A stretch of 62,998 nucleotides of DNA, counting the filler, from Octopus bimaculoides (Eukaryota): the NCBI RefSeq assembly GCF_001194135.2. It is 5 parts of 5 records of this genome, joined end to end, with 100 filler letters (N's around TTAATTAATTAA, not from the genome) between each part and the next. Parts side by side here need not be neighbours in the genome. Positions count along the whole stretch, not along the records: positions 60,398 to 62,998 come from NC_069006.1; 4 more parts are not named here. The stretch is one strand, 5' to 3'. The notes below the pieces were generated by a model that did no database searches, had not been told where the DNA came from, and saw only the letters and a program-made list of their open reading frames with translations. Position numbers and translations under genes: made by a program. Of this stretch, positions 1 through 62,998 are shown piece by piece (the stretch's first letter is position 1; each line of letters begins with the position of its first letter).

Positions 1-94
<94 letters not shown>

Positions 95-580
95 CGCATC
101 TGTATGTATGTGTATGAGAGAGGGGGAGAGAGAGGAGGGAGACAGACATACAAATGTGATGACATTTATTACAATAGTTAAAGTATTAGGTAGATTATTG
201 TTTTGTGTGTATGGTATGGTAATGCGTGTGCGTGCGTGCGTGTGTGTGTAAGGTTGCTGGTATTGTAGTGTGTATGCGTGCGTGCCTGTTATTGACAGTT
301 GACAGGATGAATGAATGTTGAAGGGGTTGGGTGGGGGGCGGCAAGGAAGGAAACGTGATGTGTTACCTGTATATATATGTACACACACACACACATTGTA
401 TGTGTGTATATGGAGAGAGAGAGAGAGAGAGGGTGTGTGTGTATGTTTGTAAATGTAGTGTCATATATATATATATATATGCATATATATATATATGTAT
501 GTATATATATTATATATGGCATATATTATTTATATACATATATACATACATATATGTGTGTGTGTGTGCGTGTGTGTGAT
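1..580. repeat. (CA)n, (TA)n, (TG)n and (GA)n microsatellite cluster
   Basis: Read directly from the sequence. Confidence 0.9.
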
Positions 581-621
581 TATAATCTCTCTCTCTCTAA
601 CATTCATTGGGCTGCATGTAT

Positions 622-671
622 TTGCAGCCTGAAGATGCCTTAGCTAGCCGAAACTTCGAAGTTACTGTCAA
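622..671 (+). ncRNA. Possible degenerate Penelope-type hammerhead
   Basis: TTGCAG-C-CTGAAGA-T-GCCTTAGCTAGCC-GAAA-CTTCGAAGG-TTA-CTGTCAA. The core motifs are correctly ordered but the stems are imperfect. Confidence 0.3.
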
Positions 672-1143
672 TAATACTATTGTTTAAGAAAACAGAAGTA
701 TAGAGTAACCCATCAGGTTCATTCAACGAAAAATTCTTGAAGGTGGTGCCCCAGTATGGCCGCACTCTAGTGACTGAAACAAAAGATGTATATNNNNNNN
801 NNNNNNNNNNNNNNNNNNNNNNNNNNNNNNNNNNNNNNNNNNNNNNNNNNNNNNNNNNNNNNNNNNNNNNNNNNNNNNNNNNNNNNNNNNNNNNNNNNNN
901 NNNNNNNNNNNNNNNNNNNNNNNNNNNNNNNNNNNNNNNNNNNNNNNNNNNNNNNNNNNNNNNNNNNNNNNNNNNNNNNNNNNNNNNNNNNNNNNNNNNN
1001 NNNNNNNNNNNNNNNNNNNNNNNNNNNNNNNNNNNNNNNNNNNNNNNNNNNNNATTGGGTGGGGGGAAGGGTGTGCAGAGAAGGAGTGGAACCTCTACAG
1101 ACGATGGTGAAGCAGATCAATGAGGCAGAAACAGCACCTACAT

Positions 1144-1412
1144 CAGTGATTCTGAACCAGGGTTCATATGACCCTTGGCGGGGGGGGGGGGTCCTTAAAA
1201 GATTTTGCCATTGAAATTTATCTGCAATAGACTTCTTATACTTCTAACAATACACAAAATATTTCAACGATTCTTTTAATACAATTTCTAATAATTTTTA
1301 ATTATAGAAATATAAAAGGAATTTTTAAAACCTCAAATGGTTATTAGGGTCCAGTAGGGTAAAAATAGGAACCAAAGGGGTCCATATGTAAACAGTGGTT
1401 GAGAACCAACTG
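1144..1412 (+). mobile_element. hAT (Charlie-like) MITE
   Basis: Termini CAGTGATTCTGAACC and GGTTGAGAACCAACTG. The 8-bp flanks ACCTACAT and CCCTACAG match at 6 of 8 positions. Confidence 0.7.
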
Positions 1413-1744
1413 CCCTACAGTTTTTAAAATTGGAAATAATACACTGGACGATGAAGTCTTAGATATACAAAAAGAAGTGATGGCCATGGTTAGAACACAT
1501 TTGGTGATAGATATGTTCATCTCAATCAGGACTGACCTATAATTAAACAACAACAACAACAATGCTAGTTAATTTGTTGATGTAGGAGAGATGAAGGACA
1601 ATGTTGACCACAGCAAGATTTGAACTCAGAACCCTAAATTGATGCAACAAGACAATGTACAAGTGGAAGTCACTTAGTGCCACGCTCAACAATTCATAGC
1701 ACTCCACTCCACATTTTGTGCCACTGCACTTGACATTTCATCAA

Positions 1745-2111
1745 CAGGTGCTTGCGTAGTAGACTTAAAATCAGATGGTCCGAACACATAAGCAATATGG
1801 AGCTATGGCAAAGAACGAATCAAGTTTTGATTAGAGAGCAAATATTTAAGAAAAAGTGGAAGTGGATTGGTAGCACAATTAGAAAGGACACACCAAATGC
1901 AGCGAAAAGTGCTTTACAGTGGAATCCGGATGGATATAGAAAGAGGGGTAGGCCTAAGAACTCGTGGCGTAGATCAACACAAAAGGAACTAGAGAAAGGG
2001 GGACATTCATAGCAGAGTATAAGTACAGAAGCGAAAAATTATGCAACATGGAATTCAATTATAAGAGGCCTATACTCCGCGTTGGAGGGTTAAAGGCAAG
2101 AAAGAAGAAAA
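1745..2111 (+). mobile_element. 5'-truncated RTE-clade LINE 3' end with 19-bp target site duplication
   Basis: Translates to LKIRWSEHISNMELWQRTNQ...KWKWIGSTIRK...ALQWNPDGYRKRGRPKNSWRR, the typical RTE C-terminus. There is an in-frame TAG at 2010-2012 and a terminal stop at 2091-2093, then a short GAA/A tail. GCACTTGACATTTCATCAA flanks it at 1726-1744 and 2112-2130. Confidence 0.9.
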
Positions 2112-2737
2112 GCACTTGACATTTCATCAAACCACCATGGGACTGCAAACTCCATGATAACCTGGTGATATGCTATCCTTGATTCTAAAACCCTTATTCA
2201 ACAAAGCATTTATCTAACAGAGGGGTTAAGAGCTTTTTTCTGTATCAGGGGGTGAATTACAAATGCACTAAAATTCATTTCTTTTCTTTCTCTTGAATCA
2301 GTTATTAAACGGCAGCCATCCTGGGGCACTGCCTTGAAGAACATTTGTCGGATGAATCCACCCTGGTATTTGGTTTTTATAAGGGTGGCACTTATTCTAT
2401 TAGTCTCTTTTGTTGTTGTACATACATAGAGTGATGAGGTAAGGTTGATAAAAGAGATATAAAGGGGTTTGTGTTAACGATCATGGAGGTTTGTAAGTGG
2501 GTGTTATTCGTGGAGGGGGTGGATTTAGATTTATGAAAGAATTTAAAAGTGCGGAAGAATTTGTGCTTACACATAGTGAAGGCTCCATAACGATGAGTGT
2601 CTCAGCTATAACCTTGGAGCCCTAGTAATCCTTTACAGCACTTACCTAGCGAACCTAATCATTTAGACCACCTGTGAACTAAACCCCAATATTTTATATT
2701 TTGCATGCCTTCTCCCTCTTGAATTTTTTTTTTTAAT

Positions 2738-3072
2738 GTCTTGCAAGGTACTTGGTGACCTTGTCAGTGCAGGTGCCACTTCAAGGCACCCAGTCCACAC
2801 TGTAAAGTGGTTGATGTTAGGAAGAGCATCCAGCCGTAAAAGCCTTGCCAAAACTGACCTCACCTGTGCTTGTTCCACGTAAAAAGCACTAAGTCCACTC
2901 TGCTGAGTGGTTGGTGTTAGGAAGGGCATCCAACTGTAAAAACCCTGCTAAAACAGTCACAGAAGTCTGGTGCAGGCTTCTACCTGGCTGGCTCTTGTGA
3001 AACCATCCCACCGATGCTAGCATTGAAAGTGGACATTAAACGACGATGATGATGATGACGACAATGATGATG
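2738..3072 (+). mobile_element. Repeat family 2 (SINE-like element with (GAT)n tail)
   Basis: GTGGTTGGTGTTAGGAAGGGCATCCA is duplicated internally, and the element ends GGACATTAAACGACGATGATGATG. Related copies lie at about 3790-4062 (+), 9058-9290 (-), 30713-31030 (+), 35455-35780 (+), 40385-40800 and 57100-57290 (+). Confidence 0.75.
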
Positions 3073-3739
3073 ATATGACAATATGACAGGGTTCTTTCAG
3101 TTCTCATCTACCAAATTCACTCACAGGATTGGTCGGTCGAAGGTGCCATGCAGTGGAACTGAACTCAGAACCATTTGGTTGAGAAGCAAGCATCTTACCA
3201 CACAGCCACCCCTGTGCCTATATGCAATTAAAAATAACAAATCCTTAATTTCACACATTCATAAATAGGTAACGTTAAATTACTGTTTTAGTTTCAAAGG
3301 GTTAAAAGTTTTCTCTTCTTTGTTTTCATTATCATTGGTTTAAAATCCACTTCTCTATGTTTCCACAGATGCAGTTTATTGTAGAGGGTTTTGTATAGCT
3401 GGATGCTCTCGTTGTCTCCAACTCTTACCTGTTTCCAAGCAAGATAATATTTCTCCATGGACAAACATGTTTTTCACAGAACATAGGAGATGAATGACAC
3501 AGCAGCGACACACATTTACAACTTATCATACAATGTCAAGAGAAGGAGTTACAAACACTCCCTCACATTCACATACATACACACATACAGGCATGTACAC
3601 ACATACACAAACACGCACACATATACATATATATATATATGTGTGTATATGTGTGTTGTGTGTGTATAAAAAAAAAACTCAATGACTCGGAAGGTGATGC
3701 TCCAGCATGATCTCAGCTTCTGGCGAAAACCAGTTAAAG

Positions 3740-3789
<50 letters not shown>

Positions 3790-4191
3790 ATTGCCATGCT
3801 GCTGGACTGGCAATGTAAAAAGCACCATTTTGAGTGTGGCCGATGCCAGTACTGCCCGACTGGCCCTCATGCCTGTGACATGTAAAAGCACCCAGTTCAC
3901 TCTCAGAGTGGTTGGCATTAGGAAGGGCATCCAGCTGTAGAAACTTTGCAAGATTAGATTGGAGCCTGGTGCAGCCATCTGGCTTACCAGTCCCCAGTCA
4001 AACAGTCCAACCCATGCCAGCATGGAAAGCGGACATTAAACGACGACGACAATGATGATGATATATACACACACATATATATATATACACATATATACAT
4101 ACACACACATATATATATATATACATACATATGTATTTTTTTATTCTTTTGTTTCAGTTATTTGACTGTGGCCATGCTGGAGCACTGCCTT

Positions 4192-4229
<38 letters not shown>

Positions 4230-4495
4230 ATGGGTTTCTCTAAAATGGATTGCGTATATCAAATCTACAAATCTCCTCCAAGCAAGTTGTTGGCCCCAAT
4301 GTGGCAGTACAGCGGTGGTGTCGTTGTGGCGCTAGCGTGGATGGTATGATGGTGCTGCATTGGTGATGGTAGTGGCAGCGGTGGCGGTGGTGGTGGTGTT
4401 GCTGCACCATCAAGCCTATACATAGCTAACATACCACAGTTTGCAACAGCAGTGTTAACAACCCAGTCAGCAGTCTGGGTGGATTACTGGGTAGG

Positions 4496-4537
<42 letters not shown>

Positions 4538-5037
4538 CACGCGTGACTTTGTGGTAAGATGGATGTGAATTTCTGTGTATGTGTGTGCGTGTGCATGTGT
4601 CAATGACTTGCTAAACATCTGTGTATGTATAGGTAGTTGCCTGGTTGTGTGTGTGTGTGTGTGTGTTGGAGTGGAAGAGAGTACTTAGTTTGGGTGTAGG
4701 TGAGATGGTTTTNNNNNNNNNNNNNNNNNNNNNNNNNNNNNNNNNNNNNNNNNNNNNNNNNNNNNNNNNNNNNNNNNNNNNNNNNNNNNNNNNNNNNNNN
4801 NNNNNNNNNNNNNNNNNNNNNNNNNNNNNNNNNNNNNNNNNNNNNNNNNNNNNNNNNNNNNNNNNNNNNNNNNNNNNNNNNNNNNNNNNNNNNNNNNNNN
4901 NNNNNNNNNNNNNNNNNNNNNNNNNNNNNNNNNNNNNNNNNNNNNNNNNNNNNNNNNNNNNNNNNNNNNNNNNNNNNNNNNNNNNNNNNNNNNNNNNNNN
5001 NNNNNNNNNNNNNNNNNNNNNNNNNNNNNNNNNNNNN

Positions 5038-5076
<39 letters not shown>

Positions 5077-5079
5077 CAG

Positions 5080-5315
5080 CAGGCGTGGCAAAGTGCCACG
5101 AAGATTGCTTCCCAACCACATGGTTCGGGGTTCAGTCCCACTGCATGATAACTTGGGTCAAGTATCTTCTTCTACAGCTTTGGGCCAACCAATCCCTTGT
5201 GGGTGGATATGGTACATAAAAACTGAAAGAAGCCTGTTGATGGTGTTTGTCAGCAAAAAAGGTGGTGCCCCAGCATGGCCACAGTCTTAATGACTGAAAC
5301 AAGTAAAAGATAAAA
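5080..5315 (+). mobile_element. SINE family 1, internally deleted
   Basis: Head ...CCACATGGTTCGGGGTTCAGTCCCACTG is joined to the 3' end CCCAGCATGGCCACAGTC...GAAACAAGTAAAAG. Confidence 0.75.
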
Positions 5316-5573
5316 GACAAAAGACGTATGTGTGTGTGTGTGTCTGTATAAAGTTTATAGATTAGAGACAGGTATTCTCTGTATAGAATACACTTTGTAG
5401 TGCTCAAGAGATTTAAACTTGGAGCAGGTAAAGGAGTAAATGTGAGGACAAGCAAGTTAGGCAATTCGATTTACAAAAAAATATTAAATACATTTAATGC
5501 AGAAAAAATGTACGTATGTATACATATAAAGAAAGTCTGACTTACACAGAACAGAAATGATATCAAGAATTAA

Positions 5574-5789
5574 AGGGGTTGAGTAAGAGTTTTATGAGTC
5601 CAACAGCTTTTTCTGGGGGTTTGTTGGGTCAAAATAATGCTTGTAATTTGATCCCATCATCGAATACCACCAGCCTCTGTCTTCAGGGAAGAACTATCTG
5701 ATGATGGAACCAATTTACAATTTTTTATTTTGGATCACCAAACCCCCCAGAAACAGCTGTTGGACTCATAAAATTCTTATTCAACCCCT
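5574..5789. mobile_element. Kolobok-like MITE with about 65-bp TIRs
   Basis: TTAA-AGGGGTTGAGTAAGAGTTTTATGAGTCCAACAGCT... pairs with ...AGCTGTTGGACTCATAAAATTCTTATTCAACCCCT-TTAA. TTAA lies at 5570-5573 and 5790-5793. Confidence 0.75.
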
Positions 5790-6478
5790 TTAATTCATGA
5801 GACCATTTCCATTCAGTGTAAGTTAGACTCTCTTTATATGTAAACATATATATGTTTTTTAGCATAAAAGAATAGGGATTTGCAATCTGAGCAGGTACCT
5901 TATTAGCCCTCTGATATAATCAAGACCTGGCTATCCACATCGAATTATAAGGAACATATAGAATTATTTAAGATAAACAATTACATGGTACTTTACTCCA
6001 AAGATAAACCCTGAGTTTACTTCATTAGATTTCGTAGAGCATACAGAGTATACAGTCAAGTTGTTATAATGAAGAATGGTGAATTATACATCTTCCAAAT
6101 TTGTTTATTACAATATTGTTCTCTGTGCAGCAGAAATACATGTTGGAATGGAATCTAACGAGAATTCAATGTGAATAATACTGTATTACTATGGCACTCT
6201 GTCGGTTTCAATGATGAGGGTTCCATACACATATGCAACAGGTAGAAGAGTATTAACTTGGAAAACAGCCAGCAAGTTGCAGTGCATGAATCAGTGTGAT
6301 GTGTCCTATATTCCTGCAATTAGCAAAGCAAGAATAAACCTGTTCCAAAATCTCAACCTTGGCACCAAATACTTACATGTGTTACACAGTCTCTTACATT
6401 ATTTTAATGCTTTGTATATTCTCGGTTGTGTCCTGAAATCCATTCTGTCATATGTTTAGCAATATTAAACAAACTTGA

Positions 6479-6726
6479 CCCCTTCATGCCAATCGTCCGT
6501 TTAAACTGACATTCAATTTATAAGGGTATAAAACAAATACTTGATACAAATTGGGATTTTGTGTACGATCTGTATCAAAGAATGAAACATGTTCTTAACA
6601 CGTATGCCATCTGTATCAAACGAATTTCAATGAAATTTTTTTTCCAGTTGTTATTTAGGTCAAAATGATAGTATCTGTGAATTTTCAGGCACTTTCATTC
6701 ATGAGAAAAATTTCAGCACGAATGGG
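6479..6726. mobile_element. piggyBac-like MITE
   Basis: TTGA-CCCCTTCATGC ... GCACGAATGGG-TTAA. The termini are CCC/GGG with a TTAA-type TSD, and the left TSD carries one change. Confidence 0.6.
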
Positions 6727-7029
6727 TTAAGGTGGAAATCTGGTAAAATCGTTGCCATGTCGACCAAGTTTCTAAGCAGCATTTTGTCCCACTTTTATGT
6801 TCTGAGTCCAGATGCCACCAGGGTTAACTTTTCTCCGTTCGTCCTTTTGGGGTCAATAACATAAGTACCGGTTGAGTCCTGGAGGTCGATGTAATCTTTA
6901 TTATCTTTGAATTAAAATTTTGAAAATTTCTTTAATGAGATTCCTGTTGTGAGGGAGAAGTCAAGGTTATGGAACAGCCAAAGTATGTCATTGAATGCTT
7001 CTGTGTTATTCTTCATAAGAATGTCTGGT

Positions 7030-7084
<55 letters not shown>

Positions 7085-9812
7085 NNNNNNNNNNNNNNNN
7101 NNNNNNNNNNNNNNNNNNNNNNNNNNNNNNNNNNNNNNNNNNNNNNNNNNNNNNNNNNNNNNNNNNNNNNNNNNNNNNNNNNNNNNNNNNNNNNNNNNNN
7201 NNNNNNNNNNNNNNNNNNNNNNNNNNNNNNNNNNNNNNNNNNNNNNNNAGAAGAGATAGAGAGAGGGGGGGAGAGATAGAGAGAGAGAGGGGGGAGAGAT
7301 AGAGACAAAGAGAGAGGGGGAAGAAGGTGAGAGAGAGTGTGAAGGAGGTCTCTGAAGAACTGTCTCACAGCTTGCTGACCTCTCCTCAGAGAAGACATAC
7401 TCTGCTTCCTTTCCCAAACAATAGCATAGAATATTAATCTACTACATAGGTAGGGGGGGCCTATGAAAGGGGTCTCAGGGAGTAGCGTCCCTGCCTTCCT
7501 GAGCTAGTTTTCCACCAAGTTTCTTAAAAATCGTGTTAGAGGCCTTTGTCTTGGGACCACTCATGTCTAGAGACTGAGGTTGGGGGTAAGCAAGGGCACG
7601 CTCCCCATAGAAAATCCAGCTCCAAAAAAGCCTCATGATAGCAAAGGAGAGTGGGCACCAGCCAAACCGAAGGTAGGGGTGGGCTGCACTTGCCTACCTT
7701 GGTTGCTATTGCATTGAGGTAGAGCTGGCCACCCCTGTTAACGGGGACAAAACCCGGATTTAAAACATTGGATGATGATGATGATGATGATGATATATAA
7801 CACACTTAATCAAAATCTTTATGCTGTCTTTTCCTCATTATATAATTATTAATAATTAGACAGGTTTTTTTTTTTTCTGGTGACTTCATTAACAATGTTA
7901 ACACTAGTTTAACTATAGTTTACCAAGCAGATGGCATCTCTGAGTAGTTAACATCTGTGATGTATTTTCTCATAACAAATAGATGTATGCCAGAGGCAGT
8001 GGTGGCTCGAATATAAAATTAGTTGGGGTGCTGCTTCAGAAAATTTTTAGCCGCTGTTTTAATATTGTTGTAAAAGGAAACATAAAAAGAAAATTTATAC
8101 ATAAACTTGATCGGTTCATGTTTTGGCCACTGCCAGGTAGAGTGTTTAATTTGTTCACTGAACACAAGCGTTAATGCCCCCTTGTTTTTCAAAAATCCCC
8201 CCTAAATCACAAAATAGAGGGGGGAAATGTGTCCTATTTTTCAAATCCTGGCAGCAACACTGTAGCTGGAATTAGGATAATAATCTAATTCTACACTTTA
8301 TCACATTCAAGAATATAATCACGTTTTTAAGCACAACAGAACCAGAGTCAAAAAGAAACACTACCTTTCACCCGGCACTGTATGAACGCCAGTGCTCTTT
8401 CTCCCTAACATGAAGCTTCCTATCTCAGACATGTGAGCATGCGCATAACAGCCAAACACTGCATCGCTGGAACTGTGAAGTGTACCGTTCTATACAAGGA
8501 TTTTTGTATTTTTTTCATAAACTAGGGGATGGCTACTGACATTAAGCTTAAGGATTATATAATGTACAAGTATAAAGAAAGAATTAAAGAAAAAAAGGAC
8601 TCATTATATTGAATGTTATCGATAATATCGAGTGGAAATAGGGGGCGCTGAAGTTCCGCAGTGCAGTATATATGAGCCGCCACTGGCCAGAGATAAATGT
8701 GGTTATGAAAGAGAGAAGATCGAGAGAAGACATCCCATGTCATTCTCACATTGGAAGACATCGTGAGAGAATGTAAGAAATTTGAGTTTCATTATCGAGA
8801 TTAATATTCTACAGCTAGCTTTGTTGGAATTAATCTATCCAGGAGATATGGACGGATTAACTCCTGGAGATTATGGTTATTATTTGACTAGAAATTAGTT
8901 TTGTAGATCAGAAAAAGAAAATCCTTTGTAGCTTATCTTCTCATTCTCTTATTACTTCTCTCTGACCCACCCCCACCACCCCACCACCCCACTACTACCA
9001 ACTTCATATAAATTGTGATTTGTGTATGCTGACGATGATGATGATGATGAGTACATCATCATCATCAGCATCATCTAATGCCCTTCTTCCATGCTGGCAT
9101 GGGTAGGATTGTTCGACAGGATCCAATGAACCAGAGGACTGCAGGGAGTTCCAATGTCTGCTTTGGCATGGTTCCTCATGGCTGGATGCCCTTCCTAATG
9201 CCAACCATTTCACAGAGTCTACTGGTTGCTTTATTCATGACACCAGTGCTAGTGAAGTCACCAAGCAACTCACAAAGGCACCGAGTGCCCTCAACAGAGT
9301 AGGGGTGTAGTAGTGAAAGGGGCAGCACTCAACATTAATCCAACCAATAATGGTGCCACTATGAAGTCTCTTGGACTGCTAGAAATAACAGTGAAACTTT
9401 CATCAAACAACACCCTACTGTTATAAAGAGCACCTTATACAACGTAGTTCAAGGTAAACGGTTTTCCTCTTTTACATGTTTCAGTTATTGGGGCACCACT
9501 TTGAAGGGTTTAATCAACTCCAGGACTTGTGGGGTCGATTTGTACAACTAAAGGCGGTGCTCCAGCATGGCCGCAGTCAAACAAATGAAACTAGTAAAAG
9601 AGTAACAAGGGTTGTAACATCAGTAAGACAAGGATACTATCTATGGGGGGGGGGGGAGAGATGAAGATAGCAATATACAAGTTCAGTTGTACTATACCTG
9701 TGTGTGTATGTGTGTGTCATTCAGTGCTTATTTCACAAAATAATACGTATTTGTGGGAGTGGACAGGTTGACTGACTCAAACTTCCTAATTATAACGCTG
9801 CTGCTGCTGCAG

Positions 9813-9866
<54 letters not shown>

Positions 9867-10911
9867 TTACTATGACCACCACCACTTGAGATTAACACTG
9901 TAAACTAAAGGTTGATATTCTCACACCTACTCTTGTGTGTCTACTTGGTGATTATCAAATCGCAACATCAGCAAGTACAGAGGAAAATCTATGCCTTGTT
10001 GAGGAGGTTTAATAAGACTCAAACATGACTGGAGTTACTTCCCTCTTCTACTACTTTACAATTATTTTTATACATCATTTTGATGCTCCCTAAATCAAAC
10101 ATGTTTACAGTCACCACATAACCAATATTTCCTTGTGTGATTCACAACATCAAACTACAAACTAATCCATCTTATGCATGCTCAATGACTCTGTTCAAGC
10201 ATCACCAACAACCTGTCTAAGCTGGTTGATTGCAGATTGGTCAAAGGTGGACCCACAGTCAAGTGAATAGCTCTGGCTATTGGCACCAAAATGGAATTTG
10301 AGCCCAGAATGTGAAGAGCAGCCAAAGGGAGGGGCCAGGAATCTTGTCCTTTGCTCAAGTAATGACACCAGCCAACCACTCTGAGCTGATTTTTTAAAAT
10401 ACTGACTTTGAAAGGGTGGAAGGCAAACTTGACCTGATCAGGATTTGAACTCAGATTGCTGAAATCTGGTTATAAACAGTGGGGAATTTAATCTTAGGTT
10501 GTTTTGTTTACTGAAAAATAAATCATTCTGACAGAGAGCCAGAACCAATGAATACACAATTGAAAATGTGTGGATACAGAGTTAGGTGTGTGTGTGTGTG
10601 TGATGTACTTTACTGTCTTAAATAAAGGAGATATAGACAATATGAAATACAAATTAATGGGAAAACTATGGCTTTGTTCCATCACCTATCAAACACACAC
10701 AAAAACACACACACTCACACAGAGGGGTCGATATGATTGACTAATCTCTCAAAGGAATCTTAGCAAGGTTCAATGATTGAAACTAATAAAGGAATATACA
10801 TATACATATAAGTGTATACACATAGATACACATGTATGTTCGCATATATATGTACGCATATATATATACATACATATATATGTGTATATCTATCTATCTA
10901 TATGTATATAC

Positions 10912-10953
<42 letters not shown>

Positions 10954-10974
10954 ATCTATCTATCTATCTATCTA

Positions 10975-11018
<44 letters not shown>

Positions 11019-11797
11019 GTGAAAGTGGGTGTGGCAGTACACCTGATCTCTGCAGCCCTGTCCACCTGGACAGTCAGGGTCTGATGTCGCTGACATTCAG
11101 CCTGCATTTCTGAAGAAAAGGGGGCAAAGGAGATTTATTGTCGTTACACAATACTGAGATCAGTCAATGGGGAAAGAAAATTAATGAAGCAACAGTAATT
11201 TCTCTCTAATTAAATGAAACTGCTTAAGTCCATGCTTAGCTGTTAGTTTACATAAGCCGTCCGTTAACTAGAAATGAGCACCGTGGGAGATCTTGTATTG
11301 CTTCTACCCCCCCCCCTTTTAACCTCCCCCTCTTGTAAGTTAAATTGTAAATACTGTCGTTAATACAATAAGATTATTTAACTTAACCTTGTACTAAACA
11401 ATATGAGTTAATGTTCGCCCTGAAACCTGCTTTTTAAACCGTGGGAAACTCAATTTTGCTGTCTTTGTTTTCAAAATATAATTCACCGAGAAGAACTTTG
11501 AAGAGGATCTCAGCTAAACCCAAATCTTTGACTAATGGTGACGTGTTGGGTGAGGTTTGTTAAAGCTATTGATTAGAGAGGAAGAGGTGCAGTGGACAAG
11601 GTAGGGTTTATATATGTAGGGTTAGCAGGCCGTGAAAACAGAGCTGAGGGAGGGGGCTCTGGCCAAGATGTTATAATGTTTTTGACACTGTCAAATTTTT
11701 TGTGAGGTGCCTCGTAAATGAAGTAGCCCAGGGCCTCACTTCATCTAAACCTAGCATTACTAACAGATTACCTAATATGAGACACGCATTTTATTTT

Positions 11798-12187
11798 AGG
11801 AGTGGCTGTGTGGTAAGTAGCTTGCTTACCAACCACATGGTTCCGGGTTCATTCCCACTGCGTGGCATCTTGGGCAAGTGTCTTCTACTATAGCCTCGGG
11901 CCGACCAAAGCCTTGTGAGTGGATTTGGTAGACGGAAACTGAAAGAAGCCCGTCGTATATATGTATATATATATGTGTGTTTGTGTGTCTGTGTTTGCCC
12001 CCCCCCCCAACATCGCTTGACAACTGATGCTGGTGTGTTTACGTCCCCGTAACTTAGCGGTTCAGCAAAAAGAGACCGATAGAATAAGTACTAGGCTTAC
12101 AAAGAATAAGTCCTGGGGTCGATTTGCTCGACTAAAGGCGATGCTCCAGCATGGCCGCAGTCAAATGACTGAAACAAGTAAAAGAGT
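11798..12187 (+). mobile_element. tRNA-derived SINE family 1, full-length, CpG-intact copy
   Basis: Head GAGTGGCTGTGTGGTAAG...GGGTTCATTCCC, central (TA)n(TG)n, and 3' end GCATGGCCGCAGTCAAATGACTGAAACAAGTAAAAGAG. More than 20 copies or fragments occur in the window. Confidence 0.9.
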
Positions 12188-12231
12188 AGAAGAGTAATAC
12201 AACACACACACACACACACACACATTTTTCA

Positions 12232-12604
12232 TCTTTTATTTGTTTCAGTCGTTAGACTGTGGCCATGCTGGGGCACTGCCTTGAAGTATTTTAGTCAAAT
12301 GAATCAACCGCAGCACTTTTTTTTTTTAAAGTCTGGTACTTTATTCTATCAATTTCTTTCACTGAAACATTAAGTTACAGGATGTAAACAAACCAACACT
12401 GGTTGTAAAGCAGTGGCGGGGGACAAACACAAACACAAAGACACACACACACATACATACATACATACATACATACATACACGTATATGGGTTTCTTTCA
12501 GTTTCCATAAACCAAATCCACTAACAAGGCTTTAGTTTGGCCCAGAGGCTATGGTAGAAAACACTTTCCCAAGGTGCCACACAGTGGTTGGGAAGCAAAC
12601 TTCT
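12232..12604 (-). mobile_element. SINE family 1, diverged copy, tail-to-tail with 11798-12187
   Basis: Reverse complement of the family 1 3' end, body and part of the head. Confidence 0.8.
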
Positions 12605-12920
12605 ACAAAAATAAATTCCAAAACATGAATATATATTTTCTATTTAATTGGCAGAAATTAAAAAGTGAATCAAGGGCCAAAGGATTCCCATATTTGCCAA
12701 AGCACGAAACTCACTACGCTTGCGTTGCTTTGTAACTTCTGCTGCACAGTCTCTGTGATGATCAACCAGCCAGAAATAGCAACCAAAATCTCCCTTAAAT
12801 TACACCCTGCAGAGTTAATTACACCCTGCATCGACCACTTTTGGATGGTGCTTTTTATGTGCCACCGGCACGGGAGCCAGTCAGGCGGCACTGGCATCGG
12901 CCACAACTACAATTTCCATT

Positions 12921-13032
12921 AAGTGCTTGAGGAGACCCATTGAGTCAAGTTAAATCAAATCATGATCAAATGGAAATTTCCATTTGATCATGTTTTGATT
13001 TTACTTGACTCAATGGGTCTCCTCAAGCACTT
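12921..13032. repeat. 112-bp zero-loop palindrome
   Basis: Arms 12921-12976 and 12977-13032 pair at 54 of 56 positions, with T:T mismatches at 12951/13002 and 12960/12993. Confidence 0.95.
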
Positions 13033-13050
13033 TTTAAATGGACTGCTTAC

Positions 13051-13452
13051 TCTTTTACTTGTTTCAGTCATTTGACTGTGGCCATGCTGGAGCACCGCCT
13101 TTAGTCGAGCACATCAACCCCAGGACTTATTCTTTGTAAGCCTAGTACTTATTCTATCAGTCTCTTTTGCTGAACCGTTAGGTTACAGGGATGTAAACAC
13201 ACCAGCCTCGGTTGTCAAGCAATGTTGGTGGGGACAAGAACAGACACACAAACATATACACACACACATACATAAATATACATATACATATATACGACAG
13301 GCTTCTTTCAGTTTCCGTCTATCGAATCCACTTACAAGGCTTTGGTCGGCCTGAGGCTACAGTAGAAGATACTTGCGCAAAGTGCTACGCAGTGGGACTG
13401 AACCCAGAACCATGTGGTTGGTAAGGAAGCTGCTTACCACACAGCCACTCCT
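13051..13452 (-). mobile_element. SINE family 1, full-length
   Basis: Reverse complement of 11798-12187 over its whole length. An extra 3' fragment lies at 13537-13637. Confidence 0.9.
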
Positions 13453-13639
13453 ATGCCTATATGCTTATGCATAAAAAAATCATTACGTACTTTTTCCTCG
13501 ACCTGGTATAAATTACTTTATTTTGTACTTATTTTACTCTCTTTTACTTGTTTCAGTCATTTGACTGTGGCCATGCTGGAGCACCGCCTTTAGTCGAGCA
13601 AATCGACCCCAGGACTTATTCTTTGTAAGCCTAGTACCT

Positions 13640-13890
13640 AGTTCAAACTCAGAATCCAAGGGTTAGTAGCCCTTATTCACTACACTATATGTCCATGGGC
13701 ATAATATCTTCAGAGAACAGAGTACCCCATTAGTCTAATAAAGGGTTGGGTTTGAAATCCCATCAGAACACCTGATGAAGGCTGGAGAGTACATCAGACG
13801 AAATGTTGTGATAAAAACAAACAAGATGAGGGCATCTATGCATCCATTGCAAATAATGTACATAATTCCTCGTCTCAAAAACATGGAACA
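13640..13890 (+). mobile_element. Diverged tRNA-head/hammerhead element, copy A (head inverted relative to the ribozyme)
   Basis: 13641-13703 is a reverse-oriented head. The hammerhead remnant at 13767-13812 reads CTGATGA-A-GGCTG...CAGAC-GAAATGTT-GTG, and the same 3' body follows. Confidence 0.7.
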
Positions 13891-14339
13891 GTTTTAATAA
13901 TACTATTATTTTAAACCAAAGGCTGTCAACATCCCATCACAAGTCGCTAACGATATATTTACAAACGCACACACACACACATACACGTTGCTATATGAAT
14001 GCCCTCCTCCCCTCCTCCTCCTCCTTCTCAGGGGCAGCTGTCGTACGACTTCGATAGATTAATAATCTAAACAAAACAAATAACAACAACAAAACCACTT
14101 TGTTAATATGATGATCAATATTCACAAGTTGACGCCTATTTAGACACTTAGAGACCATAGTTTCCAGAGAGAGTGAGAGAGAGAGAGAGTGAGAGAGAGA
14201 GAGTGAGAGAGAGAGAGAGAGTNNNNNNNNNNNNNNNNNNNNNNNNNNNNNNNNNNNNNNNNNNNNNNNAGACCATAGTTTCCAGAGAGAGTGAGAGAGA
14301 GAGAGAGTGAGAGAGAGAGAGTGAGAGAGTGAGAGAGAG

Positions 14340-14371
<32 letters not shown>

Positions 14372-14623
14372 ACGAGAGAGAAGAGAGAGAGGGAGGGAGA
14401 AAGAGAGAAAGTTCTGTGATGATCCAATTTAGCAGGTCAGCAATATTCTAGAATCCCCAAACAGAAAAAGAAAATCGATAGAAACGTTTGCATACACAGA
14501 TACAAACACACAGACACACACACGCACAGACACAGACGCGCGTGCGCGCAGACACAGACACAAACACACATACAAATGCGCGCGCGCGCACACTCACACA
14601 CACACACACACACATATTAAAGG

Positions 14624-14905
14624 GGCAGGCATGGCTGAGTGATAAATTTGCTTCCCGACCACATGGTCCAGGATTCAGTCCCACTGCATGGCACCTTGGG
14701 CAAGTGTCTTCTTCTATAGCCTCAGACCGAACAAAGCCTTGTGAATGGATTTGGTAGACGGAAACTGAAAGAAGCCTGTCGAATATATAGACGTGTGTGT
14801 GTGTGTGTCTTTGTATCTTCGTTTGTTCCCCACTACAGCTTGACAACCAGTAATGGTGTCATTATATCCCCATAACTTAGCGGTTCGGCAAAAGACATCG
14901 ACTAA
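14624..14905 (+). mobile_element. SINE family 1, 3'-truncated
   Basis: CCACATGGTCCAGGATTCAGTCCCACTGCATGGCACCTTGGGCAAG ... CATAACTTAGCGGTTCGGCAAAAG. Confidence 0.8.
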
Positions 14906-15399
14906 AAATTCTTAAAGGCCGCAATCTAATAGCTGAAACAAGTGGGGAAAAAATTAAAATAATAAAAAGACACACACACACACATACACACAGAGAGAAA
15001 GGCATATAAATACACACCCAACACACATACTGACATATACACACACGTAAGCAGAAGATATGGTGCTGATAAGGTCGGGTGGACTTCCTTCCCCACCCGC
15101 TGCTTCGTACAAATTTAATTATTACCAAATACTTTTTTAATTTTTATTTTATCGCAAATCAAACGGCAAATGAGTGATCCTATTGGCTTCATACACACAC
15201 AAGTACGCATTCGTATATACATACATGCATACATGTACATAATGCATGCATATATAATTATATGTTTGTGTGAGCCCGTATGTATATAGGTGTATCTAAT
15301 TAGTCTACCATGTATATAAACTTTAACACAGCCGTTGTGATCATAGCCTCCGTTACATCACAGCGTGCAATGCGGCGGCGTTCAATAAACATAGACGGA

Positions 15400-15579
15400 T
15401 ATCAAGTATCGACCTGAAAAGCTGGGACCTCTCACCTTTCTCAAGATTATCAATGACTCATTCGGTCTCACCTGTCAGCTTTATCAAGGACCCAAGTCAC
15501 CTATCAACTTTTACGAGCGAGTTTCATGTTACCTATCAAGTTCTGAACGAGGTTTCTACATCGTTGCTCCACTGAGTCA
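15400..15579. promoter_or_regulatory. Possible enhancer: five TATCAA (GATA-like TTGATA) motifs and two AP-1 sites
   Basis: TATCAA at 15400, 15448, 15482, 15502 and 15534; TGACTCA at 15454-15460 and TGAGTCA at 15573-15579, in non-repetitive sequence. Confidence 0.3.
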
Positions 15580-15595
15580 ATGAAGGAGACTACAC

Positions 15596-15767
15596 CAGCG
15601 GTTCCCATCTGGGGTCCAAATACGATTTTGTTGTTAAAATTGGTGTACAATGCATAAAATATTTTAACAATTTTTGACCCAATTCTTAATAATATTTAAT
15701 TACATAAATATAATAGAATTTTTTAAAACAAAGGTGTCCATAGGTGAAAAATGGTTGAGAACCACTA
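15596..15767 (+). mobile_element. hAT (Charlie-like) MITE, same family as 1144-1412
   Basis: Termini CAGCGGTTCCCA and GGTTGAGAACCACTA. The flanks GACTACAC and CACTAGAC match at 6 of 8 positions. It shares the subterminal AAAGG(G/T)GTCCATA. Confidence 0.7.
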
Positions 15768-15928
15768 CACTAGACGATCGTACACCATGGTAGAAATAGA
15801 AGCAAAGTTTCCCTCAAATCATAGCCTATCGACTTGTAATTTTAATAACTAGAGTTAGCCGTCATATAACGGATATCTTTTTTCTCTATTGGTAGTATCA
15901 AGAAATATAACATACATACAATAATTAG

Positions 15929-16089
15929 AAACAATTGCAGCATGGAAGGTGTTTATAAGCCATTTAAAAAACACACGAAAACCGTTAGATTCATTTCAGC
16001 ATTTAATTAAATTTAAATGTTGAAGTGAATCTAACGGTTTTTGTGTGTTTTTAAATGGCTTATAAACACCTTCCACACTGCAAATGTTT
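15929..16089. repeat. About 160-bp near-perfect inverted repeat (about 78-bp arms, about 6-nt loop)
   Basis: TGCAGCATGGAAGGTGTTTATAAGCCATTTAAA...CAGCATTTAA pairs with TTAAATGTTG...TTTAAATGGCTTATAAACACCTTCCACACTGCA. Confidence 0.95.
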
Positions 16090-16664
16090 TCGTTCCAGCA
16101 CACGATCTCAGATCAGGTCACTTGCTATGCAAGTACATCTCCGCAATAACAATAATTATAGTTTAACTTTCATTGTGTCTATAAAAACCAATGAAATAAT
16201 GAATATTAATTTTTCAAAATAAAAATATTTATTACCTTAAAACAAAAATCCAAGGAAACAAATTCCTCATTTGCATATTTACCATAAATATGTCTTATTA
16301 TTTTTCTAAATTAAACAAAATCATTTTCCATATCAATTTTATATTGAAGTTCTCTATGCTGTCTCAGAGCCTTTATTTTACTTGTATATTATATATTTGT
16401 ACCAACTACATGTGCTGTGTTTGTTTTTTTCACCATTCTTTACATTCGCTCACTTATTCCTTGCAGCATTTTGCTGTTGACACCACCAAAATGAACAATG
16501 TTATCGTTAAAGGTGTGAAATTATGATTTTGGCCGATAACTGACGAGGAAAGAGCATGTCTACATCTTGTGTGTGAATCCTCCGTTTGTTCCTTTAAGTT
16601 GAAGAAATCAACACCAGGACTTATTCTTTGTAAATTATTTACATTTGACAGATATTTGTCCCAC

Positions 16665-16919
16665 GAGCATATGGCGTAGTGGTTAAGAGCACAGGCTACT
16701 ACCCCAAGATTCCGAGTTCGATTCCAGACAGTGACCTGAATAATAATAATAACATCGAAAGGAATGAGAACCCAGGTTCGAAATTTCTCCAAGACATCTG
16801 ATGAAGGCTGGAGGGGATATCAGCTGAAACATTGTGTTAACAACAAACAAGATGAGGACAAATATCCGTCGAATGTAAATAATGTACATAATTCCTCGTC
16901 TCTTAAATATAGAACTGTA
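16665..16919 (+). mobile_element. tRNA-head/hammerhead SINE-like element, copy B
   Basis: A box TGGCGTAGTGG, B box GAGTTCGATTCC, hammerhead at 16793-16838 (core intact; ACGT decayed to ACAT, CAGCC to CAGCT), and 3' end TAAATATAGAACTGTA. It is preceded by an inverted body fragment at 16639-16661. Confidence 0.85.
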
Positions 16920-18400
16920 TTATTCTTTGTAAGTCTACTACTTATTCTATCGGTTATCTTTCGCCGAACCGCTACGTTACGGGGATATAAACACACCAAC
17001 ATCGGTTGTCAAGCGATGGTGGAAAGACAAACACACACATATATAACTGTTATTTCTAGACGACTGAAGACCTGATAGAAACTCCCTCGTTATAGGTGTT
17101 TTGAAACGTGATGGCTGTATCTACTATGTAAGTGCCTCAGCTGTGATCTCAGTGAGATGCGGATGCTATTTCTAACAGGTCAAGCGACTTCATTGAAGTC
17201 AAGACCAGCAGACCTATATTTTAACCGTAACTGCCCCTTCCATTTTATGCCCCAGATACATAAAGGATTACATTATTCAAGTGAGTATTATACTTTTGTA
17301 AAACAGATGAGTATGATTTGGTGGAGATTTAGCTGCTATTTCTAAGAGACTAAGTGACCTTGTAGAAGCTGCTTTGTTGTAGGCGTTGGAGTTTTTTAAA
17401 ACGCGAGGAACTTTTGGTTCTGTAATTACAGAACACTTAATTCTCTATCTGTATCAACCCCACTGAAACCACGACCGCATCGTGAGTGAGTGAGTACAAA
17501 GGCCCCACCAACCAAGCCATTCGTCTTCTTTTAAAAGGAGAAACAGAAAAAAGAAAACTTGGAATTTTGGAAAATAAAAAATCTTTTAAAAAATGTTTTC
17601 TAATTGTCCCAGGATGGAAGACAGAAATACAAAAATAATAAATAAATACGAAGAAACAAAATTATTTTTTTTTTGTTTCCTATGAAGCGTGGTGGTGGTG
17701 GGGTCACGTAATCCCTAACGTCGTCCCCTACGCCATGTAGTGTGTTACCATAACACACTATAATTATATTCACAATTAAGCAAATCTCAACCATGAGAAT
17801 TCCCCGTCATCTCCTCCGATGTTATAAAAATACAATTGTTGTGCGAGGGAAATTGGAGGGAAACTTGCAACAGAGACCAACAAACGTGATGACGGCGGAG
17901 ATGGTGACACCTGTTGGTTCATGTTCCGGTTGAGAGCTTGAACAAGAATATATTTATATCTGCAGTGTGGAACCTGTCTGTATTTTGTGGCGTTTGTTAT
18001 GGATTGGTAGGTCTTGTTAGAAATATCGATTTTTAGCTTAGTATACCCTTCGGGTAAAGATATAATTATAACGCGCGCGCGTGTGTGTAGGTGTATGTAC
18101 GTGTGCTTATATATATATATGCGGTGTGTGTAGGTGTAGCTGAGTGTGTGTGTAGGCGTGTGCCTATGTGTACATGCTTGTGGATGTTTGTGTATACATA
18201 GATGTATGCATGTGTGCGTACACATGTGCATGAATGTATGTGTATTTGCTTTTGATTAAACAGGAAAGGACAAAAAAAAAGGAGGGGAGGAAGATAAAGA
18301 AATGTAGAACAGAGCGAGGTGTGTGTGTGTACTTTGAAGATGTGATGTTTGATTTGTACATATTTGCATTAATACAGAACCATATTGCACACACCATATA

Positions 18401-18449
<49 letters not shown>

Positions 18450-19272
18450 TACTGTTGCCTCTCCTCACTCACTTCGGTATAAACGCTTATATTTTTTCCT
18501 TCTCTGTTTAATCCCCCCTTGCTCGCCCTATTTCGTTTTTCCCCCCTCTCTCTAATCAACCCAACACGACAGCAAATTCACGCAACCCCTCACGATGGAA
18601 CCGAGGTGGAAGTTGGCGGGGGAGGGGGGCTTCTGAGTTTGGTGTTTGACCTACTAGAAATAGCAGCCAAATAAATCTCCCAGCTCACATCGTATAACTG
18701 GATTCGCATTGGTGATACATCATTAAGAAAAGACTTATTTACATATTTCTCGATACTTTAATATTTGCGTTATAACTGTCAGGAATTCAATACTGCCATC
18801 GTTTTTGTATTTAATAAGTAGTAAGAAATGATATATAGTCGGGAGAAGTCGGCATGCACATTGTAAGTCATTACGACCCTTCGGGACTATAAGGCCATTC
18901 CAAAACTGTAAAGTTATATGAGATTGATAGCACGGGAGCAGAGAGCAAGTTGTTACATCTGTGGCAGCAAAAGCTTTCAAGAGGCTTTTGCTGCCATGAC
19001 TATAGGAACTTGAAAGAAAGAAAGAAAGGAAGGAAGGAAGGAAGGAACTCATTGTTCCAGTCATTAGTGGAATTGTTTTCACCAAAGGAATTAAGTCGAT
19101 TATTATCATTATTCAGTAGTTTTATTTTTATAACGTACTTTCACTTCACTACCGAGCGCAGCTCTGTGCGCCTTGGGTATGTGCTGTGGTTTGCTGTGGT
19201 GCTCTTATGTTTACTGTATTGAAAGTGTTTTGCGTAGAATGTGTGCAGTACCCAGTAGTGCAATTTTCTGTA

Positions 19273-19304
<32 letters not shown>

Positions 19305-20020
19305 GACATTTGATAGTTTCAGGTAGATTTCTCCTGCATTGCCTACTCCACCTCCGTGTTGCTGAGGTGTGTACAGCATTGTGTTCTTTTTTGTTTTGTT
19401 ATTGGTGGAGTGCAAACTCTTCCTGGTATTATGTTACATCCGTTTGTTTTGTCATGGGCTTTAGTTGCAGTCTCTTTTTCTATTAGTGTTTGTATTGTGT
19501 GTTTTGTGTGCAATGTTTGTCTGTTGGGTATCCGACCTGTAGAGTGCATGTTGTGGGGCTTGTTTATTTTATTAGATATTTACTGGAGAGAGTGCGCTTT
19601 GTGTTTATGGATTGTTTTAGTCTTGCGTAGGATGTGGGCTTTTCCTAGCAGGGCTATCTTTTGGATTGTGTATAGTGTTAAGGGTCCAGGTAAAACTTCT
19701 ATGTTTTTGCTCATATCTTTTTGTTGTTGTAGTTGTTCTTGTTTTTCTTTTTATTTTGCTCGTTGTTCCAGTTTTTACTGGAATTGTTTTCACTTATATG
19801 CTGCAGATCTTGAATACTTCAATTTAGAAGTTTTTGTACTTTGACAATTTCTCCAATTCTTTTCGAGCAATATTTTGGTCAGAAGGGACTGCAATTTCTA
19901 TCAGTAGGCAGGCGTTTTTTTGTTGTTGTTTCCCCCCCCCCCCATCCTTACCAGAGCAATTAGCTTTTATATTTTTTGTCCATTTGAACAGGCATACCCC
20001 AGGTGATTGTGACTTTGTCA
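19273..20020 (-). mobile_element. R4/Dong-clade LINE 3' fragment (restriction-like endonuclease domain, 3' UTR, (AAT)n tail)
   Basis: Minus-strand peptides CLLIEIAVPSDQNIARKELEKLSKYKNF and, in another frame, IQKIALLGKAHILRK (19621-19667). It ends in (TAT)n at 19273-19303. Confidence 0.85.
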
Positions 20021-20021
20021 T

Positions 20022-20160
20022 TAAGGCAGTGAGCTAGCAGTCGTTAGCACGCTGGGCAAAATGCTTAGGGGCAATTCGTCCGTCTTTACGTTCAGAGTTC
20101 AAATTCCACCGAGGTCGATTTTGCCTTTCATCCTTTTGGGGTCAATAAAATAAGTACCAT
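20022..20160 (+). mobile_element. tRNA-derived SINE family 3
   Basis: GTTAGCACGCTGGGCAAAATGCTTAG...GAGTTCAAATTCCACCGAGGTCGATTTTGCCTTTCATCC...GGGGTC. Other copies lie at about 6731-6895 (+), 21410-21570 (-), 33866-34075 (-), 41768-41830 (-), 60162-60270 (+) and 60765-60858 (-). Confidence 0.8.
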
Positions 20161-20163
20161 TAT

Positions 20164-20296
20164 TTATATTTGACAGATATTTGTCCTCATCTTGTTTGTT
20201 GTTGACATAACATTTCAGCTGATATACCCTCCAGCCTTCATCAGGTGTCTTGGGGAAATTTCGAACCTGGGTTCTCATTCCTAAGGTATTTTTCGA

Positions 20297-20331
<35 letters not shown>

Positions 20332-20398
20332 TCACGGCCTGGATTCGAACTCGGAATCTTAGGGTTAGTAGCCTGCACTCTTAATAACCACTATGCCA
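20164..20398 (-). mobile_element. tRNA-head/hammerhead SINE-like element, copy C
   Basis: Reverse complement of the same head, linker and hammerhead (20204-20249; TCATCAG at 20238-20244). Confidence 0.85.
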
Positions 20399-20422
20399 TT
20401 ATTTACATTATGTACATTATGT

Positions 20423-20697
20423 ATATGCCCATGGGCATATGGCGTAGTGGTTAAGAGTGCGGGCTACTAACGCCAAGATTCCAAGTTTGATTCCAAGCAG
20501 TGACCTGATCAATAATAATAACATTGAAAATACCTTAGGAATGAGAACCCAGGTTCGAAATTTCCCCAAGACACTTGAATGAAGGCTGGAGGGTATATCA
20601 GCCGAAACATTGTGTTAACAACAAACAAGATGAGGACAAATATCCGTTGAATGTAAATAATGTACATAATTCCTCATCTCTTAAATATAGAACTGTA
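20423..20697 (+). mobile_element. tRNA-head/hammerhead SINE-like element, copy D, head-to-head with copy C
   Basis: Starts with the 18-bp palindrome ATATGCCCATGGGCATAT. The hammerhead at 20570-20616 has a perfect GGCTG/CAGCC stem II but a mutated core (TTGAATGA). The full 3' body is present. Confidence 0.85.
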
Positions 20698-20716
20698 TTA
20701 TTATTATTATTATTAT

Positions 20717-20861
20717 TCAGTTTACTGCCTGGAATCGAACTCGGAATCTTAGGGTTAGTAGTCCATGCTCTTAACCACTACGCCATATGCCCCTGGGCAT
20801 ATAAATAATCTACACATTGTAAATAATGTACATAATTCCTCATCTCTCAAATATAGAACTG
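20717..20861. mobile_element. Inverted extra head plus duplicated 3' tail of the tRNA-head/hammerhead element
   Basis: 20717-20802 is the reverse complement of the tRNA-like head, ending in CATATGCCCCTGGGCATAT. 20816-20861 repeats TGTAAATAATGTACATAATTCCTCATCTCT(C/T)AAATATAGAACTG. Confidence 0.75.
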
Positions 20862-21219
20862 AAAATAAGGACCAGTCGAACACTGGGGTAGTAACTGATT
20901 TACCCTCCTCCTAACATTGCTGGCCTTGTGCCAAAATTCGAAACTATTATATAACAAACATAATGAAAGTTCTATGTTCTGCGGTGTGTGACATTTGAAC
21001 AATAAAACAAAGAAGGCAACGTCCACAGTTTATAGTATCAGTAATTTTTGTGAAAGAGCTGTTGTTGTTGTTGTTGTTAATTAAATGTTACCAATTACTG
21101 GAACAATTAATTACACACATCATTTTAGCGAAACCACATCGAATTAGCAGAAAACGTCTAATTACTGGTTAGGGCAAATGGTCATTAAAGACATCATAAT
21201 AGTAGTAGTAGTAATAGTA

Positions 21220-21250
<31 letters not shown>

Positions 21251-22026
21251 GCTTCTCTGGTTTCGCTCCCAGAACAAAGTTCATTGTTTTAATATAATAT
21301 TCCAAAGAACTTTATTTGTGAAAAACAGAGGGGTGTGGGGGATTGGGAGAGGGGTGGATAAGTAGGTGGTTGTATTGGATAGTAAATGTACAAATATGCA
21401 GCAACGAATCTTTTCTACTCTAGGCACAAGGCTTGAAATTTTGGGGGAGGGAACCGGTCGATTAGATCGACCCCAGTACTCAATTGGTACTTAATTTATC
21501 GACACTGAAAGGATGAAAGGCAAAGTCGACCTCAGCGGAATTTGAACTCAGAATGTAAAGGCCGTAACGTAGCAGTCCAATAAAAGAGATCGATAGAAAA
21601 AAGTACCAGGCTTAAAAATAATACTGTGGGTGTCGATCTGTTCGACTAAAAACCCTTCGAGTTGGTGCTCCAACATGGCCGCTGCCAAATGATTTCAAAC
21701 AAGATAAAGGATAGCCTCTTAAAAACACAAACAAGCATTGGCTAACGTAGTCCAAGATACACTTTGCCTGAAAGAAAATAAACTGGTTGGTCACGACTTC
21801 CGCAATACAAGTGAATATATTATTCAGTATTTCTTATTTAAGGAAGCATGAATTTCATTAAAGCAGACGCTCCTCTGTAAATGGGAAACCCTAACAATGG
21901 ACCGGCTCTCCATTCAGTGATGAGGTTGGCCCACTTGCCCTTCCCAGTGGGGTGACATCATTCAAAAGCTGAAACAACGCAAAACGCATTGTAACCAGGC
22001 ATACATACATATATATATATATATAT

Positions 22027-22104
<78 letters not shown>

Positions 22105-22106
<2 letters not shown>

Positions 22107-22420
22107 TCATATTATCATTTAACATTTGTTTTCCATGCTAGCATGGGTTGGACGATTTGACTGGAGACTGGCGAACCAGATGGCTGCACCAGGCTCCAAT
22201 CTGATCTGGCAGAGTTTCTACAGCTGGATGCCCTTCCTAATGCCAAACACTCCCAGAGTGTAGTGGGTGCTTTTACGTGCCACCAGCACGAGGGCCAGTC
22301 AGGCGGAACTGGCAACAGCCAGGCTCAAATGGTGTTTTTTACATGCTACCTGAACAGGAGTCAGTCCAATGTTTTGTTCACATGCCACCGGCACGAGTGC
22401 CAGTAAGGCGATACTCCACA
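22105..22420 (-). mobile_element. Repeat family 2
   Basis: (CAT)n tail, TTTCCATGCTAGCATGGGTTGGACGATTTGAC, CTGGATGCCCTTCCTAATGCC and GTGCTTTTACGTGCCACC. Confidence 0.8.
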
Positions 22421-22821
22421 CACCTTTCACAAGGCAGGGTAGGTGGTGTCCCTCTATTTCATAGCAATGGCAAACAAGGTTAGAGTAGGGGGTGAAGCTG
22501 GAGGGATTGAGGAAAGACACCTTCCTCTTTAGTGAAACCCGTAACAATCTTTTTAAGTTCCACTTGGAAAGGAAAGTGAGTCTGGAGGTGGAAGTGCTAC
22601 CTGAGTGAATGTGCTAAGAGGTGAGTGATCATGGCAAAAATAGTTAACGTGAGTGGCCCTATTCTAAGCGTGCACCTGTAGATTGGAGAGCAACAGTTGG
22701 GACAGGGCTCGTGTCTTTGATCGTCAGGGTAACTCTGGATCAACGAATGAGGTTTCTTTATTGGCCCTTTTTGGAAGTTCCATATCAGGAAGACTGCATC
22801 AATCCTCCTCCTCCTCCTTCA

Positions 22822-22855
<34 letters not shown>

Positions 22856-23231
22856 TTCATTGCCATCTTCTTTCAATTATTTTCATTTCTTGCCGAGTGT
22901 CTTCCTGACACCTAGGGCAGAGAAACGCACTGTGTAAATTGGTAGGCCATTAAAATAAACACACCAGACTGTTCGTTTACAAAGTCATGTGATAGAGAAA
23001 AATGAGAAGAAAGACAGAGAAAAAGGAAAGGAAAAAAAAACAGGAAAGTAAACAAATAAAATAAAAGGGTGGGGGAGAAAATTCCCACCGACAATGCTCT
23101 TCTCAATAAATGTGACGTACCAGTTGAGACAAATCTTTTGTTGCATATCATCATCATCATCATCATCAACAACAATGAGGATCACAGATTGTTGATTTTG
23201 AAAAAATTTTGTTTACACACAAAACACTCAC

Positions 23232-23270
<39 letters not shown>

Positions 23271-23537
23271 TCTTTGCCTTGTCTTGTACAGCCCATAATG
23301 TTTTTCTCAATGTAAACCATTATGGTTAATAAAGAAATCATCATCATCATTATCATTTGATTACAATAGTTTTGTTTGGGTAGTAAAAATCAGTTGTAAA
23401 AACAGACAGTGATATACACACACACACACATATATATNNNNNNNNNNNNNNNNNNNNNNNNNNNNNNNNNNNNNNNNNNNNTTAATTAATTAANNNNNNN
23501 NNNNNNNNNNNNNNNNNNNNNNNNNNNNNNNNNNNNN

Positions 23538-23625
23538 GGTGACAGCGGCAGTGATGGTAGTGGTGGTGGTAGTGGTGACAGTATCAATAGCAGTAGCGGT
23601 GGTGGTGGTGGTGGCGGCGGCGTTG

Positions 23626-23668
<43 letters not shown>

Positions 23669-23866
23669 CGGTGGTAGTAGTAGTAGTAGTACCTGTAGCA
23701 GAAGGAACAGCAATGGCAGCAGCAGTGGCAGCAGCAGCAAGTGGTGGTGGTAGTGGTGACAGTATCAATAGTAGTAGTGGTGGTGGTGGCGGCGGCGTTG
23801 GTAATAGTAGTAGTAGTAGTAGTAGTAGTAATTGATGTTACAATGGCCACTGCTAGCATCAGCAGC

Positions 23867-23920
<54 letters not shown>

Positions 23921-24294
23921 TGTGGTAGTAGTAGTTGTAGTAGTACCTGTAGCAGAAGGAACAGCAATGGCGTTGGTGGTGATGGTGGCAGCGACATCTA
24001 TGGGAAGAATTGGCAGCGCTTTCTTTTTTAAGTGTGCCACCGTTAACGACGGCGTCGCCCTTTCTTCATTCTCGCTTAGCTCCGTCGTCATCGTCATCAC
24101 CATCACCCCACCACCACCACCACCATCGCTATCATCATCATCACCATCATCATCAACTGCAGCAGCAGCAGCAGTGGCAACAGCAGCAGCAGCTATATAT
24201 CAGAACTAGAAGTGCTTCTCCTTTCTACCTGTGTCACCAGTAGCAGCAGCAGCACGAGCCTGATGATGATGACGATGATGATTGTGATGGTGAC

Positions 24295-24340
<46 letters not shown>

Positions 24341-25641
24341 GTGATGGTGACGATGGTGATGATGATGATGGTGACGATGATGATGATGAAGATGGTGACG
24401 ATGATGGTGATTATGATGATTGTGATGGTGATGATGATGATGATGATGATGATAATGGTGATGATGATGATGACGATGATGGTGATGATGATGATGGTGA
24501 CGATGATGATGATGATGATGGTGACGATGATGATGATGATGATGATGATGAAGATGACAATACTGCTGCTACTGATGATAATGATGATGATGATGATGAC
24601 GATGATGATGACGGTGACGATGATGCTGATTGTCGTCATCGCTGTTGTTGCTCACGTCATCGTCGTCGTTGTCGTCATCTTATCACCACCACCACCACCA
24701 TCGTAATCATCATCGGCATCAGCATCAGCGTCATCACTGTTGTCGTCATCATCGACACGAATAAGCAGCAGTTCTAACAGAACTCACAGTGTCACAACTA
24801 CCTGTGTCACGAGTAATATCGTCCTCATAACAACCATTGCTGCCGTCGTCATCGTCATCATCGCCGTCATCGTCATCGTCATCATCATCATCATCATCAA
24901 TAGCAGCAGCTCTGCCACCACCACCACTGTCGTCATCATTGTCATCATCATCATCATCATCATCATCGTCATCATCGTCATCATCATCATCATTGTCATC
25001 ATTATCATCATCATCATTGTCATCATTATCATTGTCATCAACGTCAGCACCACTGCCACCACCATCGTCGTCATCACCACCATCACCACCATCGTTATTA
25101 TCATCATCATCACCATTGTTCCTGCCATCATCACCATCACTGTCACCACAACTACCATCACCATCACCATCATCACCATCAACAGCAGCATCATCACCAT
25201 CCTCATCAACTTCACTACCATTATCACCATTGNNNNNNNNNNNNNNNNNNNNNNNNNNNNNNNNNNNNNNNNNNNNNNNNNNNNNNNNNNNNNNNNNNNN
25301 NNNNNNNNNNNNNNNNNNNNNNNNNNNNNNNNNNNNNNNNNNNNNNNNNNNNNNNNNNNNNNNNNNNNNNNNNNNNNNNNNNNNNNNNNNNNNNNNNNNN
25401 NNNNNNNNNNNNNNNNNNNNNNNNNNNNNNNNNNNNNNNNNNNNNNNNNNNNNNNNNNNNNNNNNNNNNNNNNNNNNNNNNNNNNNNNNNNNNNNNNNNN
25501 NNNNNNNNNNNNNNNNNNNNNNNNNNNNNNNNNNNNCACCACTGCTACCTGTCATCACCTCCAACACAAGCCATCCTCTCCACCACCAACACCACCACCA
25601 CCAGCTCCATCACCATCATCACCACAATCACAATTGCCACC

Positions 25642-25696
<55 letters not shown>

Positions 25697-25790
25697 ACAT
25701 CATCATCATCGGCATCACCACTACCGTTGTCATTCCGATCATCCTAAGTAGCAGCAGCAGCGCCACCTTCAGCAACAGCTGTAGTATGTA
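23538..25790. repeat. Composite trinucleotide low-complexity block: (GTA/GTG)n, (CAC/CAG)n, (GAT)n, then (CAT)n
   Basis: Read directly from the sequence; includes an N gap at 25233-25536. Confidence 0.95.
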
Positions 25791-25819
25791 CAGTGTCACC
25801 TGACAGATGCCATACCAGT

Positions 25820-26364
25820 AATACAGTATGTATGTGTGTGTTTATGTGTGTGTGTCTGCGTGTATGTGTGTGTGTATGTGTGTGTCTTTATACCTTATAT
25901 CATTCAGTTGGACACTTATGTGTGCATGTGTGTATTTGTGTGTGCGTGTATGTGTGTGTTTAGCGTGGTTATACAGCAGTGAATTTGAAAGCATATGCTT
26001 GTGTGTTTGTGTGTGTGTGTATGTGTGTGTGTGTGTGATAGTAGGTCTTTTTACACCTGTGTGTGTGTGTATATATGTTTCAATATGTGAGTGTGGATGT
26101 TCGTAAGAGTGTATTTGTGTGTATGTATGTATGGATGGGTTTGTATGTATAGCTGTGTGCATATGTGTGTGTGGGTGTGTGTGTGAGTGTGAATGTATAG
26201 ATGTGTGTGTGTGTGTGTCTGTATGTGTGAAAATATGTGTGTGCGTTTGTGTGTGTGTGCATGTGTGTGAGAGTAAGTCTTTTTATAAGTGTGTGTGCAC
26301 ATGTTCACATATGTGAGTGTGGATGTTCATAAAAGTGTATTTGTGTGTATGTATGGATGTGTAT

Positions 26365-26416
<52 letters not shown>

Positions 26417-26426
26417 NNNNNNNNNN

Positions 26427-26474
<48 letters not shown>

Positions 26475-26740
26475 TTATACTGCAGGGAACTTGCAAGTAT
26501 TATACCTGCATGGCTATGTGTCTACATCTATGTATGAATACAAGTCTGTTCATATGTGTGAATGTGTGTGTGTGTGCATGTGTGTGTGTGTGTGTGTGTG
26601 TGTGTGCTTTTATATTGTATCATACTGCAGTGAAGCTAACAGTAGTATATGCTTGCATTTATGTGTGTATGTATGTGTATGGAGTACCAACGTCAGGATG
26701 TCTATGTGCTCATGCATGTGTGTATGTTTAAGAAAGTGTG
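25820..26740. repeat. Degenerate (TG)n/(TATG)n microsatellite field
   Basis: Read directly from the sequence. Confidence 0.9.
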
Positions 26741-26789
26741 TTAACAAAACGTTGCGTGTTACAATTCTATATTTACAGTTCTATACAGT

Positions 26790-27057
26790 TCTTAACCACT
26801 ACGCCATATGCCTGTGTGCATATGGCGTAGTGGTTAAGAGTGCTGGCTACTAACCCCAAGATTCCAAGTTCAATTCCAAGCAGTGACTTGAATAATAATA
26901 ATAATAATAATAAAATCAAAAAATACCTTAGGAATGAGAACCCAGGTTCGAAATTTCCCCAAGACACCTGATGAAGGCTGGAGGGTATACCAGCTGAAAC
27001 GTTGTGTTAACAACAAACAAGATGAGGACAAATATCCTTCGAATGTAAATAATGTAA
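26790..27057 (+). mobile_element. tRNA-head/hammerhead SINE-like element, copy E (best-preserved ribozyme), with inverted head fragment at its 5' end
   Basis: A box TGGCGTAGTGG and B-box-like AAGTTCAATTCC, then an (AAT)n spacer and conserved linker. These are followed by GACAC-CTGATGA-A-GGCTGG...CCAGCT-GAAACGTT-GTGTT and a conserved 3' body. Homologous to copies at 13640, 16665, 20164 and 20423. Confidence 0.85.
26963..27008 (+). ncRNA. Minimal type I hammerhead ribozyme (copy E)
   Basis: Stem I is GACAC/GTGTT and the core CTGATGA lies at 26968-26974, followed by an extra A. Stem II is GGCTGG/CCAGCT, GAAA lies at 26996-26999, and helix III is the palindrome ACGT. Predicted cleavage is GUU after 27003. 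Confidence 0.75.
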
Positions 27058-28096
27058 AATGTTGTGTGCATATGTATCAGGTATGTGTGCGTGTATGTAT
27101 GTTTGTTTGCATGTGTGTGTGTTTGTGTGGGGGGTGTAAATATGTATAAATATGTGTATTATTGTATGTGTGTTTGTGTGTATAAGAGGTGTTTTGGAGG
27201 TGTGCGAATGTGTATGTATGTGGTGATATTCGTGTATGTTTGTATGTACATGTGTGCAGTAAAGTTGTCCATGCTATAGTGTGTGTGTGTTTTCACAAAG
27301 ACTGTTCATGTTAAAGCATATTCATATATATGTATGAATGTATGTGTACATATATGTATATGTATGTATGTATATATATATATATATATNNNNNNNNNNN
27401 NNNNNNNNNNNNNNNNNNNNNNNNNNNNNNNNNNNNNNNNNNNNNNNNNNNNNNNNNNNNNNNNNNNNNNNNNNNNNNNNNNNNNNNNNNNNNNNNNNNN
27501 NNNNNNNNNNNNNNNNNNNNNNNNNNNNNNNNNNNNNNNNNNNNNNNNNNNNNNNNNNNNNNNNNNNNNNNNNNNNNNNNNNNNNNNNNNNNNNNNNNNN
27601 NNNNNNNNNNNNNNNNNNNNNNNNNNNNNNNNNNNNNNNNNNNNNNNNNNNNNNNNNNNNNNNNNNNNNNNNNNNNNNNNNNNNNNNNNNNNNNNNNNNN
27701 NNNNNNNNNNNNNNNNNNNNNNNNNNNNNNNNNNNNNNNNNNNNNNNNNNNNNNNNNNNNNNNNNNNNNNNNNNNNNNNNNNNNNNNNNNNNNNNNNNNN
27801 NNNNNNNNNNNNNNNNNNNNNNNNNNNNNNNNNNNNNNNNNNNNNNNNNNNNNNNNNNNNNNNNNNNNNNNNNNNNNNNNNNNNNNNNNNNNNNNNNNNN
27901 NNNNNNNNNNNNNNNNNNNNNNNNNNNNNNNNNNNNNNNNNNNNNNNNNNNNNNNNNNNNNNNNNNNNNNNNNNNNNNNNNNNNNNNNNNNNNNNNNNNN
28001 NNNNNNNNNNNNNNNNNNNNNNNNNNNNNNNNNNNNNNNNNNNNNNNNNNNNNNNNNNNNNNNNNNNNNNNNNNNNNNNNNNNNNNNNNNNNNNGA

Positions 28097-28173
28097 ACCA
28101 CTGACTTACAGGGATGTAAACACACCAGCATCAGTTGTCAAGCGATGTTGGGGGACAAACACACAAATACACA

Positions 28174-28212
<39 letters not shown>

Positions 28213-28397
28213 ATATATATATACATATACACATATATACGACAGGCTTCTTTCAATTTCCGTCTACAAAATCCACTCACAAGGCTTTGGTCGGTCTGAG
28301 ACTATAGTCGAAGACACTTGCCCAAGGTGCCATGTGGTGGGACTGAACCTGAAATCATGTGGTTGGTAAGCAAGCTACCTACCACACAACCACTCCT
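28097..28397 (-). mobile_element. SINE family 1, truncated by a gap
   Basis: Reverse complement of the head and body. Confidence 0.85.
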
Positions 28398-28501
28398 ACG
28401 TCAGGAAAAGTGAGATTTTCACTTAAAATGAATGTGTTTGAGTTTATGTGTGCATGTGTATGCACGTGTGTGAAATAGAAAGAGAGAGCGAGAGAGTATG
28501 T

Positions 28502-28553
<52 letters not shown>

Positions 28554-28592
28554 TAGACAGAAAGAGAGAGATAGAGAGAAAGNNNNNNNNNN

Positions 28593-28650
<58 letters not shown>

Positions 28651-28820
28651 CTATTAGGGACATGCATGTACGTGTGTATACATATGCTGTGATTGTTGCT
28701 GTTTTTAACCCCAGGTCAGCAGACTTATGATCAAGGGACACTCTAACTATGGCCATCCTGTGATTTACCTTATATGCAGGTAACCCACAACTGCAGAATC
28801 GAACATGTCCTTTATTAACA

Positions 28821-28882
28821 ATGTGATGCGAGGGAGATTTGGCTGCTGTTTCTAGCAGGTCAAGCAACCACACAGTGGCTCC
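28821..28882 (-). repeat. Short dispersed repeat family 4 (core TAGCAGCCAAATCTCCCTCAAATCAC)
   Basis: Related copies lie at about 9375-9420, 12766-12812, 15800-15830, 17140-17190, 17310-17375, 18650-18700, 37445-37490, 37985-38015 and 40920-40990. Confidence 0.65.
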
Positions 28883-28962
28883 TTTGTCGGCCTGCATATG
28901 CTATATGCGTATTTAAAAGGAGTGGTCACGTGAAGTTGTGCATTCGTGTGTGTGTATACACA

Positions 28963-28993
<31 letters not shown>

Positions 28994-29127
28994 ATTTGTT
29001 CAGATCTCGGCTTATAATAGGAAGCAGCTTGCCAGACCAGTTGTTAATAAATAACAGGTAGATGGAGGTGCATTGCCTCCATATTGCATGTGTGTGTGTA
29101 TGTATGTGCGTGTGTGTGTGTGTGTGG

Positions 29128-29158
<31 letters not shown>

Positions 29159-29381
29159 CTTATGTGTGCATGTATGTATGCGTATAAACAGATACGAATT
29201 TACAACACTTGAATTTAGTTAAATGAGTGAGTGCGTATACGAATATAGAAGCTGAAGATATATATCTGTAGATCCATGTATGTGCGTGCACATAACCATT
29301 CACGAATACAGACAGACTCTTATGATATATTCACATCCACATATGCACAAAGATGCTCCATACATACATACACAAACAGAT

Positions 29382-29434
<53 letters not shown>

Positions 29435-30195
29435 NNNNNNNNNNNNNNNNNNNNNNNNNNNNNNNNNNNNNNNNNNNNNNNNNNNNNNNNNNNNNNNNNN
29501 NNNNNNNNNNNNNNNNNNNNNNNNNNNNNNNNNNNNNNNNNNNNNNNNNNNNNNNNNNNNNNNNNNNNNNNNNNNNNNNNNNNNNNNNNNNNNNNNNNNN
29601 NNNNNNNNNNNNNNNNNNNNNNNNNNNNNNNNNNNNNNNNNNNNNNNNNNNNNNNNNNNNNNNNNNNNNNNNNNNNNNNNNNNNNNNNNNNNNNNNNNNN
29701 NNNNNNNNNNNNNNNNNNNNNNNNNNNNNNNNNNNNNNNNNNNNNNNNNNNNNNNNNNNNNNNNNNNNNNNNNNNNNNNNNNNNNNNNNNNNNNNNNNNN
29801 NNNNNNNNNNNNNNNNNNNNNNNNNNNNNNNNNNNNNNNNNNNNNNNNNNNNNNNNNNNNNNNNNNNNNNNNNNNNNNNNNNNNNNNNNNNNNNNNNNNN
29901 NNNNNNNNNNNNNNNNNNNNNNNNNNNNNNNNNNNNNNNNNNNNNNNNNNNNNNNNNNNNNNNNNNNNNNNNNNNNNNNNNNNNNNNNNNNNNNNNNNNN
30001 NNNNNNNNNNNNNNNNNNNNNNNNNNNNNNNNNNNNNNNNNNGTAGCTGATGAAGTAGAATGTTCTCTATGTGGCTCGTGTGTTCTCGTCTACGTTTGTT
30101 TGCAATGTCCTGTACCCAGATATGCACCTATACATACAGGTGGATGTCGGTATGCACATACCTGTACGTATATATGCATATACTCATTTACTTTT

Positions 30196-30238
<43 letters not shown>

Positions 30239-31743
30239 GATATATATATAGATAGATATAGAACTATGTGGTTGGTAAGCAAGCTACTTACCACACAGCC
30301 ACACCTATGTGTGTATTAATTTCTTTAACATTTATCTGAGTTTCTCCCTTTGCAGAATTCAAATTGGTCCCTAACAAAGCAGCAAGGCTCTTTTGTTTAA
30401 ATCAAGACAACCTCTAAGGACTTGTGGCTACCTGAATTGGCTGGTATCTGCATATATGTGTGTGTTTGTTAAAATATATATATATTAGTGGCAGAAGCAG
30501 TATTAATACCAAGATGTAACATTTATCTTCCCTTAAACATGGATGTTCTATTAGGACAAACTATACTGCAGTAGATACCACGAGAGGAACTCTCATACTG
30601 GCTTTTAGTGCAAAATACACTCTTCCTGCTAGCAATACAAACATGAGTGCATTTTACACCTAAAACCAATTTAAGAATTTCTCTCATGGCAACTAAAACA
30701 GTAGTACTATGAGAGGCATGTGGCTCAGTGGTTAGGGGTATTTAGCTTGCAATCATAAGGTTGTGATTTCTTTTCCTAGTAGCGCGTTGCATCCTTGAGC
30801 AAGGCACTCTATTTCATGCTGCTCCTGTTCACTCATTTGGTAAAAATGAGTAGTGCCTTTTATGTGCCACCGGCACGAAGGCCAGTCAGACAGTACTGGC
30901 AACGGCCACATTCAAATGGTGTATTTTATGTGCCACCTGCACAGGAGCCAGTGCAGTGGAACTGGCAATGACCTCGCTCAAATGTCTTTTCACGTGCCAC
31001 TGGCACAAGTGCCAGTAAGGCAATGCTGTAACGAGTATTGAATGCAAATTATTGTATGTATCAATGAGTTGTATTCTGTCTTGGAGAATCCAAGTGTTCC
31101 AAGATGTTATGCAAATCTGTTTTTATGCCCATTCTTTCTTTTCTTNNNNNNNNNNNNNNNNNNNNNNNNNNNNNNNNNNNNNNNNNNNNNNNNNNNNNNN
31201 NNNNNNNNNNNNNNNNNNNNNNNNNNNNNNNNNNNNNNNNNNNNNNNNNNNNNNNNNNNNNNNNNNNNNNNNNNNNNNNNNNNNNNNNNNNNNNNNNNNN
31301 NNNNNNNNNNNNNNNNNNNNNNNNNNNNNNNNNNNNNNNNNNNNNNNNNNNNNNNNNNNNNNNNNNNNNNNNNNNNNNNNNNNNNNNNNNNNNNNNNNNN
31401 NNNNNNNNNNNNNNNNNNNNNNNNNNNNNNNNNNNNNNNNNNNNNNNNNNNNNNNNNNNNNNNNNNNNNNNNNNNNNNNNNNNNNNNNNNNNNNNNNNNN
31501 NNNNNNNNNNNNNNNNNNNNNNNNNNNNNNNNNNNNNNNNNNNNNNNNNNNNNNNNNNNNNNNNNNNNNNNNNNNNNNNNNNNNNNNNNNNNNNNNNNNN
31601 NNNNNNNNNNNNNNNNNNNNNNNNNNNNNNNNNNNNNNNNNNNNNNNNNNNNNNNNNNNNNNNNNNNNNNNNNNNNNNNNNNNNNNNNNNNNNNNNNNNN
31701 NNNNNNNNNNNNNNNNNNNNNNNNNNNNNNNNNNNNNNNNNNG

Positions 31744-32630
31744 AATTGGTCCTTTTCTATTGACCAATGCTGGCTATTGTTGTCAGAGTTTCTTATGCAT
31801 TTCATCTATTTGCTGACAGTACTTCTCTGCCATAATGGTTTCACCTGGATCCAAAAAGCTGTGATGGATGAGACCGGCTGCAGACCACCAAACAGTCACC
31901 ATGACCTTCTTTTGGTGCAACTTTGACTTCGGGAAGTGCTGTGGAGCTTCGTCAGCATCGAACCACTGAGCTGAGTGTTGCTGGTTGTCGTAAAAAACCC
32001 ACTTTTTATTGCAAGTCACAATCCAGTTGAGAAATGAGTCATTCTTGTTGCATAAAAGAAGGGAAGATGACACTTCAAAACAGCGTTTTTTTTGGTTGTC
32101 ATTCAATTTGTGCTGCACCCATTTCTCAAGTATTTTTGTTTTTCCAGTCTCTTTTAAGTGGTTGGAAATTGTTGTATATGTTACATCTAATTCAGAAACA
32201 AGCTCTCAAGCAGTTGTGTGGGGATTGGCTTCCACTGACAGCACTTCTCTGCCGACAGGCTCTTAGTTGATCATTGTCAACATCTGATGGCCAACCACTA
32301 CACTTATCTTCAAGACTCTCGTCACCGCTACGAAATTTCTTGAACCACCATTGTGCTGTATGTTCCACAAGATGTTTCAGCAGCTTTTCGGCCTAGCTTG
32401 AACTGGAATAAGAAAATTGTGCGAATTTGCTTTTTGTCCATGTTGTATTCAACGTTCCAGAAAAAATGGCCTAATTATTCAAAAAGAAAAAGAGTAGCAC
32501 GATTAGATAGATCGAAAAACAGCCTTTAAAATGATATATAAAGCCAGAGTAATTTAATGAAAATTAATTTGAAAATACATCATTTAAAACCAAAATTTAA
32601 AATTCTGCAAGAACTTTCTTGACAACCTAA
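31744..32630 (-). mobile_element. Mariner (Mos1/Hsmar-like) transposon 5' half, inactive, running into an N gap
   Basis: TA followed by TIR TTAGGTTGTCAAGAAAG at 32630. The HTH fragment reads WWFKKFRSGDESLED, and the catalytic region reads WIVTCNKKWVFYDN...KLHQKKVMVTVWWS...YCQQIDEMH...LVNRKGPI. Confidence 0.92.
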
Positions 32631-32639
32631 TATGTTGCC

Positions 32640-32960
32640 CAAAATGTCGATGAGACTTTCACATATCCAAAGTAGCTGATCCTTTAACAGTGCATGACTT
32701 TCTCTTCTTGATCCATAAACTATATCTGGCCTATTGTGCTTACAATGAGTCACAACTTGCTTTGAAATATTTCACAGGTATTCATCATTTTTAAAGGTGT
32801 GTATACATTTTGGTTCTGCTGCACCTTTGTTATGGCCTTCAACACAATCCTTCCTGCATATACCACTGTAGACAGTTTTAACAATACTATCATGTCTCAT
32901 GTGAAGATAGTATCTTGCAGACACTTCTAAACAGTTGATGATATTGTGGGCAATATCTTA
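32640..32960 (-). mobile_element. R4/Dong-clade LINE fragment (zinc-knuckle/RHD to RLE region)
   Basis: Minus frame reads DIAHNIINCLEVSARYYLHMRHDSIVKTVY...EYL*NISKQVVTHCKHNRPDIV (RHD at 32889-32897, KHNRPDIV at 32718-32741). Confidence 0.8.
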
Positions 32961-33016
32961 TTTATAAGAATGGTAGTCAACATTTTCTACCACAGAAATG
33001 TTGATTATTTATTTTT

Positions 33017-33180
33017 AGGAGTGGCTGTGTGGTAAGTAGCTTCCTTACCAACCACATAGTTCCGGGTTCAGTCCAACTGCGTGGCACCTTGGGCATGTGT
33101 CTTCTACTGTAGCCTCGGGCCAACCAAAGCCTTGTGAGTGGATTTGGTAGACTGAAACTGAAAGAAGCTCATCGTATATA

Positions 33181-33251
<71 letters not shown>

Positions 33252-33467
33252 TGTGTGTGTGTATGTTTCTGTGTCTGTGTTTGTCCCCACCAACATCGCT
33301 TGACAACCGATGCTGGTGTGTTTACGTACCCGTAACTTAGCGGTTCGGCAAATGGGACCAAAAGAATAAGTGCTAGGCTTACAAAGAATAAGTCCTGGGG
33401 TCGATTCGTTTGACTAAAGGCGGTGCTCCAGCATGGCCACAGTCAAACGACTGAAACAAGTAAAAGA
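33017..33467 (+). mobile_element. SINE family 1, full-length, inserted within the R4/Dong remnant
   Basis: Complete head, (TG)n core and 3' end. Confidence 0.9.
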
Positions 33468-33746
33468 AAAAAAGAATTATCAAATAGTTAGTAGACAGTA
33501 CCTCCTGGTGTAACCTTCTAGGAAGATGTAATATATTTACTACAAATCATTAAATAACTACTATGGAGTCCAGTGCACTGATTTACCCAGAATCCACATG
33601 GATCATGGGACCCATTTTGGATCTATATATGTTGTGGATTGTTGTCGATAAATAACTACTATAGGACCCAGTGCATTGACTTGCCCAGGGACCTACAATG
33701 CTACTAAGACAGCTCTGGGAACAGCCGTCCACTCAGAGTACCTGTC

Positions 33747-33865
33747 CAGTTTCTCAACCTTTTTTTTTAACCTACGGACCCCTTTGATTCCTATTTTATT
33801 TGGATGGAGCCTCCTAGGCATTTGATGTTTAAAAAAATTTCTATTACATTGTCATAATTAAATAT
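33747..33865 (-). mobile_element. Partial copy of the same hAT MITE family
   Basis: CAGTTTCTCAACC...GGACCCCTTTGATTCCTATTTT is the reverse complement of the right end of 1144-1412. It is truncated by a SINE. Confidence 0.6.
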
Positions 33866-34099
33866 TCTTTTCTACTCTAGGCACAAGGCCCAAAATTTTT
33901 GGGGAGCGGGCCAGTCGATTACATTGATCCCAGTACACAACTGGTACTCAATTTATTGACCTCGAAAGGATGAAAGGCAAAGCTGACCCCAGCGGAATTT
34001 GAACTCAGAACATAAAGACAGACGAAATACTGCTAAGCATTCACCCGGTGTGCTAACGTTTCTGCCAGCTCTAAATTCTACAGACATATTCTTTTGTCA

Positions 34100-34690
34100 C
34101 TCTAGCTTTATTCACAGCATCAACATATGTAATATTCTCATCAGTTCCTAGATATTTGTAACATTCAACATTGGAGATAGATTATTGGTATCCATATTCC
34201 TTGCCTAGTTGGCAATCTTTCTTCATTTGACAACCAAGTATTAACTCTTATCCTGACCAAACTCCATTTTTATGCCTCACAAGAATGCTGTAGCTGATTC
34301 TATCACTTGGGGGTCATAAATATTACTCAAACACAGCTAAGATCATCAACAAAAATGGTGTGGGCAATATTAATTTTTCTCTCCTCTGCAGATTCTCTCA
34401 TGAAGCCTTTGCATTTCTTTAACAGAATTGGCAAGGGATTCACTGCCAGAATAAGAAGCATCACAGAGAAGCTGTCACCTGGCAATGCTCCTGTTGATTG
34501 TCTAATTCTGTTAGTGATTATAGTAATAGCTTCAGTTTTTATCAATAGATCTGTGGACCATGTTGCGATCAGTTTCTTAAATTTGCCCCTAAATTTAGCT
34601 GTTAATGTCTCTTGTTGGCAGTTCGTGTAGATCTTAAATTATCATAAAGTCGCAGCTGGTTGTCTGTGAATTTATTATTCATTTGGCACT
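34100..34690 (-). mobile_element. R4/Dong-clade LINE reverse transcriptase fragment
   Basis: GALPGDSFSVMLLILAVNPL...HTIFVDDL, then MEFGQDK (34247-34267) and, after a frameshift, YKYLG (34146-34160). Multiple stops are present. Confidence 0.85.
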
Positions 34691-35134
34691 TTGACACTCN
34701 NNNNNNNNNNNNNNNNNNNNNNNNNNNNNNNNNNNNNNNNNNNNNNNNNNNNNNNNNNNNNNNNNNNNNNNNNNNNNNNNNNNNNNNNNNNNNNNNNNNN
34801 NNNNNNNNNNNNNNNNNNNNNNNNNNNNNNNNNNNNNNNNNNNNNNNNNNNNNNNNNNNNNNNNNNNNNNNNNNNNNNNNNNNNNNNNNNNNNNNNNNNN
34901 NNNNNNNNNNNNNNNNNNNNNNNNNNNNNNNNNNNNNNNNNNNNNNNNNNNNNNNNNNNNNNNNNNNNNNNNNNNNNNNNNNNNNNNNNNNNNNNNNNNN
35001 NNNNNNNNNNNNNNNNNNNNNNNNNNNNNNNNNNNNNNNNNNNNNNNNNNNNNNNNNNNNNNNNNNNNNNNNNNNNNNNNNNNNNNNNNNNNNNNNNNNN
35101 NNNNNNNNNNNNNNNNNNNNNNNNNNNNNNNNNN

Positions 35135-35197
<63 letters not shown>

Positions 35198-35801
35198 GGC
35201 TAGGTCACCATGTTTTTCCTCTACAGCAACACACCTGTCCTGCCCTCTTACTTGTTAACTCTCTCTCTCCCTTTCTTCCTCTCTCTCTCCTACTCTTTCT
35301 CTCTCTTCCTCTCTCTCTCTCTCTCTCTGGCTGGGTAACCATGTACCTCCTCTACAGCAAGACACCTGTTTTTGCCTGTCTGCCTCTCTGTCACACTCTA
35401 ACCATTCTTCATCTGACACAAGATCACCTCCTCCAATGCTCCCTCCCCTCCCAAAGATTCTTTGCCTTGCAAAGTTATTTGGTGGCCCTGCCAGTGCTGG
35501 TACCACTTAGAGAGTATACAGTCTACACTGTAAAGTGGTTGGTGTTTGGAAGGGCATCCAGTTGCAAGAACCACACCAAAACTGACCTTGCTTATGCTGG
35601 TGCCACATAAAAAGCACTTGGCCTACTCTATGAAGTGGTTGGTGTTAGAACGGGCATCCAACCATAAAAATTGTGCCAAAACAGACACAGAAATATGGTG
35701 CAGGCTTCTGCCTGGTCAGTTCCTGTCAAGCTATGCCAGAATGGAAGGAAGACGTTAAACAATGATAACGACGATGATAATGATATAGATATATATATAT
35801 G

Positions 35802-35852
<51 letters not shown>

Positions 35853-37006
35853 GGTAATTTCTTGAAGGAAGGACAGTTAGACTGGCTGACCGAGGTAGAT
35901 TCGGTTATGCTTTCAGATCTGTGTCGGTGTGGAATGTTACTCGTTCATGCTTGCACAGTTTGCTAGCATAGTCAAATTTACTGCGGGAATACANNNNNNN
36001 NNNNNNNNNNNNNNNNNNNNNNNNNNNNNNNNNNNNNNNNNNNNNNNNNNNNNNNNNNNNNNNNNNNNNNNNNNNNNNNNNNNNNNNNNNNNNNNNNNNN
36101 NNNNNNNNNNNNNNNNNNNNNNNNNNNNNNNNNNNNNNNNNNNNNNNNNNNNNNNNNNNNNNNNNNNNNNNNNNNNNNNNNNNNNNNNNNNNNNNNNNNN
36201 NNNNNNNNNNNNNNNNNNNNNNNNNNNNNNNNNNNNNNNNNNNNNNNNNNNNNNNNNNNNNNNNNNNNNNNNNNNNNNNNNNNNNNNNNNNNNNNNNNNN
36301 NNNNNNNNNNNNNNNNNNNNNNNNNNNNNNNNNNNNNNNNNNNNNNNNNNNNNNNNNNNNNNNNNNNNNNNNNNNNNNNNNNNNNNNNNNNNNNNNNNNN
36401 NNNNNNNNNNNNNNNNNNNNNNNNNNNNNNNNNNNNNNNNNNNNNNNNNNNNNNNNNNNNNNNNNNNNNNNNNNNNNNNNNNNNNNNNNNNNNNNNNNNN
36501 NNNNNNNNNNNNNNNNNNNNNNNNNNNNNNNNNNNNNNNNNNNNNNNNNNNNNNNNNNNNNNNNNNNNNNNNNNNNNNNNNNNNNNNNNNNNNNNNNNNN
36601 NNNNNNNNNNNNNNNNNNNNNNNNNNNNNNNNNNNNNNNNNNNNNNNNNNNNNNNNNNNNNNNNNNNNNNNNNNNNNNNNATATATATATATATATACAT
36701 ATATATAAATAACTTTTTCAGAATGAGATAAAAATCCAAGGCTGTGAAAGATTTTAGAACACTTATAAATAGAAGGTCTTACACCAGTTTCCGGGATATT
36801 TTATATATCCCTTCATCGGAGACGGTGTGAGAAAATAGTTAAGCATAAGTGGTAAAAGAATGTGTAGTAGTAGTAGTAGCAGCAGCAGCAGCCACGGATG
36901 TATCAATAGTTGTAGTCATTTCAAATTTGAGCTGTTTTTTTCAGTGCTTCAGCTTTTAGAAATCTCTGAACTAGTGAACCTATGAACAAAAGCCTTCCAG
37001 CTGTGA

Positions 37007-37220
37007 CTCTCTTTTACTTGTTTCAATCATTTGACTGCGTCCATGCTGGAGCACCGCCTTTAGTCGAGCAAATCGACCCCAGGACTTATTCTTTGTAAGC
37101 CTTAGTACTTATTCTATCGGTCTCTTTTGCCGAACCGCTAAGTTACGGGGACGTAAACACACCAGCATCGGTTGTCAAGCGATGTTGGGGGGACAAACAC
37201 AGACACACAAACACACACAC

Positions 37221-37251
<31 letters not shown>

Positions 37252-37367
37252 CGACGGACTTCTTTCAGTTTCCGTCTACCAAATCCACTGCCCAAAGTGC
37301 CACGCAGTGGGACTGAACCCAGAACCACGTGATTGGTAAGCAAGCTACTTACCACACAGCCACTCCT
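37007..37367 (-). mobile_element. SINE family 1, young copy with an internal deletion
   Basis: CpGs are retained. AAATCCACTG is joined directly to CCCAAAGTGCC, so the central GCCTTTGGTC...AAGACAC segment is absent. Confidence 0.85.
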
Positions 37368-38023
37368 GACCATCACATTTTTATTTAAAGCAATCTTTCC
37401 TAAAATGATATTATGCAAATTGCTTGTCCTTTATCAAGACAGCAGGATGTGATTTGAGGAAAATTTAGCTGCTATTTTCATCAAGCTAGAAGCTCTTTTG
37501 TTGGCAGTATTTAATTTTGCTGACAACAATGCTTAATGCGTAACTATTTTAGTTCAGGTAATGTGTCAGCTTCAAAGAAAGTCAGCTATCATTAAGCCAA
37601 AACTTCTTGAAGATAGTATCATTAATAGCCAAAGCTAATGGATATCAATCCTTATGATAATAAAATTAAATGAATTTAAATTTTATTTCACGAAACCTCA
37701 TCCTATACATCTGATATCAGCTATGTCATAGAGGGCAGCCTTCAAATTGTGACCTATTGTTTGTATATTAAAAGCTAGGTTGTTAAGACACAAAGTAATG
37801 GTTTCTGTTTCCAGCCAGAACCTTAATTGGCTTGATTGAGTGATGATAACTTGATAAATAATTGCAACGGCAGAAATTGCCTCTTGGAAGTTGAACAATA
37901 GAGATGTTTGTGAAGAATCTTGCATCAACTCTACTGGCTTTTTGCAGTGTCATACCACAGTTGAACCAACAAAAGAACTGCTGTCTGCTAGAAATAGCAG
38001 CCAAGAGTCTCTCAGACAATTAA

Positions 38024-38219
38024 CCCATTAGCATTCAGATTACTCTGTCAAATGTAAAGCTTATTTATTCATATTGTTTTGAATTCATTATACGTTATCT
38101 CATAGCTTTGAAACTTGGATGATGTGGTTGTGTATTTTTACAATGACATTGTCAGGTAGGTGTGAGATGTTGGATCAAGTCAGTTTGAAAGTAAAAGAGG
38201 TGGTTTAAGTGCTGAAGGG
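38024..38219. mobile_element. piggyBac-like MITE
   Basis: TTAA-CCCATTAGCATT ... AAGTGCTGAAGGG-TTAA, with TSDs at 38020-38023 and 38220-38223. A fragment of the same left end occurs at about 39051-39079. Confidence 0.75.
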
Positions 38220-38629
38220 TTAAAGAAATGAATGACACAATGGGTAATGTAGCCTCAGATACAGTGAATAACAGAAAGGTCAGTTTGTTGTTCCTGGAAT
38301 AATTTTAATTATAGATCTACTTGGTCATTGCTGATATGAGGTTGCATAATATGATAATCACTGAGCAGGATCCCAGACTAATGAAGCAATATTTGCATGG
38401 ATTAATTAACCTGAGACTAAAATCCAAGGCCTCTGCCAGGGATGTAGCCAGCCCACTTATGCGTACCTTTCCTCCATTGGACACTAAACTCCGTTTGCGA
38501 AGACCTGTTGAGGCAAGTGAAATCGAAATCGAATTAAATTCGACAACTGGCCCCCATACCAACGTCTCCTCCATTGGACACTAAACTCTGCTTGCGAAGA
38601 CCTGTTGGGGCAAGCGAAAACGAAATCGT

Positions 38630-39020
38630 GATGGCACCACTGTTCGAGCGTGATCGTTACCAGCATCGCCTTCCAGGCACTTGTGCCACAGCTTCGCATT
38701 CCTGGCATTGTGCCGGTGGCACGTGAAAAGTCATTCGACAGAGATCGTTGCCAGTGCCGCTGGACTGGCTCCTGTGCAGGTGGCATGTAAAATACACCAC
38801 TTCGAGCCTGGCCTTCATGCAGGTGACACGTAAAAGCACCCACTACACTCTCAGAGTGGTTGGTGTTAAGAAGGGCATCCAGCTGTAGAAATTCTGCCAA
38901 ATCAGATTGGAGCCTGGTGCAGCCATCTGGTTCACCAGTCCTTAGTCAAATCGTCCAACCCATGCTAGCATGGAAAGTGGACGTTAAACGACGACGACGA
39001 TGATGATGATGATGATGATG
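38630..39020 (+). mobile_element. Repeat family 2, CpG-rich copy
   Basis: GGTGGCACGTGAAAAG...CACTCTCAGAGTGGTTGG...CATGCTAGCATGGAAAGTGGACGTTAAACGACGACG(GAT)n. Confidence 0.8.
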
Positions 39021-39094
39021 ATTACTTAATTTAACATGTCCTTTCGTTCTTCAGCATTCAGATTACTCTGTCAAATGTACTAGCGCTTTGTCGG

Positions 39095-39345
39095 CTACGA
39101 TGATGAGGGCTCCAGTTGATTCGATCGGAGGAACAGTCGGCTCATAACATTAACATGCAAGTGGTTGAGCCCTCCACAGACATGTGTGCCTTTTACGTAG
39201 TTCACAGGAAGATTCAGCATGACACAGGAAGTGACAAAGCTGGCCCTTTGAAACACAAGTACTATTAATTTGTCCCAACTGAGTGAACTGCAGCAACATG
39301 AAATAAAGCAACACACCAGCAGGAATGAAACTCATGACCTCACAA
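39095..39345. repeat. Dispersed repeat family 5
   Basis: Homologous to about 59700-59895 (..CACATGTACCCTTAATGTA...GTGACAAGG...CCTTT(T)GA...ACAGGTAC..). Confidence 0.55.
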
Positions 39346-39448
39346 TCATGAGCCAAATACCCCAGCCATATTATATATGTATTATATATGTAGTATATGA
39401 AGGGCTGCTGAAAAGTTCCTGGCTTTGGGTAAAAGAAGATACAGAAGA

Positions 39449-39877
39449 AGTGGCTGTGTGGTAAGTAGCTTGCTTACCAACCACATGGTTCCGGGTCCAT
39501 TCCCACTGCGTGGCACCTTGGGCAAGTGTCTTCTAATATAGCCTCGGGCAGACCAAAGCCTTGTGAGTGGATTTGGTAGACGGAAACTGAAAGAAGCCCG
39601 TCGTATATATGTATATCTATATATATAAAAATGAAAATGTGTGTCTGTCTGTCTGTCTGTCTGTGTGACTCCCNNNNNNNNNNNNNNNNNNNNNNNNNNN
39701 NNNNNNNNNNNNNNNNNTTAATTAATTAANNNNNNNNNNNNNNNNNNNNNNNNNNNNNNNNNNNNNNNNNNNNCTGCGTGGCACCTTGGGCAAGTGTCTT
39801 CTACTATGGCCTCGGGCCAACCAAAGCCTTGTGAGTGGATTTGGTAGACAGAAACTGAAAGAAGCCCATCGTATATA

Positions 39878-39910
<33 letters not shown>

Positions 39911-40105
39911 CTGTCTGTTTGTCCCCCCAACATCGCTTGACAACCAATGCTGGCATGTTTATGTCCCCGTAACTTAGCGGTTCGACAAAAGAGACCAATA
40001 GAATAAGTACTAGGCTTACAAAGAATAAGTCCTGGGGTCGATTTGCTCGACTAAAGATGGTGCTCCAGCATGGCCGCAGTCAAATGATTGAAACAAGTAA
40101 AAGAA
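39449..40105 (+). mobile_element. SINE family 1: two partial copies either side of a gap (39449-39640 and 39775-40105)
   Basis: Head and 5' body lie before the gap; body and 3' end lie after it. The overlapping segments differ at several positions. Confidence 0.8.
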
Positions 40106-41881
40106 TATGTATATATATGTATGTATGTAGTCAATTCAAATAAACAAACAATTCACATGAACAGATAAAAAACAAAAATAAAAGGAAAGCAACGAATATG
40201 AGGAAGTGCACAAGAAGTATATTTGCATGGAGCTCCATGCGAGGAGAGAATTTAACGTTTTGAGCATTGCTCTTAATCAGAAAAGAGAAAGGGAAAAATC
40301 CAAAGAAGGAGGAGCAGAAGAAATCGTCAACAGCACATGTGTAGTTACATATATATATATATATATACAGTGAGGCGAAGCTGGAAACGATCATGCTCAA
40401 ATGGTGCTTTTTACATGCCACCGGCATGGAAGTGAGACTGCTGCTCTGGCAGTGATCCTGTCAGTTAGCACTCCACTGGCACGGGTGCCAGTCATAGAAT
40501 TTGGTTCATCGAATTTTGGTTCAGTCTGATTTGGCATAGTTTTCTACAGTTGTATGCCCTTCCTAATCTCAACCACTCCAAGAGTGTAATGGTTACTTTT
40601 ACATGCCACCGGCATGGGTACCATTTGCATGACACCGGGGTGCTTTTACGTGTCACAGGCACCAATTTGTGCGACACCCATATCTGCCACAACTGCGATC
40701 TTGCTTAGCTTGATGGGTCTTCTTTTCAAGCACGGCAAAATGCCAAAGGTCTTGATCATTGCCTCCATGAGGCCCAACGCTTGAAAGGAACTCAACCAAT
40801 TTGCCACTGTGAGGCCCAATTTAATTATCAAAATTCATACCATTGTCCCATTTTCATTATTTCCTTTAGCTTATCTTATTATAAATTACCTTATGCATTC
40901 GTCTTTCATTTAAGATTGTGAGGTATAATTTGAGGGAGGGATATTTCAGTTACAATTTCTAGCAGAGCAGTCAACCAAGTAGAATCTTTTTCATTGGTTC
41001 ATTTCTGAAAGAGATTCTAAAAAAACTATTAGTTAAATACTGTCAAGTATTTACTTTCATCCCTTTAATATTCAATTTCATACCCAATTAGGGTTTGACA
41101 TTGGGTTGATAACATAAACAAACATCAGTCATAAACAAGATTTGATTCTAGTGTCTATACCCATCCTTTCTGACAAATACGTGATTTTGTGTGAACTTTG
41201 GTCATTATACATTTAATTCTAATTTTAATAATAATAATAATAATATTTTCTTGAATAAATAAATCAATATTAATTTGGCCAGCAATTTTAGTAGTCACAA
41301 AAGAAAGCGGATACCGACACACAATGCCCTCGTGCATATGCATCATCAAAACATAGAATGGTTTTGGTTGTTAAAGAAAAATTATCTTCCAATCTTTAAT
41401 GAAAAAAAAAACAATAAAAATGCAAACGTACAAATGTAAAAAAAAAATATTTAAAAAAGAACAAAGAAAAATTCTGAAGGAATACCAAATACCAAAATGA
41501 AATGGGCGGTGAGAGAAAACAGATTTCATCAAAATGACAAAAGATCTAAGAATATGGAAAGTGACAATGCTTTAACGCAAAGAAAACAATCAATAGACTT
41601 CAAACCCAGATATTTGCAGCCATGCATCTTCAATAAACAAGAGTGATGACAAGTTCCAGGAAGGCGTATTTTGGTCAAAAGAAATAAATCAAGGAGAATA
41701 TAACGCTACACAGTTTACAGTTGAATGAAAATATAATAAGAAGAATGATAATAATAATAATAATCCTTTCTATTATAGGCACAAGGTCTGAAATTTGGGG
41801 GAGGGAAGGTCAGTTACATCGACCCCCAGCACATCATTAGACGATGATGTTGATGATGATGATATTGATGATATATATGTA

Positions 41882-41936
<55 letters not shown>

Positions 41937-42026
41937 TAATATCGAAGGGTAATAGGAATATTAGAAATTTCTACCACCAGTGGCCTAGTGTGCAAAAGTT
42001 TAGTCCATAGACTATATTTTTCTACA

Positions 42027-42148
42027 TATAAATACAGTGTAGATTTAAACACAGTGTACATTTAAACATCATAGGATTCTCTCACGCTAGCATGAGGGAA
42101 ACCTATGATGGATACCTCTTATGTGTTTAAATGTACACTGCATTTATA
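42027..42148. repeat. Nested inverted repeat (cruciform-like)
   Basis: 42052-42068 pairs perfectly with 42124-42140 (17 bp). The inner stem CATCATAGG/CCTATGATG is at 42067-42075 and 42102-42110. An outer duplicate, 42027-42053, pairs with 42122-42148 at 25 of 27 positions. Confidence 0.85.
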
Positions 42149-42661
42149 TATATAAATATACCAAACTACTTTATATACATATATATATATAAATATACTG
42201 GACTACTTGGTAAAAATTATTAATTATTAATTTATTAATAAATTAATAATCCTTTACCCTATATCTGTAATGATTATTCACTTCCTGATAGTAAACCGCA
42301 GATTTTTTGCGGTACTGTTTTTGACCCACATGGTGATTCTTGAGGATGGATATAGACTGCCTTGCCTATATAAATTCGGAAATGCTGCTTTTGTTATGTG
42401 ATGCGTGATGTCGCCTGGTCGAGCATACATGGTTTTTGCCAGCATTTTCAAATTTATAACCTAGAATATCATACTGACGACGGAAATGAATTTTTTTACT
42501 ATTCTGATCCAGAAACATATTTATAATTGACTAAGACTGGTTAGTTTCATTATTTTTGTCTTCTTATGTTGCCTTTGTGCGTTATAAGTATTGCTATCTG
42601 TTGGAGACTTATTGTCGTAGTAGAATTAGCACTTTAACTGCTATTTCTAAATTTCAGTATG

Positions 42662-43052
42662 TGCTGAAGCAACTGTTGCTGATCCCCACATGGTTCTGGG
42701 TTCATTCCCACTGTGTGGCACCTTGGGCAAGTGTCTTCTACTATAGCCTCGGGCCGACCAAAGCCTTGTGAGTGGATTTGGTAGACGGAAACTGAAAGAA
42801 GCCTGTCGTATATATGTATATATATATATATGTATGTCTGTGTATGTATGTCTGTGTTTGTCCCCCCAACATCGCTTCATAACTGATGGTGGTGTGTTTA
42901 CATCCCCGTAACTTAGTGGTTCGGCAAAAGAGACCAATAGAATAAGTACTAGGCATCCAAAGAATAAGTCCTGGGGTCAATTTACTCGACTAAAGGCAGT
43001 GCTCCAGCATGGCCACACTCAAACGACTGAAAAAAGTAAAAGAGTAAAAGAG
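42662..43052 (+). mobile_element. SINE family 1
   Basis: Diverged head with a typical body and 3' end. Confidence 0.85.
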
Positions 43053-43084
<32 letters not shown>

Positions 43085-43539
43085 CACACACACATATATA
43101 CTCCTGTATATATATTTTTATGCACACATATATACATGCACACATGCACAGACACAAAGACACTTGTAAATACACACACACTCACACACACACAAAGACA
43201 CACGGTCAAATTTACAAGTATATAGACACAGAATAAGCTACACACAACATACATATGTGAATATAAGATTATCTGACCATCTTGTTTCTTGTGTTTCATT
43301 ACTCGCTCTTTATTATGCTATTGTTTATAATATAAAAGTCTGCTTTCTTGTGGTCAACTTGACCTAGACTGCTACTATAAGTCATCTGTTTATTCTGGCA
43401 ATTCTCTGGGCTCATCAAAGACATGGCTGAGGTCAAATCACAGAGGAAGTGCCATCAAGATTGCTAACACATCACAACAGCTGCTCTGTGATCATTTCCT
43501 CTCTAGGGGACAGTAAGATCCCTTGGAAAATAAAGTGTA

Positions 43540-43980
43540 TGAAAAAATATAAGTAAATAAAAGAAATTGAGTGATATAAGCGGGAGAGGGAGGGAAAAGA
43601 AAGAAGAGAGAGAGAGAGAGATGCTTGTTGGAAATGTTGAATAGTTAGAAGAGTGTGTATAGATGAAGAAAGAAAGAGTGAATGAAAGGAAAGAGAGAAA
43701 GGAAGGAAGAAATAAAATAAAGGAAGAATGAGAGGGGGAAAGAAAGTAGGGACAGAAGGAAAGAGAAAGAAAGAAAGAACAGAAAGATGGAGAGAAATGA
43801 AGAAAATATGAAAGAAAGGCAGAAAGAAAGAATGAACAAATGAAAGAAAGAAAGAAAGATGAAATGGAAATGGAGAACAATGAAATAGATGTGGATGTTG
43901 TACATTCCTCAAGAGAGAGAGACAGAAAGAGAGATACACAGAGTGAGAGAGAGAGAGAAGAGAGGAACTGTGTCAGGGGA
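43540..43980 (+). repeat. Polypurine (GA/GAAA-rich) tract
   Basis: Strongly strand-asymmetric A/G-rich sequence; a similar tract lies at about 45690-45870. Confidence 0.85.
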
Positions 43981-44560
43981 AAATGTTGTGCAAGTTTTTA
44001 ACAATTCATCCTAGACAGAATTGTTAATATTCAAGAAATGAATGTAATAGATTCGTGTGTGTTTAAATAATTAAAAGGTCTCTTCTACAAAAGAACATTG
44101 TGATAAGGATGCAGTTGTAACTTTGAGCCTAAAGAGGTTTGCTTTGTCAGCCACATGCTTTGGGGTTCAATCTCACTACATGGTATCTCAAGCAAGAGTC
44201 ATCTACTATGGCCTCTGGCCAACGAAAGCCTTGTCAGCAAATTTGTTACACAGAAACTGAATGACCTCCGTTGCTTACATAAACAGACATCTCAAAAGTA
44301 AATAGATTCATTTCTTTATACTGTTTTATCTGTGCAGACACTACTAATTAGTATGATGCCCAAACAGGCTAAAATCATTAAAAACTACTCAAGGTCAGGT
44401 CAGGTCAGGTCGGATATGAGGTTATGCACCATTGAAATGCATCATTGCATCCACCATTTGTGAGTATTAGCTCAAGTGGAACCAGGCAACTCTCAGAGCA
44501 GTGACCCAGTCAGTCCCTCCATCTCTGCAAGGGTGGAGGTGTATGGCTTAGTGGTTTGGG

Positions 44561-44889
44561 CAGCATTTTTCAACCGGGGTTCCCCAGAACCCCAGGGCTC
44601 CACAAAAGTTTCTTAGGAGTTCCGCGAGAAAGAGCGAGATAAGCTAATACTAATTTCATGATTGTAATATTACTATACATGCACAACATATCATTGATTA
44701 TTGGAATATTGTATTATAGACATCAACCTTTTTAACCTATTGTGCTGTCAAAAAATATAACAAATATATGATATTTACCACATGAACTACGATGAAAAAA
44801 AATATAAGAAAGATATAGGGTATAATTATTATTTTTTTTTTTGTGCAGGGGTTTCTTGAGACATGTAATTTATTTTAAGGGTTATGCAA
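44561..44889 (+). mobile_element. hAT-like element left part, running into an N gap
   Basis: Begins CAGCATTTTTCAACCGGGGTTCCCCAGAACCC...GTTCCGCGAG, a Charlie-type terminus and subterminus. Confidence 0.45.
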
Positions 44890-45299
44890 NNNNNNNNNNN
44901 NNNNNNNNNNNNNNNNNNNNNNNNNNNNNNNNNNNNNNNNNNNNNNNNNNNNNNNNNNNNNNNNNNNNNNNNNNNNNNNNNNNNNNNNNNNNNNNNNNNN
45001 NNNNNNNNNNNNNNNNNNNNNNNNNNNNNNNNNNNNNNNNNNNNNNNNNNNNNNNNNNNNNNNNNNNNNNNNNNNNNNNNNNNNNNNNNNNNNNNNNNNN
45101 NNNNNNNNNNNNNNNNNNNNNNNNNNNNNNNNNNNNNNNNNNNNNNNNNNNNNNNNNNNNNNNNNNNNNNNNNNNNNNNNNNNNNNNNNNNNNNNNNNNN
45201 NNNNNNNNNNNNNNNNNNNNNNNNNNNNNNNNNNNNNNNNNNNNNNNNNNNNNNNNNNNNNNNNNNNNNNNNNNNNNNNNNNNNNNNNNNNNNNNNNNN

Positions 45300-45338
<39 letters not shown>

Positions 45339-46161
45339 GTCTCCTTGTAAGCGACTATCACCATTTTACAAGCAGCATCCTTCAGTTTCAATCTGCCATG
45401 TAAACATGTCTGACCATGGCAAAATATTACCTTGCTTAGACACATGCGAGGGTTGGTGACAGAAGAGGCATCTAGAACATGAAGAAAAAGAGAAAGAGAA
45501 GGTGAAGCAAGAGAGAGAGAGAGAGAGAGAGATAGAAAGAAATTGTGTCAGTGAGCAATTGCAACAAAACTTCTTAACACTTCATAATAGACAATATCAT
45601 TAATATACAAGTGACTGAACCAGTTTTCTTCTTTTTTTAAACTTTTGTGAGCATGTATGTATGTGTTCGTATATAGCTAAGATGTCTTCTACAGTGTAAA
45701 AAAAATAGAATGAAAATAAAGGGAAAGAGGGGAAAAAGGAAGAGAGTGAGAGTGAAGGAAATGACAAGATATGGAAAGATATAAAAGTATGGATGAATAG
45801 ATAAAACAAAAAAAGTTAGATTGAAAGAAAGTATGGGAGGAAGAGAAAGACAGAAAGAAAGAAAAACAGTAAGGGAGCTAGTTGTAAATCTGCCACAATA
45901 GTCAGATAAATGGAAGAGTATTCCGGATTCTATCCAACATTCCAAATATTTTAGACTCTACAGCTCCTGTCCATTGCCAAAACCAATATCTCTGCTAGAT
46001 TGTCTTATCATTGTTTTGTTTGTTTTTTTTTCTGAACCATATTATTTATGCTATTTTATGTATGTTTGTGTGCCTGCATATGTTTGCCTACATACGTGTG
46101 TATACATACATACACACACACAGACACACACACACATAAAGATAGACAGATAGACATATCG

Positions 46162-46203
<42 letters not shown>

Positions 46204-47233
46204 TATATATATAATGTGTGTGTACACAAGTATGTGTGTGAGTTTGTGTCTGTTTATGTGTGATTTTATAGGATTTTTTTTTGGTGGGGGGGGTTCTTTC
46301 TTACCAGTGTCTTATTTGTTGCTGTTGTTATACTTTTTTCCAATTGTTGTTGTATTTCTTTGAAATGGTAATGTTGGTTCTCAATTGGATACTGACAGAG
46401 CAAAAGAAAAACAACACGGACACCACTTCCTTTGCTAATGTCATACAATCTTATTCTTTTTATATTTTTATCTTCTTTTTCTGTCACTTTCCTCTTGAAA
46501 GAAAGAATCATATATTTGCATACTCTTGTATATATATATACATGTATATATGTATGTATGTATATATATATATGTGGGGGGGGGGTGTATATATATGTAT
46601 ATATATATATACATATACATATACATATAGGTATATATATATATATTTATATATATACATATATTTGTATATATATATATATATATATATACATATANNN
46701 NNNNNNNNNNNNNNNNNNNNNNNNNNNNNNNNNNNNNNNNNNNNNNNNNNNNNNNNNNNNNNNNNNNNNNNNNNNNNNNNNNNNNNNNNNNNNNNNNNNN
46801 NNNNNNNNNNNNNNNNNNNNNNNNNNNNNNNNNNNNNNNNNNNNNNNNNNNNNNNNNNNNNNNNNNNNNNNNNNNNNNNNNNNNNNNNNNNNNNNNNNNN
46901 NNNNNNNNNNNNNNNNNNNNNNNNNNNNNNNNNNNNNNNNNNNNNNNNNNNNNNNNNNNNNNNNNNNNNNNNNNNNNNNNNNNNNNNNNNNNNNNNNNNN
47001 NNNNNNNNNNNNNNNNNNNNNNNNNNNNNNNNNNNNNNNNNNNNNNNNNNNNNNNNNNNNNNNNNNNNNNNNNNNNNNNNNNNNNNNNNNNNNNNNNNNN
47101 NNNNNNNNNNNNNNNNNNNNNNNNNNNNNNNNNNNNNNNNNNNNNNNNNNNNNNNNNNNNNNNNNNNNNNNNNNNNNNNNNNNNNNNNNNNNNNNNNNNN
47201 NNNNNNNNNNNNNNNNNNNNNNNNNNNNNNNNN

Positions 47234-47268
<35 letters not shown>

Positions 47269-48076
47269 CAATATGGACAGCAGTGTGTACTGTGTTACCA
47301 AAAAAGAAAACTATAATTGTCATTAAACATAACTGGGGTATTAGAACATCTAAGTTACTCTTATTTCTCTTATATCTAATCATATTTAGTGAGAATTATA
47401 TATATCTATATATACATATATACAAATTCAGTGTGTGTTGCATTCCATTATTTGATGAATGAAAAAACATGTATAAACAAACGATGTAACATATACCGAA
47501 TGTACATTTTTACATTCGGTATATGTTATATCATTTTTTTGTACATTTTTTCATTTATATATATATATATATAATTATAATTTTCTTTCAAAAAACATAG
47601 ATAGCATAGAAGTGCTGAAGTTGAACCCAAGGCACTAGACAAGTATAACAGATGCAATAGAAAAGGCTCAAATCGGGCAGACTATGATTAACCCTAAGAA
47701 ATTAACTTACATAGCCTTGGTCAGTCCGAGGCTATAGTAGATGAGATTTTCCCATGGTGCCATGCAGTGGGACTGAACCAGGAACCATATGGTTTGGAAG
47801 CAAACTTCTTACTACACAGCCATTCCTGTGAAACAACTTGTGTTTGTATCAAGTAGCAGAAATTCTGAAAATGTAACAAAGCACAATATTGAAGTCAAGT
47901 TCTCTTGCAATCTTGGGTTTTGGTAGAGGCACTAATAATGAGGGCCAAGTAAAAATTATTCTGGTCATTGTTTTCATTGTCATTGTCATCATCTTAACGT
48001 CTTCTTTTCCATACTTACAGGAGTCAGACCAAATGTGTTGAGGCAAATTAGGGCCATATGCCCATCCGTTCACTAA

Positions 48077-48220
48077 ACCTCACTTGTTTCCAAGCTAGGT
48101 AATATTTCTCCATAGCTGGACATGTTTTCATGGAAAACTGGAAACAAACGACACTGCATATATGACAGTGACACTTGTTTACAACAATAATGCAATGTCA
48201 AGACAAAGAGACACCATCTC
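48077..48220 (+). repeat. Dispersed repeat family 6
   Basis: TGTTTCCAAGC..GTAATATTTCTCCAT...ACATGTTTTCA...TTTACAAC...CAATGTCAAGA also occurs at about 3420-3560. Confidence 0.6.
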
Positions 48221-49139
48221 ACACATCCAAATAATCACACACCCACATATACACTGAGCTTCTTTCAGTTTCCAACTACCAAAAACACTCTCAAGGCTTG
48301 ATTGGCTGTAGTAGAGGATACCCTTCATCATGATCTGATTAGGTAACTTGTCTGGACCAAAGCTGTGCTTCCATGTCAGATTTTCAAACTGGATGAAGTG
48401 GTTTGAATGTTTGGCTTGGTTTTTTAAGTCATGTTGGTTTTTCACTAGCTGAATTCATTCATCTGTGCATGCCATGATTACAGATGAGAGCAATTGCTTG
48501 CTGAATAAACTGGTTGATCCTGGCTGTCGACAGTTTCTTGTCTGTTCATCTGCTCAGCATTTAATGATATTCACCATTGATTCAATAAGGTCATTCACCA
48601 AAACAGTTAACATCTACCATGCTGCACCTTATGATCTCAATATACTCTGCTTGGCTCAGGTGGTTACGTATTGTTTAACCTATAGCTGGGACCTGACAAA
48701 ATCCTATTACTTTGAATCAGAAAAAGACATATGAACAATTTTGGCTAAGAAGTGGTTCCACACTACTCAAACCCTGGAACTCCTGAATCAGGGCCCCATT
48801 ATCGGATGCAGTTTAATGCCATACCCAATACAAAATACACGCTTAATCAGATCTCATTATGTTAATGTTATGTTAAAATATTCTTAAATCTACCAGTGTA
48901 GCAGATTTATGAAGACATTATTGATTTTTATTTAGTTCTCCTATTTCTTTATATATTTATGTTCATCTTATCAGGCATTTTGTGTTGTTTTCTCCTCTTT
49001 TATTCTTTTTTTCTTTTTTGTTCTGTATTTTTTTTCATTTTGCTTTCTTTGATCTGCGTTGTCTGTTCTTGTTTCATTGTTGTTGAAATGTTTTTTGCCG
49101 TTGTTACAAATATAAATATAATAAAAAAACAATTCTTCC

Positions 49140-49545
49140 ATCAACAACACATCATCTTCATCATCATCATCATCATTGTCGTTGTCATAATCATCATCAT
49201 TGTCGTCATCATCGTTATCATTGTCATCAGATTCATAATCCTCACCGTCACCACCATCATGATGTCATTATCATCATCATCATCATCATACTCGTTGCTG
49301 TTGTCATCGTCATCATTAACATTATCAGCATCACCACCCTGTTGTCATCGTTGTCATCATCTTCATCATCTTCAGCGCTTTGACCACCATCACCATCATA
49401 ATGATCATCATTAACATCATCAGTATAATTATCGACAATATCATCTCAAATGACATCATTCTCATGAAACAGCAATCACATTATCATCATCATCATCATC
49501 ATTATCACCATCATCATTATCACCATCATCATTAACTTCGTCAAC
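49140..49545 (+). repeat. Degenerate (CAT)n tract
   Basis: Read directly from the sequence. Confidence 0.9.
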
Positions 49546-49589
49546 ATGTTAAGCATAATAGTTCTTAAAATAAATAGTGTTAGTAACAG

Positions 49590-50560
49590 AAGTTAGGCTT
49601 CCATAGGCTGGCAGAAACATAGAAAGTGCTGGAGGGACAAAATACATATGGAGGACCTTGTTATTAAAACTCCATGATAAGGGTTTCAAATCAGGAGTGA
49701 TTGATTTACTTCGTATTGTTATACAGGTGAGAAAGTAAATAACAGGTTGTAGTGCGGTTGAGCTTCCATAGATAATATGACTGTAGAAATGCCATATATA
49801 CATATATAAAGAGAGAAAGGGTTACATGCTCCAAAATGCATTATAGATGTTGAATTATATTGAGGTTTGGTGATTGTGGGTGTCAATGCAATTAGTCTAC
49901 TTCAGTTTTGTGTTAAATAAATTTTGAATAACATTAGCCATATGAACTGAAACATTATTATCCTGGACGTGTGTGCTACCATCTTGAAACAATGTTTGTA
50001 ACAAGACAGATATTATCAGCCAAAATACTCTGATAATCCTTGGCATTAACTCTACCATGAAGAACAATTAAAGGGGCTTGATAATTCCATAATATGACTG
50101 CCCAAATCATTGCAAAACCACCTCCATACTTCAGGGTAGAGCCAAACAGTAAGGGTTGAAAGCTTCTTGGGTTGGTTCTAGGCTTATGCCCTAAGTTCGA
50201 AAAAGGAAGAATGAGGGATCATCAGAAGATATGACATTGTTCCATCGAGCCATTAACCAATTCTGATAATCTAGGCACCATTTTTATTTCCAACTTAGCA
50301 GTGTTGATAGGGAACAGGGAAGGTTTTGCAATGGCAGCTCTCCTATGATATCAAGCTTTATGGAACTCACATTGAACAGTTTTGGCTGACACAAGGTAGA
50401 CAAGGTGATGGTTTAGCACTACTATCGTTTTTGCTGCCATAGTTTGATGGTTTTTAGATGATTTTTTATATTCCACTATTCAGTGCTATCTTTCAGTGAA
50501 TTTTATCTTCAACCCATAATTATGCTTGCCTACCCTGATTATGGAATGTCAACAGGATTT
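49590..50560 (-). mobile_element. Decayed Tc1 (DD34E) transposase remnant
   Basis: Minus-strand motifs appear in order: WNNVISSDDPSF (W at 50244), LKYGGGFAMIWA, HGRVNAK, VQDNNVSVH and PQSPNLNIIQHL (49849-49880). The ends are approximate and no TIR was identified. Confidence 0.8.
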
Positions 50561-50716
50561 TAGTGACTGAAGCACCAACCAACGGTGCTTCAAATTTGTC
50601 CACTTTGGAAATCAGACACATTAATAATATTAATGTATTTAAATATAAATATCTGCAAAATAAGAAAGAATGTAGTCTCTATCATGAAGCATAAGAAATA
50701 CTTGAAGTATATGAAG

Positions 50717-50769
<53 letters not shown>

Positions 50770-51477
50770 GAGTAGAAGAGTTCTGAATTTGTCATACTGC
50801 CATAGATAAATAGAAAGTAATGTTTCCATTATGGAGTCGAACACATATAAACTGATATATGTATGCATACACACGCACACAAACATACACACACACATAC
50901 ATACATTTATGTAGATATATATACATACTTATTTACAACTATTCAATGTGTTCTGTATAGGAGTGGTCCAAGACAATATGACTGTGTCTGTAAAATGTAT
51001 TTGTACATGAGTAAATGCAAGTGTGCATTACAATATGCTTTTAAACTTGCATAACTGAATTTAAGTATGTGTGTGTGTATATATATATGCATGTATACTG
51101 ATGCACGTATGCATAGATGTACATATATTTACAGTCACACTCATATATGTAGACATACATGTATATATATGTATATATATATATATGTATATATTTATAT
51201 ATATNNNNNNNNNNAAAGCGGACGTTAAACGATGATGATGATATATATATGTATGTATGTATATCTATATATACATATATATGCATATATATATATACAT
51301 ATCTATATGCATATATATACATATATATACATATATATATAAGATAGATAGATACATACAAAGAGATTTATATATGCATATGTGTAGAGTTTGAATGCAT
51401 TCAAATATCTAAAGCTAAACTATGCATATAAATTAGTGTATAAAGTATATTTAGCATATATATGTATACATATATGC

Positions 51478-51531
<54 letters not shown>

Positions 51532-51564
51532 ATATATATANNNNNNNNNNTATATATATATATA

Positions 51565-51610
<46 letters not shown>

Positions 51611-51867
51611 CATACATACATAAACAGACACATGTATAAGTAAATTTAACACAATATTGTATATAATTTCATATTATAACATATTTCATACCATTGCTGC
51701 TTTACAAATGCATAAATTTATGCAGAAGTATCTCATTACATTCTATAATTCATAATGTGAAATATATACGCATACATGATTGATGCCTGTATGTACATAG
51801 GTATTAGTATGAAGGTATATACATATATACAAATATATATATACATATATATATATATATGCATATA

Positions 51868-51917
<50 letters not shown>

Positions 51918-52241
51918 TTATTATATATATGCATATATTTATATGTGTATATTCATAAGTAATAACAGAAAAATACATACACATCTATATTTATAATTTT
52001 GCATATACATACAACTATACATACATATATTCGTTATATATAAATTCCATTCTGTAACTCATGTATCAATTGACGTGTTCATTGCTTTATTTTTCATAAC
52101 CCACTGCACACTGGATGAATGCTGTCAGCACAGAAAACTACACAAGGTGTGTGACTTAAATATTGCTGGGCACGTTCTCTTGTTTCATTTTATATATATA
52201 TAGAATTAGAATATTTATATCTATACATGTGTGTGTCTGTA

Positions 52242-52288
<47 letters not shown>

Positions 52289-53022
52289 ATATGTATGTAT
52301 AAATGTGGGTATCTGTATATATGTGTACCGTCCAACTCATGCCAGCATGGAAAACGACTGTTAAATGATGATGATGATGATGATGATGATGACAAAGATG
52401 TATACATTTATATGTATGCACATGTATATACATGAATGCATGTATGGAGATGCTTATATATTTATATAATTTATTTACATATGAATATAGGTATATATAT
52501 AATGCATACATGATATATATGTACAGATATATGTATATGCATGGATGTGTATATTACATACGTATATATATATATATATATATATAGACAGACAAATAGA
52601 TAGATACATACATACATGTGTATATAAGTATATGTATGTATATCTATGAAAGTGCATATTAAATATATATTCCTATATATGCAGACGTGTTAGTATATGA
52701 GAATATGTAAATGTATTCAAAAGTGTATGCATATATGTGTGTGAGTGTGTGTATACCTGTATACATATATATATATATATATANNNNNNNNNNNNNNNNN
52801 NNNNNNNNNNNNNNNNNNNNNNNNNNNNNNNNNNNNNNNNNNNNNNNNNNNNNNNNNNNNNNNNNNNNNNNNNNNNNNNNNNNNNNNNNNNNNNNNNNNN
52901 NNNNNNNNNNNNNNNNNNNNNNNNNNNNNNNNNNNNNNNNNNNNNNNNNNNNNNNNNNNNNNNNNNNNNNNNNNNNNNNNNNNNNNTATATATATATATA
53001 TATATAAACAAGAGTTCTATGT

Positions 53023-53056
<34 letters not shown>

Positions 53057-53144
53057 ACATAGAACTCTTGTTTTTTTTTTGCAAATTCCTCCTCTGCATT
53101 CATTACTAAATTTTAACGATGTGTAATTAGCCCCCTATGTACAT

Positions 53145-53175
<31 letters not shown>

Positions 53176-53808
53176 CGCTGAAACATACATACAGGTAAAA
53201 AAACACACCTGTACACACTTTCATTTGCATTAGTATACATTTGAATATGTGTGTGCTTGCATGGATACATTCATATATATATATGTATATATATATGTAT
53301 ATATATATGTGTGTATATATATATAGGTGTATATGAATATGGATGGATGGCTGTATGCATGTGTGTATGCATATAAAACAGTATATTTTATAATTTTATG
53401 TGGGTATGGGGCAGGGTGCATATTTATGTGTATGCATGAGACAGTCTTGTATGTGTAGTGTTGTATCATTCTTTAAGAATCTATAGAATAAGTATGTACA
53501 TATTCATGCAAATAAGAGGCTTATCAATACAGCATTGAAAATACGAAGATATAAGATGCATAAGGGGATACTTAGAGATAAAATATACATTTTTTTTATG
53601 TATGTATCTTTACATACATATTTCAGTGTTCATAATATGTAGGTGTGTGTTTTTGCAGAAATATATAAATGATATGTATCTCTGCATATTCATACATATA
53701 TATATATATATATACTTATGCATATATATGTATATACATATGTATCAATTTATATATATGCATATGTATACTTGTATATATATATATTATTTTATATATA
53801 TACATGTA

Positions 53809-53863
<55 letters not shown>

Positions 53864-54120
53864 ATTATGGGTGGGTGTACCTATCTATATTTTTGTTTAC
53901 TTACCTACCTATTCATTCGTTCAATTATCTATTTAATATCTGTCTGTCTACCAGATTCCGTCATTTTGTCTGCCTATCTAACTATCTATCAATGCACTTG
54001 TGATTGTGTGTATGTGTGCATCTGTCTCCCTCATATATATATAAACACAAACACAAAAACACGCACACAGATACAAGCATTATATTCGCACCTACATGCA
54101 TATTGTATATAGATGATTGC

Positions 54121-54158
54121 ATTGTGAATGGATTTCATTGACAAAAACCCAAATTAGC

Positions 54159-54197
<39 letters not shown>

Positions 54198-54198
54198 G

Positions 54199-54244
<46 letters not shown>

Positions 54245-54466
54245 CATACATATATGTGTGTGTGTAAATTTGTGTTTGTGTTTCTCTCCCACCACATCTT
54301 GGCAACAGGTGTTGGTCTGTTTATGTCGCCATCAGCTGTTTAGCAAAATTGACCAATAGAATAAGTGCCAGGCTTTAAAACTGAAGTAGGTACCAGGTCA
54401 AGTAATTTGACTAAAATTCTTTGAAGTGATGCCCCAGCATGGCCACAGTAAAATTACTGAAACAAG
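54121..54466 (+). mobile_element. SINE family 1, old diverged copy
   Basis: TTGTGAATGGATTT...(TA)n...AATAGAATAAGTGCCAGGC...CCCCAGCATGGCCACAGT...CTGAAACAAG. Confidence 0.65.
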
Positions 54467-54755
54467 CATATATATATATATATACAAGTATATGTATGTA
54501 TGTAATGAAGAGTAAGTAAGAGAAACCACTTGGATTGCGCAGTACAGCAAAAATGAATAATGATAAATCAAATAACCTATAAGAAGAATTCTTGATTAAT
54601 TGACTTTATCTCTACTTCAAAACATGGTACACAAATTCCTTGGGGACCATTGGTACCTTCTCCATATGAGGAGATATTCTCAGGAATCAAGAACTCTCTA
54701 AAACTAAAATGACATTAAGCAGAAGACTGCATATTTGGCTGAAGAGAAGAGGATA

Positions 54756-54800
54756 GCTGGCCATACATGTTTCGGCTTCAATAAACATCATCAGCACAGC
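54756..54800 (-). ncRNA. Degenerate Penelope-type minimal hammerhead
   Basis: Minus strand reads GCTGTG-CTGATGA-T-GTTTATTGAAGCC-GAA-ACATGT-A-TGGCCAGC. The core is intact, helix III is palindromic (ACATGT) and the triplet is GUA, but stems I and II are imperfect. Confidence 0.45.
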
Positions 54801-55523
54801 GATTATCCTAATTTATCTTCAGCTTATAAAACACTTTCTATGACTTGCATACATACATACTTAAAAACATATATTCATCCATATATAGGTACATACATAC
54901 AACTTTTTTGTATAAATAATAAAATACCAAAGAAAGTATTTAAGCAGGTATAATCAGTTATAATCACATTTAAATTGATGGTAAAGATGTATACAAAGTT
55001 GTCATGTCCTCTTTTAAAATACCGTTACTATCATTTTTTTCCTCTCATAATATATTTTCATTATATGGTTATATTTCTTCATTTCACACGCAGCTTTTTA
55101 ATAGTTAGCAACTATTTTAAATACCTAGTAATTTGTTTTAAGCTTTCATATTTTTTAACACTTAAGTGTACTTCTAAGTGTGTCTATAAAGTTACAAATT
55201 CAATTACATATGTATGCATACACACATACATGTACATGCTTGCACAAAACCATACACAGACATGCAAAGAACACTTGCATATATACTTATATTATATCTA
55301 TATCTATATAAATATATATATGAATATATATAGATATATATATATGCATGTATATATATATATATATATANNNNNNNNNNNNNNNNNNNNNNNNNNNNNN
55401 NNNNNNNNNNNNNNNNNNNNNNNNNNNNNNNNNNNNNNNNNNNNNNNNNNNNNNNNNNNNNNNNNNNNNNAAATATATATATATACATAGGTATATATGT
55501 ATATATGTGTGTGACTATTTTGC

Positions 55524-55713
55524 ATCTTTTACTTGCATCAGTCAATCATTTGGCTACTGCCATGCTGGCATACCAACTTGAAGCATATTTATTTGAATTA
55601 ATCAACCCTAGTACTTATCTTTTGCCAGCTTGCTACCTCTTCTGTTGGTATCTTTTGCCAAACTGCTAAGTTAAGTGATGTAAACACATCAACACCAGTT
55701 GTCAAGCAGTGAT

Positions 55714-55772
<59 letters not shown>

Positions 55773-55801
55773 GATATATATATATACGACAAGTTTCTTT
55801 C
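55524..55801 (-). mobile_element. SINE family 1, 3' half, truncated by a gap
   Basis: Reverse complement of the 3' end and body. Confidence 0.7.
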
Positions 55802-56417
55802 NNNNNNNNNNNNNNNNNNNNNNNNNNNNNNNNNNNNNNNNNNNNNNNNNNNNNNNNNNNNNNNNNNNNNNNNNNNNNNNNNNNNNNNNNNNNNNNNNNN
55901 NNNNNNNNNNNNNNNNNNNNNNNNNNNNNNNNNNNNNNNNNNNNNNNNNNNNNNNNNNNNNNNNNNNNNNNNNNNNNNNNNNNNNNNNNNNNNNNNNNNN
56001 NNNNNNNNNNNNNNNNNNNNNNNNNNNNNNNNNNNNNNNNNNNNNNNNNNNNNNNNNNNNNNNNNNNNNNNNNNNNNNNNNNNNNNNNNNNNNNNNNNNN
56101 NNNNNNNNNNNNNNNNNNNNNNNNNNNNNNNNNNNNNNNNNNNNNNNNNNNNNNNNNNNNNNNNNNNNNNNNNNNNNNNNNNNNNNNNNNNNNNNNNNNN
56201 NNNNNNNNNNNNNNNNNNNNNNNNNNNNNNNNNNNNNNNNNNNNNNNNNNNNNNNNNNNNNNNNNNNNNNNNNNNNNNNNNNNNNNNNNNNNNNNNNNNN
56301 TATATATATATAAATATATATATATGTGCATGTGTGTGCTTAATATACATATATATGTGTGTGTATATATATATGTATATATATATACATATATATATAT
56401 GTATGTATATATATATA

Positions 56418-56448
<31 letters not shown>

Positions 56449-57534
56449 TCATACACACATATATATATAGTTATACACTATGTATGTATATATTCATATA
56501 TACACACACACACACACATATATATATACATACATACATACATACATACATGCATACATATATGTATATATACATATATGTTTGTGCATATATATATATA
56601 TTATACATTTATGTGGTCACAGACAACCAGAAATAAAGCTGATTGAAACAGTGTAGATATAATTACTGTAAATATACATTCTGAAGATGAAGTTAATAGC
56701 ATGGAAAATTATAAACTTAATAACAGTAACTTATCTCAGACATTTAAACATTAATCTTACTTTTAACAATTGAACATTTCAAACTATAAAAAAACACAAA
56801 AATTCACAAAAAAAAAAAAACACATAGTAAAAATTAAATCAAAATTATGTTTCGAAAATACTAAAGTATTCTATGATATCTTTTGTCTTGTTAGTTGAAT
56901 AAAGATTTTTATAATGATTCTGTAAGTCTAAGCAGACTAGGACCGACTGTTGTGGAATTAATTGAGTTAATATTCCGTTTGGAAAAGTGGTGGGATGGCA
57001 ATAATGGTAAAGTGCATTCTTATTGTAAATAAACACATTGCAGACAAGCCAGTTAGTAATAGGGACCAGGTGTCTCTCAGACATAGACATGTCCATTAAA
57101 AAGTCCACTGTGTAAAACGCACCCAGTACACTCTCTATAAAGTGGTTGGCATTAAGAAGGACATCCAGCCATAGAAACCACGCCAAAACAGACCATGGAA
57201 TTTGGGGTGGCCCCACCCTGAACCTGCCAGTTCCTGTCAAGCCATCCAACCCATGTCAAACGGATGTTAAATGATGATGATGATGATGATGGTGTGTGTG
57301 CGTGCGTGTGTGCGTGTGTGTGGTGATATAACGTGTAAGCAAGGGCTAAGGGTTTTAGCAAAAGAAATCAACCCCAGTACCAAATTACTTTTACTAAGCT
57401 TGGTACTTATTTTATCAATCATGTTTTGCCAAACTACTAAGTTACCGCAACATAAAGAAACTAAACAATTGTGAGAAACAACCACAGACACATATACATA
57501 CATACATACATACATACATATGTGTATGTGTGTG

Positions 57535-57572
<38 letters not shown>

Positions 57573-57708
57573 AAATGGAAACCAAAACAATAAATTGAAT
57601 AATTTAATCATTAAATGATAAATTCAATTAAATTATTTTATACAAATAAATGACACAGCTCATAAATTACAGCTGTTTCCACTTCATTAATAAAACCTAG
57701 CTAAATTG

Positions 57709-57744
<36 letters not shown>

Positions 57745-58244
57745 GGCTTCGTTCAGTTTCCGTCTGCCAAATCTATGCACAAGGCACAAGTCTATGCACA
57801 AGTCTAGTGTCACACAGTGAGACCAAACCCAGGACATGCGGTTGGGAAGCAGACTTCTTACCACACAGTCATACCTGTGCCTATAGATTTTTAGATGCCT
57901 ATATATTTCTTTCACACCAAACATAGAAGCAGCTAATTCTTAAACAGTAACATGAAAGTCATAACAATACGCACCTAACATTTATACATTATACTTCCAA
58001 ATATCACATCACATTATTAATAATTTTTTCCTTTATCAATTCACCTAATTATCACCTTTTAATATTAATTTATTCTTTCTTCCATAAAGTGTTAATATCA
58101 ATATTATCATAATAAATACTAATAAGTGTGCATTAGCATAGTTGCATACATTATGATAATATATTCACAACACTCTATATATGCTATATTGCCACATCTT
58201 TAAAATATTATAATGATTCATTATATTTGTTTGTTGGCTTTATT

Positions 58245-58276
<32 letters not shown>

Positions 58277-58524
58277 TTTTTTTTCCTTTTTTTCCCCCTA
58301 CTTACATAATCTATAGAGCCAGCAGTCACCTTTGAATGACTATGGCTTAGGCAGATGTATGACACTTACGCTAATTGTTGTAGGTACCAATATTGTAACA
58401 AGCTGACGCAGACGGCCTTTTGGTTTTCCTACTCCTTTGACCCATCCACACTCATCAAAGATGTCACAGCTGGAGAGAGAAAGAATTTCGCCAATGTGTG
58501 TGTCTGTGTATACACACACACACA

Positions 58525-58592
<68 letters not shown>

Positions 58593-58652
58593 AGTCGTCT
58601 ACGAGACTATAAGTCAGAGAAAATATGCACTCATATATCTATCAGTATATTA

Positions 58653-58917
58653 GAAAAGTATAGTATTAAATATCCATCATGTCCGGTCTTACCAACCAGT
58701 TTCACATAGGGAATATAGTGGAGTGTTAGGTAACAAACCGATTATATAACTTTACACTCATCAGAGTTAGCCGATATAGAGAGCAGTCACCATATTTCCT
58801 TCCATATCAGCTATGATGAGTGCAAAGTTATATAATTGGTGTGTTACTCCATTGTATTCTTTACATGAAACTGATTGATAAGACCAGCCGTAGTGGATAT
58901 TTAATACTATACTTTTC
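58653..58917. repeat. Head-to-head inverted duplication (about 120-bp arms, 26-bp spacer) of the hammerhead-containing unit
   Basis: 58653-58777 and 58804-58917 are reverse complements and share an identical 24-mer, TGGATATTTAATACTATACTTTTC. The plus-strand copy has a short deletion in the CTGATGA core. Confidence 0.85.
58684..58773 (-). ncRNA. Type I hammerhead ribozyme of a second family (long stem II), Penelope-like remnant
   Basis: Minus strand reads CGGCTAACT-CTGATGA-GTGTAAAG...(long stem II)...TATGT-GAAA-CTGGT-T-GGTAAGACCG. The core is intact and the stem I strands are partly complementary. Confidence 0.6.
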
Positions 58918-58921
58918 AGAT

Positions 58922-58961
<40 letters not shown>

Positions 58962-59061
58962 NNNNNNNNNNNNNNNNNNNNNNNNNNNNNNNNNNNNNNN
59001 NNNNNTTAATTAATTAANNNNNNNNNNNNNNNNNNNNNNNNNNNNNNNNNNNNNNNNNNNN

Positions 59062-59101
<40 letters not shown>

Positions 59102-59660
59102 GCCACTTAACCTCCTAAAATCTAGAAATACCTAATCATTATCCTAGCATAATAAGACTACAAATGAAGACGATCATGAAATATCAATATACCATCAAAA
59201 ACAACAAACTCTTAAAACAATTTCGACCTTATAGGAATGAAAGACAAACTCAGAATAACGAAGTCCCCAATACGATACATAGACAAACAAGCATATCAGA
59301 CAGTTATTCCCATCATCTGCTTCATGTACATATTAATATAAATTGATATGTACGTTTATATAAACACGCGTATGTATACTTCGCTGCCACTGGGATGCAT
59401 GCTGCGATTTCATTAACCCCTGTTTTGTCAACTGGGCGATGGCGTCTGATGTTGAAAAACTTAAAACCTCCTAAGATCCCCTGAGGCCTCAGACATCACT
59501 GATGATGCAGCTCAAAGCATCTATGAGATGAATCTTGGATCCAAATACGTATATATATTTAGGCACTTGTATATATGCATGTAGCATCGTATACATGTGT
59601 AGATATATACATACATGCATAAATACATACATACATACATACATACATACNNNNNNNNNN

Positions 59661-59701
<41 letters not shown>

Positions 59702-60474
59702 TGGTTGAATCGTCTCTGGTTTCGACGATTAGGGTTCAGTTGTTCGAGTGATTAACTTTCTTGATCATTGAATTAGCGTGTAGATGGCTGAATATTCCGT
59801 TGACACATGTACCCTTAATGTAAATCTCAAGTAGAATATGTGTGACACTCCATGTATGACAAGGTTGTACCTTTTGATTTACAGGTACAATCCATCCAAC
59901 AAACTGTAACATTTCCGTCTACCCAATTTTATTCGGTAGAAATTAAATCAAGCCAATACTATCGACTTCAAAAAGACTGAAGGCGGGATTTGAACTCAGA
60001 ACATACGGGGCCAGGACAAATACCTCAATGCAACTTGCTCCGTAATATAAATATTCTGTCAAATCACAGCTCTTAATGAGGACTTCTTATACAAGCACAA
60101 TGCTGAAGGGAACATTCGATTATATTGATCCTAGTACTTGACGAGTTCTTTATTTTATTAACCCCGAGGTCGACTTTGCCTTTCATCCTTTCGGGGTCGA
60201 TTAAATAAGTACTAGTTACGCACTTAGTCTCTTCCTCCAACTTTGAGGCCTTGTGCTTCCAGTAGAAAGGATTGTTATTATATATATATATATATATNNN
60301 NNNNNNNNNNNNNNNNNNNNNNNNNNNNNNNNNNNNNNNNNTTAATTAATTAANNNNNNNNNNNNNNNNNNNNNNNNNNNNNNNNNNNNNNNNNNNNAAT
60401 GTTGTGGCGGACAAAAAACAAGACACGAAAACAAACAGAAAAGGTTTTACGGCCAGACGAGAAAAATTATGTGA

Positions 60475-60524
<50 letters not shown>

Positions 60525-60868
60525 GTATGTATGTGTATAAATATACACAAATATATATGTGTATGTGTGTATAAATACACACACATATATATATATATAT
60601 CTTAATCTTTTACTTGTTTCAGTCATCTGATTGTGGCCATGCTGGGGCACCACCTTGAATGGTTTTAGTCAAACACATCAACCCTAGGGCTGGACACTAT
60701 TCTGTTGCAGGATTACTCATTACTCATTTGTCAACTTGTCTCCTTAATAATAATAATAATAATAATGGTTGCAAATTTTGGCACAAGGACAGCAATTTCG
60801 GGGGTGAGGTGAAGTCGATTAGCTCAACCCCAGTGTCCAACTGGTACCTATTTTATTCTTTTCTATTC

Positions 60869-61221
60869 CAGGAGAATATTCCTATAGATCGAAATTGATA
60901 CAAGACCTTACCTTGGGGCTTACATGTATCCCGACAGGCAGGAATAATGTGTCAACCTATATCTACACATTCAAATTCTGAATTCAAACGTCATGCACAG
61001 CATTTATGAGAAAAGACCAGTAAATTCAAGCCACGGCAAAACCATCGGATATGAGTGGGGAAAATTAAATAATTAAAAAGTAATGTAATAATACATTACA
61101 GAGAATATACCATAAACAATTAATAATTATTTATGAATATATCAATGGCCAAACATGTTATCATAAAATACACAGAGGTTAAGGTGTTGTATCAATTTCT
61201 ATCTATAGGAATATTCTCCTG
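60869..61221. mobile_element. Unclassified MITE-like element with 42-bp TIRs
   Basis: CAGGAGAATATTCCTATAGATCGAAATTGATACAAGACCTTA (60869-60910) matches the reverse complement of 61180-61221 at 40 of 42 positions. No TSD was seen. Confidence 0.7.
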
Positions 61222-61334
61222 AAGAGACAAATGGGACCCTTAGTAGGTTCCTAACATCGAAATTGCAATAGAGAAATAACCATTTATTTTTAAGTTGTGG
61301 ATTCTATGTCATGTCACCCACAGATAGCATTTCA

Positions 61335-61620
61335 TCAGCATCATTATCGTCGTTTAACATCCGCTTTCCATGCTAGTATGGGTTGGATGATTTGACTGAG
61401 GACTGGTGAAACCAGATGGCTACACCAGGCTCCAATCTGATTTGGCAGAGTTTCTACAGCTGGATGCCCTTCCTAATGCCAACCACTCAGAGAGTGTAGT
61501 GGGTGCTTTTACGTGCCACTGGCACAAAGGCCAGTCAGGTGGTACTGGCAACGGCCACGCTCGAAATGGTGTATTTTATGTGCCACCCGCACAAGAGCCA
61601 GTCCTGGGGCACTGGCAATG
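61335..61620 (-). mobile_element. Repeat family 2, sense to and downstream of the Schlafen-like gene
   Basis: Reverse complement of the 38630-39020 body and tail. Confidence 0.8.
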
Positions 61621-61624
61621 TATA

Positions 61625-61855
61625 TATTTGTGTGTTTGTGTCTGTGTTTGCCCCCAGCACTGCTTGACAACTGGTGTTGATGTGTTTACATCCCCATAAC
61701 CTAGTGGTTCGGCAAAAAAGACTAATAGAAGAATAAGTACAGGGCTTAGAAAGAATAAGTCCTGCGTTTGATTTGTTCAACTAAAATCCCTTAAGGTGGT
61801 GCTCTAGCATAGCCACCATCAAATAACTGAAACAAGTAAAAGAATAAAAGAATAA
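61625..61855 (+). mobile_element. SINE family 1, 3' half, antisense and immediately downstream of the Schlafen-like stop codon
   Basis: GTGTTTGCCCCCAGCACTGCTTGACAAC...GAATAAGTAC...GCATAGCCACC...CTGAAACAAGTAAAAG. Confidence 0.8.
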
Positions 61856-61884
61856 AATAAATACAACAACGACAACATGAACAG

Positions 61885-62661
61885 TTAATTATCAGTCTTT
61901 AATGCTTCAATCTTTTTCTTAATATTTTTAATTCTAGTCTGAAATATCTGTTTCACATCTTTTACAGTTATATTGATAATGTCCTGGTCATCGCAAAGTT
62001 TGACGCCGGCCAAAGTCTTCATAAATACTCTACCTTCTTCGTTGGCATGCAAAGGGTGCAGGTTGATCCCAGGAACAATGTTATTCCAGATCATGGTGTC
62101 CGGGTCCCATGGCTTGATGTGTATTGCAATGACAAACCTGTGTATAACTTCATCTGCTTTGACCATCATGCAAGCATGCTCATCACACCAGCATTTGGCG
62201 TATGACTGGCAAAGATGGCTTCGCTGGCGCTCCTCTTTCGGGAAAGTTTCACTCTCCAGGTTGATCTTACTGCATATTCGATAAGCATCAGCCATAGATA
62301 CCGTCTGACTAATGACAGGCATGAAATGAACCCCATATCGCTTGACGTCGACTTGTGGTATGTAGCGCTTCATCAGATTGTCGAGATTGACTTTTAGGTG
62401 GTCTCTCTGAAATAGTGTTAATTGTAAACCTATGATTGTGCCATCATCTGCCACACCAAGGTAGACTGAGCCTCCTTGACCTGTGTTCAGAAAAGCATTC
62501 AGGGTGCGAGAAATAGACCTCCGCGTGCGTTTTTGGTTTTCTTGGGTCCACGGTGGTAGCTCTTCGACTGACAGGTTTCTGTGGCATTTGAATTCGTGTC
62601 TGGAATCCTCTTCAAATGGAATCATATTGTTTTCCCAGTAGAAGTCGACATATTCATTCAT
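61885..62661 (-). CDS. Stand-alone Schlafen-like (AlbA_2 domain) protein, 258 aa, encoded in one coding exon
   Basis: Uninterrupted non-repetitive ORF. It contains FEEDSRHEFK (E18-x4-E23-F-K25, same spacing as the Schlafen catalytic E-x4-E-x-K) and LNAFLNTGQGGSVYLGVADDGTIIGL (the AlbA_2 signature AF-N-GG-x3-G-V-x-D-D-G). The C-terminus QTRIKNIKKKIEALK is coiled-coil-like. There is no P-loop or helicase domain. Confidence 0.88.
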   Translation of the reverse strand: MNEYVDFYWENNMIPFEEDSRHEFKCHRNLSVEELPPWTQENQKRTRRSISRTLNAFLNTGQGGSVYLGVADDGTIIGLQLTLFQRDHLKVNLDNLMKRYIPQVDVKRYGVHFMPVISQTVSMADAYRICSKINLESETFPKEERQRSHLCQSYAKCWCDEHACMMVKADEVIHRFVIAIHIKPWDPDTMIWNNIVPGINLHPLHANEEGRVFMKTLAGVKLCDDQDIINITVKDVKQIFQTRIKNIKKKIEALKTDN

Positions 62662-62664
62662 GAT

Positions 62665-62690
62665 CTACAAAAATAAAAAAATGAAAAATG
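62665..62690 (-). other. 3' splice acceptor immediately upstream of the Schlafen-like exon
   Basis: Minus strand reads TTTTCATTTTTTTATTTTTGTAG|ATCATGAAT: a polypyrimidine tract and AG (62666-62665), then 3 nt before the ATG at 62661. Confidence 0.75.
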
Positions 62691-62772
62691 TTTTAAAAAA
62701 TAAATGTTAAATACCACAACATATAATTATTTAAAAAATAAATTAAGACATGGCAACGTGTGTGTGTGTGTA

Positions 62773-62998
62773 TTCTTTTACTTGTTTCAGTCGTTTGACT
62801 GCGGCCATGCCGGAGCAGCACCCTTAGTCAAACAACTCGACCCCTGGACTTATTCTTTGTAAGCTTAGTTCTTATTCTGTTTGTCTCTTTTGCTGAACAG
62901 CTAAGTTACGGGGACATAAACACACCAGCATCAGTTGTCAAGTGATGGCGGGGAAAACAAACACAGACACACAAATACATATATATGTATATATATGT
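62773..62998 (-). mobile_element. SINE family 1, in the intron upstream of the Schlafen-like exon; runs off the window
   Basis: Reverse complement of the 3' end and body. Confidence 0.85.

What the first reader, a model, noticed from the sequence alone, without database searches (positions are those of the whole stretch)
61885..62661. Stand-alone Schlafen-domain nuclease candidate in a probable cephalopod
Seen: intact ORF with E18, E23, K25 and D72/D73 in AlbA_2 motifs, no helicase or SWADL-type extension, and a basic coiled-coil tail. Established: SLFN11, SLFN13 and SLFN14 use this acidic site to cleave tRNA/rRNA; C. elegans single-domain Schlafen-like proteins (TOFU-1/2, SLFL-3/4) form the PUCH piRNA-processing nuclease; prokaryotic Schlafens act in anti-phage defence. 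Inference: this is an uncharacterised RNase that would need to dimerise (possibly through the tail) and could act in antiviral defence, piRNA processing or turnover of tRNA-derived SINE RNAs.
Basis: partly seen in the sequence, partly recalled or inferred. Interest (0 to 1): 0.72.

Follow-up and report, generated by a model that had tools for sequence, protein, structure and literature searches.

The report
Octopus single-lobe Schlafen nuclease gene
This is an intact, already-annotated Octopus bimaculoides gene for a small one-domain Schlafen-type RNA-cutting enzyme; it belongs to an uncharacterised family that is conserved from sponges to amphioxus and nematodes, so it is a real but fairly ordinary find whose substrate is unknown.

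Summary
Window 61885-62661 (-) is an intact 258-codon ORF, 100% identical to Octopus bimaculoides LOC106880676 (269 aa with a 10-codon upstream exon). It passes Pfam SLFN_AlbA_2 (35.5 bits, cut-off 25.3) and carries an exact Schlafen Ex4ExK motif (E18..E23.K25) plus D72. A high-confidence AlphaFold model (pLDDT 94.6) matches only Schlafen nuclease domains and the SAMD9 tRNase domain. There is no second lobe, linker or helicase.

It is not an oddity of cephalopods. It is the octopus orthologue of a ~260-aa family found in sponge, cnidarians, many protostomes, amphioxus, a hemichordate, a tunicate and a rhabditid nematode. Across 171 members the catalytic residues are about 95-99% conserved, and five potential metal ligands are essentially invariant (H27, H88, H149, C157, C159). 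NCBI names some members "tofu-2-like" or "schlafen-like protein 2". dN/dS between two octopus species is 0.26-0.43, and I found no octopus paralogue.

Most likely it is a metal-dependent endoribonuclease with a conserved cellular RNA-processing role. An arms-race immune effector is less likely, and the substrate is unknown. The "basic coiled-coil tail" is a conserved amphipathic helix that is only mildly basic. The need to dimerise and the tRNA-SINE idea are unsupported. UniProt and Pfam already record the domain, so this is a new member of a known kind.

The parts
61885..62661 (-). Main coding exon ORF, 258 aa plus TAA stop (61885-61887). This is LOC106880676 of Octopus bimaculoides, a single-lobe Schlafen/AlbA_2 protein.
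62662..62682 (-). 3' splice acceptor. It consists of a polypyrimidine tract plus AG (62665-62666) and then codon ATC (62662-64), which joins the 10-codon upstream exon (MHCKFKLLSQ) of isoform X1. The in-frame TAG at 62665-62667 is part of the acceptor.
62581..62610 (-). Catalytic motif E18-DSRH-E23-F-K25-C-H27. This is the Schlafen Ex4ExK signature followed by the family-invariant His27.
   Evidence: motif definition in PMC13056530; E23/K25 align to SAMD9 E196/K198
62428..62499 (-). AlbA_2 core NAFLNTGQGGSVYLGVADDGTIIG (residues 55-78). It contains the third catalytic acid, D72 (62446-62448).
   Evidence: D72 aligns to SAMD9 D241 and to the second D of the SLFN11 'GVDD' motif
62398..62400 (-). 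His88, conserved in 169/170 members. Candidate metal ligand.
62185..62217 (-). H149-x7-C157-W-C159, essentially invariant. Candidate zinc site specific to this family. The pattern differs from the SLFN HxC...CC finger.
   Evidence: SLFN5 ligands in PMC8789055
62032..62058 (-). HPLHANEEG motif (residues 202-210). E208 is conserved in 156/165 members and is a possible fourth acidic residue.
61891..61989 (-). C-terminal amphipathic helix, residues 225-257. Its hydrophobic positions 228/231/236/240/244/247/251/254 are conserved across the family.
61652..61863 (-). SINE-like repeat starting 22 nt after the stop codon, presumably in the 3' UTR. The alignment to the sister-octopus contig L002 runs into this repeat.

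Best explanation
The ORF is the main coding exon of O. bimaculoides LOC106880676. This gene is the octopus orthologue of an ancient family of ~260-aa proteins for which I found one copy per species wherever I could check. Each member consists of one Schlafen/AlbA_2 nuclease lobe, a helical insert with an invariant His/Cys cluster, and a C-terminal amphipathic helix.

Most likely mechanism. It is a divalent-metal-dependent endoribonuclease. E18, E23 and D72 (possibly with D19 and E208) hold the catalytic metal. K25, R52 and nearby basic residues bind a structured RNA. The His/Cys cluster binds zinc to stabilise the fold. The conserved terminal helix either packs on the domain or mediates self-association.

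The family is conserved from sponge to chordates, evolves under purifying selection, lacks any fused sensor or regulator domain, and yielded no paralogue in the octopus. Its job is therefore more likely a conserved cellular RNA-processing or turnover step (tRNA or small-RNA-precursor class) than an arms-race immune function.

Shown: gene, fold class, motif conservation, phyletic spread, selection. Inferred: catalysis, metal and zinc binding, substrate class, oligomeric state.
For: Gene and fold.
- Intact ORF, 100% identical to the RefSeq protein, with a canonical GT-AG 5' intron.
- Pfam SLFN_AlbA_2 hit above the gathering cut-off.
- AF2 model with pLDDT 94.6 and pTM 0.90.
- All significant Foldseek PDB hits are SLFN5/11/12/13/14 nuclease domains, the SAMD9 tRNase domain and bacterial AlbA_2 protein 3lmm (E 2e-5 to 2e-2, prob >=0.99).

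Active site.
- Best solved-structure match by sequence profile is SAMD9 7ksp (E 7e-5 to 1.4e-4).
- D19/E23/K25/R52/D72 align to SAMD9 D192/E196/K198/R221/D241. In SAMD9, E196 and D241 are essential for cleavage, D192A only partly reduced antiviral activity, and K198 and R221 are needed for tRNA binding (PMC10246899).
- Exact Ex4ExK motif (PMC13056530).
- Conservation across 171 members: E18 163/164, E23 160/165, K25 161/165, D72 161/170, H27 167/167, H88 169/170, H149 165/166, C157 165/165, C159 166/166.

Distribution and selection.
- Present in sponge, cnidarians, molluscs, annelids, nemertean, brachiopod, flatworm, priapulid, myriapod, crustaceans, insects, amphioxus, hemichordate, tunicate and the nematode Auanema.
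- 121 representatives at E<=1e-30.
- dN/dS is 0.26-0.43 against a second octopus species, and substitutions avoid the catalytic core and the tail.
- Only one O. bimaculoides protein was retrieved, and there is no nearby paralogue.
Against: - No biochemical or expression data exist for any member outside nematodes; I found no paper on the family.
- TM-scores to solved structures are modest (TMq 0.34-0.44, best TMt 0.52).
- I could not read the model's coordinates, so the clustering of the acidic residues and of the His/Cys set rests on homology, not on measured distances.
- The position of SAMD9's essential E218 is Ser49 here.
- O. bimaculoides has Ala179 where 84% of the family has Glu.
- Some Schlafens with apparently intact sites, such as SLFN5, do not cleave tRNA in vitro (PMC8789055).
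- A constitutively active stand-alone tRNase would be toxic, so an unidentified regulator or a narrow substrate must be assumed.
- A housekeeping role is an inference from evolutionary pattern only.
Confidence: 0.6

Rival explanations
1. It is an inducible antiviral or stress tRNase that works like SLFN11/SLFN13/SAMD9. On infection or stress it cleaves specific tRNAs or rRNA and shuts down translation.
For: - All characterised structural relatives with this active site are tRNA/rRNA nucleases used in immunity (PMC5862951, PMC10246899, PMC13056530).
- The closest solved sequence relative is the SAMD9 tRNase domain.
- Giant-virus and poxvirus Schlafen-like proteins are the top viral structural matches.
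Against: - One copy found, purifying selection (dN/dS 0.26-0.43) and deep one-to-one conservation are unlike immune Schlafens, which duplicate and diversify (bioRxiv 10.1101/2024.01.12.575368).
- There is no sensor or regulatory domain, whereas 97% of prokaryotic Schlafens are fused to one (PMC13056530) and SAMD9 and SLFN11 are multidomain.
- No PADLOC hit.
Confidence: 0.2
2. It is the ancestral counterpart of nematode PUCH. It would be a germline nuclease that defines the 5' ends of piRNA or other small-RNA precursors.
For: - It has one SLFN fold per polypeptide, like the SLFL proteins (PMC10567574).
- NCBI names orthologues 'protein tofu-2-like' or 'schlafen-like protein 2', and SLFL-2 is TOFU-2.
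- Auanema, a rhabditid nematode, has a full family member with every invariant residue.
- One relative is fused to a CCHC zinc knuckle (P0103).
Against: - PUCH is an obligate heterotrimer of three SLFL paralogues, one of them anchored by a transmembrane helix. Only one family member was found in octopus, and its tail is charged and amphipathic, not a transmembrane helix.
- Capped 21U-type precursors are a nematode peculiarity. The PUCH paper states that C. elegans lacks Zucchini, which other animals use.
- I could not align the octopus protein directly to TOFU-2, so the link rests on database names.
Confidence: 0.12
3. It is a non-catalytic nucleic-acid-binding protein, a pseudo-nuclease comparable to SLFN5 on tRNA.
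For: - SLFN5 binds but does not cleave tRNA in vitro (PMC8789055).
- The SAMD9 E218 equivalent is Ser49.
- Octopus has an E179A change.
Against: Near-invariance of E18, E23, K25 and D72 over more than 160 sequences spanning Metazoa is hard to explain without catalysis.
Confidence: 0.06
4. It is a chance ORF, a pseudogene or transposon-derived sequence embedded among SINEs.
For: SINE-like repeats lie on both sides of the ORF, and the coding sequence sits in a single exon.
Against: - It is full-length and intact, and has orthologues across animals.
- It is under purifying selection.
- It has a canonical spliced 5' exon in the RefSeq model.
Confidence: 0.02

Closest known systems
C. elegans SLFL proteins of PUCH (TOFU-2/SLFL-2, TOFU-1, SLFL-3/4)
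   Same: Each polypeptide has one Schlafen fold. The acidic catalytic residues match those of TOFU-2. NCBI names family members after TOFU-2. A rhabditid nematode carries a full family member (PMC10567574).
   Different: PUCH is a heterotrimer of three paralogues with a membrane anchor, and it is specific for m7G-capped precursors with U at position 3. The octopus has a single family member that I could find, no transmembrane helix, and a conserved His/Cys cluster that the PUCH paper does not mention. I made no direct sequence comparison with TOFU-2.
SAMD9/SAMD9L tRNase SA (AlbA_2) domain, PDB 7ksp and 9o0d
   Same: It is the best solved-structure match by sequence profile (E about 1e-4) and gives the best target-normalised TM-score (0.52). 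It is a single lobe. D192/E196/K198/R221/D241 align with D19/E23/K25/R52/D72.
   Different: SAMD9 is a ~1,600-aa STAND protein with SAM, SIR2, P-loop, TPR and OB domains. Its E218 corresponds to Ser49 here, and it lacks the CWC motif. It is interferon-induced and fast-evolving.
Mammalian SLFN11/12/13/14/5 N-terminal nuclease core
   Same: The Ex4ExK motif plus Asp, and the AlbA_2 fold. The octopus protein aligns best to the catalytic C-lobe.
   Different: The mammalian core is a two-lobe pseudo-dimer with a bridging domain and an HxC...CC zinc finger, followed by a linker (SWADL) and often a helicase. The octopus protein has one lobe and none of the extensions.
Vertebrate SLFNL1
   Same: An orphan protein with a single Schlafen domain, conserved catalytic residues and unknown function. 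One barnacle family member is named after it (bioRxiv 10.1101/2024.01.12.575368).
   Different: SLFNL1 is about 400 aa with an unrelated N-terminal region. No vertebrate protein appeared among the named hits, and orthology was not tested.
Prokaryotic Schlafen (pSlfn, Cash, Avs9) defence nucleases
   Same: The Ex4(E/D)xK motif and a single AlbA_2 lobe.
   Different: 97% are fused to sensor domains and lie in defence islands (PMC13056530). The octopus protein gives no PADLOC or NCBIfam hit.

Membership tests
Schlafen/AlbA_2 nuclease domain (Pfam PF04326) | Profile HMM match above the curated threshold | tested here: met
   35.5 bits against a gathering cut-off of 25.3, residues 36-105
Schlafen/AlbA_2 nuclease domain (Pfam PF04326) | Catalytic Ex4(E/D)xK motif | tested here: met
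   E18-DSRH-E23-F-K25. Conserved in at least 160 of about 165 family members. Motif as defined in PMC13056530.
Schlafen/AlbA_2 nuclease domain (Pfam PF04326) | Third acidic residue after the GG..(F/L)GV strand (rSLFN13 D248, SAMD9 D241) | tested here: met
   D72 aligns to SAMD9 D241 and to the second D of the SLFN11 'GVDD' motif. Conserved in 161/170 members.
Schlafen/AlbA_2 nuclease domain (Pfam PF04326) | Fold similarity to solved Schlafen or AlbA_2 structures | tested here: met
   The top 31 Foldseek PDB hits are all SLFN, SAMD9 or 3lmm, with probability >=0.99. TM-scores are modest, 0.32-0.52.
Schlafen/AlbA_2 nuclease domain (Pfam PF04326) | Acidic residues cluster in 3D; Mg2+/Mn2+-dependent RNA cleavage | not testable with these tools
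   The model's coordinates cannot be read and no biochemistry is available. Clustering is inferred by homology to SAMD9 (PMC10246899).
Mammalian SLFN core (groups I-III) | Two AlbA_2 lobes plus a bridging domain in one chain (pseudo-dimer) | tested here: not met
   258 aa with a single AlbA_2 match and a single beta-sheet lobe
Mammalian SLFN core (groups I-III) | CCCH zinc finger HxC...CC (SLFN5 H266, C268, C302, C303) | tested here: inconclusive
   That spacing is absent. Instead H27, H88, H149, C157 and C159 are invariant, with the pattern H-x7-C-x-C. Whether the two sites are equivalent was not tested.
Mammalian SLFN core (groups I-III) | Linker (SWADL) domain and C-terminal helicase (groups II/III) | tested here: not met
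   The stop comes after residue 258 and orthologues end at the same point. No such Pfam hits.
PUCH / SLFL proteins | One SLFN fold per polypeptide, with catalytic acids (as in TOFU-2) | tested here: met
   Direct alignment to TOFU-2 was not possible. The link comes from NCBI names and the Auanema member.
PUCH / SLFL proteins | Heterotrimer of three SLFL paralogues | tested here: not met
   Only one O. bimaculoides protein was retrieved by single-sequence and profile searches, and there is none within the 26.6-kb locus. Highly divergent paralogues cannot be excluded.
PUCH / SLFL proteins | C-terminal transmembrane anchor (SLFL-3/4) | tested here: not met
   The tail is charged and amphipathic, with 8 K/R and 6 D/E in 36 residues.
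PUCH / SLFL proteins | Cap- and U3-dependent cleavage of piRNA precursors | not testable with these tools
   This needs biochemistry or genetics.
SAMD9/9L | Active-site set E184/E196/E218/D241 | tested here: inconclusive
   E196 and D241 (and D192) align to E23 and D72 (and D19). E218 aligns to Ser49. E184 lies outside the aligned region, and E18 is a plausible equivalent.
SAMD9/9L | STAND multidomain architecture (SAM, SIR2, P-loop NTPase, TPR, OB) | tested here: not met
   The protein is 258-269 aa and contains only AlbA_2.
Prokaryotic Schlafen defence systems | Match to defence-system models; fusion to sensor domains | tested here: not met
   No PADLOC or NCBIfam hits. No fused domain.

The most novel reading that the evidence does not exclude
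This ~260-aa protein represents the ancestral animal single-lobe Schlafen nuclease from which the nematode PUCH subunits descend. In most animals it would act, as a zinc-stabilised homo-oligomer, in a so far unrecognised and conserved step of small-RNA or tRNA 5'/3'-end processing, for example in the germline. That would make Schlafen-type cleavage an ancient part of animal RNA biogenesis rather than a vertebrate immune innovation.
Probability: 0.12. Interest if true: 0.8.

Novelty: new member of a known kind. Interest (0 to 1): 0.4.

Why it matters
Schlafen nucleases are known from three settings: vertebrate innate immunity, bacterial anti-phage defence and nematode piRNA processing. A minimal one-lobe Schlafen with an intact active site and an invariant His/Cys cluster is conserved from sponges to amphioxus, and its function has never been studied. 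That pattern suggests an older, general RNA-processing role for this fold. The family also offers a small, tractable enzyme for asking how a single Schlafen lobe recognises and cuts RNA. For the octopus genome itself the result is modest: the gene is already annotated and its domain already recognised.

Tried and rejected
- NCBIfam and PADLOC scans gave no hits.
- The Rfam scan of the piece returned only sub-threshold miRNA-like matches on TA/CA microsatellites. ARAGORN found no tRNA. The 'tRNA-derived SINE' idea therefore has no support here.
- The first AF2 run, with 17 sequences, was poor in the catalytic N-terminus (pLDDT 68.6). It was replaced by the 78-sequence run.
- One structure submission and one paper look-up failed for technical reasons, and one paper query was rejected for its syntax. 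All three were repeated.
- Literature searches for the family, its NCBI names, or Schlafens in molluscs and cnidarians found nothing relevant. The apparent 'PUCH' hit in the Lophotrochozoa RNAi paper was an author's name.
- I could not obtain TOFU-1/2, SLFL-3/4 or SLFNL1 sequences with these tools, so there is no direct alignment or phylogeny.
- I could not read the model's coordinates, so there are no distance measurements for the acidic or His/Cys residues.
- AF-multimer was not available.
- The weak Cas2 (7kft), Dickkopf and Cullin_Nedd8 matches were judged to be chance.
- The chance-ORF, pseudogene and TE reading was rejected on orthology and dN/dS.

Full report
**1. What is in the sequence**

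The piece (window 60398-62998) contains one long ORF, on the minus strand at 61885-62661. It is 258 codons from ATG to TAA. The ORF is 42.6% G+C, against 34-37% in the flanks.

The protein is 100% identical to Octopus bimaculoides LOC106880676 isoform X1, which is 269 aa and which UniRef calls "Schlafen AlbA-2 domain-containing protein". The whole piece maps without mismatch to chromosome CM046626.1 of assembly GCA_001194135.2.

The 11 extra N-terminal residues of the RefSeq protein come from a small exon about 5.2 kb upstream. That exon reads ATG CAT TGC AAA TTC AAA TTA TTG TCT CAG and ends at a GT donor. It is spliced to ...tttttgtag|ATC ATG, so the in-frame TAG just upstream of the ORF's ATG is the splice acceptor. 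Orthologues start near the ORF's own ATG, so either start is plausible. They also end where the ORF ends, so no downstream exon is missing.

**2. Domain, motif and fold**

Pfam SLFN_AlbA_2 (PF04326) matches residues 36-105 at 35.5 bits, above the 25.3-bit gathering cut-off. E18-D-S-R-H-E23-F-K25 is an exact instance of the Schlafen catalytic Ex4ExK motif as defined for SLFN11 and its prokaryotic homologues (PMC13056530).

Single-sequence and profile comparisons with solved structures place the match on the catalytic C-lobe of SLFN11 and SLFN12. With the family profile, the best match is the SAMD9 tRNase domain (7ksp, E 7e-5 to 1.4e-4). In that alignment D19, E23, K25, R52 and D72 correspond to SAMD9 D192, E196, K198, R221 and D241. 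In SAMD9, E196 and D241 are essential for tRNA-Phe cleavage, D192A only partly reduced antiviral activity, and K198 and R221 are needed for tRNA binding (PMC10246899). SAMD9's fourth essential acid, E218, corresponds to Ser49 here.

An AlphaFold2 model built on a 78-sequence family alignment is confident, with mean pLDDT 94.6 and pTM 0.90. Against the PDB, its top 31 Foldseek hits are all SLFN5/11/12/13/14 nuclease domains, the human and rat SAMD9 tRNase domains, or the bacterial AlbA_2 protein 3lmm. TM-scores are modest, 0.32-0.44 on the query and up to 0.52 on the single-lobe SAMD9 target. This is a divergent member of the fold, not a close copy. Against viral predicted structures, the best hits are a 260-aa Catovirus protein and poxvirus v-Slfn.

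I could not read the model's coordinates. The clustering of the acidic residues is therefore inferred from homology, not measured.

**3. The family**

This is not an isolated cephalopod gene. Sequence and profile searches recover proteins of roughly 250-300 aa from these groups:
- Non-bilaterians: a sponge (Ephydatia) and cnidarians (Nematostella, Acropora, Xenia, Clytia and others).
- Lophotrochozoans: gastropods, bivalves, a chiton, cephalopods, annelids, a nemertean, a brachiopod and a flatworm.
- Ecdysozoans: a priapulid, a myriapod, crustaceans, a mayfly, an orthopteran (a longer 883-aa protein carrying the domain) and the nematode Auanema.
- Deuterostomes: amphioxus, a hemichordate and a tunicate.

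An exhaustive HMMER scan of 1.84 billion representatives finds 121 at E<=1e-30 and 629 at E<=1e-10.

In a 171-sequence alignment the catalytic residues are nearly invariant:

| Residue | Conserved |
|---|---|
| E18 | 163/164 |
| E23 | 160/165 |
| K25 | 161/165 |
| D72 | 161/170 |

Five potential metal ligands are equally conserved, as is a further glutamate:

| Residue | Conserved |
|---|---|
| H27 | 167/167 |
| H88 | 169/170 |
| H149 | 165/166 |
| C157 | 165/165 |
| C159 | 166/166 |
| E208 | 156/165 |

The H-x7-C-W-C pattern differs from the HxC...CC zinc finger of mammalian Schlafens (SLFN5 H266, C268, C302, C303; PMC8789055). In rSLFN13 that finger is essential for folding (PMC5862951). I read the cluster here as a family-specific zinc site, which remains to be tested.

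NCBI names several members "protein tofu-2-like" or "schlafen-like protein 2". The PUCH paper defines SLFL-2 as TOFU-2 (PMC10567574). The Auanema protein (P0231, 247 aa) keeps every invariant residue of the family. The family therefore reaches into rhabditid nematodes and is at least closely allied to the PUCH subunits. I could not obtain TOFU-2 itself to test this directly. No paper in the searchable library describes the family.

**4. Evolutionary behaviour**

A genomic contig from a second octopus species (L002, 87% nucleotide identity) carries the same uninterrupted 258-codon ORF. dN/dS is 0.26-0.43 depending on the method. Of the 37 amino-acid differences, 23 lie between residues 101 and 190, and residues 43-74 and 205-244 have none.

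Only one O. bimaculoides protein appears in any search, and there is no second copy within the 26.6-kb locus. The amphioxus orthologue is split over about seven coding exons, so the single-exon octopus CDS reflects lineage-specific intron loss.

**5. The tail**

Residues 225-257 form one long, confidently predicted helix. Its hydrophobic positions (228, 231, 236, 240, 244, 247, 251, 254) are conserved across the family. The last five (240-254) follow a 4-3-4-3 spacing.

The tail has 8 K/R against 6 D/E (pI 8.9), and the whole protein has pI 7.1. The hydrophobic periodicity peaks at 3.6 residues, as expected of an amphipathic helix, rather than 3.5. It could pack on the domain or mediate self-association. 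A coiled coil is not demonstrated, and it is not a transmembrane anchor like that of SLFL-3/4.

**6. Interpretation**

The best-supported reading is a metal-dependent endoribonuclease of the Schlafen type, built from one lobe. It has a structural zinc site and a conserved C-terminal helix, and it acts on a structured RNA.

Four observations point to a conserved cellular RNA-processing or turnover role rather than an arms-race immune effector:
- One-to-one conservation across animals.
- Purifying selection.
- No fused sensor or regulator domain.
- No paralogue found in the octopus.

The antiviral tRNase reading remains possible (about 0.2), because every characterised relative with this site is used that way. 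A PUCH-like role in small-RNA precursor processing is the more novel alternative (about 0.12). It is supported only by database names and the nematode member. It is weakened by the lack of the paralogue partners and membrane anchor that PUCH requires.

The single-lobe SAMD9 domain is active alone in vitro (PMC10246899), and a bacterial AlbA_2 domain alone is toxic (PMC12680541). The suggestion of tRNA-derived SINE RNA turnover has no support: the flanking SINE-like repeats show no tRNA-like segment.

**7. Verdict**

The gene and its domain are already in public annotation, so this is a new member of a known kind. What is of moderate interest is the family. It is an unstudied, pan-metazoan, minimal Schlafen nuclease with an invariant active site and His/Cys cluster. 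Interest: 0.4.

Noticed in passing
window 60586-60691 (+), 61652-61863 (-), 62771-62953 (+): Three copies, one of them truncated, of the same SINE-like repeat (head TATTCTTTTACTTGTTTCAGTC...GGCCATGC...CACC) bracket the ORF. One starts 22 nt after the stop codon, and the alignment to the sister-octopus contig L002 runs into it. Further copies lie elsewhere in L001. ARAGORN and Rfam find nothing tRNA-like in them.
   Followed up: partly
window 60869-60910 and 61180-61221: A 42-nt inverted repeat, 95% complementary, encloses 269 nt. It looks like a MITE or a foldback element.
   Followed up: no
window 61330-61640: Another repeat-like block (…CGTCGTTTAACATCCGCTTTCCATGCTAGTATGGGTTGGATG…), followed by two direct copies of a GTGCCAC..GCACAA.AGCCAGTC.. 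unit. It is probably a second interspersed repeat family.
   Followed up: no
window 60470-60600 and 62953-62998: (TA)n/(CA)n microsatellites give a series of sub-threshold Rfam miRNA-like matches (mir-3149, mir-297, mir-466 and others). All fall far below their gathering scores, so they are low-complexity artefacts.
   Followed up: yes
window 62125-62127 (residue A179): O. bimaculoides has Ala at a strand position where 139/165 family members have Glu, as does the aligned SAMD9 sequence. The sister octopus has Glu and Argonauta has Lys. This is a cephalopod-specific relaxation of unknown consequence.
   Followed up: partly
L003 6001-11664 (amphioxus) compared with L001 15818-16597: The amphioxus orthologue's CDS is split into about 7 exons, and the Nematostella gene spans 3.5 kb. 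In octopus all but 10 codons sit in one exon. This indicates intron loss or retrogene-like replacement in the cephalopod lineage.
   Followed up: partly
proteins P0103, P0131, P0152, P0129: Some relatives carry extra parts. P0103 (330 aa) is a CCHC zinc-knuckle fusion. P0131 is an 883-aa orthopteran protein with the domain at its C-terminus. P0129 and P0240 are 436-440-aa shrimp proteins with N-terminal extensions. P0152 is a 2,337-aa protein with 20 partial matches to profile positions around 60-87.
   Followed up: no
BFVD hit A0A1V0SAW2 (Catovirus CTV1, 260 aa): The best viral structural match is a giant-virus protein of almost the same length, annotated 'Divergent AAA domain' (E 2.7e-7, TM 0.45). 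This may mean giant viruses carry a stand-alone single-lobe Schlafen.
   Followed up: no
L001 1-22 (upstream neighbour, opposite strand): The nearest annotated neighbour, about 10 kb upstream of the gene, is a bZIP (Maf-type) transcription factor gene. In Auanema the neighbours are unrelated (WD40 and peptidase M49 genes), so conserved synteny is not evident.
   Followed up: no
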